DNA from: a phage
Assembly: GCA_012628545.1 (NCBI GenBank)
Contig: GCA_012628545.1_3035.1
DNA: 64,000 nucleotides
Reading direction: 5' to 3' (one strand)
Shown: positions 1-64,000 of the stretch, piece by piece
Position numbering within the stretch: position 1 is the stretch's first letter
Layout: every line of letters starts with the position of its first letter
Made by a program: the position numbers and the translations under genes
The notes under the pieces: generated by a model
The model's input: only the letters and a program-made list of their open reading frames with translations
The model's database searches: none
Told to the model about the DNA's origin: nothing

Positions 1-26
1 TTTTATTCTCCGAGATGTTTAATTGC

Positions 27-66
27 GGTACAGGTATATAATATCATATCCTGTACCAAAGTAAAC
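27..66 (-). promoter_or_regulatory. early promoter, -10 region inside an inverted repeat
   Basis: GTTTAC -35 (rc of 61..66); IR ggtacagg / cctgtacc flanks tatataatatcatat. Confidence 0.4.
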
Positions 67-70
67 TATT

Positions 71-439
71 TTATGCAACTTTAATCCAATTATCTAAATT
101 TAATTCACCTTTGGCTTTCATTTTTTCAATCAAGAGGTCAGCGGTAATACGACCATTTTGATACCACGTAACATCTTCAGAGTAACCAGTTTCTTTATCT
201 TCATAAGTCTCGCAGCGAATTTTACCAAGAATCAAAGTTTTTAATTCGTATGTATCTCCAGTAAAAAAGTTAGTTAACATTATTTTCCAAGAGAAATCAT
301 CAGAAGGACCTTCAGGAGTCATACAATCTACGAATTCAAATTGTTCTTTGTATAAGTGCCACTGAAGTTCTTTAGTTTCGATAGCTTTATAGCCGTCGTG
401 ATCTTTACCTTTGATGTATGAGTTAAGATTGATTTTCAT
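71..439 (-). CDS. hypothetical protein
   Basis: 122-aa ORF in early-gene orientation; no recognisable motif. Confidence 0.5.
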   Translation of the reverse strand: MKINLNSYIKGKDHDGYKAIETKELQWHLYKEQFEFVDCMTPEGPSDDFSWKIMLTNFFTGDTYELKTLILGKIRCETYEDKETGYSEDVTWYQNGRITADLLIEKMKAKGELNLDNWIKVA

Positions 440-463
440 TTTATTCTCCTTTGTTTGTGTAAG

Positions 464-496
464 ATAATACTATCACAAAGGAACCATACTGTAAAC
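464..496 (-). promoter_or_regulatory. early promoter
   Basis: GTTTAC (rc of 491..496) and TATTAT-like -10 upstream of ORF 71..439. Confidence 0.4.
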
Positions 497-515
497 AACT
501 TTGTGCAATCTTTGG

Positions 516-544
516 AAAATAAAAAAGGACTCCCGAAGGAGTCC
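516..544 (-). terminator. rho-independent terminator
   Basis: Hairpin ggactcc-cgaa-ggagtcc (UUCG loop on minus strand) followed by U-run. Confidence 0.5.
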
Positions 545-549
545 TCAAC

Positions 550-726
550 TTATGCTTTCTGCTTACCAAAACGAGAAGCATCATCTCGAAGAACCGCACG
601 TGCTCGGCGCATGATCTTCTCAACAGTTTGATTGATACGAGAGTTCGACCCACGCTTGTAACCAGCGCGTTTAGAATCACCAACTTTCTTTTCAACTGCT
701 TTCTTTGCTTTAGCTTGTTTTGCCAT
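550..726 (-). CDS. small Lys/Arg-rich basic protein (58 aa)
   Basis: ORF track 550..768 trimmed to internal ATG (MAKQAKAKK...) preceded by GAGA Shine-Dalgarno; followed by terminator hairpin. Confidence 0.4.
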   Translation of the reverse strand: MAKQAKAKKAVEKKVGDSKRAGYKRGSNSRINQTVEKIMRRARAVLRDDASRFGKQKA

Positions 727-845
727 TATAAATTCTCTTTTAAATGAAAATGCAGGACTTATTGGCATTGCCTGCGCAAGCCCTCAAGGGGTACTTAGGT
801 TTTGAATATTTACCGACAGGATAACCATAAACCTCGTCAACATAA

Positions 846-1094
846 TTACTTCAGTGTTACCACAAAGTGACGAACTGCTTTTCGTGCAGCAGAAGCCAGA
901 GGCTTAGCATATTTAAGTTCATCTTTTTCCTGAAGCTCAGCAGCTAATGCAGTTTGAGCAGGATTCAGATGTTTGAAATAACGCAGGATTTCAAGAGCTT
1001 CGGCTTCAACATCAATAGAAGCGCCATAGTTTTCGTGACCATTATTCCATGCGTTTCGTTGCAGTTCAAGAGCGTGTTGTAATTGTTTAATCAT
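846..1094 (-). CDS. rIII: rIII lysis-inhibition accessory protein
   Basis: 82-aa ORF; length, sequence recall and position next to gene 31 match T4 rIII. Confidence 0.75.
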   Translation of the reverse strand: MIKQLQHALELQRNAWNNGHENYGASIDVEAEALEILRYFKHLNPAQTALAAELQEKDELKYAKPLASAARKAVRHFVVTLK

Positions 1095-1241
1095 TTAAAA
1101 ATTCTCGTTAGAGATTAAAACTCGGTAGTCACGTTCTTCTGAATTTCATCTTCTTTCGACAGATCTCTCAGTTGTAGACTACCACATAGAATTGTTCGGT
1201 TAACTTATTATTCCGACACCCAATTCATATTATTATTTATA

Positions 1242-1577
1242 TCACTTATAAAGACACGGAATAGCTTTATAGTGACAAGTAACGAATTTTTGTTTAATTT
1301 CTTTTGGCTGCTTAAGACCCAGAGCTACAAAAGGATGCGGAACATTTCGAATTTGACCAACTGGAAGAGAAGTCAAATCACCAACTTCGCAAAAACCTTT
1401 AGGAACATCAGGACCGACAGAGTGAACTACACACAGTTCAGGAACTTCACCTTGAACACGTTTACCGATGATAAGTCCTGATTCTGTAACTTCTTCATCA
1501 CCGGCTTGTGCAGGTTCAGAAACTAAAATAACATATTCACCGACAGCACGAATTGGTAGCTGTTGTACTTCAGACAT
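1242..1577 (-). CDS. 31: co-chaperonin for GroEL (GroES analogue)
   Basis: 111-aa ORF beginning [15 protein letters not shown], matches T4 gp31 by length and sequence recall. Confidence 0.85.
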
Positions 1578-1607
1578 CGTTTTTCCTTTTTGTTAACAGA
1601 TGAATTA

Positions 1608-1634
1608 ATAATAACAAATAATTCTTAAAGCATT
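1608..1634 (-). promoter_or_regulatory. MotA-dependent middle promoter for gene 31
   Basis: Minus strand AATGCTTTA MotA box, 12-bp spacer, TATTAT -10. Confidence 0.45.
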
Positions 1635-1942
1635 TATTTACCAATAAATTGAAGCAAATGCTCAACTTTCATGCCATTAACGGAAATCAATTTGTCAATA
1701 GAAAAACCTCGCCATGCACCGAGTTCAACATCAAATATCGGAATCATATCAGTAGATTCTTTCCGAGTAGATTCAGTCAATTTACCAGTTTGCATGGTTG
1801 GCATAAAGTCAGCATCACGGGTGCCTTTCATAGTACGAATAGTACCATCAGACTTTTCAAAAACTACATTTGAAATACCCATGGACAATTTAGTTTTCAA
1901 AATTTCACGAATTGCTACTTTTTGTTCAGTCGTCAGTTTCAT
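1634..1942 (-). CDS. hypothetical protein
   Basis: 102-aa ORF, translationally abutting neighbours. Confidence 0.5.
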   Translation of the reverse strand: MKLTTEQKVAIREILKTKLSMGISNVVFEKSDGTIRTMKGTRDADFMPTMQTGKLTESTRKESTDMIPIFDVELGAWRGFSIDKLISVNGMKVEHLLQFIGK

Positions 1943-2179
1943 TTATTTACCTATTACAGTTTTAATATGAGTTGTTCCACGTTCTTTAAGAGTGGAAAGC
2001 AATTTTTGGCATTTTTCTAAATCAGATTTCCAACTATACGGCCTATCAATACAAACCCATTCTGACTTATAATACTGTTTCCATTTAGAGAAAAAATATT
2101 TCTTATACTCTACAGCAAATGAAATGTTCTCGTTAGAATAAGAACTAATTGCTGTGAGCTGTACCAAACGAAATTTCAT
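1943..2179 (-). CDS. hypothetical protein
   Basis: 78-aa ORF. Confidence 0.45.
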   Translation of the reverse strand: MKFRLVQLTAISSYSNENISFAVEYKKYFFSKWKQYYKSEWVCIDRPYSWKSDLEKCQKLLSTLKERGTTHIKTVIGK

Positions 2180-2760
2180 TATTCACCACAGAATTCGTTG
2201 ATATTTTCCCAATTTAACTTATTTAAGTTTTTCTTAGGAACATTAAACACTTCAATACCCGCATTTCGCAGAATATCATCCCAGCCAGGTTTATTTTTAT
2301 CGTATGTTTCGCAATAAACCAGCTTTTTAATTCCAGATTGAGCTATCGCTTTTGCACAATCTGGGCAAGGAGAAAGTGTTACATACATAGTAGCACCTTC
2401 AATTGAAGAACCATTTCGCGCAGCAAACAAAATCGCATTTAGTTCAGCATGAATTTCATTTTTAGACGACCACTCAGAGTGAGCACTACGATGTTCTTTC
2501 GCCAAGACAAAACGATCAGTTGAACCAAATGATACACATTCAGGCTTATGACCTTGAATGATAGTATGTTTAGGCTTATTCAGCAACCAACCTTGCTCAG
2601 CAGCATAATCGCAGCAATTCACACCCCCGGCAGGTGAACCATTATATCCGGTAGAAATAATACGTCCATTCTTTTCAATTACCGCTCCTACCTTCCAGGA
2701 GCAACATTTTGATTCTTGTGATACTAAATATGCAATTTGAAGTACTGTACTCGCTTTCAT
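2179..2760 (-). CDS. cd: dCMP deaminase
   Basis: 193-aa ORF with cytidine/dCMP deaminase zinc motifs (HAE ... PCPDC); T4 Cd length. Confidence 0.85.
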   Translation of the reverse strand: MKASTVLQIAYLVSQESKCCSWKVGAVIEKNGRIISTGYNGSPAGGVNCCDYAAEQGWLLNKPKHTIIQGHKPECVSFGSTDRFVLAKEHRSAHSEWSSKNEIHAELNAILFAARNGSSIEGATMYVTLSPCPDCAKAIAQSGIKKLVYCETYDKNKPGWDDILRNAGIEVFNVPKKNLNKLNWENINEFCGE

Positions 2761-3095
2761 TTCATAATCACCAGATAAGCAGATTTAGCAGTTTCAACAC
2801 GATAAATTTCGTGACGAAGTTTAGTTATACTTTTAATAACAGAACTAATTATATTCTGCCCATCTTTAAAGCGGTTTTTCTTATCAATAAAAATTGCACC
2901 AGCCATCTTTTTGTGAAGCTCAACTGGATACTTCGTCACAATAATAGCATCATACACAGAAGGATGAATACTATTCACTAGAGTGTCATTCATTAAAGTT
3001 ATTCTAATGAACTGTGCTGTGTCAGAGTCAAGCGCTCTATGATCGCCAGTATCATTTTCAAGACAATTATCAATTATATCAGTTAAATTCATCAT
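2757..3095 (-). CDS. hypothetical protein
   Basis: 112-aa ORF, start overlaps upstream stop. Confidence 0.5.
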   Translation of the reverse strand: MMNLTDIIDNCLENDTGDHRALDSDTAQFIRITLMNDTLVNSIHPSVYDAIIVTKYPVELHKKMAGAIFIDKKNRFKDGQNIISSVIKSITKLRHEIYRVETAKSAYLVIMK

Positions 3096-3328
3096 AGTAC
3101 GCCATACACCCTTTGTGCTTCAACTAATCCATCAAAATCCAATTTGAGATGTGTTATTTGGTCACCATCACCTGGATTCACAATTACTAATACTGAACGA
3201 GGAGTTTCGGTAATAACACGAACCGATGTTTCTGGAAATCGTTCAGAAACCTTATTTACCAATTCCTGAGCAAATAGTTTAACTTTTTCTTGGAATTCTT
3301 TAACAGTAATTGGTTTTTCACTTAGCAT
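3092..3328 (-). CDS. hypothetical protein
   Basis: 78-aa ORF downstream of early promoter. Confidence 0.5.
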   Translation of the reverse strand: MLSEKPITVKEFQEKVKLFAQELVNKVSERFPETSVRVITETPRSVLVIVNPGDGDQITHLKLDFDGLVEAQRVYGVL

Positions 3329-3350
3329 TTTGTTTTCCTCATTTGTTTTG

Positions 3351-3388
3351 GTAGAGCTATAATATCACAACTCTACCAAAAAGTAAAC
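3351..3388 (-). promoter_or_regulatory. early promoter, -10 region inside an inverted repeat
   Basis: GTTTAC (rc of 3383..3388); IR ggtagag / ctctacc around ctataatatcacaa. Confidence 0.4.
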
Positions 3389-3390
3389 TA

Positions 3391-3672
3391 TTAAATTGCC
3401 TTGAATTCTGATGTCTGTGATTCAAAGCGAATATCGCCTTTGATGACTAGCTCAGCATCAAGACCAAATACGACAATGATATGCGCGGAACCCGGATACA
3501 GCGTAATTGCAATAGAATCCACCTGGTCTGGAAGCAAAGTGTTCAATACATGAGTCACTTGAGCATGAATTCGAAGCTCGGCTGCGTTATCAAGCTTTTC
3601 AAACATATTATTAGCGATAATTTGACTAAACACTACTTCTACGATTTTAGAATAAGTCGGAAACATATTCAC
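3391..3672 (-). CDS. hypothetical protein
   Basis: 93-aa ORF. Confidence 0.5.
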   Translation of the reverse strand: MNMFPTYSKIVEVVFSQIIANNMFEKLDNAAELRIHAQVTHVLNTLLPDQVDSIAITLYPGSAHIIVVFGLDAELVIKGDIRFESQTSEFKAI

Positions 3673-3861
3673 CTCACATAATTTTCTTCAAGCCAATTAA
3701 TAACATCCAACGCATTATCAAAAGTTGAACCATCTACTATGTCTTCTGTTTCATAATCAAGAATATCTAAGTCTACTCTTCCATCAACAATAGGCCATAA
3801 ACAAAATAGATATTTCTTTTCTTTTTCAATTTTATCACAAAGTCGATAAATCTTTTCTATG

Positions 3862-3869
<8 letters not shown>
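3669..3869 (-). CDS. hypothetical protein
   Basis: 66-aa ORF. Confidence 0.45.
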
Positions 3870-5280
<1,411 letters not shown>

Positions 5281-5284
<4 letters not shown>

Positions 5285-5517
5285 TTATTTTTCTCAACCA
5301 ATGATTGAATATAATCATGCAGGTCTTTAGATGCTTTACCCCACTTATTTTGATATTCATTTTTAAGATTAGCCCGAGATTGAGCTAATAAAACATCATT
5401 AGTTGGAGGTAAAGATTCTAATCGTTGAATCTGACGTCCATAAATCATTGCAGCCATCTCAGATTCATAAATCAATCCTTTGAGATGTTCAAATTGATGC
5501 CATGAAATCATTTGCAT
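5281..5517 (-). CDS. hypothetical protein
   Basis: 78-aa ORF. Confidence 0.5.
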
Positions 5518-5807
5518 TTATCCTCTTTTAACTCTTGACGATAATAACATATCATAGTTTTTTGGTCATGTACATATCGTTTTACATCATTAAGCCAAAT
5601 ACGAAATTCCTGAGAATCTTCAAATGGCATACCGACCCAAGCTTTACCATCAATAACTTTAACTTGCCAAGATAGTTTAGCTTCGTCATATGACTTTATT
5701 TGCACAGGCCAATTAGGATGAACTGTTTCTTTCTTTACTTCTAGAGGCTTTGTAGAACAACCAACTAGAAGACCAATAGATAATATTACTGCTGATAGTT
5801 TAATCAT
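5508..5807 (-). CDS. putative lipoprotein
   Basis: 99-aa ORF with signal peptide and lipobox-like LLVGCS. Confidence 0.5.
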   Translation of the reverse strand: MIKLSAVILSIGLLVGCSTKPLEVKKETVHPNWPVQIKSYDEAKLSWQVKVIDGKAWVGMPFEDSQEFRIWLNDVKRYVHDQKTMICYYRQELKEDKCK

Positions 5808-6157
5808 TTAGAAAGGTCCTGGATGTCTTCTGCGAACTTGTTGAAGGAATTGTTGATTTGTTTTTCAACCAATCCTGGCTTACGAGCCACCACATCCGCC
5901 TTCTTTGCGTCTTTGCGCAGCTTTTCATTTTCACGCTCAATAGCAGCAATTGCCTCACGATTTTTAGTATTCATCGCATCAATATAATTATACTGAATTC
6001 GCAAATTATTTAATGCTAAAGCGTTTTCATTGGCTGTTTTTGTAATTTCAGTAACTGATGTTTCTAATCTTTCTACCTTATTTTTTAAAATAATAGATGT
6101 TCCGCCCAATGCTATTACAATTAATAGCAAACCTGCTGTCGTATTACTTAATTGCAT
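5804..6157 (-). CDS. hypothetical membrane-anchored coiled-coil protein
   Basis: 117-aa ORF, N-terminal hydrophobic helix. Confidence 0.5.
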   Translation of the reverse strand: MQLSNTTAGLLLIVIALGGTSIILKNKVERLETSVTEITKTANENALALNNLRIQYNYIDAMNTKNREAIAAIERENEKLRKDAKKADVVARKPGLVEKQINNSFNKFAEDIQDLSK

Positions 6158-6654
6158 AAAGTTTTAATAACCTCTATAATATCGTCTTGAGAAAGACCGT
6201 TAATTAAAATATGATGTTCAGCCGGAGATTTAGAAATTTTAAAGCATGCCTCAACATCTTCTGCCATATCCGATGCGCTACGATTTGGATTACTAATTCC
6301 AAGACGATGTTTTCCCGTCAAAGGATTGACGATGATATAGCATTTGCAGCTATTGATATGAACATTAGGTTGAGTCTGATTAATGAACACTTCGCAATCA
6401 TACTTAGCGAGTTGATTTTCTAAAAAGACTTTCATCTCCTCAACCGCATCAGGAAGCATATCACGGGCTTGCTCAAGACGACGATTTCGATATTCTTTAA
6501 TGGTCGTTTTCCGCTTGACTTGCTTAGCTAAATCTTTCTTAAGATCGGTGATATATCCAACTCGACGATTTCCTTTGAATACAGAAATCCCATCTGTAGT
6601 ATCACCGTATGCTTCAACGACCATTTCAGTAGTAATAAGCTGCAAATCCATCAT
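6148..6654 (-). CDS. alc: Alc, inhibitor of host transcription on cytosine DNA
   Basis: 168-aa ORF; length, synteny and sequence recall of T4 Alc (167 aa); true start may be second Met. Confidence 0.7.
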   Translation of the reverse strand: MMDLQLITTEMVVEAYGDTTDGISVFKGNRRVGYITDLKKDLAKQVKRKTTIKEYRNRRLEQARDMLPDAVEEMKVFLENQLAKYDCEVFINQTQPNVHINSCKCYIIVNPLTGKHRLGISNPNRSASDMAEDVEACFKISKSPAEHHILINGLSQDDIIEVIKTLCN

Positions 6655-6715
6655 AAAGTCCTCATGTTATGTCAGTAAGACTACTGTAACACAACACGAG
6701 GGACTTGTAAACAGC

Positions 6716-8303
<1,588 letters not shown>

Positions 8304-8326
8304 AATAAAATGGGCCTTGCGGCCCA
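8304..8326 (-). promoter_or_regulatory. hairpin between nrdB stop and denA start
   Basis: tgggcc-ttgc-ggccca hairpin between a GGAG after the nrdB stop and the denA ATG. Confidence 0.4.
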
Positions 8327-8330
8327 CTCC

Positions 8331-9509
8331 TTAAAAATATTTTTTAAAACTCATCATAACTTTATCATCAACATCATTATCAATCTGTGCAACAAGGTAA
8401 GATGACAGTTCTACTTCTTGCGGCGCGGATTGAACATTATCAGAATTAAGGTATTCACGAATCCAAGGATATGGATGTTTAACCGGAGCATCGGTAATTG
8501 GGCATGGAAGACCGCACTGTTTCATACGAGATACAGTTAAGTAATCAATAAAGCTCCACATGCTATTTGTATTTAATCCAGGAACATCGCCATCTTTAAA
8601 TAAATGAACTGCCCAATCTTTTTCTTGGCGGTTAACTTCCATGAAAATATCAACTGCTTCTTGTTCACACTCTTTGGCAATTTTAACCCATTCATCACCA
8701 TCAGTGCCAAGTTGAAGTTGACGAATAATATATTGTGTACCTTTAAGATGAAGCTGCTCATCACGTGCAATGAACTTCATAATCTTGGCATTACCTTCCA
8801 TGATTTCCATATTCTTGTGGAAGTTAAAGGTACATGCAAAAGATACATAAAAACGAATAGCTTCCAATGCGTTGATTACGTGCAGGCAGAGGTAAAGAGA
8901 GCGCATTAGTTCACGTTTCCAATACATTTCATGCTCTATGGCATCTTCAATAACGTCTTCGTCTGCATTAATTTCTTTTTGGTATTCGATATCAGCTTTA
9001 GCGTTTTCCCAATAACGAGTTTTAATCAGAACATCATCATAATAACGACCAATAGATTCAGCGCGTTTCATAATAGCTTCATCTAATACAATCTCATCAA
9101 ATACCTTTGACGGATCAGTATAAAGATTTCGCATGATATGAGTATATGAACGACTGTGAATAGTTTCACTAAAAGTCCACGTAGCAACCCATGTATCAAG
9201 GCTTGGGTCTGAAATCAATGACATAAGTACAGCAGACGGCGCACGACCCTGAATGCTATCCAAAAGTGATTGATACTTCAGATTATTAGTAAAAATATCT
9301 TGCTGATATTGAGGAAGCTTGTTAAATTGCGCAGCATCCATCATTAAGTTTACTTCTTCAGGGCGCCAGAAAAATGACAACTGCTTTTCGGTTAAATCTT
9401 CAAAAACTTTATGACGTTGAATATCATAACGCGCAATACCAAGACCTGAACCAAAAAACATAGGTTCTTTTAAAACATCAACTGGATTTGTATTAAAAAC
9501 TGTGCTCAT
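8331..9509 (-). CDS. nrdB: ribonucleotide reductase small subunit
   Basis: 392-aa uninterrupted ORF, class Ia R2 family; no intron. Confidence 0.9.
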   Translation of the reverse strand: MSTVFNTNPVDVLKEPMFFGSGLGIARYDIQRHKVFEDLTEKQLSFFWRPEEVNLMMDAAQFNKLPQYQQDIFTNNLKYQSLLDSIQGRAPSAVLMSLISDPSLDTWVATWTFSETIHSRSYTHIMRNLYTDPSKVFDEIVLDEAIMKRAESIGRYYDDVLIKTRYWENAKADIEYQKEINADEDVIEDAIEHEMYWKRELMRSLYLCLHVINALEAIRFYVSFACTFNFHKNMEIMEGNAKIMKFIARDEQLHLKGTQYIIRQLQLGTDGDEWVKIAKECEQEAVDIFMEVNRQEKDWAVHLFKDGDVPGLNTNSMWSFIDYLTVSRMKQCGLPCPITDAPVKHPYPWIREYLNSDNVQSAPQEVELSSYLVAQIDNDVDDKVMMSFKKYF

Positions 9510-9560
9510 AAATTTTCCACTTAGTTAATAGATAGTGACTCGTCCATGAGTCAAATTATA

Positions 9561-11825
9561 TCATAATTTACAGGATGAACAATCTTCAGCTTTTGGAGTT
9601 TCTATTTCATAATCATCAGTACCAGAACCATCACGGGTATTATGATAATAGAAATTTTTTCCGCCAAAATACCAAAAATACAAAAGGTCATCAATCATTA
9701 TTGACATTGGAACCTTTCCTTTTGGAAAAATCTGTGGGTCATAATATGTATTCGCCGAAGCTGATTGACAAACCCATTTCAGCATAATAGCTACCTGCGT
9801 AAGATAAGGTTTATTACCTTTCTTAGCTAATTTCCATGTATAATCATAGAGGTCTATGTTATGCTCAATATTGGGCACGACTTGATTAAAGGAGCCCTCT
9901 TTTGATTCTTTAACAGAGACTGGTCCACGTGGAGGCTCGATACCGTTTGTACTGTTAGAAACTTGGGAAGATGACTCACATGGCATAAGTGCTGATAATG
10001 TGCTATTACGGATGCCAAAGAGCTTAAGGTCTTCCCGCAGCGACGACCAGTCACAAACGTATTTTGGAGCTGCGATTTGGTCAATCTTTTTATTGTACCA
10101 GTCGATAGGTAATTCGCCTCGAGACCAACGAGTGTCTGAATAATATTCGCAAGGTCCTTTTTCTTTGGCGAGCTTAATGGATGCTTTAATGAGTCCATAC
10201 TGTAATCTCTCAAATAGTTCATGTGTTAAATCGTTAGCATCTTCATAAGAAGCAAAGTTACTTGCCAGCCAAGCTGCATAGTTAGTAACACCTACACCGA
10301 GGTTACGACGCTTTTTAGCTTTTTCTGCTTCAGGAACTGGATATCCTTGGTAATCCAAAAGATTATCAAGAGCACGAACTTGAACTTCTGCTAATTCATT
10401 AATTTTATCTTGGTCTTGCCAATCGAAGTTATCCAGCACAAATGCAGATAACGTGCACAATCCAATTTCAGCATCGGGGCTATTCACATCATTTGTTGGA
10501 ATAGCAATTTCACAGCACAAGTTACTCTGACGAATAGGTGCCTTTTCACGAATAAATGGAGTATAGTTATTCGTATTATCAATGAACTGTACATAAATCC
10601 TTGCTGTTCCTGAGCGTTCAGTCATGAGCAATTCAAATAGTTCACGGGCTTTAATACGCTTTTTACGAATATTAGGGTCTTTTTCTGCTGCTTCGTATAA
10701 TTCACGGAAACGGTCTTGGTCTTTAAAATAAGAATAATAAAGCTCGCCACCCATTTCATGCGGACTGAACAAAGTAATGTAATCGTTCTTTCCGAATCGT
10801 TCCATCATCAAATCATTCAGCTGAACACCATAATCCATATGACGAATGCGGTTTTCTTCTACGCCTTTGTTATTTTTCAAAACGAGAAGATTTTCAACTT
10901 CCAAATGCCAAATAGGATAATAAGCAGTAGCAGCACCGCCACGAATTCCACCCTGTGAGCATGATTTAACTGCAGTCTGAAAATGTTTCCAAAAAGGAAT
11001 AACACCGGTATGGCGTACTTCACCCATGCCAATCTTAGAACCTTCGGCACGAATCATACCAACGTTAATACCAATTCCAGCGCGTTTAGAGATATATTCA
11101 ACAATTGAAGCGGAAGCCTTATTGATAGACTTCAGCGAATCACCTGCCTCAATAACAACACATGAACTAAACTGTCGAGTCGGAGTACGACAACCAGCCA
11201 TAATAGGAGTTGGCAGTGAAATCTGTCGAGTAGATACTGCTTCATAAAAACGGATAACATGTTTTAATCTATCAACAGGTTCATCTTGATGCAATGCCAT
11301 TCCAATAGTCATAAATGCAAACTGTGGAGTTTCATAAATTTGACCAGTGGTTTTATCTTTAACTAGATATTTTTCTTTTAATTGCATCGCCCCGGAATAA
11401 GTAAATTCCATATCCCGCTCGTGCTTAATTTTTGATTCTAAAAATGTAATTTCTTCTGCTGAATATTTTGACAATAATTCAGGGTCATATTTACCTGCAT
11501 TTACACAATAAGAAATATGGTCAATAAATGAACGCGGTTCATACTGCCCATAAACATGCTTACGAAGAGCAAACATTAAACAACGTGCAGCTACATATTG
11601 GTAATCAGGCTCTTCAACCGAAATAGAATTCGCAGCGGCCTTAATGACAATAGTCTGAATATCATCAGTGGTCATTCCATCACGGAGATATGATTTAATA
11701 TTTTCATATAATTCATAAGGATCTACAGATGTTCCTTCAGCTGCCCAAGATAAAACTTTAATAATTTTTTGCGGGTCAAAGCTCTGAGAAACACCACTAC
11801 TTTTGATAACATTAATTAATTGCAT
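9561..11825 (-). CDS. nrdA: ribonucleotide reductase large subunit
   Basis: 754-aa ORF, class Ia R1 family; T4 NrdA length. Confidence 0.95.
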   Translation of the reverse strand: MQLINVIKSSGVSQSFDPQKIIKVLSWAAEGTSVDPYELYENIKSYLRDGMTTDDIQTIVIKAAANSISVEEPDYQYVAARCLMFALRKHVYGQYEPRSFIDHISYCVNAGKYDPELLSKYSAEEITFLESKIKHERDMEFTYSGAMQLKEKYLVKDKTTGQIYETPQFAFMTIGMALHQDEPVDRLKHVIRFYEAVSTRQISLPTPIMAGCRTPTRQFSSCVVIEAGDSLKSINKASASIVEYISKRAGIGINVGMIRAEGSKIGMGEVRHTGVIPFWKHFQTAVKSCSQGGIRGGAATAYYPIWHLEVENLLVLKNNKGVEENRIRHMDYGVQLNDLMMERFGKNDYITLFSPHEMGGELYYSYFKDQDRFRELYEAAEKDPNIRKKRIKARELFELLMTERSGTARIYVQFIDNTNNYTPFIREKAPIRQSNLCCEIAIPTNDVNSPDAEIGLCTLSAFVLDNFDWQDQDKINELAEVQVRALDNLLDYQGYPVPEAEKAKKRRNLGVGVTNYAAWLASNFASYEDANDLTHELFERLQYGLIKASIKLAKEKGPCEYYSDTRWSRGELPIDWYNKKIDQIAAPKYVCDWSSLREDLKLFGIRNSTLSALMPCESSSQVSNSTNGIEPPRGPVSVKESKEGSFNQVVPNIEHNIDLYDYTWKLAKKGNKPYLTQVAIMLKWVCQSASANTYYDPQIFPKGKVPMSIMIDDLLYFWYFGGKNFYYHNTRDGSGTDDYEIETPKAEDCSSCKL

Positions 11826-12142
11826 AAGTCCTCAACTTGAAAATCGTCTTTAAACAATCGGTTAACTATATGAGCTATTATATCACCATGACACGGCTTT
11901 GGTTTACATGTGCATCCTAGCCTCATTCCACGTAAAGGCTCTAAATGTGCTTTAGTTATTTCTCCGGATTTAATTCGACGTATAAAATCTTTTTTGAATA
12001 ATTCAATGGCAGCCTCCCGGCTGCCAGCATCTTTACCGACGTAATTTCCCCAAAATGTACCACGGTGAATATTAACATCAAAGTCGGATTTGTATTTATT
12101 CACTACCCGGCATAGACGGCCCACGCTGGAATAATTCGTCAT
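11816..12142 (-). CDS. hypothetical protein
   Basis: 108-aa ORF. Confidence 0.5.
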
Positions 12143-12371
12143 ACTGTTTTTCCGTTAATACAGTAATATCATAGTAACAGTCAGAAGAAGTTTTAACTGT
12201 GGAAATTTTATTATCAAAATACTCACGAGTCATTTTATGAGTGTAGTATTTTTTACCATAAATGGTAATAGGCTGTTCTGGTCCTGGAACTTCTAACTCG
12301 CTTGGGTTAGGAAGTGTAAAAAGAACGGCACCAGAAGTATCTTTAAATCGTAAAATCATACATCCTCGCAA
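12096..12371 (-). CDS. hypothetical protein
   Basis: 91-aa ORF. Confidence 0.5.
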
Positions 12372-12379
12372 TAATAAAA

Positions 12380-13240
12380 TTACACCGCCATTTTTCCTTT
12401 AATTGGCAGATGAGATACATAGTTGTTAAGAACAAAATTATGAGGCTTTGCAAATTGACTCAACCAAAATACCTGCGATTCTGTGTCCCATTCATCAAAT
12501 TCATCTGGAAATTTTAATTGTAATTCGCATAAATCCATAGGTTCACGACGTAAAATTTCTTTACATTGTTCTACGTGATTCATATAGATATGAGTATTAC
12601 CACCAGAAAATATCAAATCTCCAGGAATAAGATTACACATTTTAGCTACAATATGAACTAACGTAGCATATGATGCAATATTAAATGGAAGACCGAGGAA
12701 AACATCTACCGAACGTTGATACCACTGCAAATCTAAATAGCCATTACGCACATTAAACTGATAGAACATATGACAAGGCGGTAATGCCATATATTTAAGT
12801 TCAGCTGGATTCCACGCAGAAACAATTTGACGCCTATCATTCGGCAGTTTTTTAATACGATCAATAACTTCTACAATTTGGTCTACACCGCCAAAATCAC
12901 GCCATTGTTTTCCATAAATTGGACCAAGTTCACCGCTATGATATCCTAAATCTTTTGCCTGATTTTCGTAATTTTCATCCCAGACTGTTTTGCCTTGGAT
13001 TAACGAATCGTGTTGAATTAATCGTAAATCATTGACATTTGTGCTTCCTGATAAAAACCATATTAGCTCAGCAATGCATGCATTCCAGGCGAGCTTTTTA
13101 GTTGTTACTGCAGGAAAGCCTTTAGTTAAATCCCAACGCAATTTAGTACCGAACAGAGCAATTGTTCCTGTGCCTGTGCGATCATCGGTTTCATAGCCAT
13201 TTTCAAAAATGTCTTTAATTAAATCTTGGTATTGTTTCAT
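12380..13240 (-). CDS. td: thymidylate synthase
   Basis: 286-aa uninterrupted ORF with ThyA active-site region LPPCH; no intron. Confidence 0.95.
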
Positions 13241-13285
13241 TTAGTACCTTATATAAATTATAATACATTTTATGAAGCTAAATAA

Positions 13286-13645
13286 TCAATACGGTTTAGC
13301 ATCAAATTTTCTCTCAATTTCAGGTGTGAAATATAATTCTTTACCGCGTTTGGAAAAGCGACCAATAATATGATAATTATTCTCATCAAACGTAATATTA
13401 CCAATATCCATAGCTTTCAACCAAATATCGATATTTCTATCCAGCTTTATGTCAAAATTCCAATACGGAGAACTATTACCGAAAATACTGCAAGCGGATT
13501 CAGTGAAACAACTGCTATAAATCTTGTCTTTAGGAACTACTAATTGATAGACACCTTTAATAAACTGAGGACCCTGCCACTTTGGCTGTTTCGCGTCTTT
13601 TTCTAATAGAATAGGGTAATAATTAAAATTCATATTTTCCGCCAC
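13286..13645 (-). CDS. hypothetical protein
   Basis: 119-aa ORF between td and frd; no recognisable motif. Confidence 0.5.
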   Translation of the reverse strand: MAENMNFNYYPILLEKDAKQPKWQGPQFIKGVYQLVVPKDKIYSSCFTESACSIFGNSSPYWNFDIKLDRNIDIWLKAMDIGNITFDENNYHIIGRFSKRGKELYFTPEIERKFDAKPY

Positions 13646-13653
13646 GTATTATT

Positions 13654-14480
<827 letters not shown>

Positions 14481-14491
14481 ATTATCTCCTA

Positions 14492-14824
14492 TTAAAAAGG
14501 ATCAGGAATATATCCGCTAGCTTTAATCATTTTAATTAACGTTAGCATTCCTTTATTAACCGCTAGTGAGATTTCATCAAAAACTTCATCACTAAAAAGT
14601 TCTAACACACCCTTCTGAACTTTTAATTTACAGCCAACAATTTCGTCATCGCCTATAGTAAATTCATTACCACCAATTCCTCCGAAAAACTTAATTACAC
14701 CAGTTAACTGTCTTCCACGAGAATATGGGTCGTGTGATAAAGTAATATGAGTCACCCCGGGTACAGTTTTAAATTGGCAGCGAATATTTACTTGTGAAAT
14801 TCCAGTTACATGAATATCAGACAT
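14492..14824 (-). CDS. hypothetical protein
   Basis: 110-aa ORF. Confidence 0.5.
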   Translation of the reverse strand: MSDIHVTGISQVNIRCQFKTVPGVTHITLSHDPYSRGRQLTGVIKFFGGIGGNEFTIGDDEIVGCKLKVQKGVLELFSDEVFDEISLAVNKGMLTLIKMIKASGYIPDPF

Positions 14825-14834
14825 AATATTTTCC

Positions 14835-15077
14835 TCAAATAGACTTTTTCACAATTTTCCAATCAGCTTTAAACTGATCGACGTCAGAGTGATAAATCCA
14901 AAATCCTGCGCTTTCTCCGTCTTCATAAAGAGGACATCCATCGCATTCATCTTCCCATCCCATATCACGTAAAAGATGTTCAGCTTTTTCAATAAGTTCA
15001 GAATCTTTACCAATAATATTAAAATACCATTTACCTCTAACTTCTGAATCTTTGATACTCTGACGTTGTAATCTCAT
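14835..15077 (-). CDS. hypothetical protein
   Basis: 80 aa from internal ATG; ORF-track extension reads through upstream promoter. Confidence 0.45.
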   Translation of the reverse strand: MRLQRQSIKDSEVRGKWYFNIIGKDSELIEKAEHLLRDMGWEDECDGCPLYEDGESAGFWIYHSDVDQFKADWKIVKKSI

Positions 15078-15087
15078 TTTATTCTCC

Positions 15088-15132
15088 TTAGTTGATAAGG
15101 CTATAGTATCACTACCATAGCCTGTTGTAAAC
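15088..15132 (-). promoter_or_regulatory. early promoter (conserved family)
   Basis: tagttgata...ctatagtatcac...gtaaac arrangement. Confidence 0.45.
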
Positions 15133-15134
15133 AA

Positions 15135-15428
15135 TTATTTTTGAATTTTATCGAGCCACTTACCAAGCTTAATCATTTCTTTAGTAGCCTTTTCCATACT
15201 TCTGAACTTAACCAATAGAGGATAGGTATCGACACCCATAACTAAACTGGTTACAAGACTGTGTTCACCCACAAGCCATAACGAATACGTTTGAATATCG
15301 AGCCCGTAATTTCTGTCTTTGTGGACCCGTACACCCATCACTTCAAATTTCTCACTAGCTTTTTCTACTGCATCCAGGAAATCATCTTTAGTCATATTAG
15401 GCCTTAAAAGTTTTTCGCAAAAGTTCAA
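15135..15428 (-). CDS. hypothetical protein
   Basis: 97-aa ORF. Confidence 0.45.
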   Translation of the reverse strand: MNFCEKLLRPNMTKDDFLDAVEKASEKFEVMGVRVHKDRNYGLDIQTYSLWLVGEHSLVTSLVMGVDTYPLLVKFRSMEKATKEMIKLGKWLDKIQK

Positions 15429-15774
15429 TGATTTCGTCTACATTGTTTTCATCTACAATGCAGTGAATTTTTGTTACGCCAGAAACCTTGTCTTCGACTT
15501 CATCTTCAGAAGTCGGTTCTTTATACTCACGAAAACAATGAAATTCATCTTCGCAAATTTCTAAAAGTCTATCTTTGAGGTAAAAATGCTTTCCATTTGC
15601 GCATTCAATGTGTTTTACTGCTTTATATCCATTAGCGACGGAAACTTCTTTAACTTCAAACCATCCGCCATTATCTCGAATAGCTTTAACGATTGATGAA
15701 TTAGAACGTGGGCTATAATTAATAAATGTATCAATAAGTCTTGGAACAAGTTCATACTTTTTGCCAATATACAT
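15397..15774 (-). CDS. hypothetical protein
   Basis: 125-aa ORF. Confidence 0.5.
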   Translation of the reverse strand: MYIGKKYELVPRLIDTFINYSPRSNSSIVKAIRDNGGWFEVKEVSVANGYKAVKHIECANGKHFYLKDRLLEICEDEFHCFREYKEPTSEDEVEDKVSGVTKIHCIVDENNVDEIIELLRKTFKA

Positions 15775-15817
15775 TACGTTTCCTCATTTTGATAGGGGCT
15801 TGATAGCCCCTTGATAA

Positions 15818-16045
15818 TTATTGTTCAATCAGTCCCATGTAAAATTCTGCGTCTTCGGCATCCATGCCATCACAATATTCATTAGCCATAAAGCGGGTGA
15901 GGTCTTCAAGAGGACCTTCAACAACAATTTGAATACTCCAAAATTTAGAATCTTGCACACTTGTGATACTAAGTTCAGGATAACGATTACGAATAATTTC
16001 TTCGATATATTCAAAATCAACGATGTCAATATCAACTTTAGCCAT
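15818..16045 (-). CDS. hypothetical small acidic protein
   Basis: 75 aa from internal ATG (MAKVDIDIV); ORF-track version starts at TTG inside the gene 32 terminator and reads through the promoter. Confidence 0.45.
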
Positions 16046-16079
16046 ATTATTTTCCTCTTTAATCATCAGCAGTATTGCC

Positions 16080-16118
16080 GATAGTTGTATAGTACCATGG
16101 AAGGACAAGGATGTAAAC
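16080..16118 (-). promoter_or_regulatory. early promoter (conserved family)
   Basis: GTTTAC, about 15 bp, TGGTACTATACAACTATC on minus strand; A/T UP-like tract upstream. Confidence 0.5.
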
Positions 16119-16140
16119 CATTTTGTGAAAAAAATTTTTG

Positions 16141-16170
16141 AAATAAAAAAGGGGACCCTAGAGGTCCCCA
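16141..16170 (-). terminator. rho-independent terminator after gene 32
   Basis: Hairpin ggggaccc-tag-aggtcccc with flanking A/T runs. Confidence 0.55.
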
Positions 16171-16191
16171 ATTAATTAGTAATATAATCTA

Positions 16192-17100
16192 TTAAAGGTC
16201 ATTCAAAAGGTCATCCAGGTCCGTGTCATCAGCACTAGATGAACTGCTAGAGCTTGAGCTCATAAAATCATCTTCAGTTTTTGTATTGAAGTCATCAACA
16301 TTGAATGCATCCAAATCATCAGCAACTTTATCAGCTTTCTTAGCGGCAGTTGCTGCGGCACCGCCCATCACAGCAGTTCCCATAACTTGACCGAATTTAG
16401 TGCTCAGTTCTTCAAACGATTTGAATTTATCTTTAGAAGTCATTTCAGAAAGGTCAACCATTTGTTCGAACAGTTCTTTCTGGAAAGATTCATCATCAAT
16501 GTTTGGAATCGCAGATTGATTCAGGAATTTAGATTCGTCGTAGTTACTAAAACCAGAAACTTGTTTAACTTTCAGTACAAAGTTAGCACCTTCCCACGGA
16601 CAAGTTACATCAACCGGAGTTTCACCCATTTCAACATCAACTGCAATCATTGCATTGATTTTATCCCAGATTTTCTTACCGAAACGGTATTTAAATACTT
16701 TACCTTCGTTTTCTGGAGCAGCTGGGTCTTTTACAACAAGAATGTTAGCCCAGTAAGAAGTTTTACGTTTAACAAGACTGTACTCTTTATTGTCAGTGTT
16801 GTACAGATCATTTTTACTAATGTATTGACATACTGGGCAAGAATCGTAATCACCGTGGGTAGATGAACAGTTTTCAATATACCATTTACCATTTTTCTTG
16901 AAACCGTGATTTACAAGAATTGCGAACGGTGCTTGTTCATCATTTTTAGACGGAAGAAAACGAATTACTGCTTGACCGTTACCCGCATTGTCGAGTTTCA
17001 GTTTCCACTCGCCTTTATCTTCAGAAGAAAAACCACCTTTATTTCCAGCCAGTTTAGCCATTTGTGCAGCGAGTTCAGCAGTAGATTTACGTTTAAACAT
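16192..17100 (-). CDS. 32: single-stranded DNA-binding protein
   Basis: 302-aa ORF with acidic Ser/Asp-rich C-terminal tail; matches T4 gp32. Confidence 0.95.
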
Positions 17101-17170
17101 TTTTATTTCCTTTTAATTTAATTAACAGTTGGTGCTATGACGATGTATGACCTCATAGCTGGTCAGTGAG
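17101..17170 (-). promoter_or_regulatory. gene 32 translational operator (leader with pseudoknot)
   Basis: Leader contains GCUAUGAGGUCAUACAUCGUCAUAGCACC followed by A/U-rich tract before the AUG. Confidence 0.45.
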
Positions 17171-17173
17171 ATA

Positions 17174-17202
17174 ATTATAATCTATTTATAATAAGCAATT
17201 AA
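17174..17202 (-). promoter_or_regulatory. overlapping middle and late promoters of gene 32
   Basis: Minus strand TTGCTTAT MotA box, 12 bp, TATAAT; TATAAATA within the spacer. Confidence 0.45.
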
Positions 17203-17852
17203 TACTTGCAAGATTTCACAGTTTCAATGAAAACACTTTTAGCTTTCTGTGAATCAATATTTAAAATTTTTCTATAAGCCTTTAACTTTATAGAATAATT
17301 ATTCCAGACTAAATTATCAGTCTGTTCATCATGTTTATCAATTATATTTAAAAATGAATCAAGCAAGATAAACGTCTCAAACGAAATTATGTTCGATTGC
17401 AGAAGTTTAAAAATATAACTTGACTGAACCTTTGGATTATATTCAAAGATTTCTTTAAAAGCAGAAACTTCAACTTTTTTACTAAAATAATAAATGTTGC
17501 GAATATCTTCTTCAAACTTAAATTTAATTTGCTTTAAGCGTCCGATATATTCACGATAAAACACAAGTGCATCAGCGTCAGAGATGTCACCAATCCAAGC
17601 ATCTTGGTTAGCTACAAGATTGCTAATAAAAATTAAAGTCAATTCTTTTAATTTATACTTTTCTGATAGCTTTTGGAAAAAATACTTATCCCTTCGCTTT
17701 TGATAAGCGGCATCAGACACCCGCATGCACCAATTATACTTAATAACATCATACTTTCCATTCATATGTTGTTTTATCATTAAGTATAATTTATAAACTG
17801 ATTTACCATCAATATATCTTTCACCACCAGCAGGCATGCGGAGTTTAATCAT
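17199..17852 (-). CDS. 59: helicase loader
   Basis: 217-aa ORF; T4 gp59 length and sequence recall. Confidence 0.9.
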   Translation of the reverse strand: MIKLRMPAGGERYIDGKSVYKLYLMIKQHMNGKYDVIKYNWCMRVSDAAYQKRRDKYFFQKLSEKYKLKELTLIFISNLVANQDAWIGDISDADALVFYREYIGRLKQIKFKFEEDIRNIYYFSKKVEVSAFKEIFEYNPKVQSSYIFKLLQSNIISFETFILLDSFLNIIDKHDEQTDNLVWNNYSIKLKAYRKILNIDSQKAKSVFIETVKSCKY

Positions 17853-18187
17853 AGCAGAAAATCTAATGTATTAGTTTTTTCACAACGAACAACAGAAGGA
17901 CGTAAAAGATTTTCGTCAATGGCTTCTGACTGAATTTTTTCAATTATACCCGAAGGAATAAATTTAGCAAATTGAGTTTCAGGAATAGAATTTTCTTCCA
18001 AGAATGCTGTTGTAGCTTCAAGATAACTCATTCCAAACTCTTCTACCATTTTTTCAATAATAAATCCATTTTCTTGACGATCAAGAAGCTTTGCTATTTC
18101 ATCCTTTTCTTTCTTAATTGAAAGTTCTTTTTCTGAAAGACCGGTCTCATCGACCGGACGAATATCATTTAGAGAAAACTGTGTCAT
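17849..18187 (-). CDS. 33: late transcription co-activator
   Basis: 112 aa from MTQFSL; ORF track adds 3 codons upstream. Confidence 0.8.
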   Translation of the reverse strand: MTQFSLNDIRPVDETGLSEKELSIKKEKDEIAKLLDRQENGFIIEKMVEEFGMSYLEATTAFLEENSIPETQFAKFIPSGIIEKIQSEAIDENLLRPSVVRCEKTNTLDFLL

Positions 18188-18434
18188 AAAGTTCAACTAC
18201 CTCTTCAGTTTCAGCTTCAAACACATCACGGTTATCTTTATGATACAAAGCTAATAGACGATTAAACATCTTACCATCAACGCCAAGTTCATCTTTAGCA
18301 CGAATTCGAATATCTTTAATCAGTTCATTATAACCGGAAATTTTCAGTTTATGATCAGATGCTTCTTTAATAAATTTAGCCAAATCTTCGCCGTGGATAG
18401 CTTCATCAAATTCAACCATTTCTTTTTTAGCCAT
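18165..18434 (-). CDS. dsbA: dsDNA-binding protein
   Basis: 89-aa ORF in the T4 dsbA position. Confidence 0.7.
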   Translation of the reverse strand: MAKKEMVEFDEAIHGEDLAKFIKEASDHKLKISGYNELIKDIRIRAKDELGVDGKMFNRLLALYHKDNRDVFEAETEEVVELYDTVFSK

Positions 18435-18442
18435 TATTCACC

Positions 18443-19360
18443 TCAAAATTCATTAATGCTATTAGTTAATTTAGAAAGACCCGCTTTTACAAAATATGAA
18501 TAAATTTTGCCACGCGGTGGTAATTTATATGAATTATAGTAATTCACAATGTTTGAAGCAATATTATCAGGAATATAATCAAAATCAATTAGAACTAAAT
18601 TTTCTTTATAACGATTATATTCAGATTCTGTGAGAAGCACCTTAGCTTGCTCACGGTCATTAGCAATAGCTTCAACGATTGAAGTTTTCATTGAAGGAGT
18701 TCGTTCACCTTCAACTCTGGTAAACCAAAAGTCAGATCGTACTTTAACTGAAGCAACGTTATCCTTTTTGTCGCCTTTAAGGATTTTAGTCATACAGTCA
18801 ATTTCAGCAGAACCGCTTTTAATTTTAACCCATTTCTTATGCATCGGTGACCATTGCTTAACATTTGGGTATTTGTGAAGCTGTGTAAAGTCACCATCCG
18901 ATGAAATGATTAAAATCTTGTGTCCTTCTAAAGAGAACTTTTTAACAAGAACAGCAATGTGGTCATCTGCTTCATACTTATCAATATCCATAACAATGTA
19001 TGGCATATAAGCTTTCAATTCATCTATAACTTTATGGCTGGATTCAAAATAACCTTCCCAGTCCCAAGTAGATTCTTCTCGTGCTTTTCCACGGTTTTTC
19101 TTATAATAATACGCGAAATCACGACGCCAGTATCCAGATTTCGCGTTATCAATACACAATACAATTTTAGTGTATCCAAGAGCTTTTGCTTTTTTGACAT
19201 TAAACTTAATTGAGTTCAATATCAAATGACGAACCATTGATAAATTAATTTTTTCTTTATCTGGGAAGTTTACCAAAGCAGTTGAAAGCGCAATTTGACT
19301 AAAGTCAATTAAGCAGATTCCTTCTTTGTAATCTTCATCCAGCATCATTTCTAAATCCAT
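18443..19360 (-). CDS. rnh: RNase H (5'-3' exonuclease, FEN family)
   Basis: 305 aa from MDLEMM with GAGG SD; ORF track gives 310 aa. Confidence 0.9.
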   Translation of the reverse strand: MDLEMMLDEDYKEGICLIDFSQIALSTALVNFPDKEKINLSMVRHLILNSIKFNVKKAKALGYTKIVLCIDNAKSGYWRRDFAYYYKKNRGKAREESTWDWEGYFESSHKVIDELKAYMPYIVMDIDKYEADDHIAVLVKKFSLEGHKILIISSDGDFTQLHKYPNVKQWSPMHKKWVKIKSGSAEIDCMTKILKGDKKDNVASVKVRSDFWFTRVEGERTPSMKTSIVEAIANDREQAKVLLTESEYNRYKENLVLIDFDYIPDNIASNIVNYYNSYKLPPRGKIYSYFVKAGLSKLTNSINEF

Positions 19361-19390
19361 ATGAACCTCGTTCAATTAGTGAGATTTCTA

Positions 19391-19419
19391 TTATATACCA
19401 TCCAAATCTTAAAGTAAAC
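19391..19419 (-). promoter_or_regulatory. early promoter for rnh
   Basis: GTTTAC and TGGTATATAATAG extended -10 on minus strand. Confidence 0.4.
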
Positions 19420-19422
19420 AAG

Positions 19423-19430
19423 TATAAATA
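19423..19430 (+). promoter_or_regulatory. late promoter (TATAAATA) for gene 34
   Basis: Exact TATAAATA 35 bp upstream of the gene 34 ATG. Confidence 0.6.
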
Positions 19431-19464
19431 CTTATTATTGAAAACACAATAGGAGCCCGGGAGA

Positions 19465-22400
19465 ATGGCCGAGATTAAAAGAAAGTTCAGAGCAGAAGAT
19501 GGTCTGGACGCAGGTGGTGATAAAATAATCAACGTAGCTTTAGCTGATCGTACCGTAGGAACTGACGGTGTTAACGTTGATTACTTAATTCAAGAAAACA
19601 CAGTTCAACAATATGATCCAACTCGTGGATATTTAAAAGATTTTGTAATCATTTATGATAACCGCTTTTGGGCTGCTATAAATGATATTCCAAAACCAGC
19701 AGGAGCTTTTAATAGCGGACGCTGGAGAGCATTACGTACAGATGCTAACTGGATTACGGTTTCATCTGGTTCATATCAATTAAAATCTGGTGAAGCAATT
19801 TCGGTTAACACTGCAGCTGGAAATGACATTACGTTTACTTTACCGTCTTCTCCAATTGATGGTGATACTATCATTCTCCAAGATATTGGAGGAAAACCTG
19901 GAGTTAACCAAGTTTTAATTGTAGCTCCAGTGCAAAGTATTGTAAACTTTAGAGGTGAACAGGTACGTTCAGTACTAATGACTCATCCAAAGTCACAGCT
20001 AGTTTTAATTTTTAGTAATCGTCTGTGGCAAATGTATGTTGCTGATTATAGTAGAGAAGCTGTAATTGTAACACCAGCGAATACTTATCAAGCGCAATCA
20101 AATGATTTTATCGTACGTAGATTTACTTCTGCTGCACCAATTAATGTTAAACTTCCAAGATTTGCTAATCACGGCGATATTATTAATTTCGTTGATTTAG
20201 ATAAACTGAATCCACTTTATCATACAATTGTTACTACATACGATGAAACGACTTCAGTACAAGAAGTTGGAACTCATTCCATTGAAGGCCGTACATCGAT
20301 TGACGGTTTCTTGATGTTTGATGATAATGAGAAATTGTGGAGATTGTTTGACGGGGATAGTAAAGCGCGTTTACGCATTATAACGACTAATTCTAATATT
20401 CGTCCAAACGAAGAAGTTATGGTATTTGGTGCGAATAACGGAACAACCCAAACAATTGAGCTTCAGCTTCCAACTAATATTTCTGTTGGTGATACTGTTA
20501 AAATTTCCATGAATTACATGAGAAAAGGACAAACAGTTAAAATCAAAGCTGCCGGTGAAGATAAAATTGCTTCTTCAGTTCAATTACTGCAATTCCCAAA
20601 ACGCTCAGAATATCCGCCTGAAGCTGAATGGGTTACAGTCCAAGAATTAGTTTTTAACGGTGAAACTAATTATGTTCCAGTTTTGCAACTTGCTTACATA
20701 GAAGATTCTGATGGAAAATATTGGGTTGTACAGCAAAACGTTCCAACCGTAGAAAGAGTAGACTCTTTAAATGATTCTACTAGAGCAAGATTAGGCGTAA
20801 TTGCTTTAGCTACACAAGCTCAAGCTAATGTCGATTTAGAAAATTCTCCACAAAAAGAATTAGCAATTACTCCAGAAACATTAGCTAACCGTACTGCTAC
20901 AGAAACTCGTAGAGGTATCGCAAGAATAGCAACTACTGCTCAAGTGAATCAGAACACCACATTCTCTTTTGCTGATGATATTATCATCACTCCTAAAAAG
21001 CTGAATGAAAGAACTGCTACAGAAACTCGCAGAGGTGTTGCAGAAATTGCTACTCAGCAAGAAACAAACGCAGGAACAGATGATACAACCATCATTACTC
21101 CTAAAAAGCTTCAAGCTCGTCAAGGTTCTGAATCATTATCTGGTATTGTAACTTTTGTATCTACTGCAGGTGCTACTCCAGCTTCTAGCCGTGAATTAAA
21201 TGGTACGAATGTTTATAATAAAAACACTAATAATTTAGTTGTTTCGCCAAAAGCTTTGGATCAGTATAAAGCTACGCCTACTCAACAGGGTGCAGTAATT
21301 TTAGCAGTTGAAAGTGAAGTAATTGCTGGACAAAGTCAGGAAGGATGGGCAAATGCTGTTGTAACGCCAGAAACGTTACATAAAAAGACATCAACTGATG
21401 GAAGAATTGGTTTAATTGAAATTGCTACGCAAAGTGAAGTTAATACAGGAACTGATTATACTCGTGCAGTCACTCCTAAAACTTTAAATGATCGTAGAGC
21501 AACTGAAAGTTTAAGTGGTATAGCTGAAATTGCTACGCAAGTTGAATTCGACGCAGGCGTCGACGATACTCGTATCTCTACGCCATTAAAAATTAAAACT
21601 AGATTTAATAGTACTGATCGTACTTCTGTTGTTGCTCTATCTGGATTAGTTGAATCAGGAACTCTCTGGGACCATTATACCCTTAATATTCTTGAAGCAA
21701 ATGAGACACAGCGTGGTACACTTCGTGTGGCTACACAAGTTGAAGCTGCTGCAGGAACATTAGATAATGTTTTAATAACTCCTAAAAAGCTTTTAGGTAC
21801 TAAATCTACCGAATCGCAAGAAGGTGTTATTAAAGTTGCAACTCAGTCTGAAACTGTGACTGGAGCATCAGCAAATACTGCTGTATCTCCAAAAAATTTA
21901 AAATGGATTGTGCAGAGTGAACCTACCTGGGCAGCTACTACTGCGGTAAGAGGTTTTGTTAAAACTTCATCTGGTTCAATTACGTTCGTTGGTAATGATA
22001 CAGTCGGTTCTACCCAAGATTTAGAACTGTATGAGAAAAATAGCTATGCAATATCACCATATGAATTAAACCGTGTATTAGCAAATTATTTACCGTTAAA
22101 AGCAAAAGCTGCAGATAGTAATTTATTGGATGGTCTAGATTCATCTCAGTTCATTCGTAGGGACATTGCGCAGACAGTTAATGGTTCACTAACCTTAACC
22201 CAACAAACGAATCTGAGTGCCCCTCTTGTATCATCTAGTACTGCTGCGTTTGGTGGTTCAGTTTCGGCAAATAGTACATTAACTATTTCTAATACTGGAA
22301 CGGCAACTCGTCTGATTTTTGAGAAAGGACCTCAAACTGGAACTAACCCAGCACAGACGATGACTATCAGAGTTTGGGGAAATCAGTTTAGTGGCGGATC

Positions 22401-23334
22401 AGATACAACGCGTTCTACTGTATTTGAAGTTGGTGATGAAACGTCTAATCACTTTTATTCTCAACGCAATAAAGCTGGGAATATAACGTTTAGTATCAAT
22501 GGTACTGTAATGCCAATAAATGTTAATGCTTCGGGTTCTTTGAATGCGAATGGCGTAGCAACATTTGGTAGTTCAGTTACAGCCAATGGTGAATTCATTA
22601 GCAAGTCTGCAAATGCTTTCAGAGCAATAAACGGTGATTATGGATTCTTTATCAGGAATGATGGCGGCAGCACATATTTTATGCTTACTGCATCTGGTGA
22701 TCAGACCGGTGGATTTAATGGATTACGTCCATTATCAATTAATAATCAATCCGGTCAAGTCACAATTGGTGAAAGCTTAATCATTGCCAAAGGTGCTACT
22801 ATAAATTCAGGCGGTTTAACTGTTAACTCGAGAATTCGTTCTCAGGGTACTAAAACATCTGATTTATATACCCGTGCGCCAACATCTGATACTGTAGGAT
22901 TCTGGTCAATAGATATTAACGATTCAGCCACTTATAACCAGTTCCCAGGTTATTTTAAAATGGTTGAAAAAACTAACGAAGTGACTGGACTTCCGTACTT
23001 AGAACGTGGCGAAGAAGTTAAATCTCCTGGTACACTGACACAGTTTGGTAACACACTTGATTCGCTTTACCAAGATTGGATTACTTATCCAACGACACCA
23101 GAAGCGCGTACCACTCGCTGGACACGTACATGGCAGAAAACCAAAAACTCTTGGTCAAGTTTTGTTCAGGTATTTGACGGAGGTAACCCTCCTCAACCAT
23201 CTGATATCGGTGCTTTACCATCTGATAATGCTACAATGGGGAATCTTACTATTCGTGATTTCTTGCGAATTGGTAATGTTCGCATTGTTCCTGACCCAGT
23301 GAATAAAACGGTTAAATTTGAATGGGTTGAATAA
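19465..23334 (+). CDS. 34: long tail fibre proximal subunit
   Basis: 1289-aa ORF after a TATAAATA late promoter; T4 gp34 length; internal repeated motifs. Confidence 0.95.
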   Translation: MAEIKRKFRAEDGLDAGGDKIINVALADRTVGTDGVNVDYLIQENTVQQYDPTRGYLKDFVIIYDNRFWAAINDIPKPAGAFNSGRWRALRTDANWITVSSGSYQLKSGEAISVNTAAGNDITFTLPSSPIDGDTIILQDIGGKPGVNQVLIVAPVQSIVNFRGEQVRSVLMTHPKSQLVLIFSNRLWQMYVADYSREAVIVTPANTYQAQSNDFIVRRFTSAAPINVKLPRFANHGDIINFVDLDKLNPLYHTIVTTYDETTSVQEVGTHSIEGRTSIDGFLMFDDNEKLWRLFDGDSKARLRIITTNSNIRPNEEVMVFGANNGTTQTIELQLPTNISVGDTVKISMNYMRKGQTVKIKAAGEDKIASSVQLLQFPKRSEYPPEAEWVTVQELVFNGETNYVPVLQLAYIEDSDGKYWVVQQNVPTVERVDSLNDSTRARLGVIALATQAQANVDLENSPQKELAITPETLANRTATETRRGIARIATTAQVNQNTTFSFADDIIITPKKLNERTATETRRGVAEIATQQETNAGTDDTTIITPKKLQARQGSESLSGIVTFVSTAGATPASSRELNGTNVYNKNTNNLVVSPKALDQYKATPTQQGAVILAVESEVIAGQSQEGWANAVVTPETLHKKTSTDGRIGLIEIATQSEVNTGTDYTRAVTPKTLNDRRATESLSGIAEIATQVEFDAGVDDTRISTPLKIKTRFNSTDRTSVVALSGLVESGTLWDHYTLNILEANETQRGTLRVATQVEAAAGTLDNVLITPKKLLGTKSTESQEGVIKVATQSETVTGASANTAVSPKNLKWIVQSEPTWAATTAVRGFVKTSSGSITFVGNDTVGSTQDLELYEKNSYAISPYELNRVLANYLPLKAKAADSNLLDGLDSSQFIRRDIAQTVNGSLTLTQQTNLSAPLVSSSTAAFGGSVSANSTLTISNTGTATRLIFEKGPQTGTNPAQTMTIRVWGNQFSGGSDTTRSTVFEVGDETSNHFYSQRNKAGNITFSINGTVMPINVNASGSLNANGVATFGSSVTANGEFISKSANAFRAINGDYGFFIRNDGGSTYFMLTASGDQTGGFNGLRPLSINNQSGQVTIGESLIIAKGATINSGGLTVNSRIRSQGTKTSDLYTRAPTSDTVGFWSIDINDSATYNQFPGYFKMVEKTNEVTGLPYLERGEEVKSPGTLTQFGNTLDSLYQDWITYPTTPEARTTRWTRTWQKTKNSWSSFVQVFDGGNPPQPSDIGALPSDNATMGNLTIRDFLRIGNVRIVPDPVNKTVKFEWVE

Positions 23335-23342
23335 GAGGTATT

Positions 23343-24458
23343 ATGGAAAAATTTATGGCAGAGTTTGGACAAGGATATGTCCAAACGCCATTTTTATCGG
23401 AAAGCAATTCAGTAAGATATAAAATAAGCATAGCGGGTTCTTGCCCGCTTTCTACAGCAGGACCATACGTTAAATTTCAGGATAATCCTGTCGGAAGTCA
23501 AACATTTAGCGCAGGACTTCATTTAAGAGTTTTTGACCCTTCCACCGGAGCATTAGTTGATAGTAAGTCATATGCTTTTTCGACTTCAAATGATACAACA
23601 TCTGCTGCTTTTGTTAGTTTCATGAATTCTTTGACGAATAATCGAATTGTTGCTATATTAACTAACGGAAAGGTTAATTTTCCTCCTGAAGTAGTATCTT
23701 GGTTAAGAACCGCCGGAACGTCTGCTTTTCCATCTGACTCTATATTGTCAAGATTCGACGTATCATATGCTGCTTTTTATACTTCTTCTAAAAGAGCTAT
23801 TGCATTAGAGCATGTTAAACTGAGTAATAGAAAAAGCACAGATGATTATCAAACTATTTTAGATGTTGTATTTGACAGTTTAGAAGACGTCGGAGCTACC
23901 GGGTTTCCAAGAAGAACGTATGAAAGCGTTGAGCAATTCATGTCAGCGGTTGGTGGAACTAATAACGAAATTGCGCGTCTACCAACTTCAGCTGCTATAA
24001 GTAAACTCTCTGATTATAATTTAATTCCTGGTGACGTTCTTTATCTTAAAGCCCAGTTATATGCTGATGCCGATTTACTTGCTCTTGGAACAACAAATAT
24101 ATCTATCCGTTTTTATAATGCATCTAACGGATATATTTCCTCGACACAAGCTGAATTTACCGGACAAGCTGGGTCTTGGGAATTAAAGGAAGATTATGTA
24201 GTTGTTCCAGAAAATGCAGTTGGATTTACGATATATGCACAAAGAACTGCTCAAGCTGGACAAGGCGGTATGCGAAATTTAAGCTTTTCTGAAGTATCAA
24301 GAAACGGCGGCATTTCAAAACCTGCTGAATTTGGCGTCAATGGTATTCGTGTTAATTATATCTGTGAATCTGCTTCACCTCCGGATATAATGGTACTTCC
24401 TACACAAGCATCGTCTAAAACTGGTAAAGTGTTTGGGCAAGAATTTAGAGAAGTATAA
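23343..24458 (+). CDS. 35: long tail fibre hinge (knee) protein
   Basis: 371-aa ORF directly after gene 34. Confidence 0.9.
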   Translation: MEKFMAEFGQGYVQTPFLSESNSVRYKISIAGSCPLSTAGPYVKFQDNPVGSQTFSAGLHLRVFDPSTGALVDSKSYAFSTSNDTTSAAFVSFMNSLTNNRIVAILTNGKVNFPPEVVSWLRTAGTSAFPSDSILSRFDVSYAAFYTSSKRAIALEHVKLSNRKSTDDYQTILDVVFDSLEDVGATGFPRRTYESVEQFMSAVGGTNNEIARLPTSAAISKLSDYNLIPGDVLYLKAQLYADADLLALGTTNISIRFYNASNGYISSTQAEFTGQAGSWELKEDYVVVPENAVGFTIYAQRTAQAGQGGMRNLSFSEVSRNGGISKPAEFGVNGIRVNYICESASPPDIMVLPTQASSKTGKVFGQEFREV

Positions 24459-24463
24459 ATTGA

Positions 24464-24489
24464 GGGAGCCTTCGGGTTCCCTTTTTCTT
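24464..24489 (+). terminator. rho-independent terminator after gene 35
   Basis: GGGAGCC-UUCG-GGUUCCC hairpin followed by UUUUU. Confidence 0.6.
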
Positions 24490-24497
24490 TATAAATA
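24490..24497 (+). promoter_or_regulatory. late promoter (TATAAATA) for gene 36
   Basis: Exact TATAAATA 24 bp upstream of the gene 36 ATG. Confidence 0.6.
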
Positions 24498-24520
24498 CTA
24501 TTAAAATAAAGGGGCATACA

Positions 24521-25183
24521 ATGGCTGATTTAAAAGTAGGTTCAACAACCGGAGGCTCTGTCATTTGGCATCAAGGAAATTTTCCATTGAATCCAGCCGG
24601 TGACGATGTACTCTATAAATCATTTAAAATATATTCAGAATATAATAAACCGCAAGCTGCTGATAACGATTTCGTTTCTAAAGCTAATGGTGGTACTTAC
24701 GCCGCGACTGTTCGATTTAATGGAGGAGTACATGTTCCTACTATAGGTAGTAGTCAACAGTGCGGTGTTTATCCAGGTAACGGTGATGCAGCTACCTTTG
24801 CTATGGCAAATATTGACATCGTTTCGTGGAATGGTATTGGTTTTAAATCATCACAAGGTTCAGCAGACCGAACTGTTGTAATTAATGCACGTAATGGTGA
24901 TATTAGTACAAAAGGCGTTATGACAGCAGTAGGTCAAATAAGAAGTAATGCAGTTGCTCCTGTAGCAGCAAATGACCTTACTAGAAAGGACTATGTCGAT
25001 GGAGCAATAAATACTGTTACGGCAAATGCGAACTCTAGAGTGTTACGATCTGGTGACACTATGACGGGTAACTTAACCGCACCAAACTTTTTCTCGCAGA
25101 ATCCTGCGTCTCAACCTTCACATGTTCCACGATTTGACCAAATCGTAATTAAGGATTCTGTTCAAGATTTCGGCTATTATTAA
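24521..25183 (+). CDS. 36: long tail fibre distal connector
   Basis: 220-aa ORF after terminator and late promoter. Confidence 0.9.
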
Positions 25184-25191
25184 GAGGACTT

Positions 25192-28100
25192 ATGGCTACT
25201 TTAAAACAAATACAATTTAAAAGAAGCAAAACCGCAGGTGCACGTCCTGCTGCTTCAGTATTAGCCGAAGGTGAATTGGCTATAAACTTAAAAGATAGAA
25301 CAATTTTTACTAAAGATGATTCAGGAAATATCATCGATTTAAGCATTTCTGCTGGTGGTAATATCAGTGGTAATATTACTCAAACTGGTGATTATACACA
25401 GACTGGAAAATTTAATTTAATTGGTCCGCAAATTGTAGAAAGCGGTGGATATATTGAGTTTAATTATCGTACTATTGGAAGTGGGGCTTGGTCTGGTCAA
25501 CACACTGCAAAAGCTCCAATTTTTGTAGATTTAAGCTCAGCTACTTCCACATCTGAATATAATCCTATAATTAAACAGCGCTTTAAAGATGGAACTTTTT
25601 CATTAGGTACTTTAGTTTCTGAAGGTTCGTTGAAGATTCATTATATCAATGAATCTGGCGATTCGAAATATTGGACGTTTCGACGTGACGGCGGATTTGT
25701 TGTTGACGGTGGAGGTTTAGCAGTATCAGGAGGTAGTATAACTACATCTGGAAATATTGCAGCTCTCGGAAATATTACTTCGCCTCAGATTAATACTAAA
25801 AATATTATTTTAGATACAAAAGCATTTGGACAATACGATTCGCAATCATTAGTTCAATATGTTTATCCTGGAACAGGTGAAGAAAATGGTATAAACTATC
25901 TTCGTAAAGTTCGAGCTAAATCAGGCGGAACCATTTACCATGAAATCGCTTCAGCTCAAACCGGTAAAAATGATGAAATTTCTTGGTGGACCGGAAATAC
26001 ACTTACTACTAAATTAATGGGTCTTCGTAATGATGGCGCAATGGTATTACGTCGTTCACTTGCTATTGGCACAATTACCACTGACGAAAATACTAACAAC
26101 TATGGTTCTCCTACTCCAATGGGAGAAAGATATATTGCTTTGGGCGATGCTGCCACTGGTTTAAAATACATTAAGCAGGGTGTTTATGATTTAGTAGGTA
26201 ATTGGAATTCTGTTGCTTCTATTACTCCTGATAGTTTCCGTAGTACTCGTAAAGCGTTATTTGGACGTTCAGAAGACCAAGGCGGAACCTGGACAATGCC
26301 TGGAACGAACGCTGCCTTTTTATCAGTTCAAACACAGGCTGATGAAAACACTGCTGGAGACGGCCAGACGCATATTGGCTATAACTCAGGCGGAAAAATG
26401 AACCACTATTTCCGTGGTAAAGGCAAAACTAATATTAATACTCAGGAAGGTATGGAAGTTAATCCGGGTATTTTGAAATTGGTAACTGGCTCTAATAATG
26501 TAATGTTTTATGCTGATGGCGGTATTACATCTGTTAAGCAGCTTTCAATATATAATGGCATATATTTAGCAGCTAATAATTCTACTGCTGGGCTAACATT
26601 CGCTCCAACTACTACAATTGATGGCACTAAGCAAATTTTGTGGGAAGGCGGTACTCGTGCTGGTCAGAATAAAAGCTATGTAACTGTTAAAGCATGGGGT
26701 AATTCATTTAACGCATCTGGCGATCGTAATCGTGAAACGGTTTTTGAAGTAGCTGATGGACAAGGATATTATTTTTATTCACAGCGTGTGGCTCCAAGTG
26801 GCTCTGAAACTACTGGGCCTGTTGTAACCCAGTTCAATGGACAAGTTAATGCTAGAGGAAGTATTATTACTGACGGAAGTTTTAAAGTTAATGGATTAAG
26901 CACTTTAGTCGGTAATGTTACCATGTCTAATGGTTTGTTTGTCCAAGGTGGTTCTTCTATTACTGGACAAGTAAAAATTGGTGGAACTGCTGATGCATTA
27001 AGAATTTGGAATGCCGAATACGGTGCTATTTTCCGTCGCTCAGAAACAGCATTACATATTATCCCGACTCCTAAAGATGCCGGTGAAAGTGGTGGAATAA
27101 GTAATCTCCGCCCACTTAGTATTAGTCTTAATAATGGTATGGTACAAATGCGCCATTCTGTTACGTTAGGCGATGATGGCGCTGGCGGTAATATGATTAC
27201 TGTGGACAACGATACCAAACTTGTTGTTGTTACTAGTCATAGTCGTATTTCTCCTAATTACCGTATGCAGGTAGGACAAGCAGCTTATATTGATGCTGAA
27301 TGTACTGACACCGTTCGCCCGGCTGGTGCAGGGTCTTTTGCTTCACAAAATAATGAAAACGTTCGTGCTCCGTTCTATATGAATATTAATCGCACAGATA
27401 CAAGTACTTACGTTCCTATTTTAAAACAACGTTATGTTCAAGGAAATAGCTGTTATTCTTTAGGTACTTTAATAAATGGCGGTAACTTCAGAGTTCATTA
27501 TCATGAAGGTGGAGACGGAAGTTCAACAGGCGCAATTATAAAAGATTTAGGCTGGGAATTTACACGTTCTGGTGATTTTATATCTCCTAAGCGCATTTCT
27601 GCTGGGGGTTCAGTTTATTTAGGTACAGACGGTAACATTACTGGTGGTTCTGGTAATTTTGCCAACTTAAATAGTACAATTGAATCACTTAAAACTGATA
27701 TTGTTTCAAGTTATCCTATTGGAGCTCCGATTCCTTGGCCTACTGATACACCTCCTGAAGGTTATGCCATAATGGAAGGTCAAACATTTGATGTTGGCTT
27801 GTATCCTAAGTTAGCTGCGGTGTATCCTTCCGGCTCTCTGCCTGATATGCGCGGGCAAACTATCAAGGGTAAACCATCTGGGCGTGCTGTATTAAGTACA
27901 GAAGCAGACGGTGTTAAGTCACATAGTCATAGTGCAAGTGCATCAAGCACGGATTTGGGTACTAAGACCACATCAAGCTTTGACTATGGTACTAAGACGA
28001 CAAGTAGTTTCGACTATGGTACTAAGACCAGTAATAATACTGGTGCTCATACGCATAGTTTGAGCGGTTCCACAAACACCGCCGGTGCGCACAGCCACAC

Positions 28101-28413
28101 AAGCGCTCTTTATGCGGGAAGTAACAACTCTCCTGGTACTGGTTCTATAAGAGGATCCGCCGGTGGTGGTAATACGCTTGGAACTTCTTCTTCTGGGGCA
28201 CATTCGCACTCTATATCTGGTACTGCTGCAAGCGCAGGCGCTCACGCGCATACTGTTGGTATTGGTGCTCATACCCATACTGTAGGTATCGGTGCTCATA
28301 CCCACACGGTAGCAATTGGCTCGCATGGTCATACTATCACTGTAAATAGTACAGGTAATACAGAAAACACGGTTAAAAACATTGCTTTTAACTATATTGT
28401 TCGTTTAGCATAA
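25192..28413 (+). CDS. 37: long tail fibre distal subunit (receptor-binding tip)
   Basis: 1073-aa ORF; His-X-His repeats and conserved C-terminus [11 protein letters not shown] as in T4-type gp37. Confidence 0.9.
27958..28030 (+). repeat. tandem 30-nt coding repeat in gene 37 ([10 protein letters not shown] x2.3)
   Basis: Two full and one partial copies with identical peptide but different serine codon families. Confidence 0.6.
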
Positions 28414-28417
28414 GGAG

Positions 28418-28433
28418 AGGGGCTTCGGCCCCT
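28418..28433 (+). promoter_or_regulatory. hairpin between Shine-Dalgarno and AUG of gene 38
   Basis: AAGGAGAGG then GGGGC-UUCG-GCCCC then UUCUAAAU AUG. Confidence 0.45.
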
Positions 28434-28440
28434 TCTAAAT

Positions 28441-28992
28441 ATGAAAATCTATCATTATTATTTTGACACTAAAGAATTTTACAAAGAAGAAAATTACAAA
28501 CCTGTTAAAGGTCTCGGTCTTCCTGCTCATTCAACAATTAAAAAACCTTTAGAACCTAAAGAAGGATACGCAGTTGTATTTGATGAACGTACTCAAGATT
28601 GGATTTATGAAGAAGACCATCGCGGCAAACGAGCATGGACTTTTAATAAAGAAGAAATTTTTATAAGTGACATTGGAAGCCCGGTTGGTATAACCTTTGA
28701 TGAGCCCGGCGAATTTGATATATGGACTGATGACGGTTGGAAAGAAGACGAAACATATAAACGCGTTTTAATTCGCAATAGAAAAATTGAAGAATTATAC
28801 AAAGAATTTCAAGTTTTAAATAATATGATTGAAGCTTCTGTCGCGAATAAAAAGGAAAAATTCTATTATAAAAACCTTAAGCGATTCTTTGCTCTTTTAG
28901 AAAAGCATGAGCATTTAGGTGGTGAATTTCCCGCATGGCCTGAAAAAGAACGGAAACCTTGGTATAAGCGTTTATTCAAGCATTACGTATAA
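28441..28992 (+). CDS. 38: tail fibre assembly chaperone
   Basis: 183-aa ORF; matches T4-type gp38 by length and sequence recall. Confidence 0.85.
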   Translation: MKIYHYYFDTKEFYKEENYKPVKGLGLPAHSTIKKPLEPKEGYAVVFDERTQDWIYEEDHRGKRAWTFNKEEIFISDIGSPVGITFDEPGEFDIWTDDGWKEDETYKRVLIRNRKIEELYKEFQVLNNMIEASVANKKEKFYYKNLKRFFALLEKHEHLGGEFPAWPEKERKPWYKRLFKHYV

Positions 28993-28995
28993 ATA
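28988..28995 (+). promoter_or_regulatory. late promoter (TATAAATA) for holin t
   Basis: Exact TATAAATA overlapping the gene 38 stop, 18 bp upstream of the t ATG. Confidence 0.55.
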
Positions 28996-29012
28996 TCTTA
29001 AAAGGAGGGTCT

Positions 29013-29669
29013 ATGGCAGCACCTAGAATATCATTTTCGCCCTCTGATATTCTGTTTGGTGTTCTAGATCGCTTGTTCAAAGATAACGCTACCGGGAAAG
29101 TTCTTGCTTCCCGGGTAGCTGTCGTAATTCTTTTATTTATGATGGCGATTGTTTGGTATAGGGGAGATAGTTTCTTTGAGTACTATAAGCAATCAAAGTA
29201 TGAAACATACAGTGAAATTATTGAAAAGGAAAGAAATGCACGCTTTGAATCTGTCGCCCTGGAACAACTCCAGATAGTTCATATATCATCTGAGGCAGAC
29301 TTTAGTGCGGTGTATTCTTTCCGCCCTAAAAACTTAAACTATTTTGTTGATATTATAGCATACGAAGGAAGATTACCTTCAACAATAACTGAAAAATCAC
29401 TTGGAGGATATCCTGTTGATAAAACTATGGATGAATATACAGTTCATTTAAATGGACGTCATTATTATTCCAACTCAAAATTTGCTTTTTTACCAACTAA
29501 AAAGCCTACTCCCGAAATAAACTACATGTACAGTTGTCCATATTTTAATTTGGATAATATCTATGCTGGAACGATAACCATGTACTGGTATAGAAATGAT
29601 CATATAAGTAATGACCGCCTTGAATCAATATGTGCTCAGGCGGCCAGAATATTAGGAAGGGCTAAATAA
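29013..29669 (+). CDS. t: holin
   Basis: 218-aa ORF with a single N-terminal transmembrane segment after a late promoter; T4 T holin. Confidence 0.9.
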   Translation: MAAPRISFSPSDILFGVLDRLFKDNATGKVLASRVAVVILLFMMAIVWYRGDSFFEYYKQSKYETYSEIIEKERNARFESVALEQLQIVHISSEADFSAVYSFRPKNLNYFVDIIAYEGRLPSTITEKSLGGYPVDKTMDEYTVHLNGRHYYSNSKFAFLPTKKPTPEINYMYSCPYFNLDNIYAGTITMYWYRNDHISNDRLESICAQAARILGRAK

Positions 29670-29942
29670 TTATTTGTTCGTATACATCTCTAGATATCGA
29701 TATACACCCTCAAAACCCTCGTTGAATTCGTCGATGAGGGTTTTCTTATCTTCTTGAGTTAATTCAGAAACAATTTTACGGAATGAATTCTGATTTAATT
29801 TTCTACCTTCATGCGTTACTCCAATCTCATTCAGAAATGCAATAAAATTAGCACGATTCTCAACAATATCTTCTCGGGAAAATTTAATCAAAATAGACGC
29901 AACAGTAATAATTTCACGAACTGTATCAATGTTTTTATTCAT
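29670..29942 (-). CDS. asiA: anti-sigma70 factor
   Basis: 90-aa ORF beginning MNKNIDTVREIITVASIL; matches T4 AsiA. Confidence 0.85.
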   Translation of the reverse strand: MNKNIDTVREIITVASILIKFSREDIVENRANFIAFLNEIGVTHEGRKLNQNSFRKIVSELTQEDKKTLIDEFNEGFEGVYRYLEMYTNK

Positions 29943-29970
29943 TAACTATACCACTCAATTAGTTGACTTT

Positions 29971-30003
29971 ATTATAATATCATCAGACACTTGATTTGTA
30001 AAC
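29971..30003 (-). promoter_or_regulatory. early promoter for asiA
   Basis: GTTTAC (rc of 29998..30003) and ATATTATAAT -10 on minus strand. Confidence 0.45.
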
Positions 30004-30103
30004 TGATCTGTGTTATTTTCTTTAAAAATTTTTTCTACGAATTCCTTGAACGACTCACGTTCCTGAGCTACATTATGCTCGATTACCTTTTCAAGATTAT
30101 GAC

Positions 30104-30382
30104 TCATTCGAAATAATCTTCAATTTCATAATCATGGACATAAATCATTATAGTTTTTAATACATCATCAATACTTTTTCCTGGAGCTGGAATTACGTAA
30201 AAATATCCTGCTTTTGAGAGGTCTTTGTAAGTTCCAATCAAGAAATCATTATTCTCAAGATGTAGTTCTTCAACTAATTCATTAACAATTGAGTGGTATA
30301 AATTTGGTAGAAACTTATATAGCTTTTCTAGAATATCAATTTTGATTGTATATTGAACCACGGACTGAGAATCAATAATCAT
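30104..30382 (-). CDS. arn: anti-restriction protein Arn (McrBC inhibitor)
   Basis: 92-aa acidic ORF; length and synteny match T4 Arn. Confidence 0.7.
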   Translation of the reverse strand: MIIDSQSVVQYTIKIDILEKLYKFLPNLYHSIVNELVEELHLENNDFLIGTYKDLSKAGYFYVIPAPGKSIDDVLKTIMIYVHDYEIEDYFE

Positions 30383-30465
30383 AGACCTTCCCCTTATGTT
30401 TCTGTTTGCGATTAGATTCTTTAAACGCTTTCTTCTTATCTTTATGAACAGAAGCTTTATTAAAA

Positions 30466-30684
30466 TTATGTTTTGCGACTAAATTGTTCATAGTGCTGAA
30501 TTACCTCTCTTAAACATTTGCATGTGAATGAAAACTTTTTAGCTACACCACATTCAAATATATGTTCTCTTAAATCGCGTGTATCGGTATATCCCATCTC
30601 AACAATAAAGTGCCTTATCAGATTTTTATCTTTATCATTCAGAGAGTTAAAATAGTCAGATTTTGAATTAATTTCCCTGGCCAA
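30466..30684 (-). CDS. hypothetical protein
   Basis: 72-aa ORF. Confidence 0.45.
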   Translation of the reverse strand: MAREINSKSDYFNSLNDKDKNLIRHFIVEMGYTDTRDLREHIFECGVAKKFSFTCKCLREVIQHYEQFSRKT

Positions 30685-30964
30685 ATTGAATCACCTTCAG
30701 TTGACGTTTTAGCTCTTTTATCATCTCTTCGTTCATCGCAATATAAAGATCGCGTAAAGCAGGTTTTAGCATGTCATTTATTATAGAACTAAATGGACAT
30801 ACATAATCTTTTCCTACAAGCTTTTTGGTGAATTCCATATCGCAGAACTTAAATCCCGGCTCATTGGTATAAATTCCCCAATTAGTTGACATCATTTTAT
30901 TAGCATATTCCAGTGCCTGGATTTGATTCATAATTCCATCGATTTGAAACTTTTTAATATTCAT
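30668..30964 (-). CDS. hypothetical protein
   Basis: 98-aa ORF. Confidence 0.5.
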   Translation of the reverse strand: MNIKKFQIDGIMNQIQALEYANKMMSTNWGIYTNEPGFKFCDMEFTKKLVGKDYVCPFSSIINDMLKPALRDLYIAMNEEMIKELKRQLKVIQFGQGN

Positions 30965-31425
30965 TAGTAAAGGTCCTCAGAGTAAAGTTCTTTTTCACTA
31001 CCACCGCGTTCAATACGTACTTGTCCGGCGTAAGTTGCAATAATCATTGCTTCTTCACGTGTCCAATAATTACTATATTGGTCAATAAACCCTTGGTCAT
31101 CATCACAAACTTGCTGAGTAACTAATTGAGGTTTAACTACATCTAAAACTTCTGCCATATCTTTAGAATAATGACGAGCACCTGGAATAATAAGAGTTCG
31201 TCCATCTTTTAATTTAAAACGGTTGGCTGCGCAAACAATTCGTCGTTGATATTTTTGATTTTCGTCCCAATATGCAGACTGCCAACAGATTTCAGGAACT
31301 TCTTTCAGAATATCTTCTTCTGTGCATTTATAACCATGCGCTTTAAATTTTTCAACAAGACTTTCTGGAGTCTCACGAGATAAAGGAACATTCAACATTT
31401 TTAAACGATTAATAAATGGGTTCAT
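30964..31425 (-). CDS. hypothetical protein
   Basis: 153-aa ORF, start overlaps upstream stop. Confidence 0.5.
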
Positions 31426-31751
31426 TTAAACCATCCTTTAATACGCTGCCACAAAGTTTTCTGTTGAGCTTTGTTAACACCAATTGAGCGAATAACTGGT
31501 TGAGATTCCTGGAATTCTTTATAATCAGCAAGGTAAATTTCATAAGCCGCTTGAACAAAAGTACTGATCGCTGCCATAAAGTTCTTGCGAATTCCCATAG
31601 AGGCTTCAGAACCGCCACGGATGATTAAATATTTACCAGTCTTAATCTTTACGATACTTCCAAGATAAGCTCCATGGTACCAGATATCCCAACCCTCTTG
31701 AGTAGGTTCTGCACAACGACGAAGTTCATTGATAATTTCTAACTTGTTCAT
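31422..31751 (-). CDS. hypothetical protein
   Basis: 109-aa ORF. Confidence 0.5.
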
Positions 31752-31761
31752 TATTTATTCC

Positions 31762-32397
31762 TCACAGTTCAGATGCTACAGTGATTACAGCTTCAATGTT
31801 TTCTGCTGAACGTTTAATGTCAAGATACACATTACCGTTTTTAGCGATTTTACATGACATTCCGATATCAGTAAATTTCTGAATATGATGTTCCATCATT
31901 TTGTATCCAAAAATTCGCATGTTTCCATTGTTGTTAATTTCAAAATTACGAATTCCGTGAGTGCGTTTTTCTAAAATAGCGAGATAGTTACTGCGATAAG
32001 TTTCGACCTTTTTAAGAACAAATCCATTTTCATCTAAAAGTTTTAACATGAAGTCTTTATCTTCTTCCATATCAGAAGTAATCTCACGAGATTTACGAGT
32101 TGCTCGTTTTTTCAGCAGTTCCGGAGCATTTTCCTGTGCGTATAAAGTTGCTGCGTTTGAAATAATATCCTGAGCTTCACCAGTAATGATTAATCCATCA
32201 CCAGATTTCTCTACCAGGCCCTTTTTAATCAATACACCAATATTACTATTAACTACTGCGTTACCTAAATCTGGATGCACCTCACGAACTTCTGCAGCTG
32301 TAATGAAATCTTTCTTAGCAATAGTAATTAAAATCGCAGCAGTTTTTTCATTCAGAACATCGTTAGAAGCTTTGATGATGTAAGTTACTTTAGACAT
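31762..32397 (-). CDS. motA: middle-promoter transcription activator MotA
   Basis: 211-aa ORF; matches T4 MotA by length and sequence recall. Confidence 0.9.
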   Translation of the reverse strand: MSKVTYIIKASNDVLNEKTAAILITIAKKDFITAAEVREVHPDLGNAVVNSNIGVLIKKGLVEKSGDGLIITGEAQDIISNAATLYAQENAPELLKKRATRKSREITSDMEEDKDFMLKLLDENGFVLKKVETYRSNYLAILEKRTHGIRNFEINNNGNMRIFGYKMMEHHIQKFTDIGMSCKIAKNGNVYLDIKRSAENIEAVITVASEL

Positions 32398-32424
32398 TTT
32401 CTAATCTCCGTAATTCTGTATCAG

Positions 32425-32468
32425 TAGTTGATAGTTGTATAGTACCACAGTATGCTTTGGTTGTAAAC
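32425..32468 (-). promoter_or_regulatory. early promoter for motA (conserved family)
   Basis: GTTTAC, 15 bp, TGGTACTATACAACTATCAACTACTGA. Confidence 0.5.
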
Positions 32469-32489
32469 CGTTTTGTGAAAAAATTTTTG

Positions 32490-32522
32490 AAATAAAAAAA
32501 AGGGAGAGCCTCGGCTCTCCCT
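32490..32522 (-). terminator. rho-independent terminator
   Basis: GGGAGAGCC-UCGG-CUCUCCC hairpin with A/T runs. Confidence 0.55.
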
Positions 32523-32526
32523 AAAA

Positions 32527-32676
32527 TTACTGCATGACTGTGATAACTGTCATGATAACACGTTGAATTCCGAACGCAAGAAGACCTCCTGCTACGGCTG
32601 GAACAACACCTAAACCCGCCAGTAAAATGCTACCAGATACTAATGCAGCGCTTGTAATACCAATGAATGGACTCAT
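32527..32676 (-). CDS. small hydrophobic protein (49 aa)
   Basis: Hand-translated MSPFIGITSAALVSGSILLAGLGVV...; ATG overlaps gene 52 stop (ATGA); below ORF-track cutoff. Confidence 0.4.
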   Translation of the reverse strand: MSPFIGITSAALVSGSILLAGLGVVPAVAGGLLAFGIQRVIMTVITVMQ

Positions 32677-34001
32677 TTGATTTCCTCTAAATCTTTGGTG
32701 TATTCGGTAACTACATCAGTAGTTTTCCAATATTCGTTTTCTTCTTTTTTAGCTTTAGCTTCTTCAGCAAGTTTCTTTGCTTCATCGGAAGTCATATGAA
32801 AAATATTCATTCCAACTAGTTTATCAACATAAGAAGAATACATATCGATTTTCGAAAGTTCTTCGGTCAGTTCTTTACGAGTTTTACCCTGTACAACAAT
32901 TTCACCTGAAATTACTTTCTTAATGAAATGTGCCTTGGCAAAGGCTAAACGAAAAGCTGACTCAGTTTCTTTGATTTTGTTATCAATTCGTTTTTGGACA
33001 TAAGTTTTACGAACTTCAACAAAGTCTTTGATTAAATCAACTACGTTATCGTAAACTTGTAGTTTTCCTTTCTCATTAATAACCGTAATATTCTGAGAAC
33101 GACGCTCAATCAACCCGAAGTCTTTCATAATTTTTGCATGGCGTTCTTCTTCGTTATCGCTCAAAGAATATTCTTTGCGGAATTTAACTTTGAATCCAAA
33201 ACCGTGCTCACCACAAGCATCATCCCATGTAATGAAGCCTTTATCTTCAAGTGGGTCTAAGATTTTACTCACATAAGTTTCACGATCATACTTATACGGA
33301 ATCTCAGTGATATGCATTTGAGTTCGTGAAGTAAACTTGTACGTTCCACGAATTTCATATTGACCGTCAATCTCAACGACTTCACCACGAAATTCTGGGA
33401 ATTCTACCTTCGGTTTAGTTACTTTCTTTCCTTGAAGAGCTTGCAGTACAGCTTTCTTGACAGAAGAAACACTATGAGGAAGAATGTAAGTTGCATAACC
33501 AGTTGCAATACCGGAAACACCATTAAGAAGAACAGTAGGAATAATAGGCAAATAGAAAGCAGGCGGAATGTGTTCTTTATCTTGATGTACCGGAGCATAT
33601 TCAGTATCTTTATATACGTTATAGAAATTTTTACTTACACGAGCAAAAATATAACGACTTGCTGCTGCTTTTTGGACGGTACGAGAACCAAAGTTTCCTT
33701 GACCATCTAACAGAGGAAAGTTATTATTCCAAGTGTTAGCCATCAAAGCACCTGCATCTTGTGCAGAGTTTTCACCATGATGATATCCAAGGTCCGCTAC
33801 ACCACCTGCAATAGAAGCGAGTTTATGAAATTTATCTTTATTTCCTCGTGCCAAATCAAGAGCTCGAGCAATAACAAATCGTTGAACTGGCTTAAATCCG
33901 TCAATCATATTTGGGATAGCACGATTTTCAACCGTGTACATAGCATAAGCCAGTGCTTCATTATCAATGATACTTTTTAAATCGCGATTATTCAGTTGCA
34001 T
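32673..34001 (-). CDS. 52: DNA topoisomerase II medium subunit
   Basis: 442-aa ORF, GyrA-like N-terminal domain; T4 gp52 length. Confidence 0.9.
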   Translation of the reverse strand: MQLNNRDLKSIIDNEALAYAMYTVENRAIPNMIDGFKPVQRFVIARALDLARGNKDKFHKLASIAGGVADLGYHHGENSAQDAGALMANTWNNNFPLLDGQGNFGSRTVQKAAASRYIFARVSKNFYNVYKDTEYAPVHQDKEHIPPAFYLPIIPTVLLNGVSGIATGYATYILPHSVSSVKKAVLQALQGKKVTKPKVEFPEFRGEVVEIDGQYEIRGTYKFTSRTQMHITEIPYKYDRETYVSKILDPLEDKGFITWDDACGEHGFGFKVKFRKEYSLSDNEEERHAKIMKDFGLIERRSQNITVINEKGKLQVYDNVVDLIKDFVEVRKTYVQKRIDNKIKETESAFRLAFAKAHFIKKVISGEIVVQGKTRKELTEELSKIDMYSSYVDKLVGMNIFHMTSDEAKKLAEEAKAKKEENEYWKTTDVVTEYTKDLEEIK

Positions 34002-34005
34002 AAAT

Positions 34006-34146
34006 TTACCATACTAGTGAATGTAGTGCCATAATAACATCAGAAATGAAAAGCACGACTTGAATTAATCCGAACATTATTCCGTAATATAACGCTACCA
34101 ATAAAGTAGCAAGGGCTAGTGAATAGCCCAAGATTTTCTTAATCAT
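34006..34146 (-). CDS. small hydrophobic protein (46 aa)
   Basis: Hand-translated MIKKILGYSLALATLLVALYYG...; below ORF-track cutoff. Confidence 0.35.
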   Translation of the reverse strand: MIKKILGYSLALATLLVALYYGIMFGLIQVVLFISDVIMALHSLVW

Positions 34147-34297
34147 TAGTAGATAACAACACAAATGTTAAATATGCACACATACCCTGGGCTAAAGCTT
34201 GTGAAAACACACTGCTGGCATCAATACAGATAGTTAAAACACATGCTACTATCCAACAAATAAATGAAATAACTCCTAATAATTTTGCGATATTCAT
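34139..34297 (-). CDS. small membrane protein (52 aa), possible Ac
   Basis: Hand-translated MNIAKLLGVISFICWIVACVL...; size and position between 52 and stp fit T4 ac. Confidence 0.35.
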   Translation of the reverse strand: MNIAKLLGVISFICWIVACVLTICIDASSVFSQALAQGMCAYLTFVLLSTND

Positions 34298-34304
34298 ATT
34301 TTCC

Positions 34305-34385
34305 TCACTGGCGTCCGAAGACGCCTTTAGTTTTAAGATTGTTACGATAAAACTGCATCACATGTTCGTTGTGGAAATTACTCAT
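34305..34385 (-). CDS. stp: Stp peptide (26 aa)
   Basis: Hand-translated [26 protein letters not shown]; ATG overlaps ndd stop (TAATG). Confidence 0.7.
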
Positions 34386-34828
34386 TAATATGCCTGCAAA
34401 ACGAATTTAAAGTTATCAGCCAACATACGGTTCATTTCTTCAAGTGTTTGATACTCAGAATGATGATTACGAGTAAACGCCAAAGCTAACTGACCTTTAC
34501 CAAATCCTGTCGTCAGAGGTTTCATCTTAGAAGCAGGCAGATAAAATACTGTGTATGGAACATTGTTATTTGCAATAGTACGCGCAAGTTGAGACCGGCG
34601 TTGACGAATATGACTTAGAACTGCGCTGAATCCTTGCTTAGAACGCTGATTACCCACATAAAATCGTGCGGATACGCATGAACCATCGAATTCATTTACT
34701 AAAAAGTAAAATCCAGGTTTAGATAAAATATCTTTATGCGGAGTTCCCAAAAACCACTCACCACCCTTGATTGTACCAATAACAGTAGCGCCTGCATTAT
34801 TCAGATCAGTAACAGTCATATATTTCAT
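34385..34828 (-). CDS. ndd: nucleoid disruption protein
   Basis: About 147 aa from internal ATG ([13 protein letters not shown]); sequence recall of T4 Ndd. Confidence 0.85.
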
Positions 34829-34886
34829 GTTAATTTCCTCTAAATTATTTTCTACTCCAAGGCCGCATGAATACGCGGCCATTAAA

Positions 34887-35102
34887 TTAATCGTCGCAGT
34901 CGACGCTCAATTCCCAGAATTCTTCTACGGTGTAAGTTTCAGTATCATTTTCAATACAGAAACGTTCATTACTATTATTTGCTAAAGTAGCATTAACTGT
35001 CGGTTTCTCGCTAGTGCTCTTAAGAGGTGAAATACGAATTAACTGATCACCGTTATCTAAACAGAAAATTTCACCAACTTTTACATCTTTAAAACTTTTC
35101 AT
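34887..35102 (-). CDS. hypothetical protein
   Basis: 71-aa ORF. Confidence 0.45.
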
Positions 35103-35217
35103 AATTCACCTCAAGGAGTATAAAATCCAAATGCAGTTGTTGACCATCCCATCCAATATGGGAAATTTGCACCAATGTAAAACATAAGAATATAAAACCA
35201 ACCGCTCAACAAATTCA

Positions 35218-35436
35218 TCATTTTACACCATTCCAAATTGTTTCAACTACGGATTTTAAACCATTTTGATGAATGTCCATTCCGACTACCGCCATCAAAT
35301 AGATTCCAACTACAACTGAACCTAAGGCAAAAATCAGCATGAAAATGAATAAAGCCGGAAAAATATTATCGAAAAACCATTCAATAAATGTAAAAGCATT
35401 GCGTTTACGCTTCATATTTTCCTCACATAAATCCAA
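35218..35436 (-). CDS. small membrane protein
   Basis: 72-aa ORF with two hydrophobic segments. Confidence 0.45.
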   Translation of the reverse strand: MDLCEENMKRKRNAFTFIEWFFDNIFPALFIFMLIFALGSVVVGIYLMAVVGMDIHQNGLKSVVETIWNGVK

Positions 35437-35536
35437 AGTAAACGTTTAATACATCAATCATTAAAACGATTGGGAATATACTCAAAACTATTAGTATTAT
35501 AACTACATTCCATATAGCTTTAATAATCTTTTTCAT
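35423..35536 (-). CDS. small membrane protein (37 aa)
   Basis: Internal ATG (MKKIIKAIWNVVIIL...) of ORF-track 35423..35671; the remainder reads through a promoter. Confidence 0.3.
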   Translation of the reverse strand: MKKIIKAIWNVVIILIVLSIFPIVLMIDVLNVYFGFM

Positions 35537-35550
35537 TTTCTGTTCCTCCG

Positions 35551-35594
35551 TAGTTGATAGGGTAATAGTACCACGGAAGAACAGTCTTGTAAAC
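35551..35594 (-). promoter_or_regulatory. early promoter (conserved family)
   Basis: GTTTAC, 15 bp, TGGTACTATTACCCTATCAACTAC. Confidence 0.45.
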
Positions 35595-35779
35595 AACTTT
35601 TTTAAAAATATTCGTAATAAATGTGAATACCAACTACTACCGCTGAAACCTGTGCAACCCACCATGCACAAGCAATAAGTACAGAATTTAAAATTTTCAT
35701 AATAACCTCATTACAAAAGTAAATGTTAAACAAATTACTGGAATACTAATTAACCAAACAAAACACCACCATAGTGAAC

Positions 35780-36043
35780 TCATAGCTCAATCTCAATGAT
35801 TTCAAGATTATTTTCTTTAATAGCTTTCTTTAAATCATCGTAAATAAGAACTTCCCAAGAATTGTTTAAATCACCATTCAACAAACGCTCTTGTTGCAAT
35901 TTATCAGTAAGATACGGTTGATCTGATTCATATTTAGACAATCCCAATGAAATAAATGATGTTGCATCGTCAATTTCAGAATATTGTACATGAACAAATT
36001 CACCTGTGATTTTATGTTTAACATAAAAGAATTTAAATTTCAT
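35780..36043 (-). CDS. hypothetical protein
   Basis: 87-aa ORF just downstream of an early promoter copy. Confidence 0.45.
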   Translation of the reverse strand: MKFKFFYVKHKITGEFVHVQYSEIDDATSFISLGLSKYESDQPYLTDKLQQERLLNGDLNNSWEVLIYDDLKKAIKENNLEIIEIEL

Positions 36044-36057
36044 TTTCCGCTCCTCCG

Positions 36058-36101
36058 TAGTTGATAGTTGTATAGTACCACGGTCCTTGTGGTATGTAAA
36101 C
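36058..36101 (-). promoter_or_regulatory. early promoter (conserved family)
   Basis: GTTTAC, 15 bp, TGGTACTATACAACTATCAACTAC. Confidence 0.45.
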
Positions 36102-36119
36102 TGTTTTGTGAAAAAATTT

Positions 36120-36677
36120 TTAAATGGAAAGATACCATCCGTTGTAGTTGCTTTTTCTTACAACCTTACGAAGGTCTTCTCTGTCACCGATGAACTTCGG
36201 AGTGTACTGGATGACACCTGGATGAATTTCTTTAGTGTTGAATATAATTATACAGTCAGCGACTTGATGATTTAGAATGGGCCCTAGATTTATTCCAGAA
36301 CCATATGGATACTCTCCGCTGCATCCTGTTGTTACCGAAATCCAACGTGAGTCAGTTTGATGTGTCTTAACTTCTACGCGAAGCCCACAGTATTTTGGAT
36401 GCGCCAATACATCCCATGCATACGTGTACGGATCATCGACATCTTCTTGACCTTTATTAACATACCCGCTTAACCAATCTGCTACAAAAAACTCTGCGTA
36501 CACAGCGATACGACATCTTTCGATAACTTCTGCCTTATCCTGGTTCGGGTTTTGTTTTAAAGAGTATCTTGCTGTATCAGCAATTTTGACCTTCATTTCA
36601 TTGGTTAAATCGCTGTTCGATAGAGTAAATGTCGGAATCTGAAATAGTCTCTGCAAACCCGGATTCGTTTTCTGCAT
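36120..36677 (-). CDS. denB: endonuclease IV
   Basis: 185-aa ORF; T4 DenB length and position next to rIIB. Confidence 0.7.
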   Translation of the reverse strand: MQKTNPGLQRLFQIPTFTLSNSDLTNEMKVKIADTARYSLKQNPNQDKAEVIERCRIAVYAEFFVADWLSGYVNKGQEDVDDPYTYAWDVLAHPKYCGLRVEVKTHQTDSRWISVTTGCSGEYPYGSGINLGPILNHQVADCIIIFNTKEIHPGVIQYTPKFIGDREDLRKVVRKSNYNGWYLSI

Positions 36678-36720
36678 TTAAACTTTCCTTTATGTCGGAA
36701 TCATAATTTCTCTTAAAACA

Positions 36721-36740
36721 AAAGGGCCGAAGCCCTTATT
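36721..36740 (-). terminator. UUCG-loop hairpin after ORF 36741..36935
   Basis: aagggc-cgaa-gccctt followed on minus strand by U-rich tract. Confidence 0.4.
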
Positions 36741-36935
36741 TTATTTGAATTGTGCGATTCTTTTCTCTAAACATTCAGCATAAGATTTCATTGAGATGAA
36801 CTGTGAAAGCAGTAATTCTTGCTCAACTTCATTAATCGTTAGAAACTTTGTGCTTTCTAAAAATTTGCTCAGTGCATTAATTTTGAGCATTAATTGATCG
36901 TATTCTTCTTTTACTCGTGCTTGATAACCTAACAT
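36741..36935 (-). CDS. hypothetical protein
   Basis: 64-aa ORF flanked by two identical hairpins. Confidence 0.45.
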   Translation of the reverse strand: MLGYQARVKEEYDQLMLKINALSKFLESTKFLTINEVEQELLLSQFISMKSYAECLEKRIAQFK

Positions 36936-36951
36936 AATTTTCCTTAATATG

Positions 36952-36970
36952 ATAAGGGCCGAAGCCCTTA
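36952..36970 (-). promoter_or_regulatory. intercistronic UUCG-loop hairpin at rIIB stop
   Basis: Same 17-mer aagggccgaagccctta as at 36722..36738. Confidence 0.35.
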
Positions 36971-37906
36971 TTTAAATTGTTCAGTAACGTCTTCAACTAC
37001 TTCGTATTGGCAGGTACGCATTTTAGCATCGTTGTAATCAATCGGAATTGATACTACATCACGTGGATGTACTTTAACTTTTACAACTCGGCTGGTTGAA
37101 CTGCCAAAGTGACGAATATAAGATTTAGAACACACATGCAGACCACGAGAACAAGTTTGTGTATCATCGTCATTCACACGAGTACGTGGCATTTTAACTA
37201 CTTTACCAGGACTGTTATCAAAGGTGTTTGAGTGACAGTCAAAGTAGTTGTCACGAACTACTTTCCAAGCATAGAAGTAACCATCTTCTGTAATTTCAAT
37301 ATCGTTTGCTACCAAGAAATCAAAGAGTCGAGATACCGCTTTCTGGCTTGGGTTTTCCAGCAGATTTTCCAAGAACGGAAAATAAAATTCAAAGTTTTCA
37401 CCTTTTTCCATCGAGTCAAGAATACGATCAACTAAACCAGATCGCAATTCAATATTTTGATAGAACAAGCTTCCACCTTCAATTCGAACATCACCGGAAA
37501 TATATTTTTCAACAGCGCGGCGAACATTAATTTTTTGTGCCGCTTCTTCCAATTTATCTGCAACAAGCAGATTAAGAATTTCCTGGAAGTTTGAATGAGT
37601 ATTAGGAGTTGCGTTATAAGTTACACCATCAACAGTAATTGAAATGAATTTTTTAGATGCATTCCAAATAATGTCAGATTTAGCAACTGGAGCAATAGCT
37701 ACATCACTCTTAACTTCAACTGTAATGTCACCGCTAATGGTAACTTTAGGACGTTTAGCTTCTTCAGCATTTTTCAAAACACGACGGATTGTGTCAACCG
37801 ATACACCTTGCCAATCAGCCAATTCCTGTTGGGTGTAATTACCACTTGAATACAGTTTGACAATTTCAGCTTGTTCGTTTTTGGTCAGGCATTTAATATT
37901 GTACAT
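36968..37906 (-). CDS. rIIB: rIIB protein
   Basis: 312-aa ORF; T4 rIIB length and synteny. Confidence 0.9.
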   Translation of the reverse strand: MYNIKCLTKNEQAEIVKLYSSGNYTQQELADWQGVSVDTIRRVLKNAEEAKRPKVTISGDITVEVKSDVAIAPVAKSDIIWNASKKFISITVDGVTYNATPNTHSNFQEILNLLVADKLEEAAQKINVRRAVEKYISGDVRIEGGSLFYQNIELRSGLVDRILDSMEKGENFEFYFPFLENLLENPSQKAVSRLFDFLVANDIEITEDGYFYAWKVVRDNYFDCHSNTFDNSPGKVVKMPRTRVNDDDTQTCSRGLHVCSKSYIRHFGSSTSRVVKVKVHPRDVVSIPIDYNDAKMRTCQYEVVEDVTEQFK

Positions 37907-37917
37907 AATTTTCCTTA

Positions 37918-40095
37918 TTAGGCCGCAAGGGCCTTCATAGTTTTAGCGATTTGGGAAACTTCATCATCACTTAAAGAGTTGCGATAACCGATGAAGTCGG
38001 AAACAATACGGAATTTCTTGGTAAACTCAGCAACCATTTTATCACTATTTTTTGAAGCATTACGTGATAATTCATCAAAGAGATTAGTTACTGTCCAGAT
38101 ATCATGACCGATGGTATCTTTTCCACCATTGAAATACACACCGCGTAATGAACTAACCATATTACCAAGTCGTGTATATTCTTCAGAAACTTCATCTGTA
38201 CTGAAGTACTTCATCATAAAATCTAGTTCAGGATACTTGATAATTTTATCAATATATCGTTGAGCTGAACTTGAATAACCTACATACTTATCATAATCTA
38301 CATCATCAAAAGCATCTACATATAAATCACGCAAAGCTTCAAAAATACATTGGCACTGACCGAGTTCTTTTACCTTTTTCTGTAAAAGCGGACGAATAAC
38401 ATAAAATTCATTAATGCCAATAAGATTAGCCATACGAATCAAAATATTCATAGATGGATGACAAAGTGATGTAGTACCATCCATAGAGAAAATATCAGAA
38501 CGATGCATATACGCTACATAACCAGTAATTTCATCTGCTTCTGACGTAAGTGTAAATAATTCCTCTTTTTCCCAACGCCCGTCTTTAATTTCAAACTTAA
38601 ATGCTGTAGCAGCTTTAGGACGAGGAGCTTTACTTTTAACTACCTTTGGAATATAGCTTTTAACTAAAGCTTCAATTTCTGACAAATAATGAATGTTAAC
38701 TTCATCACTTTCAAACATTGCCATAATATCAGGTAGTAAATCAATCTGCGATTCTACTTCCGGATTAATAAACAGAAGACGCTCATTGTGATGAATATTT
38801 AAAGTGTTATTAAATTCACTATCATCTAGCGCATGTGCTAATCCACGGACAATATTAACACGATTTTTAATATTATCAATAACGATATTAATTTTTGTTG
38901 TATTAATACCAAACAGACGATAACTTGACGCAACGGCTGATGTTTCATGACTTTGCTTAATGCGTTTCAGTCGAGGGTCAAGATTTACTTCATACACAAC
39001 TCCTGCATTGCATAACTTACTGTCAGGTTCAAACATGCTCTGCATCTTTTTATATGACAGATTTTTAGTCGTGAATTTGACTGAATTACTAATCATATAA
39101 TCTCGAGCAGAATACCCCATCTTCATCAATTCACGATATGTGTGACGAGGAGATGTAGATTCTTTAAATCGTTTTACATCTTCATTAAATGCTTTCTCAC
39201 TGAGTTCTTTAACTCGTTCAATAATATTTTTACGAGTACGATCATCCAGTGAAAGAGCCTCGCGAGATGGAGCAATATCCAGTGAACCCATTGGAAACTT
39301 AATGTAATTCACTTCATTGCGAATGCTTAGCCAGTTACGGTCTCTAATAACACCATCGATAGGATAAACAATACCGCCATAGATAGCATATAATCCACCA
39401 CGATCAGGCCAGTATCTTTCTGGATTTACACCATAATAATCATCAAAATCAGGAAAATAATCAATTTCGCGGTCAAGACCATTAATGATAGCCAAATCTT
39501 TGAACGGTCGCATGATATAAGAAACTTCATAAGCAAAGTTTCTAAAGTCTTTTTCTTCAACTGGAACTACGATTTCAATACCAGTTTTATCATCTGGACC
39601 CATTTCTTTTACGAATGTAGGTTTAATCTGTGGGCCATCACCATCCATGTAAGCTACATAACCACGAATTTCACCTTTATGATACGAAGTAATACTAAAC
39701 GTATCAGTATAACTAAACGGAGATTTAGAACCTAAACCAAATCCGCCAATAAAGTCATTAGATTCAGCCTTAGATGAACTGAAGTATGAATTATACAGCC
39801 CAGGAGAATTATCATCACCCTGAATATCAAAATCACTCATACCCGGACCAAAATCTCGACAAACAAATCGTGGATCTAATCGTCCTGGAACTTGAATGAT
39901 AAATTTTTCAGGATTTCCATTAAGTGCATGAGCATCAATCATGTTAGTAATCAATTCACGGACTACTGCGCGAATCTTGTTTGTATACAAATCAGATGAC
40001 AGAATTTTAAATACTTTAGGATTTGCTGCGATGCTAAATGCTTTTGATTTAGAACCATTGCCAAGAATTGTTTCTTTTTCAGTGGTGATAATCAT
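37918..40095 (-). CDS. rIIA: rIIA protein
   Basis: 725-aa ORF; T4 rIIA length and synteny. Confidence 0.9.
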
Positions 40096-40105
40096 AATTT
40101 CCTCA

Positions 40106-40378
40106 TTAATTCATATTACGTTTAATAACTTCAGCAACTTCTAGTAGTTCATCTTTAGTTGCGGTGTCGGATTGAATTTTATCTCTAATATCTTTAAAGC
40201 GGTTTTTAAATTCTTCGGCTTCTCCCATATCGAAAAAGCGTTGAATGATTCTATATTCTCGATGAACTGCTTTATCAAAAAGTTCTAAATTTACTCTATA
40301 TGATTTCATTTCAATATCCTCATTTGCCCAATTAATTATACCACATCCTTGTGTAAAGTAAACTACTGGCTCATCCAT
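40106..40378 (-). CDS. hypothetical protein
   Basis: 90-aa ORF. Confidence 0.5.
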
Positions 40379-42183
40379 TCTTTACGAAGGTCAGCATTAT
40401 CTCCCATGAGCATTTCAAAAAGCTCTTTCCAATTCTCAGGAAGTTTAACAACATCATATACTGGATTTTGAATCATCTCACGATATTCAGATTTTTCCAA
40501 AGAGCCAAGTCCCTTAATATAACGGATGCTATGTTTAGGTAGAGCATCTTTGGCACTCTCATATTCAGCGACTGTATAAAACCATTCTTGTTTTTTACCG
40601 ACCTGAGCGATGATTACAGGAGTTTTGACAAAGCGAATTCGTCCTTGCTCAAACAATTCTGGCCAATTACTAAAAAATCCGAGCAGAGAAGGATAAATGC
40701 TTCCTAGACCATCATGGTCAGCATCAGTCATAATAGCAATATTGCGATAATTCAAGTTTTCAGCTTTTTCACCAAGAACTAGACCAGTGATTGCGCAAAT
40801 ATCAAATAGTTCTTTGTTTTTAAGCATATCGGCATATGACATACCCCAGCTATTAAGAACTTTACCGCGCAATGGATAACCACCATGAAGTTCTTTATCG
40901 CGAACATCAATAAGATATCCGATAGCTGAATCACCCTCAGTCAAGAACAATGTAGTGTCAGCATCTTTACCGCAAAGATTCGCTTTAATATGTTTATGAA
41001 CCTTAGCTTTAGAAGCCTTTTTAGCTGCTTTAGTTTCTGCTGCTTTTTCTGCCGCCAATTTACGAGCCAAAGCAGCTTCAATAATCGGCATCAGAATTGC
41101 TTCATTATTTAGAATAGCGCGTGAAATCTTTTTAGCGTCAAGTTGAATATGACTACGAATTTCGCCAAATGGAGAAGTCAAACGCTCTTTAGTTTGAGAA
41201 TCAAATCGCATGTTTTTCATATCACGAACAAACATAACGATAGTCAAACATTCTTTGACACGTGCTTTAGTTACATCAATTTTGAACTTACGTTTGATTT
41301 GTGGAATAAGGTCTTCACAAATATCATCCATAACACAGTCAATGTGATGGCCACCATTCTTAGTGTGAATGTTATTCACGTAAGTTAATTGACGAAATCC
41401 ATCCGGCGAACGACCAACCGCAATAGAACAATTTTCTTGTTCTTGAACAATAGCATGTTCATCATACTGTCGTGCATATTTCTTAAAATTACCCTGAACC
41501 TTTTTACCATTAAAGGTAAATTGAATATCAGGATAAACAACAGCAAGTGTCTGGAGACGATCTAGTGTAATGTCAAGATAAACTTGGGACAGCTCATTAG
41601 TTTCAAATGACATAAAATCAGGAATGAAAGTAACACGGGTTCCTTTCCATTTTCCAGGAATATCTTCCCATGATTTATTTTCCATGCCGTTTGAACAACG
41701 AACTACAATATTATTTTGACCATCGCCAGTTTCACCAACAAACATCACAGAAAAAATGTTTGTCAAACTAGAACCAACGCCATTCATACCACCGGTGACA
41801 CGTTCTTTATCATCACCGAAGTTACCACCTGCTTTTGGAATAGTCCACGCAGCAACAGGACCAGGAATTTCTTCACCGGTAGGTGTTTTAACCATCGCCT
41901 GTGGAATACCACGACCGTTATCTTCAACTGTTACTTGATTATTTTTAATAGTAACATTAATTTTATTTGCGAATTTAAACTTAGTACGAATACCTTCATC
42001 TACTGAGTTATCGATAATTTCATCAATAAGCTTAACAAGACCAGGTACATACTGAACACTTTCCCATTTACCAAACAGAAATCGCTCATGCATTTCATTA
42101 GCTGAAGAGCCAATGTACATGCCGCTACGCTTTTTGATATGTTCAATATCGCTCAGAATTTTAATTTCATTCTTAATCATCAC
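40363..42183 (-). CDS. 39: DNA topoisomerase II large subunit (GyrB-like), gene 39 and gene 60 parts in one ORF
   Basis: 606-aa uninterrupted ORF; GHKL ATPase N-terminus; C-terminus carries the T4 gp60 sequence (NVAIMTDADHDGLGSIYPSLLGFF...). Confidence 0.9.
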   Translation of the reverse strand: MMIKNEIKILSDIEHIKKRSGMYIGSSANEMHERFLFGKWESVQYVPGLVKLIDEIIDNSVDEGIRTKFKFANKINVTIKNNQVTVEDNGRGIPQAMVKTPTGEEIPGPVAAWTIPKAGGNFGDDKERVTGGMNGVGSSLTNIFSVMFVGETGDGQNNIVVRCSNGMENKSWEDIPGKWKGTRVTFIPDFMSFETNELSQVYLDITLDRLQTLAVVYPDIQFTFNGKKVQGNFKKYARQYDEHAIVQEQENCSIAVGRSPDGFRQLTYVNNIHTKNGGHHIDCVMDDICEDLIPQIKRKFKIDVTKARVKECLTIVMFVRDMKNMRFDSQTKERLTSPFGEIRSHIQLDAKKISRAILNNEAILMPIIEAALARKLAAEKAAETKAAKKASKAKVHKHIKANLCGKDADTTLFLTEGDSAIGYLIDVRDKELHGGYPLRGKVLNSWGMSYADMLKNKELFDICAITGLVLGEKAENLNYRNIAIMTDADHDGLGSIYPSLLGFFSNWPELFEQGRIRFVKTPVIIAQVGKKQEWFYTVAEYESAKDALPKHSIRYIKGLGSLEKSEYREMIQNPVYDVVKLPENWKELFEMLMGDNADLRKEWMSQ

Positions 42184-42232
42184 TTATCCTCGTTTGGTTT
42201 CGGGAATATTATACTCCGGTAATCATAAAGCT

Positions 42233-42250
42233 AAAGGCCCGAAGGCCTTT
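42233..42250 (-). promoter_or_regulatory. intercistronic UUCG-loop hairpin
   Basis: aaaggcc-cgaa-ggccttt between ORF 42250..42519 and gene 39. Confidence 0.35.
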
Positions 42251-42519
42251 TATTTAAAACGAATAGTTGAATCCTTAAAGAACAGCCCAGAACATACTGT
42301 TCCTTCTACTTTCTGCCCGGTAGGTCCAATAGCACGAAATCCAGTATGTTGGAAATCATTTTCAGAACAACCGAACCAGTTATATCCAGTGATTTCAATA
42401 TTAGTAAAACCGCTTGAAGATAAAACTTTGGTTGCATTATCAGCATCAGTACATCCTACTAAAGACACTGTTAATACTAATGCTGCAATAGAACGATTAA
42501 TATATTTCATAATTTTCAC
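42250..42519 (-). CDS. putative lipoprotein
   Basis: 89-aa ORF with signal peptide and lipobox LVGCT. Confidence 0.5.
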   Translation of the reverse strand: MKIMKYINRSIAALVLTVSLVGCTDADNATKVLSSSGFTNIEITGYNWFGCSENDFQHTGFRAIGPTGQKVEGTVCSGLFFKDSTIRFK

Positions 42520-42887
42520 TTAAATTTAATGGCTTGAAGAAGACTAATAATTCTCAAGCGACTTCTTTCATCTTTAACTGTAAAAGAAAGAGGGTCACCA
42601 GATTTCATAGTAATAGTACATTCAAAATCAAAATCTTCGGAAACTTCTTTGAAGAAGTCAAATTCTTCATCATAAATTAGAACATTACTCTGACAACTAT
42701 GAAGAATTTTTCCATCATTTCCAGATGCTGTACTAATCATTGTAACATTATGACCTTTCATACCTTCAATGATAAATTCACTAGTCAATATTACAGCATT
42801 AATAGAACTATTCCTATTACTAGCAGAAAGTAGATATTTCTGTTCTTCACCTTCACGAATGCAATATTTCTTACCGATTTTAAACAT
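42516..42887 (-). CDS. hypothetical protein
   Basis: 123-aa ORF. Confidence 0.5.
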   Translation of the reverse strand: MFKIGKKYCIREGEEQKYLLSASNRNSSINAVILTSEFIIEGMKGHNVTMISTASGNDGKILHSCQSNVLIYDEEFDFFKEVSEDFDFECTITMKSGDPLSFTVKDERSRLRIISLLQAIKFK

Positions 42888-42889
42888 AA

Positions 42890-43066
42890 TTATCCTTTAA
42901 GTAAGTCGTAAAATCCGCCATTCACATGCTTAGGAGCAGAAGGCCGACGAGTAGACAAACGATGACATTTAGGGCAAACATCATTTTCTCGTTCAGAAAT
43001 CTTTTTAATTTTTTCATATTCATGCCCGCAATCTTCGGATTGGCATTTATAATCATACATTGGCAT
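42890..43066 (-). CDS. small zinc-ribbon protein (58 aa)
   Basis: Hand-translated MPMYDYKCQSEDCGHEYEKIKKISERENDVCPKCH...; two CxxC-type pairs; below ORF-track cutoff. Confidence 0.4.
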   Translation of the reverse strand: MPMYDYKCQSEDCGHEYEKIKKISERENDVCPKCHRLSTRRPSAPKHVNGGFYDLLKG

Positions 43067-43068
43067 AA

Positions 43069-43494
43069 TTATTCCTTAAAGTGTGCTTTCAGCATTTGAT
43101 ACAAGGACCATGCCTGTTCATTATTTTCAATAGTAACTTTCATGACAGGAAATTCTGTGAAATCTTCTATTTGTTCTTGCTCTTTCTCTTCCTGCTCTTG
43201 CTCTTCAGCTGCCTGATATGGATTTTCCACTTCATCAAAGAACCCAGCTTCGTTAGTAGAAAGCCAAATAAAGTTTTCGTCAAGGATATCACCATGTGTT
43301 GCATATCCAACTGTGCCAGTAGATGTCACAATTTTAGTAGGACGACCAAGATGGTCAACATCTAAAATTTTAAAAGGATGCATACCTAAACGGCGTGCAT
43401 AGATTCCGTTATCAGTATGATCTTTAATAAAATTTTCTTGAGCTTGTTTATTTTTAAATTGATACCATTTATTAACTTCAAATCTAATAGCCAT
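43069..43494 (-). CDS. goF: hypothetical acidic protein, possibly GoF
   Basis: 141-aa ORF with Glu/Gln-rich tract; assignment from length and synteny only. Confidence 0.4.
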
Positions 43495-43709
43495 TAATAA
43501 ATTTCCTTCCAGTAAGTTGTGCCATCTTCAGTAATTTCACGAAATACACCGTAAATTGGTTGTTTATCACCAACCTTTTCATACACATAAACCGAAGTCA
43601 AGTGAGTAAACTTAACGGTATGTTCCTTTTGAACCACTACCAAATCTGGATCAAATAATACATCTTCAAATTCGTCATTAGTGCAATTCTGAACAATTTT
43701 GCGTTTCAT
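43494..43709 (-). CDS. cef: hypothetical protein, possibly Cef
   Basis: 71-aa ORF; assignment from length and synteny only. Confidence 0.4.
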
Positions 43710-43722
43710 TACAATTTCCTCA

Positions 43723-43992
43723 TTAATTGAACAGTGGAGCGATACGTTTCAGAAGAGTAGCAGCACCTTTAGCGAATTTTACATCATGAAAAACAGTTTC
43801 TTCTTCTGTAACAACACGAGCTTTAATGTTTTCACAATCCCAATTTTTGCGAACAATCTTCAAAAGCTGCAGTAAATCTTTACATTCAGCAATATCGATA
43901 ACACATCCACGAGAATCTTCCATTATCGCACGATAACCGTAAGCCATACCATAATCATTGAAAGATTGCTCGATGATAATTAAGTTTTCCAT
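43723..43992 (-). CDS. hypothetical protein
   Basis: About 89 aa from ATG with GGAGA SD; ORF track starts at upstream TTG. Confidence 0.45.
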   Translation of the reverse strand: MENLIIIEQSFNDYGMAYGYRAIMEDSRGCVIDIAECKDLLQLLKIVRKNWDCENIKARVVTEEETVFHDVKFAKGAATLLKRIAPLFN

Positions 43993-44020
43993 TTTATTCT
44001 CCAAGTTGTTTTCTGTATCA

Positions 44021-44085
44021 GTAGTTGATATTGATATAGTACCATAATCAACTACTGATGTATATAGTTTTATGAAAAAATTTAA
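44021..44085 (-). promoter_or_regulatory. promoter-like element with 11-bp inverted repeat
   Basis: cagtagttgat ... atcaactactg flanking a TGGTACTATAT core. Confidence 0.3.
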
Positions 44086-44088
44086 ACT

Positions 44089-44580
44089 TTATGCATAGCG
44101 AGCTTTGCTGTAGTGTTTAATCCAACTTTCAGGAATGACTTTGTATGTTCCTAAAAATACCGCGTTGTACAGCTTAACACCGTCTTCTACCCATTGATCA
44201 GTAATGTATGCACACATAGCGCGAGTACGGTTAACAACACCTTCCTCACCTTCAGTAAATTCAAACTCATAAGGAGCAACGAACTTGATAGCTTGACCGA
44301 GTTTCCACTTAAAGTCTACACCTACATGCGAAGTATCAATCGTTTCAATTCCTTTAGCGGGAACAGCTTTCAAAAACGCAGGCTCAAGAAATTTCCATCG
44401 AACATAACCAAACTGAGGTTTAGACATTCCATCTTTAGGAATGATACGCACTTTTACTTCAGAATCTTCATCTTTAACACCATGTTTAAGCTGAATGCTT
44501 ACGACTTCAACCAATTTTCCTGCTGCCTTAGAACGGGATTTATCAGATACACGAGCAATTTCACCGATATTAATATTCAT
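44089..44580 (-). CDS. motB: putative MotB
   Basis: 163-aa ORF; assignment from length and synteny only. Confidence 0.5.
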   Translation of the reverse strand: MNINIGEIARVSDKSRSKAAGKLVEVVSIQLKHGVKDEDSEVKVRIIPKDGMSKPQFGYVRWKFLEPAFLKAVPAKGIETIDTSHVGVDFKWKLGQAIKFVAPYEFEFTEGEEGVVNRTRAMCAYITDQWVEDGVKLYNAVFLGTYKVIPESWIKHYSKARYA

Positions 44581-44653
44581 AATTATCTCTCACTTGTTAA
44601 AAAGATTTTATACTCCACAGGACCATTATACTCTGGTCCCAAGAGTTTGTAAA

Positions 44654-45091
44654 CTAGCTTACACGAACATTAATCACTGCGCTACGAGGAACTACAGAGT
44701 ATTCTCCAGCATGAACTACGTTCAGAAGTTCAACACCATCTTCAATCCACTGATCAGTCACCCATCCACCCACAGGATTCGCGAATGGACGACGAATATA
44801 AACTGCCTTACACAGCAGATCAGTTGGATCTTCAGGTTTTTCAATTTCTGTCAATAGACTAAAATCTTTTTCATAAATAATAAGCGGTGATACCATTCCA
44901 TAATAGTTTCTAATTTCAATATACATCATACCGATAAGAATTCCGCTATTAACACTAATAACAGTAAAAGGATATCCGCCAGTTAAACCAAGAAGTTCAC
45001 AAAACTTATTATGAGCTGTATTAGACAGTACCGAAAAATTCTTAATTTCATCAAATTTTTTCAATTGATAAACAGCATTATTTTTAATCAT
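44654..45091 (-). CDS. hypothetical protein, C-terminal module paralogous to upstream ORF
   Basis: 145-aa ORF; shares motif TDQW(I/V)EDGV(E/K)L.N.V..G.Y.V(V/I)P with ORF 44089..44580. Confidence 0.5.
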   Translation of the reverse strand: MIKNNAVYQLKKFDEIKNFSVLSNTAHNKFCELLGLTGGYPFTVISVNSGILIGMMYIEIRNYYGMVSPLIIYEKDFSLLTEIEKPEDPTDLLCKAVYIRRPFANPVGGWVTDQWIEDGVELLNVVHAGEYSVVPRSAVINVRVS

Positions 45092-45101
45092 AATTTTCTC
45101 T

Positions 45102-45653
45102 TTAATCTAAGGTAATAAAGCCTTTTAATTCGGCATGGGATTTACGGAACATTACTTGGTGCCCGCCAATGATAACTTGGTCATCTGGCACTTCATAAAT
45201 CGCAATGTACATTCCACGTTCTTTTAAGTCTTCACGCTCTTCTCGAGTGAACCATCTCATCATATCATATTCACTAGCGAAAGCAAAATGATATAATGCA
45301 ATAAACCACAATGGAATATAATTTTCAATTCGTGAATAATCTTTATTCCATTTAGTTTTAATAACATCATTAGCATTTTCAACTAATAACTTATCATCGT
45401 GTGGAATAGGAATACTTTCATGGCTTTCATAATTATCGCTATGATGATGAAATGACGATGAATTAATACCACAAAATTTTAGCCAAGTTCGAGTTTTCAT
45501 AGAATCAAATCCACGATAAGGAGTTGATTGAACGCATAACTCTTGCCTAATTTTGACTATACCACTATCATCATTTAATGCGCTAAACGATGATTCAACA
45601 CGATAAATTTTCATTTTATTATCCTCAGTAGCTATGGTGTTATAATACCACAA
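45102..45653 (-). CDS. hypothetical protein
   Basis: 183-aa ORF. Confidence 0.5.
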   Translation of the reverse strand: MWYYNTIATEDNKMKIYRVESSFSALNDDSGIVKIRQELCVQSTPYRGFDSMKTRTWLKFCGINSSSFHHHSDNYESHESIPIPHDDKLLVENANDVIKTKWNKDYSRIENYIPLWFIALYHFAFASEYDMMRWFTREEREDLKERGMYIAIYEVPDDQVIIGGHQVMFRKSHAELKGFITLD

Positions 45654-45677
45654 CTAACCGAGGAAGTAAACAACTTT

Positions 45678-46361
45678 TTATCGTTTTGTTGGAAGAGACA
45701 GAGGATCGCACTCTTCCTCTGACGGAGCATCTTCAAGACCCATAGCGTATCGCAAAGCATACTTCATCATCAGGATGTCTTTCGCACAGTCATGAATAGA
45801 ATCATGTGCAACGAATCCATCTAAAGTTCCCTTTGGAAGAGGACATGTGGTCATATCACGAACAAGTAGAAGTGCTTCAATTCTGGTACGAATATCACGC
45901 TGATTCCAGAATTTACACGGTTCTAACTTAAATGTGTCAAGCTCATTCTCAGATACACCATTAAGGCGTTGAATATCACGAATGAGATCGACTAAAATTG
46001 GAAAATCAAACGACATTCCACGGCACCAGCCTTGAGATTTCCAAGGATCGATATTATGCGCATTGATGTAATCATTAAATTTTACAATACCATCGATAGT
46101 GCTTACATCTTCATCTGATGGTGCAATATTTTTTCGAGCTTCAGGGGATTGATTCTTCCACCATTCGATAGTGCTTTTAGTAAAAAGACGATGTCCTTTT
46201 TGGCTTTTTAAATCAAATTTGATTTTAATGCCACGTGAAACTAATTCATCAAATGTTTCAACGACTTCTGGATTAGGGTCAAAAGCAATTACAGCCAAAT
46301 CAATAACAGCTGCTTTTTCACCACTTCCCATTGTTTCAAAATCTATAATAAAATCAAACAT
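45678..46361 (-). CDS. dexA: exonuclease A (DnaQ-like 3'-5' exonuclease)
   Basis: 227-aa ORF; T4 DexA length and synteny. Confidence 0.85.
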   Translation of the reverse strand: MFDFIIDFETMGSGEKAAVIDLAVIAFDPNPEVVETFDELVSRGIKIKFDLKSQKGHRLFTKSTIEWWKNQSPEARKNIAPSDEDVSTIDGIVKFNDYINAHNIDPWKSQGWCRGMSFDFPILVDLIRDIQRLNGVSENELDTFKLEPCKFWNQRDIRTRIEALLLVRDMTTCPLPKGTLDGFVAHDSIHDCAKDILMMKYALRYAMGLEDAPSEEECDPLSLPTKR

Positions 46362-46618
46362 TAAACTTTCCTCGCTAAATCGCGAATTTGGCCTACAGTA
46401 TAGTCTTGAATATAAACTTTATTAATAGGCTCATCAATAAATTTTGCCATAGATTCAATGTCTTTTTGTATCTCTTCAAGACTGTATACTATCTTTGAAG
46501 CTTTTTCGCGAATAGTAACATTATCAGGTCCTGGATTTTCTTGAATGACAGCTTTAACATTTGTCATAAGAGATTTAAACTGGTACCAACTTAATTCAAT
46601 CATTAATAATCGCCTCAT
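46361..46618 (-). CDS. hypothetical protein (tandem paralogue 1)
   Basis: 85-aa ORF similar to ORF 46596..46856. Confidence 0.5.
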   Translation of the reverse strand: MRRLLMIELSWYQFKSLMTNVKAVIQENPGPDNVTIREKASKIVYSLEEIQKDIESMAKFIDEPINKVYIQDYTVGQIRDLARKV

Positions 46619-46856
46619 AAAGATAGCTAATTTCGCCTAAAACGTAATCATTGATTGTAACAGTTTTCACTTCACCACAAAAGAATTCTAACGCAATTAA
46701 ATCTCGTTCAATTTCTTCTAATTGAAGCATCAACTTACTAGATTCAATTTTTACAGTTTCACGATTTTTACCATGAGCAATTTCATAAATTTCGCTAACT
46801 TTATCCTGAAGAAGATAAAACTGATCTTTAGTTATTTCCACGAATAGCTTCCTCAA
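46596..46856 (-). CDS. hypothetical protein (tandem paralogue 2)
   Basis: 86-aa ORF similar to ORF 46361..46618. Confidence 0.5.
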   Translation of the reverse strand: MRKLFVEITKDQFYLLQDKVSEIYEIAHGKNRETVKIESSKLMLQLEEIERDLIALEFFCGEVKTVTINDYVLGEISYLYEAIIND

Positions 46857-47088
46857 ATTTAATTAGTAATTTACAGACACTTTCATCTAGTGTAATTACC
46901 GTATCTGTATTACTGTGATATGATTGTTTTTCAATTCGTTTAATTGCTAATATAGTATCACTTATAAGATAAAGCTTATGAAGGAGCTCAGCTCCTGTTA
47001 CCATAACATTAAGATTATCTTGCTTATTAGTATGCTTCCTTATACCATCTATTAGACGATTTAAATATTTTGAATTGATGTTAATCAT
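46828..47088 (-). CDS. hypothetical protein
   Basis: 86-aa ORF. Confidence 0.45.
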   Translation of the reverse strand: MININSKYLNRLIDGIRKHTNKQDNLNVMVTGAELLHKLYLISDTILAIKRIEKQSYHSNTDTVITLDESVCKLLIKFEEAIRGNN

Positions 47089-47094
47089 ATAACC

Positions 47095-48414
47095 TCACAC
47101 ATAAAATACGTCATAACGACCACGGGTAACACCAACATAAAGAAGTTGTTGAGCCAATTCAGCATCTGCATAATGAATACAAGGCGTATAAATGAAAGCA
47201 CGGTCTACAGACATACCCTGAGCTTTATGGAATGTTGATGCAGGAAGTGCTTTCACTTTACTAAACTGTGATTTAGCATCCCAAAAATCACTCCACGGAG
47301 CTTTTCCGCCTTTGTTCCAATTTTTATAAGTTTCTGCCGTTTTACCTAAAAATAGGTTAAACTTATATAGCTCTTCATCAGATGAAATTATTTTAATCTT
47401 TTCACGATAATATTCATCATCGCCATAAGTTTCTACTGTTAAATCCCAATGACGAATTAAGTATTCTCCAGGAACACCACGAGCTTTAACAAAGGTTGAT
47501 GTATACTCTGCTTCTATAATACGAACTAATTGTCCATTATTAAAAATAATTTCTGACACAGGCTTTCCATCAATTTTATATGTTTTAATTAATGGTTCCT
47601 GCATTACAATAATTTCACCGACAATAAAATCTTTATCAGTTTCAAAAATCTTTTTACGAATAATGCTATTTAACTTGTCAACAGATTTATTCGTAAATGC
47701 CATTACGCGATTTTCAAACAAATCATCTAAAGATTTGACGATTGAAAAATAATTTACCATAAAATCGCGTAAAGCGGTATCACCAGTAAATCCACGTACT
47801 CCATGCCCGTCAACAACTTTATCATAAATCCACTTACCGTTACGAACGTCAGTAGCTACATCAATAATAGGAGCATTACTGCGTTTAACTTCAGTGAGTT
47901 CACACTGATAAAAATCTTTATGCGTAAAGAATGGACTGATATAAGCAGTATTTTCTCCTGGGTCAACAGGTCTAATTTGCTTATTATCACCTATTCCAAT
48001 TATAGTACACCACGGCGGGATAGTTGAAAGCAGAATTTTAAATAGCTTTCTATCATACATTGACACTTCATCGCAGATTAATACTCTGCATTTAGCTAAA
48101 TCTGGTACTTCCTTCTGCTCAAAGAGGACATTTTCTTCATATGTTACCGGGTTAATTTTGAGAATACTGTGAATAGTACTCGCTTCTTTCCCTGATAGTT
48201 TTGAAAGAATCTTTTTAGCTGCATGAGTAGGAGCTGCTAAAATAATGCCAGTTTCGCCCGTAGATATTAAGGCTTCAATGATGAACTTAGTAAGAGTAGT
48301 CTTACCAGTACCAGCAGGTCCATTAATAGTTACATGATGTTTCTTTTCTTTAATAGCCCTCATAACAATGTTAAAGGCATTTTTCTGGCCTTCAGTCAAA
48401 TCATCAAATGTCAT
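47095..48414 (-). CDS. dda: Dda DNA helicase (SF1)
   Basis: 439-aa ORF with Walker A GPAGTGKTT; T4 Dda length. Confidence 0.9.
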   Translation of the reverse strand: MTFDDLTEGQKNAFNIVMRAIKEKKHHVTINGPAGTGKTTLTKFIIEALISTGETGIILAAPTHAAKKILSKLSGKEASTIHSILKINPVTYEENVLFEQKEVPDLAKCRVLICDEVSMYDRKLFKILLSTIPPWCTIIGIGDNKQIRPVDPGENTAYISPFFTHKDFYQCELTEVKRSNAPIIDVATDVRNGKWIYDKVVDGHGVRGFTGDTALRDFMVNYFSIVKSLDDLFENRVMAFTNKSVDKLNSIIRKKIFETDKDFIVGEIIVMQEPLIKTYKIDGKPVSEIIFNNGQLVRIIEAEYTSTFVKARGVPGEYLIRHWDLTVETYGDDEYYREKIKIISSDEELYKFNLFLGKTAETYKNWNKGGKAPWSDFWDAKSQFSKVKALPASTFHKAQGMSVDRAFIYTPCIHYADAELAQQLLYVGVTRGRYDVFYV

Positions 48415-48722
48415 CGTAAATTCCCTGCAATTGGTATACTAACAATACGCCCAGTATCTAAAATTCGCCGATATAATCTTTGTGTGTCTACATCAGGCTT
48501 AACATGTTTAACTTCTATTTTATTAAACCAAAACTTGCGTGGAGTCTCAACTAATCTTGGAATTCCCTTACCTAAAGCTAATCGATACTGCTCTTTAAGA
48601 GTAGTAAATACTTTATCAGCAATATTCCATTCAAAAAATACAGCAGGACGATGTTCATCAAGCGGAACTGGCGCCGTAAATCCGTCTTTGTCTCGGTAAA
48701 CTATCGCATATACATAAACCAT
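48411..48722 (-). CDS. hypothetical protein
   Basis: 103-aa ORF. Confidence 0.5.
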   Translation of the reverse strand: MVYVYAIVYRDKDGFTAPVPLDEHRPAVFFEWNIADKVFTTLKEQYRLALGKGIPRLVETPRKFWFNKIEVKHVKPDVDTQRLYRRILDTGRIVSIPIAGNLR

Positions 48723-48723
48723 A

Positions 48724-49470
48724 TTATCCTCGGATAAGTTTAAAAATTGAACAATTTAGCGGGTATCCTCTTTTCAGTTTAAGTTTATCAATAAAAGACA
48801 AGTTTTGATACCGCTTTACACCTTGAATAATTTTATCACACATATCATATTGCATTTCTGCTTCTGACAACTTTTTCACAATTTTCCAATCCGAGCCTTT
48901 AAGAAGAACGTTCAGTTTAACAACTTCAGCGCCTTCTGCTATGCGAGAACCATCAATACGAGCTTTAAGTGCTATAATCGTTAGCTTAACGTCAGAAGTT
49001 TGTTTTGATTTAGAAAGCTGAGAAATGTGTTCAATTCGATTTTCACGTTTTTTCTGTATAGCTTTAATTTGATTATAAGTCTTTTTGATTTTAGCCCATT
49101 TCTTTTCATCTAAATTTAGTTTATGAACTTTTTTCGCAGATGAACGACCAATTCGCAAAGCAAATAAATCACGCTTTTCAATCAACTCTTCTAAAGTATA
49201 ATCAGAACGAAATGTATTATACTTTTTCTTTACTGCAATAACATTCCCTTTAATGTATCCAACGTTATTATCAAAACGTTCTAATGATAATTTCTCTCCT
49301 TCAATACGATTATCAAAAGGTTCTCCCGAGTAAGCGCAAACTTTCTGATCTAAAATGTTCTTAATGTAATTGAAGTCTAAGTTAAAATCTTTAGAACGTC
49401 TTTTAGCAGATGCCTGAGTGTGCTCTAAACGACGTTTAATTTTACGAATTTGATTATTAGACAGTTTCAT
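48724..49470 (-). CDS. srd: hypothetical basic protein, possibly Srd
   Basis: 248-aa ORF; assignment from length and synteny only. Confidence 0.5.
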   Translation of the reverse strand: MKLSNNQIRKIKRRLEHTQASAKRRSKDFNLDFNYIKNILDQKVCAYSGEPFDNRIEGEKLSLERFDNNVGYIKGNVIAVKKKYNTFRSDYTLEELIEKRDLFALRIGRSSAKKVHKLNLDEKKWAKIKKTYNQIKAIQKKRENRIEHISQLSKSKQTSDVKLTIIALKARIDGSRIAEGAEVVKLNVLLKGSDWKIVKKLSEAEMQYDMCDKIIQGVKRYQNLSFIDKLKLKRGYPLNCSIFKLIRG

Positions 49471-49590
49471 ATTTTTCTCACATCTTACGGACGATTTAAT
49501 ACTTACTATAACATTTTTACCTTAACTTGTAAACAACTTTATGTAAAATGCTTTAAAAATTTCATGGTATAATGAATCTAAGTCCTTCCA

Positions 49591-50193
49591 TTATAGATTA
49601 AATCCTTCAAAATCAAGAGTATAGATAGTGTATGTTGAATACTTTTTATACTCATATCTATCTGCAATTCTAAATACACTTCCAGCTGGTATCATTACTT
49701 CTTGTTCATCTGAAACTAATTCCATATTACGATAGCGATGGCTATCCGGAAACTTAAAGTTTGGATTATATTCTTTGCAGCGTAGAGCTTTTATAGCATA
49801 CTCCTGGAAATTGAATACCATAGGAGCTTTGAATTCAAAAATAACTTGTGTGTTATACTCTAAACCGGAAGCAAAATGTAGAGCTATATTTTTATCATAT
49901 GAAGCTGATACGACTTTATCAAATGTAATAATATCAATTCCTTGATTTAATACTTGCTTAGTCTCAGCTGGAACACCTCTCCAAAGAGGTTTATCGTTTG
50001 GAACCAAACGAGATTTGATTATTTCATTTAACCAAGTATGGTCATCTGGCTTATTAGTAATACAATGAATTAAAAGTTCAATTTCAGATAAATTAAACCC
50101 TTCAGAAAGTAATTCTTCACGAATAGAAGCACGCACCGATGCATCCATTGATTTTATTTTAAAATCTTTTAGTTGCATTATTGAGTATTTCAT
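49591..50193 (-). CDS. modA: ADP-ribosyltransferase ModA
   Basis: 200-aa ORF, paralogous to the adjacent 207-aa ORF; T4 ModA/ModB lengths and order. Confidence 0.75.
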   Translation of the reverse strand: MKYSIMQLKDFKIKSMDASVRASIREELLSEGFNLSEIELLIHCITNKPDDHTWLNEIIKSRLVPNDKPLWRGVPAETKQVLNQGIDIITFDKVVSASYDKNIALHFASGLEYNTQVIFEFKAPMVFNFQEYAIKALRCKEYNPNFKFPDSHRYRNMELVSDEQEVMIPAGSVFRIADRYEYKKYSTYTIYTLDFEGFNL

Positions 50194-50813
50194 TCAACTA
50201 CCTCAATATCATAAACTTTAAATGTTCCAAATGAATCGTGTAATTTTTCTTTTGAAATAGAAGTTATTCTATACTTTCCAATTGGAATCATCCATTCTTG
50301 TTCATGCACAATCATCATTAAGTTATCAGTACGCTCTGAATCTAACCCATCAGTATCTTCATATGTATACTTAAACTCAGTATTAGGAGAAGAAAGTATA
50401 ATATCGCTGATATGGTCAGAGTAATTAAAAGCTTTATCAGTTTTTAAACGAAGTATTGTTTCAGTGAAATATTCAGCATAAGAAAAAGAACACGCTGTAT
50501 GCAAACTAGTAGTAAATGAATCTACCCTGTTCGTTGAAAACACTTCTCCAACTTGCAAATCTTTAATAAGTTCTTTTGTCGATTTTGATATACCACGATA
50601 TAATTGATAAGGCGATTTAGTTAAATGCTTTTTAATGATTTTATTCAACTGTCTGTGAAGAGCTTCATTCTTTTTTGCTTCCATACATTGCCAAAGAACA
50701 GACTGCTCAAAATCAGTAAATTTTTCACAGACCTTTTTATACATATCATATTGAAAATCAACGCTTTCAGCTTTTATAGATAACTGTTCAACATCTGCAG
50801 GATTAATAATCAT
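50190..50813 (-). CDS. modB: ADP-ribosyltransferase ModB
   Basis: 207-aa ORF, paralogue of ModA. Confidence 0.75.
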   Translation of the reverse strand: MIINPADVEQLSIKAESVDFQYDMYKKVCEKFTDFEQSVLWQCMEAKKNEALHRQLNKIIKKHLTKSPYQLYRGISKSTKELIKDLQVGEVFSTNRVDSFTTSLHTACSFSYAEYFTETILRLKTDKAFNYSDHISDIILSSPNTEFKYTYEDTDGLDSERTDNLMMIVHEQEWMIPIGKYRITSISKEKLHDSFGTFKVYDIEVVE

Positions 50814-50880
50814 GATAGCCTCCGTATACTTCAGAAGCTATCATATCATCGTTAGAAAGGAAAGTAAACAACTTTTTGAA

Positions 50881-51063
50881 TTATTTTGCCCAGGGAGCCC
50901 AAGGCGGAGGGTCAAGATGGTATGAAGCTAGTTCTTCTAGAAGAGCATCTGGGGCTTCAATTCCATAATTCTGTAATACTATACGGTACTCTTTCTTATA
51001 ATCACTAGAATCATTCTGGATATTCGTAGAATGATTATCTTCTAACATCTCAAATAAATCCAT
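50881..51063 (-). CDS. hypothetical protein
   Basis: 60-aa acidic ORF. Confidence 0.45.
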   Translation of the reverse strand: MDLFEMLEDNHSTNIQNDSSDYKKEYRIVLQNYGIEAPDALLEELASYHLDPPPWAPWAK

Positions 51064-51071
51064 ATTAATTC

Positions 51072-51542
51072 CTAGCGATAAAAACCAAAGTGACGATTAG
51101 CTTCAACAATCTTTCTTTCTTCTTCAGACATTCTCCAGCGTAGTCCAACATCAAAATGAGCCCAGACCATCCTAACAAATGCATTTATATCTTTAATATC
51201 TTCAATAATGAATGTTTTACTTTTAGAAGGTTGACTCGCTAATTTAACTTTATCGTCTTCAAACATGTCAAAAAGACCATATTCATGAGCTCTTTTATAG
51301 CCTTTAATAGTTAAAGCTTCAGAAGAAGAAAATGGTGAATCTGTATTCTGCAAAATATCTTCAGTATGCTTTATAATTAGAATAACATTTTCTGGATATT
51401 TTCTTTCTTTTATATCTTTAATTAAAATGTCCGGATTTTCTGCTAAAGGAATAATTAATGAGCACTTTTTATCAAGTGTATTTACTGATTTACCTTCTTT
51501 AGACATAAATTCTATTGAATATAATTTTGCTACTTCAATCAT
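51072..51542 (-). CDS. hypothetical protein
   Basis: 156-aa ORF. Confidence 0.5.
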
Positions 51543-51699
51543 GTGATTTCCTTTTGCCTACTAATGGACCGTCAGGAATTTTGTTTTCCTGAATGTATTT
51601 CTCATTTTCTTCCATCATTTTACTACCGATTTTAAGAAGCAAATCCAATGCTTCATTTGCTTTAGCCTTTGCCTCTTCTAACGTCATATCTTTGGTCAT
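51535..51699 (-). CDS. small hypothetical protein (about 54 aa)
   Basis: Hand-translated [21 protein letters not shown]...; ATGA overlaps at both ends; below ORF-track cutoff. Confidence 0.35.
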
Positions 51700-51899
51700 G
51701 ATTTATCACCATAGATGTCTCTCATCAATTTAAGCGCTGAGCGTTCTAATTTCTTTTCTTTCTCAGCACTAATCATTGATTTCATCCATTCTTCTGACTC
51801 GTTCTGTATTTCTTTATTTGCCTGTTCAACCCAACCATCATCAATATACATTGAGTTTGGTCTATTGAACCATTCAAGCATTTTCTTCAGAACTTTCAT
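51696..51899 (-). CDS. hypothetical protein
   Basis: 67-aa ORF. Confidence 0.45.
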
Positions 51900-52371
51900 T
51901 TGTTTTACCTAAAACGATAGTATGGACACCGTCAAATTCATGAATTTTTAGCAAATTTGGATTTAAATTATTCCATAAAGAGATAATAAAATATGATAGC
52001 GCACTTTCGTCCGTAATTATAAATTTATTTCCCTTATCAATTTTCCAGTCATATATTGAATCATATGAATAGAAGGATAACGGTTTATTATTATAGTATG
52101 CTTCAGCAACATCAATATAGTTAGATTTAGTAAATGCTTGAATTGCCATAAATGGAGAATTTTGTACAGTTTCAATAATTCCGATCTTTTTAAGTTTTAT
52201 TTCAACATCTTCTGGAACTGGCATTGAAATAAAATCTTCTACTAGATACATGTCATTGTCATATCTTTTATCAATCATTACTGCTACTGTAATTGGAACA
52301 TCCTTGACAAACGCCATACTAATACTATTGATAGACATTTCAAACAAAATCGCTTCCATAATTTTCCTCAA
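51874..52371 (-). CDS. hypothetical protein
   Basis: 165-aa ORF. Confidence 0.5.
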
Positions 52372-52709
52372 TCACAAGATGTAGATGAACAACTAGAATC
52401 ACAAGAACTTCCACATGAATCGCCCGTCCATACATGAACAGGAACATTGGTGTCATATGAATCAGAACTAGACTGTGCATTCTGTGCATTAGATGATGTA
52501 GTAGGTACTGACCAGCGCCAAGGATTTTTATAATATTCTTGGGCTTCTTCATAAGTCATAGTAACTGCTTCTACTGTTCCATCTCCCATATAAACATATT
52601 CAACTACAGTTAAAGGAAGGTAGTCATTTGAAATAGGAACTACACCTTCCCCGGGAGTCGTAGAGAAAAAATCCGTAAAGAAACTTTTAAACCAATTAAA
52701 GATAAACAT
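52368..52709 (-). CDS. hypothetical protein with Cys-rich C-terminal tail
   Basis: 113-aa ORF ending [18 protein letters not shown]. Confidence 0.5.
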
Positions 52710-52915
52710 TACAAAAAGCCTCTTTTGAATTCGACTTGCTTCTCACCATAATCATACCTAATCTCTGCATTAAATTCAACAGAACCATCTGCGTACATCA
52801 TAAATGAATGCACAACAACTTCTGTAGACCATGGCTGTAGTTCATATTTCTTCATTACATGTCGTGAAATGATAATATCTAAATCTTCATTTGGTTTAAT
52901 CCAACGATTTAACAT
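52709..52915 (-). CDS. hypothetical protein
   Basis: 68-aa ORF. Confidence 0.45.
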   Translation of the reverse strand: MLNRWIKPNEDLDIIISRHVMKKYELQPWSTEVVVHSFMMYADGSVEFNAEIRYDYGEKQVEFKRGFL

Positions 52916-52940
52916 AGTGCTCTCCTCTATAAGATAATTC

Positions 52941-52972
52941 TATTATACCATACTCATTTTGATATGTAAACC
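52941..52972 (-). promoter_or_regulatory. early promoter
   Basis: GTTTAC (rc of 52967..52972) and TGGTATAATAG-like -10. Confidence 0.4.
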
Positions 52973-52981
52973 GGTAAAATG

Positions 52982-53008
52982 AAAAAAGGAACCCCGAAGG
53001 ATTCCTTA
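52982..53008 (-). terminator. rho-independent terminator after soc
   Basis: aaggaa-ccccgaagg-attcctt hairpin (UUCG loop on minus strand) plus U-run. Confidence 0.5.
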
Positions 53009-53012
53009 AATT

Positions 53013-53270
53013 TTAACCACCAATACCTGGAGTTGGCGTAACAGTCCAAAGACCTTCATTAGCAGTGATCCATTCAGTACGCTGATTTTCTTCATATACT
53101 GTAGAATATGCTGCTTTTTCAGAAGGGAATGTCTGATAATGAGCACCAGAAATTTTGTGAACATCAGAATAAAGAGGGAAAGCTACAGAAATTTCTTTAC
53201 CCTGAATTGTACCACCATCAACTGCTTGGTCAAATGTTTTGATATTAACATAACCGCGAGTACTAGCCAT
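53013..53270 (-). CDS. soc: small outer capsid protein
   Basis: 85-aa ORF beginning MASTRGYVNIKTF; sequence recall of T4 Soc. Confidence 0.8.
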   Translation of the reverse strand: MASTRGYVNIKTFDQAVDGGTIQGKEISVAFPLYSDVHKISGAHYQTFPSEKAAYSTVYEENQRTEWITANEGLWTVTPTPGIGG

Positions 53271-53286
53271 GTAATTCTCCTTTTAT

Positions 53287-53496
53287 TTAAATTACATGAT
53301 TATTTATAATAAATTCTCGCGGAACGTTAAAATACCCGATTTTAGTTAATATAACAACATCACCGTTAATAATTACCGGAGAATAATCTTCTGGAGCATT
53401 AAATTTCCAATGGGCTCTAATATTATATCCATCAGAACCAAATGCTCGACTAGCCGGTCTCCCGGCTTTTTGCCATACATAAAAATCAAATTTCAT
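53287..53496 (-). CDS. hypothetical protein
   Basis: 69-aa ORF. Confidence 0.45.
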   Translation of the reverse strand: MKFDFYVWQKAGRPASRAFGSDGYNIRAHWKFNAPEDYSPVIINGDVVILTKIGYFNVPREFIINNHVI

Positions 53497-53517
53497 TTTG
53501 AATGCTCTATAATTAAT

Positions 53518-53691
53518 TTTAAAGCTTCTTCACTGACAAAATTTCGTCAGGACCTTCTTCTATAACCCAATCAACCATACGAAGTTGATTAGTTAAGAGC
53601 TCACATACGAGCTCCTTGTTATAATCTTTAAATAGCTGGTCAATACGTTTCTTATGGGCTTTCTTAAGCTGACGCTTATTTAAACGAGCCA
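53518..53691 (-). CDS. small basic hypothetical protein (57 aa)
   Basis: Hand-translated MARLNKRQLKKAHKKRIDQ...; below ORF-track cutoff. Confidence 0.35.
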
Positions 53692-54210
53692 TTAATAACC
53701 TCGGTCTTGACGAGCGAAGTTTTCAGCATTTTTCAGGTAATAAAGTTTAAAGATTTCTTCAGCTGACATTCCAAGAGCAATAAATTTATTCATGAAAAAA
53801 TGAAATTGGTCAATAAGTTCAAATTTAATTTCAAGCTGATCTTCGGGAGATAAATCTTGAATTTTCTTGGATTGCATTTCAGAATAACGTTTCTTCCAAG
53901 GTTTCCATACAGCAGAAGCTTCTTTTTCGCCATTACTCATACCACCGAGAGAAGTATATAGCTCGCGAGTTTCGTCTGCGATATAATCGTCTTGGTTTCG
54001 CAGCCAAGCAAGAACTTCTCCTGCAGTTTCAAGTGAATCAGGATGACGATTTGTTTCTGGTTTATCATTAGCCAAACGAATCTGTAAATGCCGCTGCATG
54101 TCAAGCATAACCTGCAGTGGGTCAATATTGTGCATAATATTCTCAGCATATGCACGATTTGCTTTATCAACACCTTCGATCAAATGAGCGCATTCATTAA
54201 AGTAAGCCAT
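53692..54210 (-). CDS. 56: dCTPase/dUTPase (dCTP pyrophosphatase)
   Basis: 172 aa from internal ATG (MAYFNECAHL); ORF-track extension is upstream hydrophobic read-through. Confidence 0.85.
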   Translation of the reverse strand: MAYFNECAHLIEGVDKANRAYAENIMHNIDPLQVMLDMQRHLQIRLANDKPETNRHPDSLETAGEVLAWLRNQDDYIADETRELYTSLGGMSNGEKEASAVWKPWKKRYSEMQSKKIQDLSPEDQLEIKFELIDQFHFFMNKFIALGMSAEEIFKLYYLKNAENFARQDRGY

Positions 54211-54244
54211 TATTTTTCCTTTCAATTCATGGGTTAGTAGATTA

Positions 54245-54270
54245 ATTATACAATAAATATATAAAGCAAT
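54245..54270 (-). promoter_or_regulatory. MotA-dependent middle promoter for gene 56
   Basis: Minus strand ATTGCTTTA MotA box, 11-12 bp, TATAAT. Confidence 0.5.
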
Positions 54271-54281
54271 AAGGATGACAT

Positions 54282-54482
54282 ATGGTACAAAAATTAATGG
54301 CACTTGTTAATGCCATAAAAGGTAATAAAAAACGTATAGCTTTTACTATTTCTGCTATGGTAGGAATTTTACTCTGGAACTTTATTCTATCACCTGTTGC
54401 AATTGCACATGGTATTAATATTCCAGTAGTTACTCTTGATACATTTGTAGATTTAGCATTTGCTTTAGTTGGGTTAATTTAA
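54282..54482 (+). CDS. hypothetical small membrane protein
   Basis: 66-aa plus-strand ORF with AAGGA SD 6 nt upstream of ATG; two hydrophobic segments. Confidence 0.4.
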   Translation: MVQKLMALVNAIKGNKKRIAFTISAMVGILLWNFILSPVAIAHGINIPVVTLDTFVDLAFALVGLI

Positions 54483-55507
54483 ATCTTAGCATATTTAGAT
54501 AACCGCATTTTAGCCATTAACCCCTGGGCAATATTATTTTTCATATATTCCATAATTTGTTCAGGGGTTGCACCTTCCTTTCTAATCATATCATTGACGT
54601 CTTTTGATTTCCAGGGAGATTTATCCCAAAACATAACCCTTTCTCCTGCATCAACTAATTTAGTCATTCGTTTGATAGTGTCAGGGTGACGAGGTTCATT
54701 ATCTAAGACCCACACTCGTCTATCTTTAAATGGAACAACTTCTAGGTCTAATTGACCGCCCGTAATAGCTATACCATTTTCAATAAAAAGTGAATCTATA
54801 GGTCCTTCTAGAACATATACATCGCCATCTTTAACTCGTTCGACTCCATATATTTTTGTTGCCTCAGGATAAGCTTTAATGGTGATATATTTTTGAGGAG
54901 CATCTTTCTTTAATGCACGTCCTTGAAAAGACTCAGCTTTTCCATTAGCATTATAAATTGGAATAACAAGACGAGGCTCAGAAATTTCCTTTTTGTATGT
55001 TCCCGGTGCTATGCTATTAACTAATTTAGGCCATTCAGTTGTAAACCAAAGATATTTCCATTTATCCTTTGGAATACAACGAGCTTTTACATATTTTATA
55101 ATTGCATGGTCTTCCGCCAGTTTATCTAATCTAACACATGACGGAAGAGATTTAATTATTTTCTTCTCAGGTTGTTTAGGAAGTTCTTTAGGTTTTTCTA
55201 CTGGACGACTTTTACCTCTTTCTTTTCTTATTTCAAAGATATACTCACGATATAAATCAGGTTCAAACTCCTTTAAATATATTCCGATTGGTGCATGATA
55301 GTTACAGTTATAACAATGAATATTTCCTTCATTATTATCACCATAATACCATCCACGAGCTTTATTCTGATCGGTTTTTGAATCTCCACAAACAGGACAT
55401 CTAAACCGTAATTTAAAAGTTGAACTATTATTTACTTGTGTGAATTTAGGTAAATGAGCTAATGCACGGTATGCAAACTCATTATCAATCCAAGGTATTG
55501 ATGACAT
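54479..55507 (-). CDS. 61: DNA primase
   Basis: 342-aa ORF with N-terminal zinc-ribbon CxxC...CxxC and TOPRIM-like region; T4 gp61 length. Confidence 0.9.
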   Translation of the reverse strand: MSSIPWIDNEFAYRALAHLPKFTQVNNSSTFKLRFRCPVCGDSKTDQNKARGWYYGDNNEGNIHCYNCNYHAPIGIYLKEFEPDLYREYIFEIRKERGKSRPVEKPKELPKQPEKKIIKSLPSCVRLDKLAEDHAIIKYVKARCIPKDKWKYLWFTTEWPKLVNSIAPGTYKKEISEPRLVIPIYNANGKAESFQGRALKKDAPQKYITIKAYPEATKIYGVERVKDGDVYVLEGPIDSLFIENGIAITGGQLDLEVVPFKDRRVWVLDNEPRHPDTIKRMTKLVDAGERVMFWDKSPWKSKDVNDMIRKEGATPEQIMEYMKNNIAQGLMAKMRLSKYAKI

Positions 55508-55672
55508 TTTTACTCTTCTTTTTCTTTAGATTCCTCTTTTTTCTTTTTAGGAATCTGTTCAGGGCCTTTATTTACTACAGCGCCCGACGTTGTTCCAGTA
55601 GAGATATTTTCAGGATTACCACCTGAATCTCCAGCTACCATATCTTCTTTAATAAATTCTTTATATGTTTTC
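55508..55672 (-). CDS. small hypothetical protein (about 54 aa)
   Basis: Hand-translated MKTYKEFIKEDMVAGDSGGNPENISTG...; below ORF-track cutoff. Confidence 0.35.
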
Positions 55673-55675
55673 ATA

Positions 55676-56032
55676 TTAACCTTTATTCATAAAAGCATTA
55701 AAAATTTGGTCATCAATAGAAGGTGCAGCAATATTTTCTGCATCATTTAGCAAATCATTAATTTCATCAGATAGCATAACACATGTACCTTTATTTCCCG
55801 TAATTGTTACTGCGCAATTACGAACGTTTTCTTTATTAAATTTTAGGTTAATATTTTCGTAATGAAAATCCTTTAATGCTGAATATATTTTTAAAATAAA
55901 ATTGTCTTTTACTACAATAAACCCAACCTCACTATTAAAACGTGGTTCATGGAAACTGTAATAAACCTTTTCATCTATAAAATCGTATGAAATTTTTTCC
56001 ATTTTTAAATATGAAAATTCAGAACTATACAT
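55676..56032 (-). CDS. hypothetical protein
   Basis: 118-aa ORF. Confidence 0.5.
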   Translation of the reverse strand: MYSSEFSYLKMEKISYDFIDEKVYYSFHEPRFNSEVGFIVVKDNFILKIYSALKDFHYENINLKFNKENVRNCAVTITGNKGTCVMLSDEINDLLNDAENIAAPSIDDQIFNAFMNKG

Positions 56033-56044
56033 ATTAACCTCTAA

Positions 56045-56338
56045 TTACTCACCTACCACTTCAGCGATGATATTTTTGTTATTAAAGTTTTTATCGCAAT
56101 ACAGAACATAATTATACTGCATTACACCACCAGACTTAAGTTGTTTTTGCACTTCAGCTTTCATTTCAGGACGATCGCGCTCAACGATATTCATAATATC
56201 CGCTTCAATTTGAGTTTCAACTTCAGTCTGATCTGCAGTCATAGACCATTCACACAAATCTTTATCATATCCTGCCATAGCAGGCTGAGCAGCACAAGAA
56301 GCCAAAGTAAAAATTGTAGCAAAAATAAATTTTTTCAT
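56045..56338 (-). CDS. sp: Spackle periplasmic protein
   Basis: 97-aa ORF with signal peptide; length and synteny match T4 Sp. Confidence 0.7.
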   Translation of the reverse strand: MKKFIFATIFTLASCAAQPAMAGYDKDLCEWSMTADQTEVETQIEADIMNIVERDRPEMKAEVQKQLKSGGVMQYNYVLYCDKNFNNKNIIAEVVGE

Positions 56339-56398
56339 GATAATCTCCTCAGTAGTTTATGTTTATATAGTATCTCAATTTCCAACAAAAGTAAACAG

Positions 56399-56698
56399 CT
56401 ATTTTAAAACTTCTGCGTAATCACATGTTACAAACTGTTTCTCTAGCTTAACGATCTTACGAAAATACCTTTTATACTGACGAATCTGTCGCTTCGTAGG
56501 ACGTACAGCAAACTTAATAAATTCCACTCGACCAAATGGAGGACTTTCTTCTGCTGGAATATCTAACACCAATTCCCACGTATCTGCAATAAGTGCTTTG
56601 AATTGAGTATTTTTCCTGACGTTATACGGAGTAGGTTTAAATAAAACAATATGCATATTATCCTCGGCAATCCACTTCACATACTTTCTTGTCATCAA
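56399..56698 (-). CDS. hypothetical protein
   Basis: 99-aa ORF. Confidence 0.5.
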   Translation of the reverse strand: MMTRKYVKWIAEDNMHIVLFKPTPYNVRKNTQFKALIADTWELVLDIPAEESPPFGRVEFIKFAVRPTKRQIRQYKRYFRKIVKLEKQFVTCDYAEVLK

Positions 56699-56840
56699 TG
56701 AAAGCTTTAACTAATGCTTTATTAACTTCAGCATATTGAGTAGTAGCCCATTGAACGTCATCTTTCATCATTGTGATTTCTTTAGTAAACATGCTTTCAT
56801 TCTTAAACCACCCCATAAAAACTACCTTTACCAATTCCAT
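56658..56840 (-). CDS. dmd: Dmd antitoxin (discriminator of mRNA degradation)
   Basis: 60-aa ORF immediately upstream of the 61/41 block; length and synteny match T4 Dmd. Confidence 0.65.
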   Translation of the reverse strand: MELVKVVFMGWFKNESMFTKEITMMKDDVQWATTQYAEVNKALVKAFIDDKKVCEVDCRG

Positions 56841-56898
56841 AACAATCTCCTCATTTAACCAACAAGACTACTATACCATAGTCTTGTCAGCTTGTAAA

Positions 56899-58326
56899 CT
56901 AAAATTTTAATTCATTTGCCAAAGCATCTAACTGTGCTCGAGTGGATTCATTTCTTTGATAGCGATTCTGTTCAGCCTGAATCTGTTGTGAACCTGCTAC
57001 TTCACTCACTTCAGTTGGAGTAGAATCTTGTTCAATTTCTACCCATTTCTGATTTCCCTTTTGAACACCCATCAAAAACTTATTCCACTTATTCTTATCG
57101 CCATATCGTGATTTGATTTGCTTAATGAGTTGTTGTTCAGCAGCTGCTAGCTCCTCGGTTTCAATGACCGCAAGCATAAAATCAGCTGTTGCTGGAAGAC
57201 CAGCAGATTCTGCGATATCACTCATGTTAACATCGGAAGAGTCCCAAGCTTGTTTACCAACCTGTGCTGCAGTCCAAAGAACAGTTTCGGTTTCAACAGC
57301 AAGAGCACGCAATTCCTCTGCAATAGCTTTAACAGTTGTGTAACTATTTTCTGAGTAAACTCTGATGCGGCAAGATTTACAAATACCTAGATAGTCGACA
57401 ATAATGATTGTTGGAACAAAATTCTTTTTGAGCTTCAATTCATTCAAGAGAGACCTGAATGTGTTAGCATCTGCCCCACCAGTAGGGTACTGTTTAACAA
57501 TTAAACGACCGAGAGTAGATTTCTCACGCCATTTTTCCATTTTTCCTTTATACTCAGCGTAAGAAATATGCCCATCATCAATGTCATCAAGAGAAACATC
57601 GAGCATATTAGCGTCAATACGTTTAGCACAGACTTCTTCTGCCATTTCCATGGAGATATAAAGAACGTTATGTCCAAGCTGTAAATAATCTGCTGCTAAT
57701 GAACACAATCCTAATGATTTACCAACGTTAACGCCAGCCATTAAAACGTTCAGTGTTCCAGTTTCAGCTCCGCCTTTAGTAATTTTGTTTAGAATTCTGA
57801 GTTTAAATGGAACCTTACGAGCTTTATTCATATAAGATAGCCAACGTGCTTCGTAGTCATCCATCCAATCATGACCAACGTAACTATCAAATGAAATTGA
57901 TAATGCTTGGCGCATGATGTCAGGAATAGCACCAACATCCGGCATTTTCTTATTTCGTTTTTCCGGAGGAAGCTCAGCATTAGTTTGAATTTCGATTATT
58001 TTAGACGTAGCATTAAACATCGCCCTCTGCTGAACATATTTTTCAGTTTCTTTTACTAACCAGCTGTGGTCTTCCGGAGAATCAGCTAGTTTTGAAATAA
58101 GTGTTTTTACACCAGAATATTCTGTTTCCGTAAATGAACTATTTTCTAATGCAACATTTAACGCATTAATAGATGGAACGCTATGATACTCATTGACATG
58201 AGATTTAATTAATTTGAATGTATTTTTAGCTGGACCACTTTCAAAATATTCTGAATCCATATATGGCCAAACTTTTGAAAAATAAGCTTGATCAAATATG
58301 AGATGAGAAAGAATAATTTCTACCAC
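56899..58326 (-). CDS. 41: replicative DNA helicase (DnaB-like)
   Basis: 475-aa ORF with Walker A GVNVGKS; apparent GTG start. Confidence 0.95.
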   Translation of the reverse strand: MVEIILSHLIFDQAYFSKVWPYMDSEYFESGPAKNTFKLIKSHVNEYHSVPSINALNVALENSSFTETEYSGVKTLISKLADSPEDHSWLVKETEKYVQQRAMFNATSKIIEIQTNAELPPEKRNKKMPDVGAIPDIMRQALSISFDSYVGHDWMDDYEARWLSYMNKARKVPFKLRILNKITKGGAETGTLNVLMAGVNVGKSLGLCSLAADYLQLGHNVLYISMEMAEEVCAKRIDANMLDVSLDDIDDGHISYAEYKGKMEKWREKSTLGRLIVKQYPTGGADANTFRSLLNELKLKKNFVPTIIIVDYLGICKSCRIRVYSENSYTTVKAIAEELRALAVETETVLWTAAQVGKQAWDSSDVNMSDIAESAGLPATADFMLAVIETEELAAAEQQLIKQIKSRYGDKNKWNKFLMGVQKGNQKWVEIEQDSTPTEVSEVAGSQQIQAEQNRYQRNESTRAQLDALANELKF

Positions 58327-58335
58327 ACTTACTCC

Positions 58336-58698
58336 TTAAAAGAATTTAAACTTTTTCTTTGACCTTTTATTAAATGCATCTTGTAGTTGCATTGTAATAC
58401 ATTTTTCTACATGAGGAGCTAACTCAGCTTTTCTTTCTTGGTCAAGAACAGCAAAGTCCATTACGACTTTTCCATTAACCCAATCTAATTTTGTCACATA
58501 CACAATGTGTGTAGAACCATCTTCTAGTTTAATGACAATCTCCTGGATAACATTTTCCATGGCAGATTTAATTATCTTAAGAGACTCATTAAAAAGACGT
58601 TCTTTTCTTTCTTCTTCCCCCTCCGAAGAGGGGGATTCATCGATAATTTCTAGATCTAAATCTAAATCATCTTTATTCATTAAATTCTTCCATATCAC
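58336..58698 (-). CDS. 40: gp40 head-assembly accessory protein
   Basis: 120-aa ORF between uvsX and 41. Confidence 0.6.
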   Translation of the reverse strand: MIWKNLMNKDDLDLDLEIIDESPSSEGEEERKERLFNESLKIIKSAMENVIQEIVIKLEDGSTHIVYVTKLDWVNGKVVMDFAVLDQERKAELAPHVEKCITMQLQDAFNKRSKKKFKFF

Positions 58699-59854
58699 TT
58701 AACTGTTCGAGGTCAGTTTCTAAATCAGCTGCCGATTTACTTTTACTTTCTGGGGATTTAAATTTTTCAACTTTTGAGTTAATTAATTCATCAACTTCAG
58801 CTTCAACAATTTCATTACTATCAATAGCACCTAACTGATAAGCACGTTTAATAGCATCTCGGAATGGTTGATGCTTAAATAAAGGACCCCAGAATGTAGT
58901 GCAGTTAGTATCTTTTGCACGCCAAGATTTTTCTTCGCGAATCATCTCGCCGGTTTCTTCATCAAGAAATTCACGAGCATACCAACCATTTTTAGGTTTT
59001 ACTACAAATCCTAATTCTAGAGCCATATCTAACAATCCAGAATAAGGATCGATACCACCATCAAATTTAACATCAATAAAGAATTTACTTTTTTCTTTAA
59101 CGGTACGAGATTTTTCTACATTTAGAACAAATTGATACCCCTGAAGATCAGAACCATCTTTAATCTGGCGCTTACCGATAATGAATACAGTATCAGCCGA
59201 ATACATTACGCCTGTACCACCTGTCATCACGGTTTTACTAAACATTTCAATTGTTTCAATTGTATGGTTAACCGCAACACATGGAATATTTTTAATGCTA
59301 AAATAAGGAGTAACAATACGGAATAATGACTTCAGTGATTTAGCACGAGTCATATCTGCCACAGATTTTTCATTCAAGGCATCTTCCGTTTCTTTCTTAG
59401 AAGCCATATTACCAATTGAGTCGATGAATACTATAACCTTTTCACCACGCTCAATAGCTTCAAGCTGATTCACCATATCAATTTTCAGCTGTTCAACTGA
59501 TTGAATTGGCGTATGAATTACACGTTCCGGGTCAACTCCCATGGATCGCAAATAAGCTGGAGTAATACCAAATTCGCTATCATAAAATAGACAAACCGCG
59601 TCAGGATATTTGTTCAAATATGCCGCAACCATAGTCAAAGACATATTTGATTTAAAGTGTTTAGAAGGCCCTGCGAAAATAGTTAAACCAGACTGCATAC
59701 CGCCATCAATCGCACCAGAAATAGCAATATTAAGCATTGGAATTTTTGTACGAATTACATCCTTTTCATTAAAGAATTTAGATGTAGTCAGTTCAGCAGT
59801 CATTTTAGAAGTGGAAGCTTTAATCAAACGGGATTTTAAATCTGCAATAGACAT
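58673..59854 (-). CDS. uvsX: UvsX recombinase (RecA-like)
   Basis: 393-aa ORF with Walker A GPSKHFKS; T4 UvsX. Confidence 0.95.
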   Translation of the reverse strand: MSIADLKSRLIKASTSKMTAELTTSKFFNEKDVIRTKIPMLNIAISGAIDGGMQSGLTIFAGPSKHFKSNMSLTMVAAYLNKYPDAVCLFYDSEFGITPAYLRSMGVDPERVIHTPIQSVEQLKIDMVNQLEAIERGEKVIVFIDSIGNMASKKETEDALNEKSVADMTRAKSLKSLFRIVTPYFSIKNIPCVAVNHTIETIEMFSKTVMTGGTGVMYSADTVFIIGKRQIKDGSDLQGYQFVLNVEKSRTVKEKSKFFIDVKFDGGIDPYSGLLDMALELGFVVKPKNGWYAREFLDEETGEMIREEKSWRAKDTNCTTFWGPLFKHQPFRDAIKRAYQLGAIDSNEIVEAEVDELINSKVEKFKSPESKSKSAADLETDLEQLSDMEEFNE

Positions 59855-59931
59855 TCATTTTTTCCATAGGCATCATTATATTTTCCTCACTGGTTAAAGA
59901 TAGAGTAATTATAACACAATAAATTTAGGCA

Positions 59932-60780
59932 TTAATCAACTGCTATTGGATGAATAGCATTAAACTTATGAAATGCTTCTGATTTTTCTTTACGCGAAAC
60001 ACACATGCGAAGAACCTTTAATGGCTCGTCTTCTTCACCCAACGATTTTCGTTTTTCAATATTCGACGTTTTCCAACGAGCTTGCTCTGGAAACTCTCTA
60101 TTGATTTGCTCAAGCGCTCTATTATGTTTAGAATTACTACGAATTGAACTACACCCACCAGGAGCTTGCGCTTTACCTGATACAACCAGATATTTGAACA
60201 AGGCCAAATGCGGATAACCTTGATTAATTAAATTGAGAAATGCATACATATCTTCGCACAAATCAATTTTTCCATACCCAATTTGTTCTGTCGTAAGTTT
60301 TCCAAGGTCATACCATGTATTCGTGAATCCATATGAATTTTCACGATAATTACCCCAAGATGAAGTAATTTTAAAAATTGGTAGGCGAGCATGACCGTGA
60401 TAATACCCACAATCCATGGCATCTTCGACGTATTGAATCAATTCATAGAACTGTTCATGAGTCAATTGATTGACTTTATCCACACAACGACGGTCATCTC
60501 TTTTTCGCATTGAACTCATACGAATAGTAGTATCATCGTCAATCATCCAGATTCGTTGGCCTGCATACATATCAGTAATTGCTTTACGAGTACCGGCAAT
60601 TCCGTTTACATCATCAGGAATAGTTATAATTTTAGCTCTAGACCCATAGGCATCATAATAAGCTTTTTCTTCATGTTCACGCACTACAATATGGGGTTCA
60701 TAATCAGTCGGAAACATATCAAGGGCAGAAACTGCCCCGACCCGCTGATAACTTGGAATTACGAATTGAATCATTTCCAC
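59932..60780 (-). CDS. putative DNA hydroxymethylcytosine glycosyltransferase (non-T4-type)
   Basis: 282-aa ORF with DxD-like motif WMIDDDTTI; occupies the beta-gt position between uvsX and gene 42 but does not resemble T4 beta-gt as I recall it. Confidence 0.45.
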   Translation of the reverse strand: MEMIQFVIPSYQRVGAVSALDMFPTDYEPHIVVREHEEKAYYDAYGSRAKIITIPDDVNGIAGTRKAITDMYAGQRIWMIDDDTTIRMSSMRKRDDRRCVDKVNQLTHEQFYELIQYVEDAMDCGYYHGHARLPIFKITSSWGNYRENSYGFTNTWYDLGKLTTEQIGYGKIDLCEDMYAFLNLINQGYPHLALFKYLVVSGKAQAPGGCSSIRSNSKHNRALEQINREFPEQARWKTSNIEKRKSLGEEDEPLKVLRMCVSRKEKSEAFHKFNAIHPIAVD

Positions 60781-61511
60781 TCACCGTTATAATCTTTTTT
60801 CACAATATGAGTTTCGCCAGTATTCCACCAATGATCAACCAAGTAAAAATGACGAGAATATACATGAAGACTTCCAACATTCCATATAATAGAACCTGCT
60901 TTATACTGACGAGTTGAATCGCCTGCATTCAAATCAGATACTAATTTATCTAATACGTATTTTTGCCATGCATAATCATTACGGAATCCGAAGACCACGT
61001 CATTTGAGCGCATGCTTACTACTGCATTGACTTTCTTATCACGAATCAGGTACTGTACTGTATTCGTACACATGAAATCTGACATACCATCTTTATTGTA
61101 GTCAAATTGCATGGATGGACGAGTATAAATCATGATACCACGTCGAGAATCAGGATTTTGACCAAGTTCAGCTAAACACATATCATATTGAGCATAGTTA
61201 TCTTCTGACCAGATAGCCCAACCATAATTCGAGTTAATTTCACCTTTAGAAGATGCTACTTGTTGCCAAATCTTCGGTGTTTCACCTGGAATATCTTTAA
61301 CAAACAGACTTTGAGACTTGTACCATTCAAGTTCACGCTGAATGTATTCATCATTAAGAGCGCCAAAAATAAAGGGTTCATCTGCTACAAATGATGCGCC
61401 AATAATTTCAATAGTTTTAACACCAGTTTTATCAACTACGAAATCTTTTTCCTTTAATGCAAGCCCCAAATGAAGACGGATTTCTTCAACTGTCATAGAG
61501 TCACTAATCAT
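60771..61511 (-). CDS. 42: dCMP hydroxymethylase
   Basis: 246-aa ORF beginning MISDSMTVEEIRLHLG; thymidylate-synthase fold; T4 gp42. Confidence 0.95.
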   Translation of the reverse strand: MISDSMTVEEIRLHLGLALKEKDFVVDKTGVKTIEIIGASFVADEPFIFGALNDEYIQRELEWYKSQSLFVKDIPGETPKIWQQVASSKGEINSNYGWAIWSEDNYAQYDMCLAELGQNPDSRRGIMIYTRPSMQFDYNKDGMSDFMCTNTVQYLIRDKKVNAVVSMRSNDVVFGFRNDYAWQKYVLDKLVSDLNAGDSTRQYKAGSIIWNVGSLHVYSRHFYLVDHWWNTGETHIVKKDYNGEWK

Positions 61512-61514
61512 TTA

Positions 61515-61664
61515 AACCTCAATTGATGCATTCATATTTAAATTGTAACAGTAATAAACCCCACCCTATGATAAGAGTTGGAATCATAGCAGGAACTGTT
61601 ACGCTATAGTATATACTTATTATAACCATCAAGATTAAAAGCAACACTGTTATAATTTTGCTTT
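61515..61664 (-). CDS. small membrane protein (49 aa)
   Basis: Hand-translated MKSKIITVLLLILMVIISIYYSV...; below ORF-track cutoff. Confidence 0.35.
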
Positions 61665-61916
61665 TCATTCTTTCTCTCTGATGATAATTACCTGATTTGG
61701 CTGTGCAGACTTTTTAGTTTCACCAGCAATTGACCAAATAAGTGTAATAAACCAACCAATAATTGACCAGTTAAACAGTAAAGATGTGAAAAAGATTCCT
61801 ACTGTCGATTTTGACCCACGCATCAAAGCAATAAACCATGGAAGCATGTATATAATAATAGCCAACACACCTGAAACTAAAACCATAAAAATTGAACCTG
61901 CTACTAAAGTTTCCAT
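61665..61916 (-). CDS. imm: superinfection immunity protein
   Basis: 83-aa two-transmembrane ORF; T4 Imm. Confidence 0.8.
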   Translation of the reverse strand: METLVAGSIFMVLVSGVLAIIIYMLPWFIALMRGSKSTVGIFFTSLLFNWSIIGWFITLIWSIAGETKKSAQPNQVIIIREKE

Positions 61917-61923
61917 ATTTTCC

Positions 61924-62304
61924 TCACTTAGTCAAATTTTTTACGCATGAATTATAAGAATTCACTACATACTCCATCGGAGCATTTTTACCAGTACGCC
62001 ATTGGTAATTATTGGCCCAATTAGCCCAAAGCTCGGCGCAGTAGTTTTCAATTTTTTCTTCGCGTGTAATTACATCCGAATTACGATATGCTTGAGCAGA
62101 TTCATCTGGACGAATAGCTTCGTCAAAATTCGCCTGCATTTGTTCGACTGTTTGCTTTGGAGCTTCTTTATAACACTTGACATTAGGATTATAAAATTTG
62201 CTTGAACAGTTTACAATTTTTCCTGCATCAGACTGATTTACTACCGGTCCTTGAGCTACACAACCAGTAAGACCTAATGCAATAACCAAAATAGCGATTT
62301 TCAT
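61924..62304 (-). CDS. putative lipoprotein
   Basis: 126-aa ORF with signal peptide and lipobox LTGCV. Confidence 0.5.
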   Translation of the reverse strand: MKIAILVIALGLTGCVAQGPVVNQSDAGKIVNCSSKFYNPNVKCYKEAPKQTVEQMQANFDEAIRPDESAQAYRNSDVITREEKIENYCAELWANWANNYQWRTGKNAPMEYVVNSYNSCVKNLTK

Positions 62305-62314
62305 AATAATTTCC

Positions 62315-62551
62315 TCAAATGCAAGTAGTAATTACTCCAGTAGTGCTTATGCAGGTATTACCCATTTGCACACCTAAAGATCCATTTGTATTCACATGAA
62401 GATTATCATCAATTTTAACTGATATTTTACCATTAGTGTGAATAACAGTGCTAGATTCAATCACAGGTTGAGTATCATTTTCAACACTAACAAATGGAAC
62501 TGCTGCTAATGCAACTAAACAAACTGCTAAGCATCCCATAACAATTTTCAT
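62315..62551 (-). CDS. hypothetical secreted protein
   Basis: 78 aa from internal ATG (MKIVMGCLAVCL signal peptide); ORF-track extension reads through a promoter. Confidence 0.45.
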   Translation of the reverse strand: MKIVMGCLAVCLVALAAVPFVSVENDTQPVIESSTVIHTNGKISVKIDDNLHVNTNGSLGVQMGNTCISTTGVITTCI

Positions 62552-62569
62552 TTTATTCTCCAAATCCGT

Positions 62570-62618
62570 ATCAGTAGTTGATAGTTGTATAGTACCATGG
62601 AAGAACATTCTTGTAAAC
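62570..62618 (-). promoter_or_regulatory. early promoter (conserved family)
   Basis: GTTTAC, 15 bp, TGGTACTATACAACTATCAACTACTGATACG. Confidence 0.5.
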
Positions 62619-62695
62619 AGTTTTGTGAAAATTTTTTTAGGGAATTCTAAAGGTCCAGAATCATCTGTTTTTCATAAGTATAGATTTATATTACT

Positions 62696-62722
62696 TGTAT
62701 GAAAAAGGGACCCGGAGGTCCC
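62696..62722 (-). terminator. rho-independent terminator after gene 43
   Basis: GGGACC-UCCG-GGUCCC hairpin followed by UUUUUC on minus strand. Confidence 0.5.
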
Positions 62723-62735
62723 TAGATTTATTCTA

Positions 62736-64000
62736 TCAGCCAAACAGGAAGTCTAACGAAGCTTTTTCTTCATAGTCCATACCAGCCGATTCACACATGC
62801 CTGCAAGCGGTTTAACAAACGATTTTTGGAACAAAGTTGAGTAGTCAATCCAAGACAGTACGTCAGAACGAATTTCTTTTGGAAGTTCTGTACCCGACGG
62901 CCAAGCAATGCACTTGTCACCAAATGGATTTCCTTCACGCAATGGAAGAACCATTACTTTATTTCCATCCAAAATTGGAGCTACACCCAGACCACTAACA
63001 GCTCGACGATAAGTTAGCACCCCACGAATATGGAACGGGCATTTAAATCCTGGCCAACCTTTATCATCATATTTCGCTATATCGTTCGCAGTTTTTACTT
63101 CAGCAATAACTTTATAGTCAAGTTGACGATATTCTTTCTCGAAGTTTTTGTAATATTCTTGGACAGACTCTTCACCTTCCTGAAGAATACGACGAATACT
63201 TTCTTCGAGAGCTTCTTGAACCGCTTTAGGCGTTGAACTTTGCTGAGTTTCCATACCCATGATTTTTAGATGCGGTTCAGCAAATCGCTTATCTTCCATA
63301 TCATAAACGTTCAGAGCATAACGCTTTTTCGCTTTCCAAAATCCACCGACACCCTTTGAACCAAGCGGAGGGCAAGAAATAGCTTCACGGTCCATATGCA
63401 TCAGATGCTCGCGGTTATTCATATAATCACATAACTCACGATATGCAACATCAATCATCGGTTCCATCTTTTTCTTACCAAACTGATTCATGAATTCAAC
63501 TAAATCATTTTGTTCTTTAAAGCGGTCAAGACCTACTTTTTCAATTACTTTATCTACGCAAACATATACCGAATCAGTATCACCTGCTGCGATGAAATCT
63601 TCACCATTAGTTCCACACACTTTATTCAGATACTCATTAATTTTACGAGCAATCCACTGAATACCGACTTGACCGAAAATTGTGATAGCAGTAGCATTTC
63701 GCAAATCATAGTAGCGGAAATGAATATTACCAAGAGCACCATAAAGACTGTTGATAAGAATTTTACGGTTCAGCTGATTTGTGTTAGCAAGTGTAGCTGC
63801 TTTTTCACATTCTTCAATCAAACTATTGAGAACAGATTCAGTATAATTCGATAGTTCATTTAAGAAATCATCACTGAACTTAACATATCGTTCAACTTCA
63901 GGTTTAGTTGAACAAGACCCTGCGCCTTTCATAATAATCTTTTTAATAGCTTCGGCATTCATTTCTTCAGCGAACATTTTCTTTTTCCAATCTTTACGCT
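62736..64000 (-). CDS. 43: DNA polymerase (family B), C-terminal part; 5' end beyond window
   Basis: ORF open to the window end; contains polymerase motif C (GDTDSVYV). Confidence 0.9.
   Translation of the reverse strand, partial: RKDWKKKMFAEEMNAEAIKKIIMKGAGSCSTKPEVERYVKFSDDFLNELSNYTESVLNSLIEECEKAATLANTNQLNRKILINSLYGALGNIHFRYYDLRNATAITIFGQVGIQWIARKINEYLNKVCGTNGEDFIAAGDTDSVYVCVDKVIEKVGLDRFKEQNDLVEFMNQFGKKKMEPMIDVAYRELCDYMNNREHLMHMDREAISCPPLGSKGVGGFWKAKKRYALNVYDMEDKRFAEPHLKIMGMETQQSSTPKAVQEALEESIRRILQEGEESVQEYYKNFEKEYRQLDYKVIAEVKTANDIAKYDDKGWPGFKCPFHIRGVLTYRRAVSGLGVAPILDGNKVMVLPLREGNPFGDKCIAWPSGTELPKEIRSDVLSWIDYSTLFQKSFVKPLAGMCESAGMDYEEKASLDFLFG

What the first reader, a model, noticed from the sequence alone, without database searches (positions are those of the whole stretch)
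54211..54482. Plus-strand ORF embedded in a minus-strand early region
A 66-aa ORF with two hydrophobic segments and an AAGGA Shine-Dalgarno sits on the plus strand between gene 56 and gene 61. It is the only plus-strand candidate gene in the minus-strand early region and lies immediately upstream of, and divergent from, the gene 56 middle promoter. No exact TATAAATA late promoter precedes it, so its promoter is unclear. The interval is also where I would expect a replication-origin region (oriA) in T4.
Basis: partly seen in the sequence, partly recalled or inferred. Interest (0 to 1): 0.5.

Follow-up and report, generated by a model that had tools for sequence, protein, structure and literature searches.

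The report
T4 dam.1: small late membrane gene
The plus-strand ORF is a real, conserved 66-codon gene of T4-like phages, already annotated elsewhere as "dam.1, hypothetical protein". It most likely encodes a small inner-membrane protein made late in infection, and its function is unknown.

Summary
Window 54282..54482 (+) is a 66-codon ORF with an AAGGA Shine-Dalgarno. It fills the gap between gene 56 (dCTPase) and gene 61 (primase) of a Tequatrovirus.

It is a real gene, not a chance ORF:
- It is full length in 692 of 699 phage records.
- It is found in at least six groups of T4-like enterobacterial phages, at 26-55% identity outside Tequatrovirus.
- It always converges on the primase 3' end.
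- dN/dS is 0.13-0.22, third codon positions vary most, and one relative has an in-frame 3-codon deletion.

It is not new. The T4T record (HM137666) calls it dam.1, it belongs to PHROG 2024 (unknown function), and hundreds of genomes annotate it. The reference T4 records omit it.

In fact AATAAATA, the commonest T4 late-promoter variant, lies 22 nt upstream of the ATG. An NATAAATA box is conserved there in 12 of 13 genomes, and this heptamer is strongly depleted in the window.

The protein is predicted to have a basic N-terminal helix, one transmembrane helix and a short acidic hydrophobic C-terminal helix, oriented N-in/C-out. No family with a known function matches it. The position homologous to T4 oriA lies about 25 nt inside gene 56, outside the ORF, but the oriA primer promoter lies in the interval.

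Real gene, ordinary finding, function open.

The parts
54282..54482 (+). Coding sequence of the Dam.1-family protein, 66 aa plus stop: MVQKLMALVNAIKGNKKRIAFTISAMVGILLWNFILSPVAIAHGINIPVVTLDTFVDLAFALVGLI
   Evidence: - ORF listed.
- Matches phrog_2024 over its full length, E=1.4e-31.
- Same ORF annotated as dam.1 in T4T.
- Full length in 692 of 699 phage records.
- dN/dS 0.13-0.22.
- Codon-position bias, and the only frame open in all 14 sequences.
54271..54275 (+). Shine-Dalgarno AAGGA, 6 nt before the ATG. Relatives have AAGGAGG.
   Evidence: Sequence; upstream regions of 13 relatives.
54252..54259 (+). Late-promoter-like box AATAAATA (consensus TATAAATA, A at -13), 22 nt before the ATG.
   Evidence: - Located.
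- An NATAAATA box is kept 14-23 nt upstream of the ATG in 12 of 13 genomes.
- ATAAATA occurs 13 times in the window against 36.5 expected.
- The A(-13) variant is the commonest T4 late-promoter variant (PMC2988020).
- Promoter activity is inferred, not shown.
54262..54269 (-). MotA box TTGCTTTA of the gene 56 middle promoter. In T4 this promoter makes the oriA primer transcript.
   Evidence: Read from the sequence. Same arrangement as the mot box of P(M)16.53 annotated in X01416. Present in Mosigvirus and Gaprivervirus upstream regions.
54245..54250 (-). -10 hexamer TATAAT of the gene 56 middle promoter, 11 nt downstream of the MotA box. The plus-strand late box lies in that spacer.
   Evidence: Sequence; comparison with X01416 features.
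54287..54316 (-). Terminator-like hairpin ATGGCATT-AACA-AGTGCCAT followed by TAATTTTTGT. It lies downstream of gene 61 on the minus strand and is encoded within codons 2-12 of the plus-strand ORF.
   Evidence: Found by the scan. A terminator is annotated at the same place in Yersinia phage fPS-2. The hairpin is kept only within Tequatrovirus.
53692..54213 (-). Gene 56 (dCTPase), the divergent left neighbour. The position homologous to the T4 oriA annotation (T4 16763) is about 54188.
   Evidence: phrog_173 match; T4 annotation; position mapped by comparing.
54479..55507 (-). Gene 61 (DNA primase), the convergent right neighbour. Its stop codon overlaps the ORF stop.
   Evidence: phrog_47 match, E=2e-105; ORF; annotation in relatives.

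Best explanation
The ORF is the Tequatrovirus gene dam.1, a real protein-coding gene.

**Expression (inferred).** It is most likely transcribed only late in infection by the gp55/gp33/gp45 form of RNA polymerase. The promoter would be the weak, non-consensus late box AATAAATA at 54252-54259. The transcript would start a few bases downstream of the box and be translated from the AAGGA site.

**Product (predicted).** The product is a 66-residue inner-membrane microprotein.
- A basic amphipathic N-terminal helix (residues 2-12, then KGNKKR) stays in the cytoplasm.
- Residues about 16-42 span the membrane once.
- A conserved turn (AHG-x3-P) and a short acidic hydrophobic helix (residues 52-63) lie at the periplasmic face.
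- The invariant residues W32, N33, P38, G44, P48 and G64 cluster in the outer half of the membrane span and the turn. This suggests the protein works by helix-helix contact with itself or with another membrane protein.

**Role (inferred).** It would modulate some envelope process of the late infected cell, such as lysis timing or inhibition, superinfection, or membrane-bound assembly, and would not be an enzyme. The locus is variable and some T4-like genera lack the gene, so it is probably an accessory gene, not an essential one.

**What is shown and what is not.** The ORF, its conservation, purifying selection, the conserved promoter-like box and the predicted helices are shown. Late transcription, membrane insertion, topology and physiological role are inferred.
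For: **Coding.**
- The ORF is present in 699 phage records and full length in 692.
- Relatives share 49-56% identity in Mosigvirus and Gaprivervirus, about 30% in Karamvirus and Klebsiella phages, and 20% in Dhakavirus JS98.
- It is always 63-69 aa long and always converges on primase.
- dN/dS is 0.13-0.22 within Tequatrovirus and 0.16 within Gaprivervirus.
- Variable sites at codon positions 1, 2 and 3 number 9, 2 and 14. The pair L004/L005 differs at 33, 13 and 43 sites.
- The +1 frame is the only frame open in all 14 sequences.
- Phage OE5505 carries an in-frame 3-codon deletion.

**Late expression.**
- An NATAAATA box lies 14-23 nt upstream of the ATG in 12 of 13 genomes, although the flanks differ.
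- The heptamer is depleted in the window, 13 observed against 36.5 +/- 6.5 expected.
- Other occurrences sit at late-gene starts such as soc and t, with the same geometry.
- The A(-13) variant accounts for 9 of 50 listed T4 late promoters, and all early and middle T4 transcripts have the opposite polarity (PMC2988020).

**Membrane protein.**
- The AlphaFold model has mean pLDDT 77, with helices at 2-12, 16-42 and 52-63.
- The most hydrophobic 19-residue stretch has Kyte-Doolittle 2.0. The N-flank has net charge +5 and the C-flank -2.
- Invariant residues are listed.

**Accessory role.**
- The gene is absent where genes 61 and 56 abut, in Krischvirus and a Slopekvirus-like Klebsiella phage; in Muldoonvirus and one Karamvirus a different same-strand gene lies between them.
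- The left neighbour varies: gene 56, dam, a homing endonuclease or an unknown ORF.
Against: - No transcript, ribosome or protein evidence was found in the searchable literature.
- The late box is one base off consensus in every genome. It is not recognisable in Karamvirus CkP1, which has ATTAAATA.
- In the window the box lies inside the spacer of the opposing MotA promoter, so part of its conservation could serve that promoter.
- No known family, structure or defence-related model matches, so the functional class rests on physicochemical features only.
- The reference T4 annotation omits the gene.
Confidence: 0.6

Rival explanations
1. The ORF is not translated. The interval is non-coding regulatory DNA (gene 61 3'UTR and terminator, the gene 56 / oriA promoter, origin-associated sequence), and the open frame is a by-product of its conservation.
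For: - The interval holds a minus-strand terminator-like hairpin (annotated in fPS-2) and the MotA middle promoter.
- A 66-codon ORF arises by chance in about 2% of random sequences of this size.
- The curated T4 reference annotations do not call it.
Against: - Purifying selection acts on the plus frame, with dN/dS 0.13-0.22.
- Variation is biased by codon position.
- The frame stays open over six groups of phages at only 26-55% amino-acid identity, with a conserved motif.
- One relative has an in-frame deletion.
- The terminator hairpin is not conserved outside Tequatrovirus, although the ORF is.
- The promoter elements lie upstream of the ORF, not inside it.
Confidence: 0.05
2. The first 42 residues act as a long cleavable Sec signal peptide. 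Signal peptidase I cuts after A42, in the pattern P-x-A-x-A | H-G. This releases a 24-residue acidic hydrophobic peptide at the periplasmic face, and that peptide is the active species.
For: - The family-wide pattern directly after the hydrophobic segment is Pro at -5, A or L at -3, A, S or T at -1, then [HNYQ]-G.
- The N-terminal region is positively charged.
Against: - The hydrophobic segment (about 18-24 residues) and the N-terminal region (18 residues) are long for a cleaved signal peptide, and AlphaFold models one continuous 27-residue helix.
- The N-terminal amphipathic helix is itself well conserved (K4, L5, L8, A11, I12, K13, K17), which is unusual for a disposable leader.
- No signal-peptide predictor was available, so this was not tested.
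Confidence: 0.1
3. It is a holin, pinholin or antiholin-type lysis protein, as one UniProt label ('Holin' for the OE5505 orthologue) suggests.
For: - It is a small, membrane-spanning, probably late-expressed phage protein.
- The OE5505 member carries a 'Holin' label in UniRef and BFVD.
Against: - No holin HMM in Pfam, NCBIfam or PHROGs matches it. PHROG 2024 is 'unknown function'.
- The C-terminus is hydrophobic, not the charged cytoplasmic tail typical of holins.
- It lies between primase and dCTPase, not in a lysis cassette.
- The same genome encodes the canonical T holin at 29013..29669 (PF11031, E=1e-116).
- The label is on a single member and appears automatic.
Confidence: 0.1
4. The main product is RNA. 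The late plus-strand transcript reads on into gene 61 and acts as an antisense RNA that shuts down primase (or early-transcript) expression late in infection. The small ORF would be secondary.
For: - No plus-strand terminator was found downstream of the ORF within 53900-55000.
- The ORF stop overlaps the gene 61 stop, so any read-through is antisense to gene 61.
- T4 is known to transcribe both strands at several sites at different times (PMC2988020).
Against: - The protein sequence is under purifying selection, which an antisense role would not require.
- In Gaprivervirus VR20 the ORF is separated from gene 61 by 200 nt holding another ORF copy.
- There are no data on transcript length.
Confidence: 0.1

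Closest known systems
dam.1 of phage T4T (GenBank HM137666, ADJ39749.1), also PHROG 2024 and the 'hypothetical protein' between dam/56 and 61 in Tequatrovirus, Mosigvirus and Gaprivervirus genomes
   Same: It is the same gene. The T4 copy is 97% identical in protein sequence, has the same length and convergent position on gene 61 with overlapping stops, and matches the PHROG over its full length.
   Different: In this phage dam is absent. The gene therefore directly faces gene 56, and its late box sits inside the spacer of the gene 56 middle promoter. In T4 it faces dam. The family has no assigned function.
T4 late genes set among early genes, for example soc (window 53013..53270, minus strand)
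   Same: Both are small genes with a TATAAATA-type box 17-30 nt upstream of the ATG and a strong Shine-Dalgarno.
   Different: soc has the exact consensus and lies on the same strand as the early genes. dam.1 has a non-consensus first base in every genome examined and lies on the opposite strand.
Small T4 envelope proteins: Imm (superinfection immunity), RI (antiholin with a signal-anchor-release domain) and Sp (spackle)
   Same: All are short phage proteins acting at the inner membrane or periplasm. RI likewise has an N-terminal membrane segment and a periplasmic C-terminal part (from knowledge of T4 biology, not tested here).
   Different: There is no detectable sequence or profile similarity. 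The family HMM finds no paralogue in the window, which contains sp. The periplasmic part is only about 24 residues. Those genes are transcribed from the early strand.
Class II holins and pinholins, such as S21 68
   Same: Similar size and hydrophobic helices.
   Different: There is no HMM match, no charged C-terminal tail, only one convincing membrane span, and it lies outside any lysis cassette. The genome already has holin T.

Membership tests
Dam.1 / PHROG 2024 family of T4-like phages | Full-length match to the family profile | tested here: met
   phrog_2024, E=1.4e-31, residues 2-66 against profile positions 1-65 of 65.
Dam.1 / PHROG 2024 family of T4-like phages | Position: convergent with, and abutting, the 3' end of primase gene 61 | tested here: met
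   Window. The arrangement is the same in T4, MLF4, Mosigvirus, Karamvirus CkP1, JS98 and a Klebsiella phage; in Gaprivervirus VR20 the gene is 200 nt from primase.
Dam.1 / PHROG 2024 family of T4-like phages | Conserved core W-N-x4-P-x5-G-x3-P and a length of 63-69 aa | tested here: met
   W32, N33, P38, G44, P48 and G64 are invariant in alignments A1-A3.
T4 late (gp55-dependent) transcription unit | TATAAATA box about one helical turn upstream of the transcription start | tested here: inconclusive
   AATAAATA matches 7 of 8 positions and is the A(-13) variant at 54252-54259, conserved as NATAAATA in 12 of 13 genomes. Variant promoters are known to function (PMC2988020), but there is no exact consensus here.
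T4 late (gp55-dependent) transcription unit | A transcript that appears late and depends on gp55, gp33, gp45 and replication | not testable with these tools
   No expression data were found.
Holins | Match to a holin family model | tested here: not met
   No Pfam or NCBIfam hit at E<=10 for this protein. The PHROG is 'unknown function'. Foldseek finds only its own family.
Holins | Charged hydrophilic C-terminal tail, and a location in a lysis cassette | tested here: not met
   The C-terminus is ...AFALVGLI, and the C-flank has net charge -2. The neighbours are primase and dCTPase. Holin T is elsewhere in the window.
Sec signal-peptide (cleaved) secreted peptides | n-h-c architecture with small residues at -1 and -3 | tested here: inconclusive
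   The pattern P-x-[AL]-x-[AST] | [HNYQ]-G is conserved, but the n and h regions are unusually long. No predictor was available.
T4 replication origin oriA | Homology to the position annotated as oriA in T4 and to its middle-promoter primer transcript | tested here: met
   This holds for the interval, not for the ORF. T4 oriA at 16763 lies in the 5' end of gene 56, about window 54188. The MotA promoter at 54245-54269 (minus strand) corresponds to P(M)16.53. Origin activity cannot be tested here.

The most novel reading that the evidence does not exclude
Dam.1 would be an overlooked late inner-membrane microprotein of T4-like phages with a specific regulatory role at the envelope. One example would be tuning holin T / antiholin RI timing, or late superinfection exclusion. 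Its invariably non-consensus late promoter would keep its dose low. In dam-less phages such as this one, that promoter is nested in the spacer of the gene 56 / oriA middle promoter. Late-polymerase binding there could then help to silence the origin primer promoter.
Probability: 0.12. Interest if true: 0.55.

Novelty: already known. Interest (0 to 1): 0.3.

Why it matters
T4 is among the most thoroughly annotated viruses, yet its reference records (AF158101.6, NC_000866.4) omit this conserved gene. Studies that rely on those annotations, such as microarrays, RNA-seq counting and CRISPRi libraries built on annotated CDSs, would therefore not have looked at it.

After R18 the protein has no lysine or arginine. 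Trypsin would leave one 48-residue hydrophobic peptide, so standard proteomics would also miss it.

If it proves to be expressed, it adds one more uncharacterised late membrane protein to T4's envelope and lysis biology. It also illustrates a late gene nested head-to-head with a middle promoter. As a genome-scan finding, though, it is a correct call of an already annotated hypothetical gene, not a new kind of element.

Tried and rejected
- **Family searches.** Pfam, NCBIfam and PADLOC gave nothing, or only noise at E>0.01, for four family members.
- **Full HMMER search.** A search of 1.84 billion representative proteins found only the family itself, plus spurious hits to long repetitive hydrophobic proteins.
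- **Profile searches.** Two searches of 5.8 billion proteins extended the family to Klebsiella, Salmonella and Citrobacter T4-like phages. They gave no named function and no bacterial homologue.
- **Fold searches.** BFVD returned only family members and the PDB returned nothing. The afdb50 library was unavailable.
- **RNA and repeats.** Rfam found no RNA family on 54000-54700. The repeat search found nothing origin-like, such as iterons.
- **Paralogues.** A family HMM search of six-frame ORFs in the window found none.
- **IMG/VR scan.** This gave only five near-identical loci.
- **Literature.**
  - There were no hits for 'dam.1' and no T4 ribosome-profiling or TSS-mapping paper covering this ORF.
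  - The CRISPRi-ART and HIDEN-SEQ papers do not mention it in their main text.
  - The T4 genome review (PMC150520) is not held.
- **Rejected idea.** The minus-strand terminator hairpin does not explain the conservation, because it is conserved only within Tequatrovirus.

Full report
**What the window is.** The region 53600-55000 is 98.5% identical to Escherichia phage MLF4 and similar Tequatrovirus genomes. The minus-strand ORF 53692..54213 is gene 56 (dCTPase, phrog_173). The minus-strand ORF 54479..55507 is gene 61 (primase, phrog_47, E=2e-105). Minus-strand early genes run from about 30 kb to the end of the window. The tail-fibre genes and holin t lie on the plus strand at 19-30 kb.

**Observation.** The ORF is at 54282..54482 (+), 66 aa, with AAGGA 6 nt before the ATG. 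Its stop overlaps the stop of gene 61. On its own the ORF is only weakly significant. An ATG ORF of at least 66 aa occurs in 2.1% of random 292-nt sequences of window composition.

**Is it a gene?** The evidence says yes.
- tblastn finds the protein in 699 phage records, full length in 692. Identity is at least 90% in Tequatrovirus and 49-56% in Mosigvirus and Gaprivervirus.
- More distant members were found by position and by profile search. These are Karamvirus CkP1 (31%), Dhakavirus JS98 (unannotated there), and Klebsiella and Salmonella T4-like phages.
- All are 63-69 aa long. All lie on the strand opposite to, and next to the 3' end of, primase.
- Nei-Gojobori dN/dS is 0.13-0.22 for Tequatrovirus pairs and 0.16 within Gaprivervirus.
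- Variable columns fall 9, 2 and 14 on codon positions 1, 2 and 3 in Tequatrovirus. The counts are 12, 2, 20 and 33, 13, 43 for two more distant pairs.
- The plus frame is the only one of six free of stops in all 14 sequences examined.
- OE5505 has lost exactly three codons.

**It is already annotated.**
- T4 itself has the ORF at 17738..17938, differing by 2 aa from the window copy.
- The composite T4 records AF158101.6 and NC_000866.4 leave that 309-bp dam-61 gap empty.
- The Karam laboratory's T4T record names it dam.1, a hypothetical protein. Newer T4 records and hundreds of relatives annotate it as hypothetical.
- It belongs to PHROG 2024, 'unknown function'.
- In T4T it is the only plus-strand CDS among those annotated between 0 and 34 kb.

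**Promoter.** There is no exact TATAAATA, but AATAAATA lies at 54252-54259, 22 nt before the ATG.
- According to the review of T4 late transcription, 32 of 50 listed late promoters are exact and 9 carry A at -13. Variant promoters are used in vitro and in vivo. [quoted passage not shown]
- The heptamer ATAAATA is strongly avoided in the window, with 13 occurrences against 36.5 +/- 6.5 in shuffles. Several of the 13 sit in front of late genes with the same geometry, including soc (30 nt) and t (17 nt).
- In 12 of 13 genomes from five or six groups an NATAAATA box lies 14-23 nt before the ATG, although the flanks differ. N is A, G or C, never T. Karamvirus CkP1 has only ATTAAATA.
- I infer a conserved, deliberately weak late promoter. 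No expression data were found to confirm this.

**Other elements in the interval.**
- On the minus strand, TTGCTTTA (54269..54262) followed after 11 nt by TATAAT (54250..54245) forms a MotA-type middle promoter 32 nt before the gene 56 ATG. This matches P(M)16.53 annotated in the T4 record X01416.
- The plus-strand late box lies exactly in that 11-nt spacer, so two temporally distinct promoters overlap head-to-head.
- A terminator-like hairpin with a T-run on the minus strand (54316..54287) lies within the first codons of the ORF. A terminator is annotated at this place in phage fPS-2. It is not conserved outside Tequatrovirus, so it cannot explain the conservation of the ORF.
- T4 records place oriA at 16763, in the 5' end of gene 56, with the gene 56 transcript as primer. 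That position corresponds to about window 54188.
- Rfam and repeat searches found nothing further.

**The protein.**
- AlphaFold with a 19-sequence alignment gives mean pLDDT 77, with helices at 2-12, 16-42 and 52-63.
- The N-flank has net charge +5 and the C-flank -2. By the positive-inside rule this implies an N-in/C-out orientation.
- Invariant residues are W32, N33, P38, G44, P48 and G64. An acidic residue at position 52 is near-universal.
- The second hydrophobic segment is short and carries D52 and D56. I read it as a periplasmic, interfacial helix and not a second span.
- The pattern P-x-[AL]-x-[AST] | [HNYQ]-G after the span resembles a signal-peptidase site. Cleavage is a minority alternative that I could not test.
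- Pfam, NCBIfam, PADLOC, PDB and BFVD give no functional lead. The single 'Holin' label on the OE5505 orthologue is unsupported, and holin T is present in the window.

**Distribution and evolution.**
- Genes 61 and 56 abut, with no room for the ORF, in a Krischvirus and a Slopekvirus-like Klebsiella phage. In a Muldoonvirus and in Karamvirus Pet-CM3-4 a different same-strand gene lies between them.
- The ORF's outer neighbour varies: gene 56, dam, a homing endonuclease or an unknown ORF.
- Primase is 73% identical between Tequatrovirus and Mosigvirus, and Dam.1 is about 55% identical.
- Gaprivervirus VR20 carries a T4-type copy plus a second, JS98-type copy that seems truncated at its N-terminus.
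- This is the profile of a fast-evolving accessory gene in a plastic locus.

**Verdict.** The finding is a correct detection of a real gene that is already annotated but functionally uncharacterised.
- My best mechanistic reading is a late, low-abundance, single-span inner-membrane microprotein acting through helix-helix contacts at the envelope. Confidence in that whole chain is about 0.6.
- Confidence that the ORF is a real coding gene is about 0.9, that it is a membrane protein about 0.8, and that it is expressed late about 0.7.
- Novelty is 'already known' and interest is modest.

Noticed in passing
L005 (Escherichia phage VR20, KP007360) 2693-2899, plus strand: Between the T4-type Dam.1 gene and primase, VR20 carries a second, JS98-type copy of the same family. 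It is a 46-aa ORF, MGFLTLDVFLWNLL... The N-terminal part is out of frame relative to the 66-aa JS98 protein. This looks like tandem paralogues with one decaying.
   Followed up: partly
L021 (phage JS98, EF469154) 1926-2126, minus strand in the locus: A 66-aa divergent member of the family (…LWNLLVVPVAASQGVILPAV…) lies in the unannotated 290-bp gap between genes 61 and 56 of JS98. It has AATAAATA upstream.
   Followed up: partly
window, whole 64 kb, both strands: The heptamer ATAAATA occurs 13 times against 36.5 +/- 6.5 in dinucleotide-preserving shuffles. This suggests genome-wide avoidance of late-promoter-like sequence outside real late promoters.
   Followed up: partly
window 54214-54281 and the homologous places in L002, L012, L014, L015: The slot between Dam.1 and gene 56 is an insertion hot spot. 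It is empty in the window and SYGD1, holds dam in T4, a 561-bp unknown ORF in OE5505 and G28, and a homing endonuclease in fPS-2.
   Followed up: partly
window 55676-56032, minus strand: Where T4 and MLF4 have gene 61.2 (627 bp), this phage has a 118-aa ORF (357 bp) between 61.1 and spackle. The window therefore differs from its closest relatives just beside the finding.
   Followed up: no
protein P0034 (61 aa, from a public read-set assembly): This variant differs from the T4-type protein almost only by A>V, T>I, P>L, S>F and H>Y, which are C-to-T changes. It probably comes from an assembly of bisulfite-converted or deaminated reads and is not a natural allele.
   Followed up: no
window 54282-54482, protein residues 19-66: There is no Lys or Arg after R18. 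Trypsin would leave a single 48-residue hydrophobic peptide, so routine shotgun proteomics could not detect this protein.
   Followed up: yes

Follow-up and report, generated by a model that had tools for sequence, protein, structure and literature searches.

Organization of the uvsX-gene 42 interval

The phage DNA analysed here (the window; 64 kb) carries, between uvsX and gene 42 and in the same orientation as both, a minus-strand open reading frame at 59932..60780. It reads 282 aa from a GTG codon, begins MEMIQFVIPSYQR and contains WMIDDD in the middle of the protein; its location, length and WMIDDD motif had been described in an earlier note on this DNA. This location is that of ba-gt, the gene for beta-alpha glucosyltransferase, in phages T2 and T6. 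Features of the locus are listed in Table 1.

Table 1. Features of the ba-gt locus and its surroundings in the window
Feature	Position	Strand	Basis or remark
ba-gt / ggt / g-gt coding sequence (Pfam TAGT)	59932..60774	-	280 aa from ATG; 100% to AR1, PF20691, PHROG 842, AF2 model
ATGA overlap, ba-gt start codon (60774..60772) / gene 42 stop codon (60773..60771)	60771..60774	-	sequence
Arg11 codon CGG, N-terminal IPSYQR motif	60742..60744	-	invariant in 49 sequences; His in all T2 records
DDD motif, GAC GAT GAT = D79-D80-D81 (ATG numbering)	60532..60540	-	sequence; alignment; model
uvsX recombinase, downstream flank of ba-gt	58673..59854	-	ORF; AR1 and T4 comparison
Gene 42, dCMP hydroxymethylase, directly upstream of ba-gt	60771..61511	-	ORF; aligned gene annotated in AR1, T4, T2, T6
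49-aa ORF	61519-61668	-	between gene 42 and gene 43
imm	61665-61916	-	between gene 42 and gene 43
imm.1	61924-62304	-	between gene 42 and gene 43
97-aa ORF	62315-62608	-	between gene 42 and gene 43

An ATG codon at 60774, two codons inside the GTG-started frame, corresponds to the annotated ba-gt start in phages AR1, vB_Eco_EH2 (EH2) and T2, and gives a gene of 843 nt. A Shine-Dalgarno-like sequence, GGTGAG, is located 5 nt upstream of this ATG, and the GTG itself overlaps GGTGAG. As judged from the sequence, ba-gt probably starts at this ATG rather than at the GTG at 60780. The same ATGA junction between ba-gt and gene 42 is annotated in AR1, EH2 and T2. The earlier note had the 3' end of the ORF overlapping gene 42 by 10 nt. 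An overlap is present, but it is the 5' end of the ORF that meets the 3' end of gene 42, and the length of 10 nt holds only when counted from GTG. The overlap of 4 nt from ATG is the likely one, because the relatives start at the ATG and the Shine-Dalgarno-like sequence precedes it, whereas the GTG falls on that sequence. The ATGA overlap suggests that gene 42 and ba-gt may be translationally coupled.

The base composition of ba-gt (GC 0.377, GC3 0.26) matched that of the neighbouring genes, and this comparison gave no sign of recent acquisition; ba-gt therefore appears to be a long-resident gene. Scanning of the region 59700-61700 was uninformative for both promoters (9 promoter-like sites against 9.4 expected) and terminators (one terminator-like hairpin, inside the ba-gt coding sequence, against 0.7 expected). 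The sole terminator-like match is a hairpin rich in GC, GGGGCAGTTTCTGCCCT, with a T-rich tract after it, on the minus strand at 60722-60738, within ba-gt codons 13-18. The same hairpin is kept in T2 and T6, and it might influence ba-gt translation or mRNA stability.

In T4, the interval between uvsX and gene 42 holds segA, encoding a GIY-YIG homing endonuclease, together with the 351-aa b-gt; the earlier note had correctly placed a beta-gt of this length there. The window lacks segA, and the spacer between ba-gt and uvsX is only 77 nt long (59855-59931). On the minus strand of this spacer, TGTGTTATAAT resembles an extended -10 element. By tblastn, no homologue of T4 SegA, T4 b-gt, or the alpha-gt of T4 and EH2 was detected within the 64-kb window (best E = 1.4). 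For alpha-gt this absence is expected, because gene 43 is cut off by the end of the window and the gene order of relatives places alpha-gt beyond gene 43.

The segment 61519-62608, which separates gene 42 from gene 43, is occupied by a run of small minus-strand ORFs, mostly encoding hydrophobic products. For the 97-aa ORF, the corresponding AR1 annotation is that of a shorter hypothetical protein without database match. On the other side of uvsX, the ORF for the gene 41 helicase (56899-58326, minus strand) reads 475 aa from GTG and has the length of T4 gp41 (1428 nt), whereas the gene 41 coding sequence of AR1 is annotated as 1362 nt; annotation of the start codon is thus inconsistent among relatives.

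Identification of the ba-gt gene

Megablast with the segment 59600-61100 matched 595 phage records, 457 of them with a query coverage of at least 80%, and the gene under these matches is repeatedly annotated "beta-glucosyl-HMC-alpha-glucosyl-transferase". By tblastn, ba-gt homologues were found in 689 phage records (685 with coverage of at least 80%). The identity was 96-100% in Tequatrovirus, including phages of Escherichia, Shigella, Yersinia, Salmonella and Citrobacter. T4-like phages of Klebsiella and Enterobacter have the gene in the corresponding position with 64-66% identity, and the homologue of Serratia phage Muldoon is 47.5% identical. Because of this wide occurrence and a composition like that of its neighbours, we consider ba-gt on sequence grounds to be a real gene and not a chance ORF.

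When translated from the ATG, the window protein is 100% identical to AR1 BAI83052, annotated as ba-gt, and differs by one residue (H106R) from the protein of EH2. EH2 was also the best database match to window positions 40000-64000, with 97.5% nucleotide identity over 24 kb. Compared with T2 there are three substitutions, and compared with T6 two substitutions and a 1-aa deletion, giving about 99% identity to both gene products over the full length (98.6% for T6 by tblastn). The protein matched PHROG 842 (E = 2e-89) and Pfam PF20691, the TET-associated glycosyltransferase (TAGT) family, with 39.1 bits against a gathering score of 27.5 over profile positions 2-205 of 205; no Pfam match besides TAGT was obtained at E <= 10. 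The T4 b-gt was ruled out as the identity of this ORF (BLASTP best E = 0.28), and the impression from sequence alone that the protein does not resemble T4 beta-gt was thereby confirmed. The earlier note had proposed a glycosyltransferase other than beta-gt, for example a T2/T6-style beta-glucosyl-HMC alpha-glucosyltransferase, and the matches to AR1, T2, T6, PHROG 842 and PF20691 agree with that proposal. As already known for its relatives, the ORF is an ordinary T2/T6-type beta-alpha glucosyltransferase gene, of which the position, fold class and product have been described. The majority of T4-like coliphages have this gene in the same place.

Predicted fold and conserved residues

Two protein-database searches yielded about 50 relatives with identity down to 13%, nearly all labelled PF20691, from which a 49-sequence family alignment was made. 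The confident AlphaFold model of the window protein was built on this alignment (AF2; pLDDT 92.4, pTM 0.90), whereas a single-sequence run gave a pLDDT of only 39. The model consists of alternating strands and helices in a single Rossmann-like alpha/beta/alpha domain, which matches solved GT-A enzymes, and the Foldseek comparison with PDB agreed with the GT-A classes. In a viral structure library, the best match was the same-named protein of Klebsiella phage PKO111 (TM 0.95), followed by phage proteins with the TAGT domain. The window protein is thus predicted to have the GT-A and not the GT-B fold. Neither high identity to a T-even beta-gt nor a fold foreign to glycosyltransferases, the two outcomes that would have contradicted the earlier note, came out of the protein and HMM searches and the structure prediction. 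Since a PDB sequence search with the window protein gave chance matches only (E >= 1.5), there appears to be no solved structure of any TAGT family member. For the T6 protein, an AlphaFold3 model also has the GT-A fold, as a sister to GT2, while T4 alpha-GT and beta-GT are both GT-B (PMC13216743).

Across the 49-sequence alignment, R11, R63 and D79-D80-D81 are invariant. In the model the three aspartates directly follow strand 74-78, the fourth beta-strand of the nucleotide-binding half of the GT-A domain, and from alignment and model together DDD is predicted to be a DxD-type motif for binding of metal and nucleotide-sugar. R11 is predicted to sit in a nucleotide-sugar-binding N-terminal motif.

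Comparison with known glycosyltransferases

The closest known system is ba-gt of T2 and T6, which shares with the window gene its length, its position between gene 42 and uvsX and the ATGA junction, at about 99% identity. No difference of substance was observed; the window protein has retained Arg11, where T2 has His, as well as the complete DDD and Gln10. We take the T2/T6 enzyme to be glucosyl-DNA beta-glucosyltransferase, EC 2.4.1.28. The T2 and T6 genes were reportedly cloned by Winkler and Rueger in 1993.

According to the literature, T4 b-gt (PDB 1JG7, PF09198), which occupies the same slot, likewise uses UDP-glucose and attaches the sugar to modified phage DNA in a beta linkage. The acceptors differ, being bare HMC for T4 b-gt and alpha-glucosyl-HMC for the T2/T6-type enzyme. 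The two proteins also differ in length (351 and 280 aa) and in fold (GT-B for T4 b-gt, predicted GT-A for the window protein; PMC13216743). Similarity to the T4 protein was found neither in sequence nor in fold. The earlier note had spoken of a swap at this position. The slot does differ from that of T4, but the implied change is better taken in the opposite direction: alpha-GT together with TAGT is the common combination, and of 753 phage genomes that encode a GT, only 6, including that of T4, have alpha-GT and beta-GT, which makes T4 the exception (PMC13216743).

In relation to the PF20691 family, the window protein exceeds the gathering threshold with a match along the whole 205-position profile and shares R11, R63 and DDD, and TAGT-annotated phage proteins match the window model in structure with TM 0.65-0.77. 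Most members, however, are only 13-30% identical to the window protein, come from unrelated phages and have no acceptor assigned to them. The partner pathway of the window enzyme would also be different, with gp42 hydroxymethylase and alpha-gt in place of a TET/JBP dioxygenase. Cellular GT-A enzymes of the GT2 type, such as TarS, TarP, SpsA and the catalytic domain of cellulose synthase, share just 8-16% identity with the window protein; their acceptors are polysaccharide, teichoic acid or lipid, in contrast to the sugar on duplex DNA for ba-gt.

Predicted role in DNA glucosylation

The primary references on gentiobiosyl-HMC in T2 and T6 date from 1960-62. The homologous beta-alpha glucosyltransferases of these phages yield about 5% gentiobiosyl-HMC in T2 DNA and 72% in T6 DNA (PMC6024577). 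In gentiobiosyl-HMC, a second glucose is beta-1,6-linked onto alpha-glucosyl-HMC (PMC11078745, PMC13216743). Deletion of ba-gt from T6 leaves only alpha-glucosyl-HMC, without gentiobiosyl-HMC, and makes the DNA sensitive to Brig1 glycosylase (PMC11078745); DNA of T6 delta-g-gt becomes a substrate of BapA as well (bioRxiv 10.64898/2026.02.25.707755). By LC-MS of the Tequatroviruses EH2, NR1 and Some of the Durham collection, about one-third 5hmdC and about two-thirds alpha-5-gentiobiosyl-mdC were detected, and the beta-glucosyl form was not found (PMC13390438). The same report notes that the position of TAGT is syntenic with that of T4 beta-GT and calls the role of TAGT 'likely' (PMC13390438). 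EH2 encodes, besides the 280-aa enzyme, a 400-aa alpha-gt, identical to that of T4 at 365 of the 400 residues, about 7 kb beyond gene 43.

The present analysis established the identity of the window gene together with its family, its predicted fold, the conservation of its motif and its synteny. By analogy with its relatives, this phage presumably also carries alpha-gt and makes the same product. In the proposed pathway, gp42 would make hydroxymethyl-dCMP, replication would place HMC in the phage DNA, and alpha-gt, encoded past gene 43 and outside the window, would add alpha-glucose to HMC. The ba-gt product would then use UDP-glucose to attach a further glucose to this alpha-glucose through a beta-1,6 linkage, with inversion, giving gentiobiosyl-HMC. 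From general knowledge of glycosyltransferases, such a beta-1,6 transfer should suit a GT2-like enzyme that works by inversion and combines the GT-A fold with a DxD motif. Altogether it is very probable that the ORF encodes a 280-aa enzyme of the PF20691 family, GT2-like with a GT-A fold and a DxD motif, which extends alpha-glucosyl-HMC to gentiobiosyl-HMC. The suggestion of the earlier note that a different sugar or linkage on HMC follows from the swap has to be modified: the enzyme would not replace beta-gt on bare HMC with a sugar of another kind, and would instead extend alpha-glucosyl-HMC by a second, beta-1,6-linked glucose. Because all family-invariant residues are intact in the window protein, the virion DNA is expected by analogy to be like that of T6 and EH2, with mostly gentiobiosyl-HMC, bare HMC making up about one-quarter to one-third, and beta-glucosyl-HMC absent.

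Which host defences can recognise the DNA of a phage depends on the kind of sugar attached to its hydroxymethylcytosine. In vitro, gentiobiosyl-HMC withstands both Brig1 glycosylase and BapA, to which alpha-glucosyl-HMC is susceptible; enzymes of the GmrSD type cut DNA with either modification (PMC11078745, PMC13216743, bioRxiv 10.64898/2026.02.25.707755). The second sugar of the proposed pathway would thus shield the DNA from enzymes that recognise alpha-glucosyl-HMC. Recognition of ba-gt therefore allows the type of modification, and the likely defence sensitivities, to be predicted from sequence. For this phage the assignment is one of routine annotation, not discovery, as T2, T6 and hundreds of their relatives are already known to have this gene, with the same product and in the same position.

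Alternative readings and the alleles of T2 and T6

Two T6 records carry lesions in ba-gt. In AP018814 (L006:1507-2346), an in-frame 3-nt deletion removes one Asp of DDD. In MH550421 (L007:3138-3977), CAG is changed to the amber codon TAG at codon 10, as placed by DNA alignment, and the coding sequence is annotated from a downstream ATG with 261 aa. These lesions may be mutations of particular stocks or errors of sequencing; otherwise, ba-gt would have to tolerate damage in the laboratory. The window allele has neither of these changes, nor the R11H substitution of T2.

The T6 lesions indicate that ba-gt can be damaged without killing the phage, and in this respect the window ORF might be a non-functional remnant or a mis-called frame. 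We regard this as extremely improbable, since the frame is intact with all invariant residues, the composition is native, the fold is confidently predicted, and the gene persists at the same position in the Klebsiella and Enterobacter T4-like phages despite their divergence. An enzyme of other specificity, with a different donor sugar or linkage, or acting directly on bare HMC as a stand-in for beta-gt, would be conceivable in a family as heterogeneous as TAGT, whose homologues pair with alpha-GT or beta-GT or occur alone, so that specificity may vary across the wider family (PMC13216743); arabinose is the sugar used by other T4-like phages, RB69 for example (PMC6024577, PMC13390438). Such variation hardly applies to the window protein, as judged from its near-identity to the T2 and T6 enzymes. 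A changed specificity is very unlikely in view of the 98.6-100% identity to proteins of phages with known DNA chemistry (T6, T2 and EH2), the lack of detectable beta-glucosyl-HMC in relatives by LC-MS, and the specific loss of the second glucose in the T6 knockout.

Closer to the preferred reading, that of a gentiobiosyl-HMC-forming enzyme, is a weak allele of the same family as in T2, with mainly alpha-glucosyl-HMC and a few percent of gentiobiosyl-HMC. The T2 protein differs from that of the window at just three positions, yet the yields of gentiobiosyl-HMC in T2 and T6 are far apart (PMC6024577), so near-identity does not guarantee high activity; the ratio could also depend on how strongly the gene is expressed or on the balance between its product and alpha-gt. 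Against this stand Arg11 of the window protein, invariant in the 49 relatives and replaced by His in T2, and the single-residue distance (H106R) from the enzyme of EH2, the DNA of which is about two-thirds gentiobiosyl-HMC by LC-MS. The exact N-terminal peptide with H11, moreover, was found among the matching records only in those of T2 and in SV76. A weak T2-like allele is accordingly judged improbable, and the gentiobiosyl-HMC-forming enzyme remains preferred.

All T2 records examined carry R11H in ba-gt, at the arginine invariant in the family (AP018813, L005:3283-4125; MH751506, L008:3286-4128). The exact N-terminal 39-mer containing H11 was present in just 8 of 682 matching phage records, seven of them T2 and the eighth SV76. 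From sequence comparison, R11H is a candidate explanation for the low gentiobiosyl-HMC content of T2. It is a tentative idea, which we would sooner doubt than adopt, that the window allele, with Arg11 and DDD intact, represents the fully active natural form and that the private R11H of T2 causes the difference between T2 and T6, known for some sixty years. If this is true, the window phage would be T6-like, and introduction of the window allele into T2 would make T2 DNA mostly gentiobiosyl-HMC.
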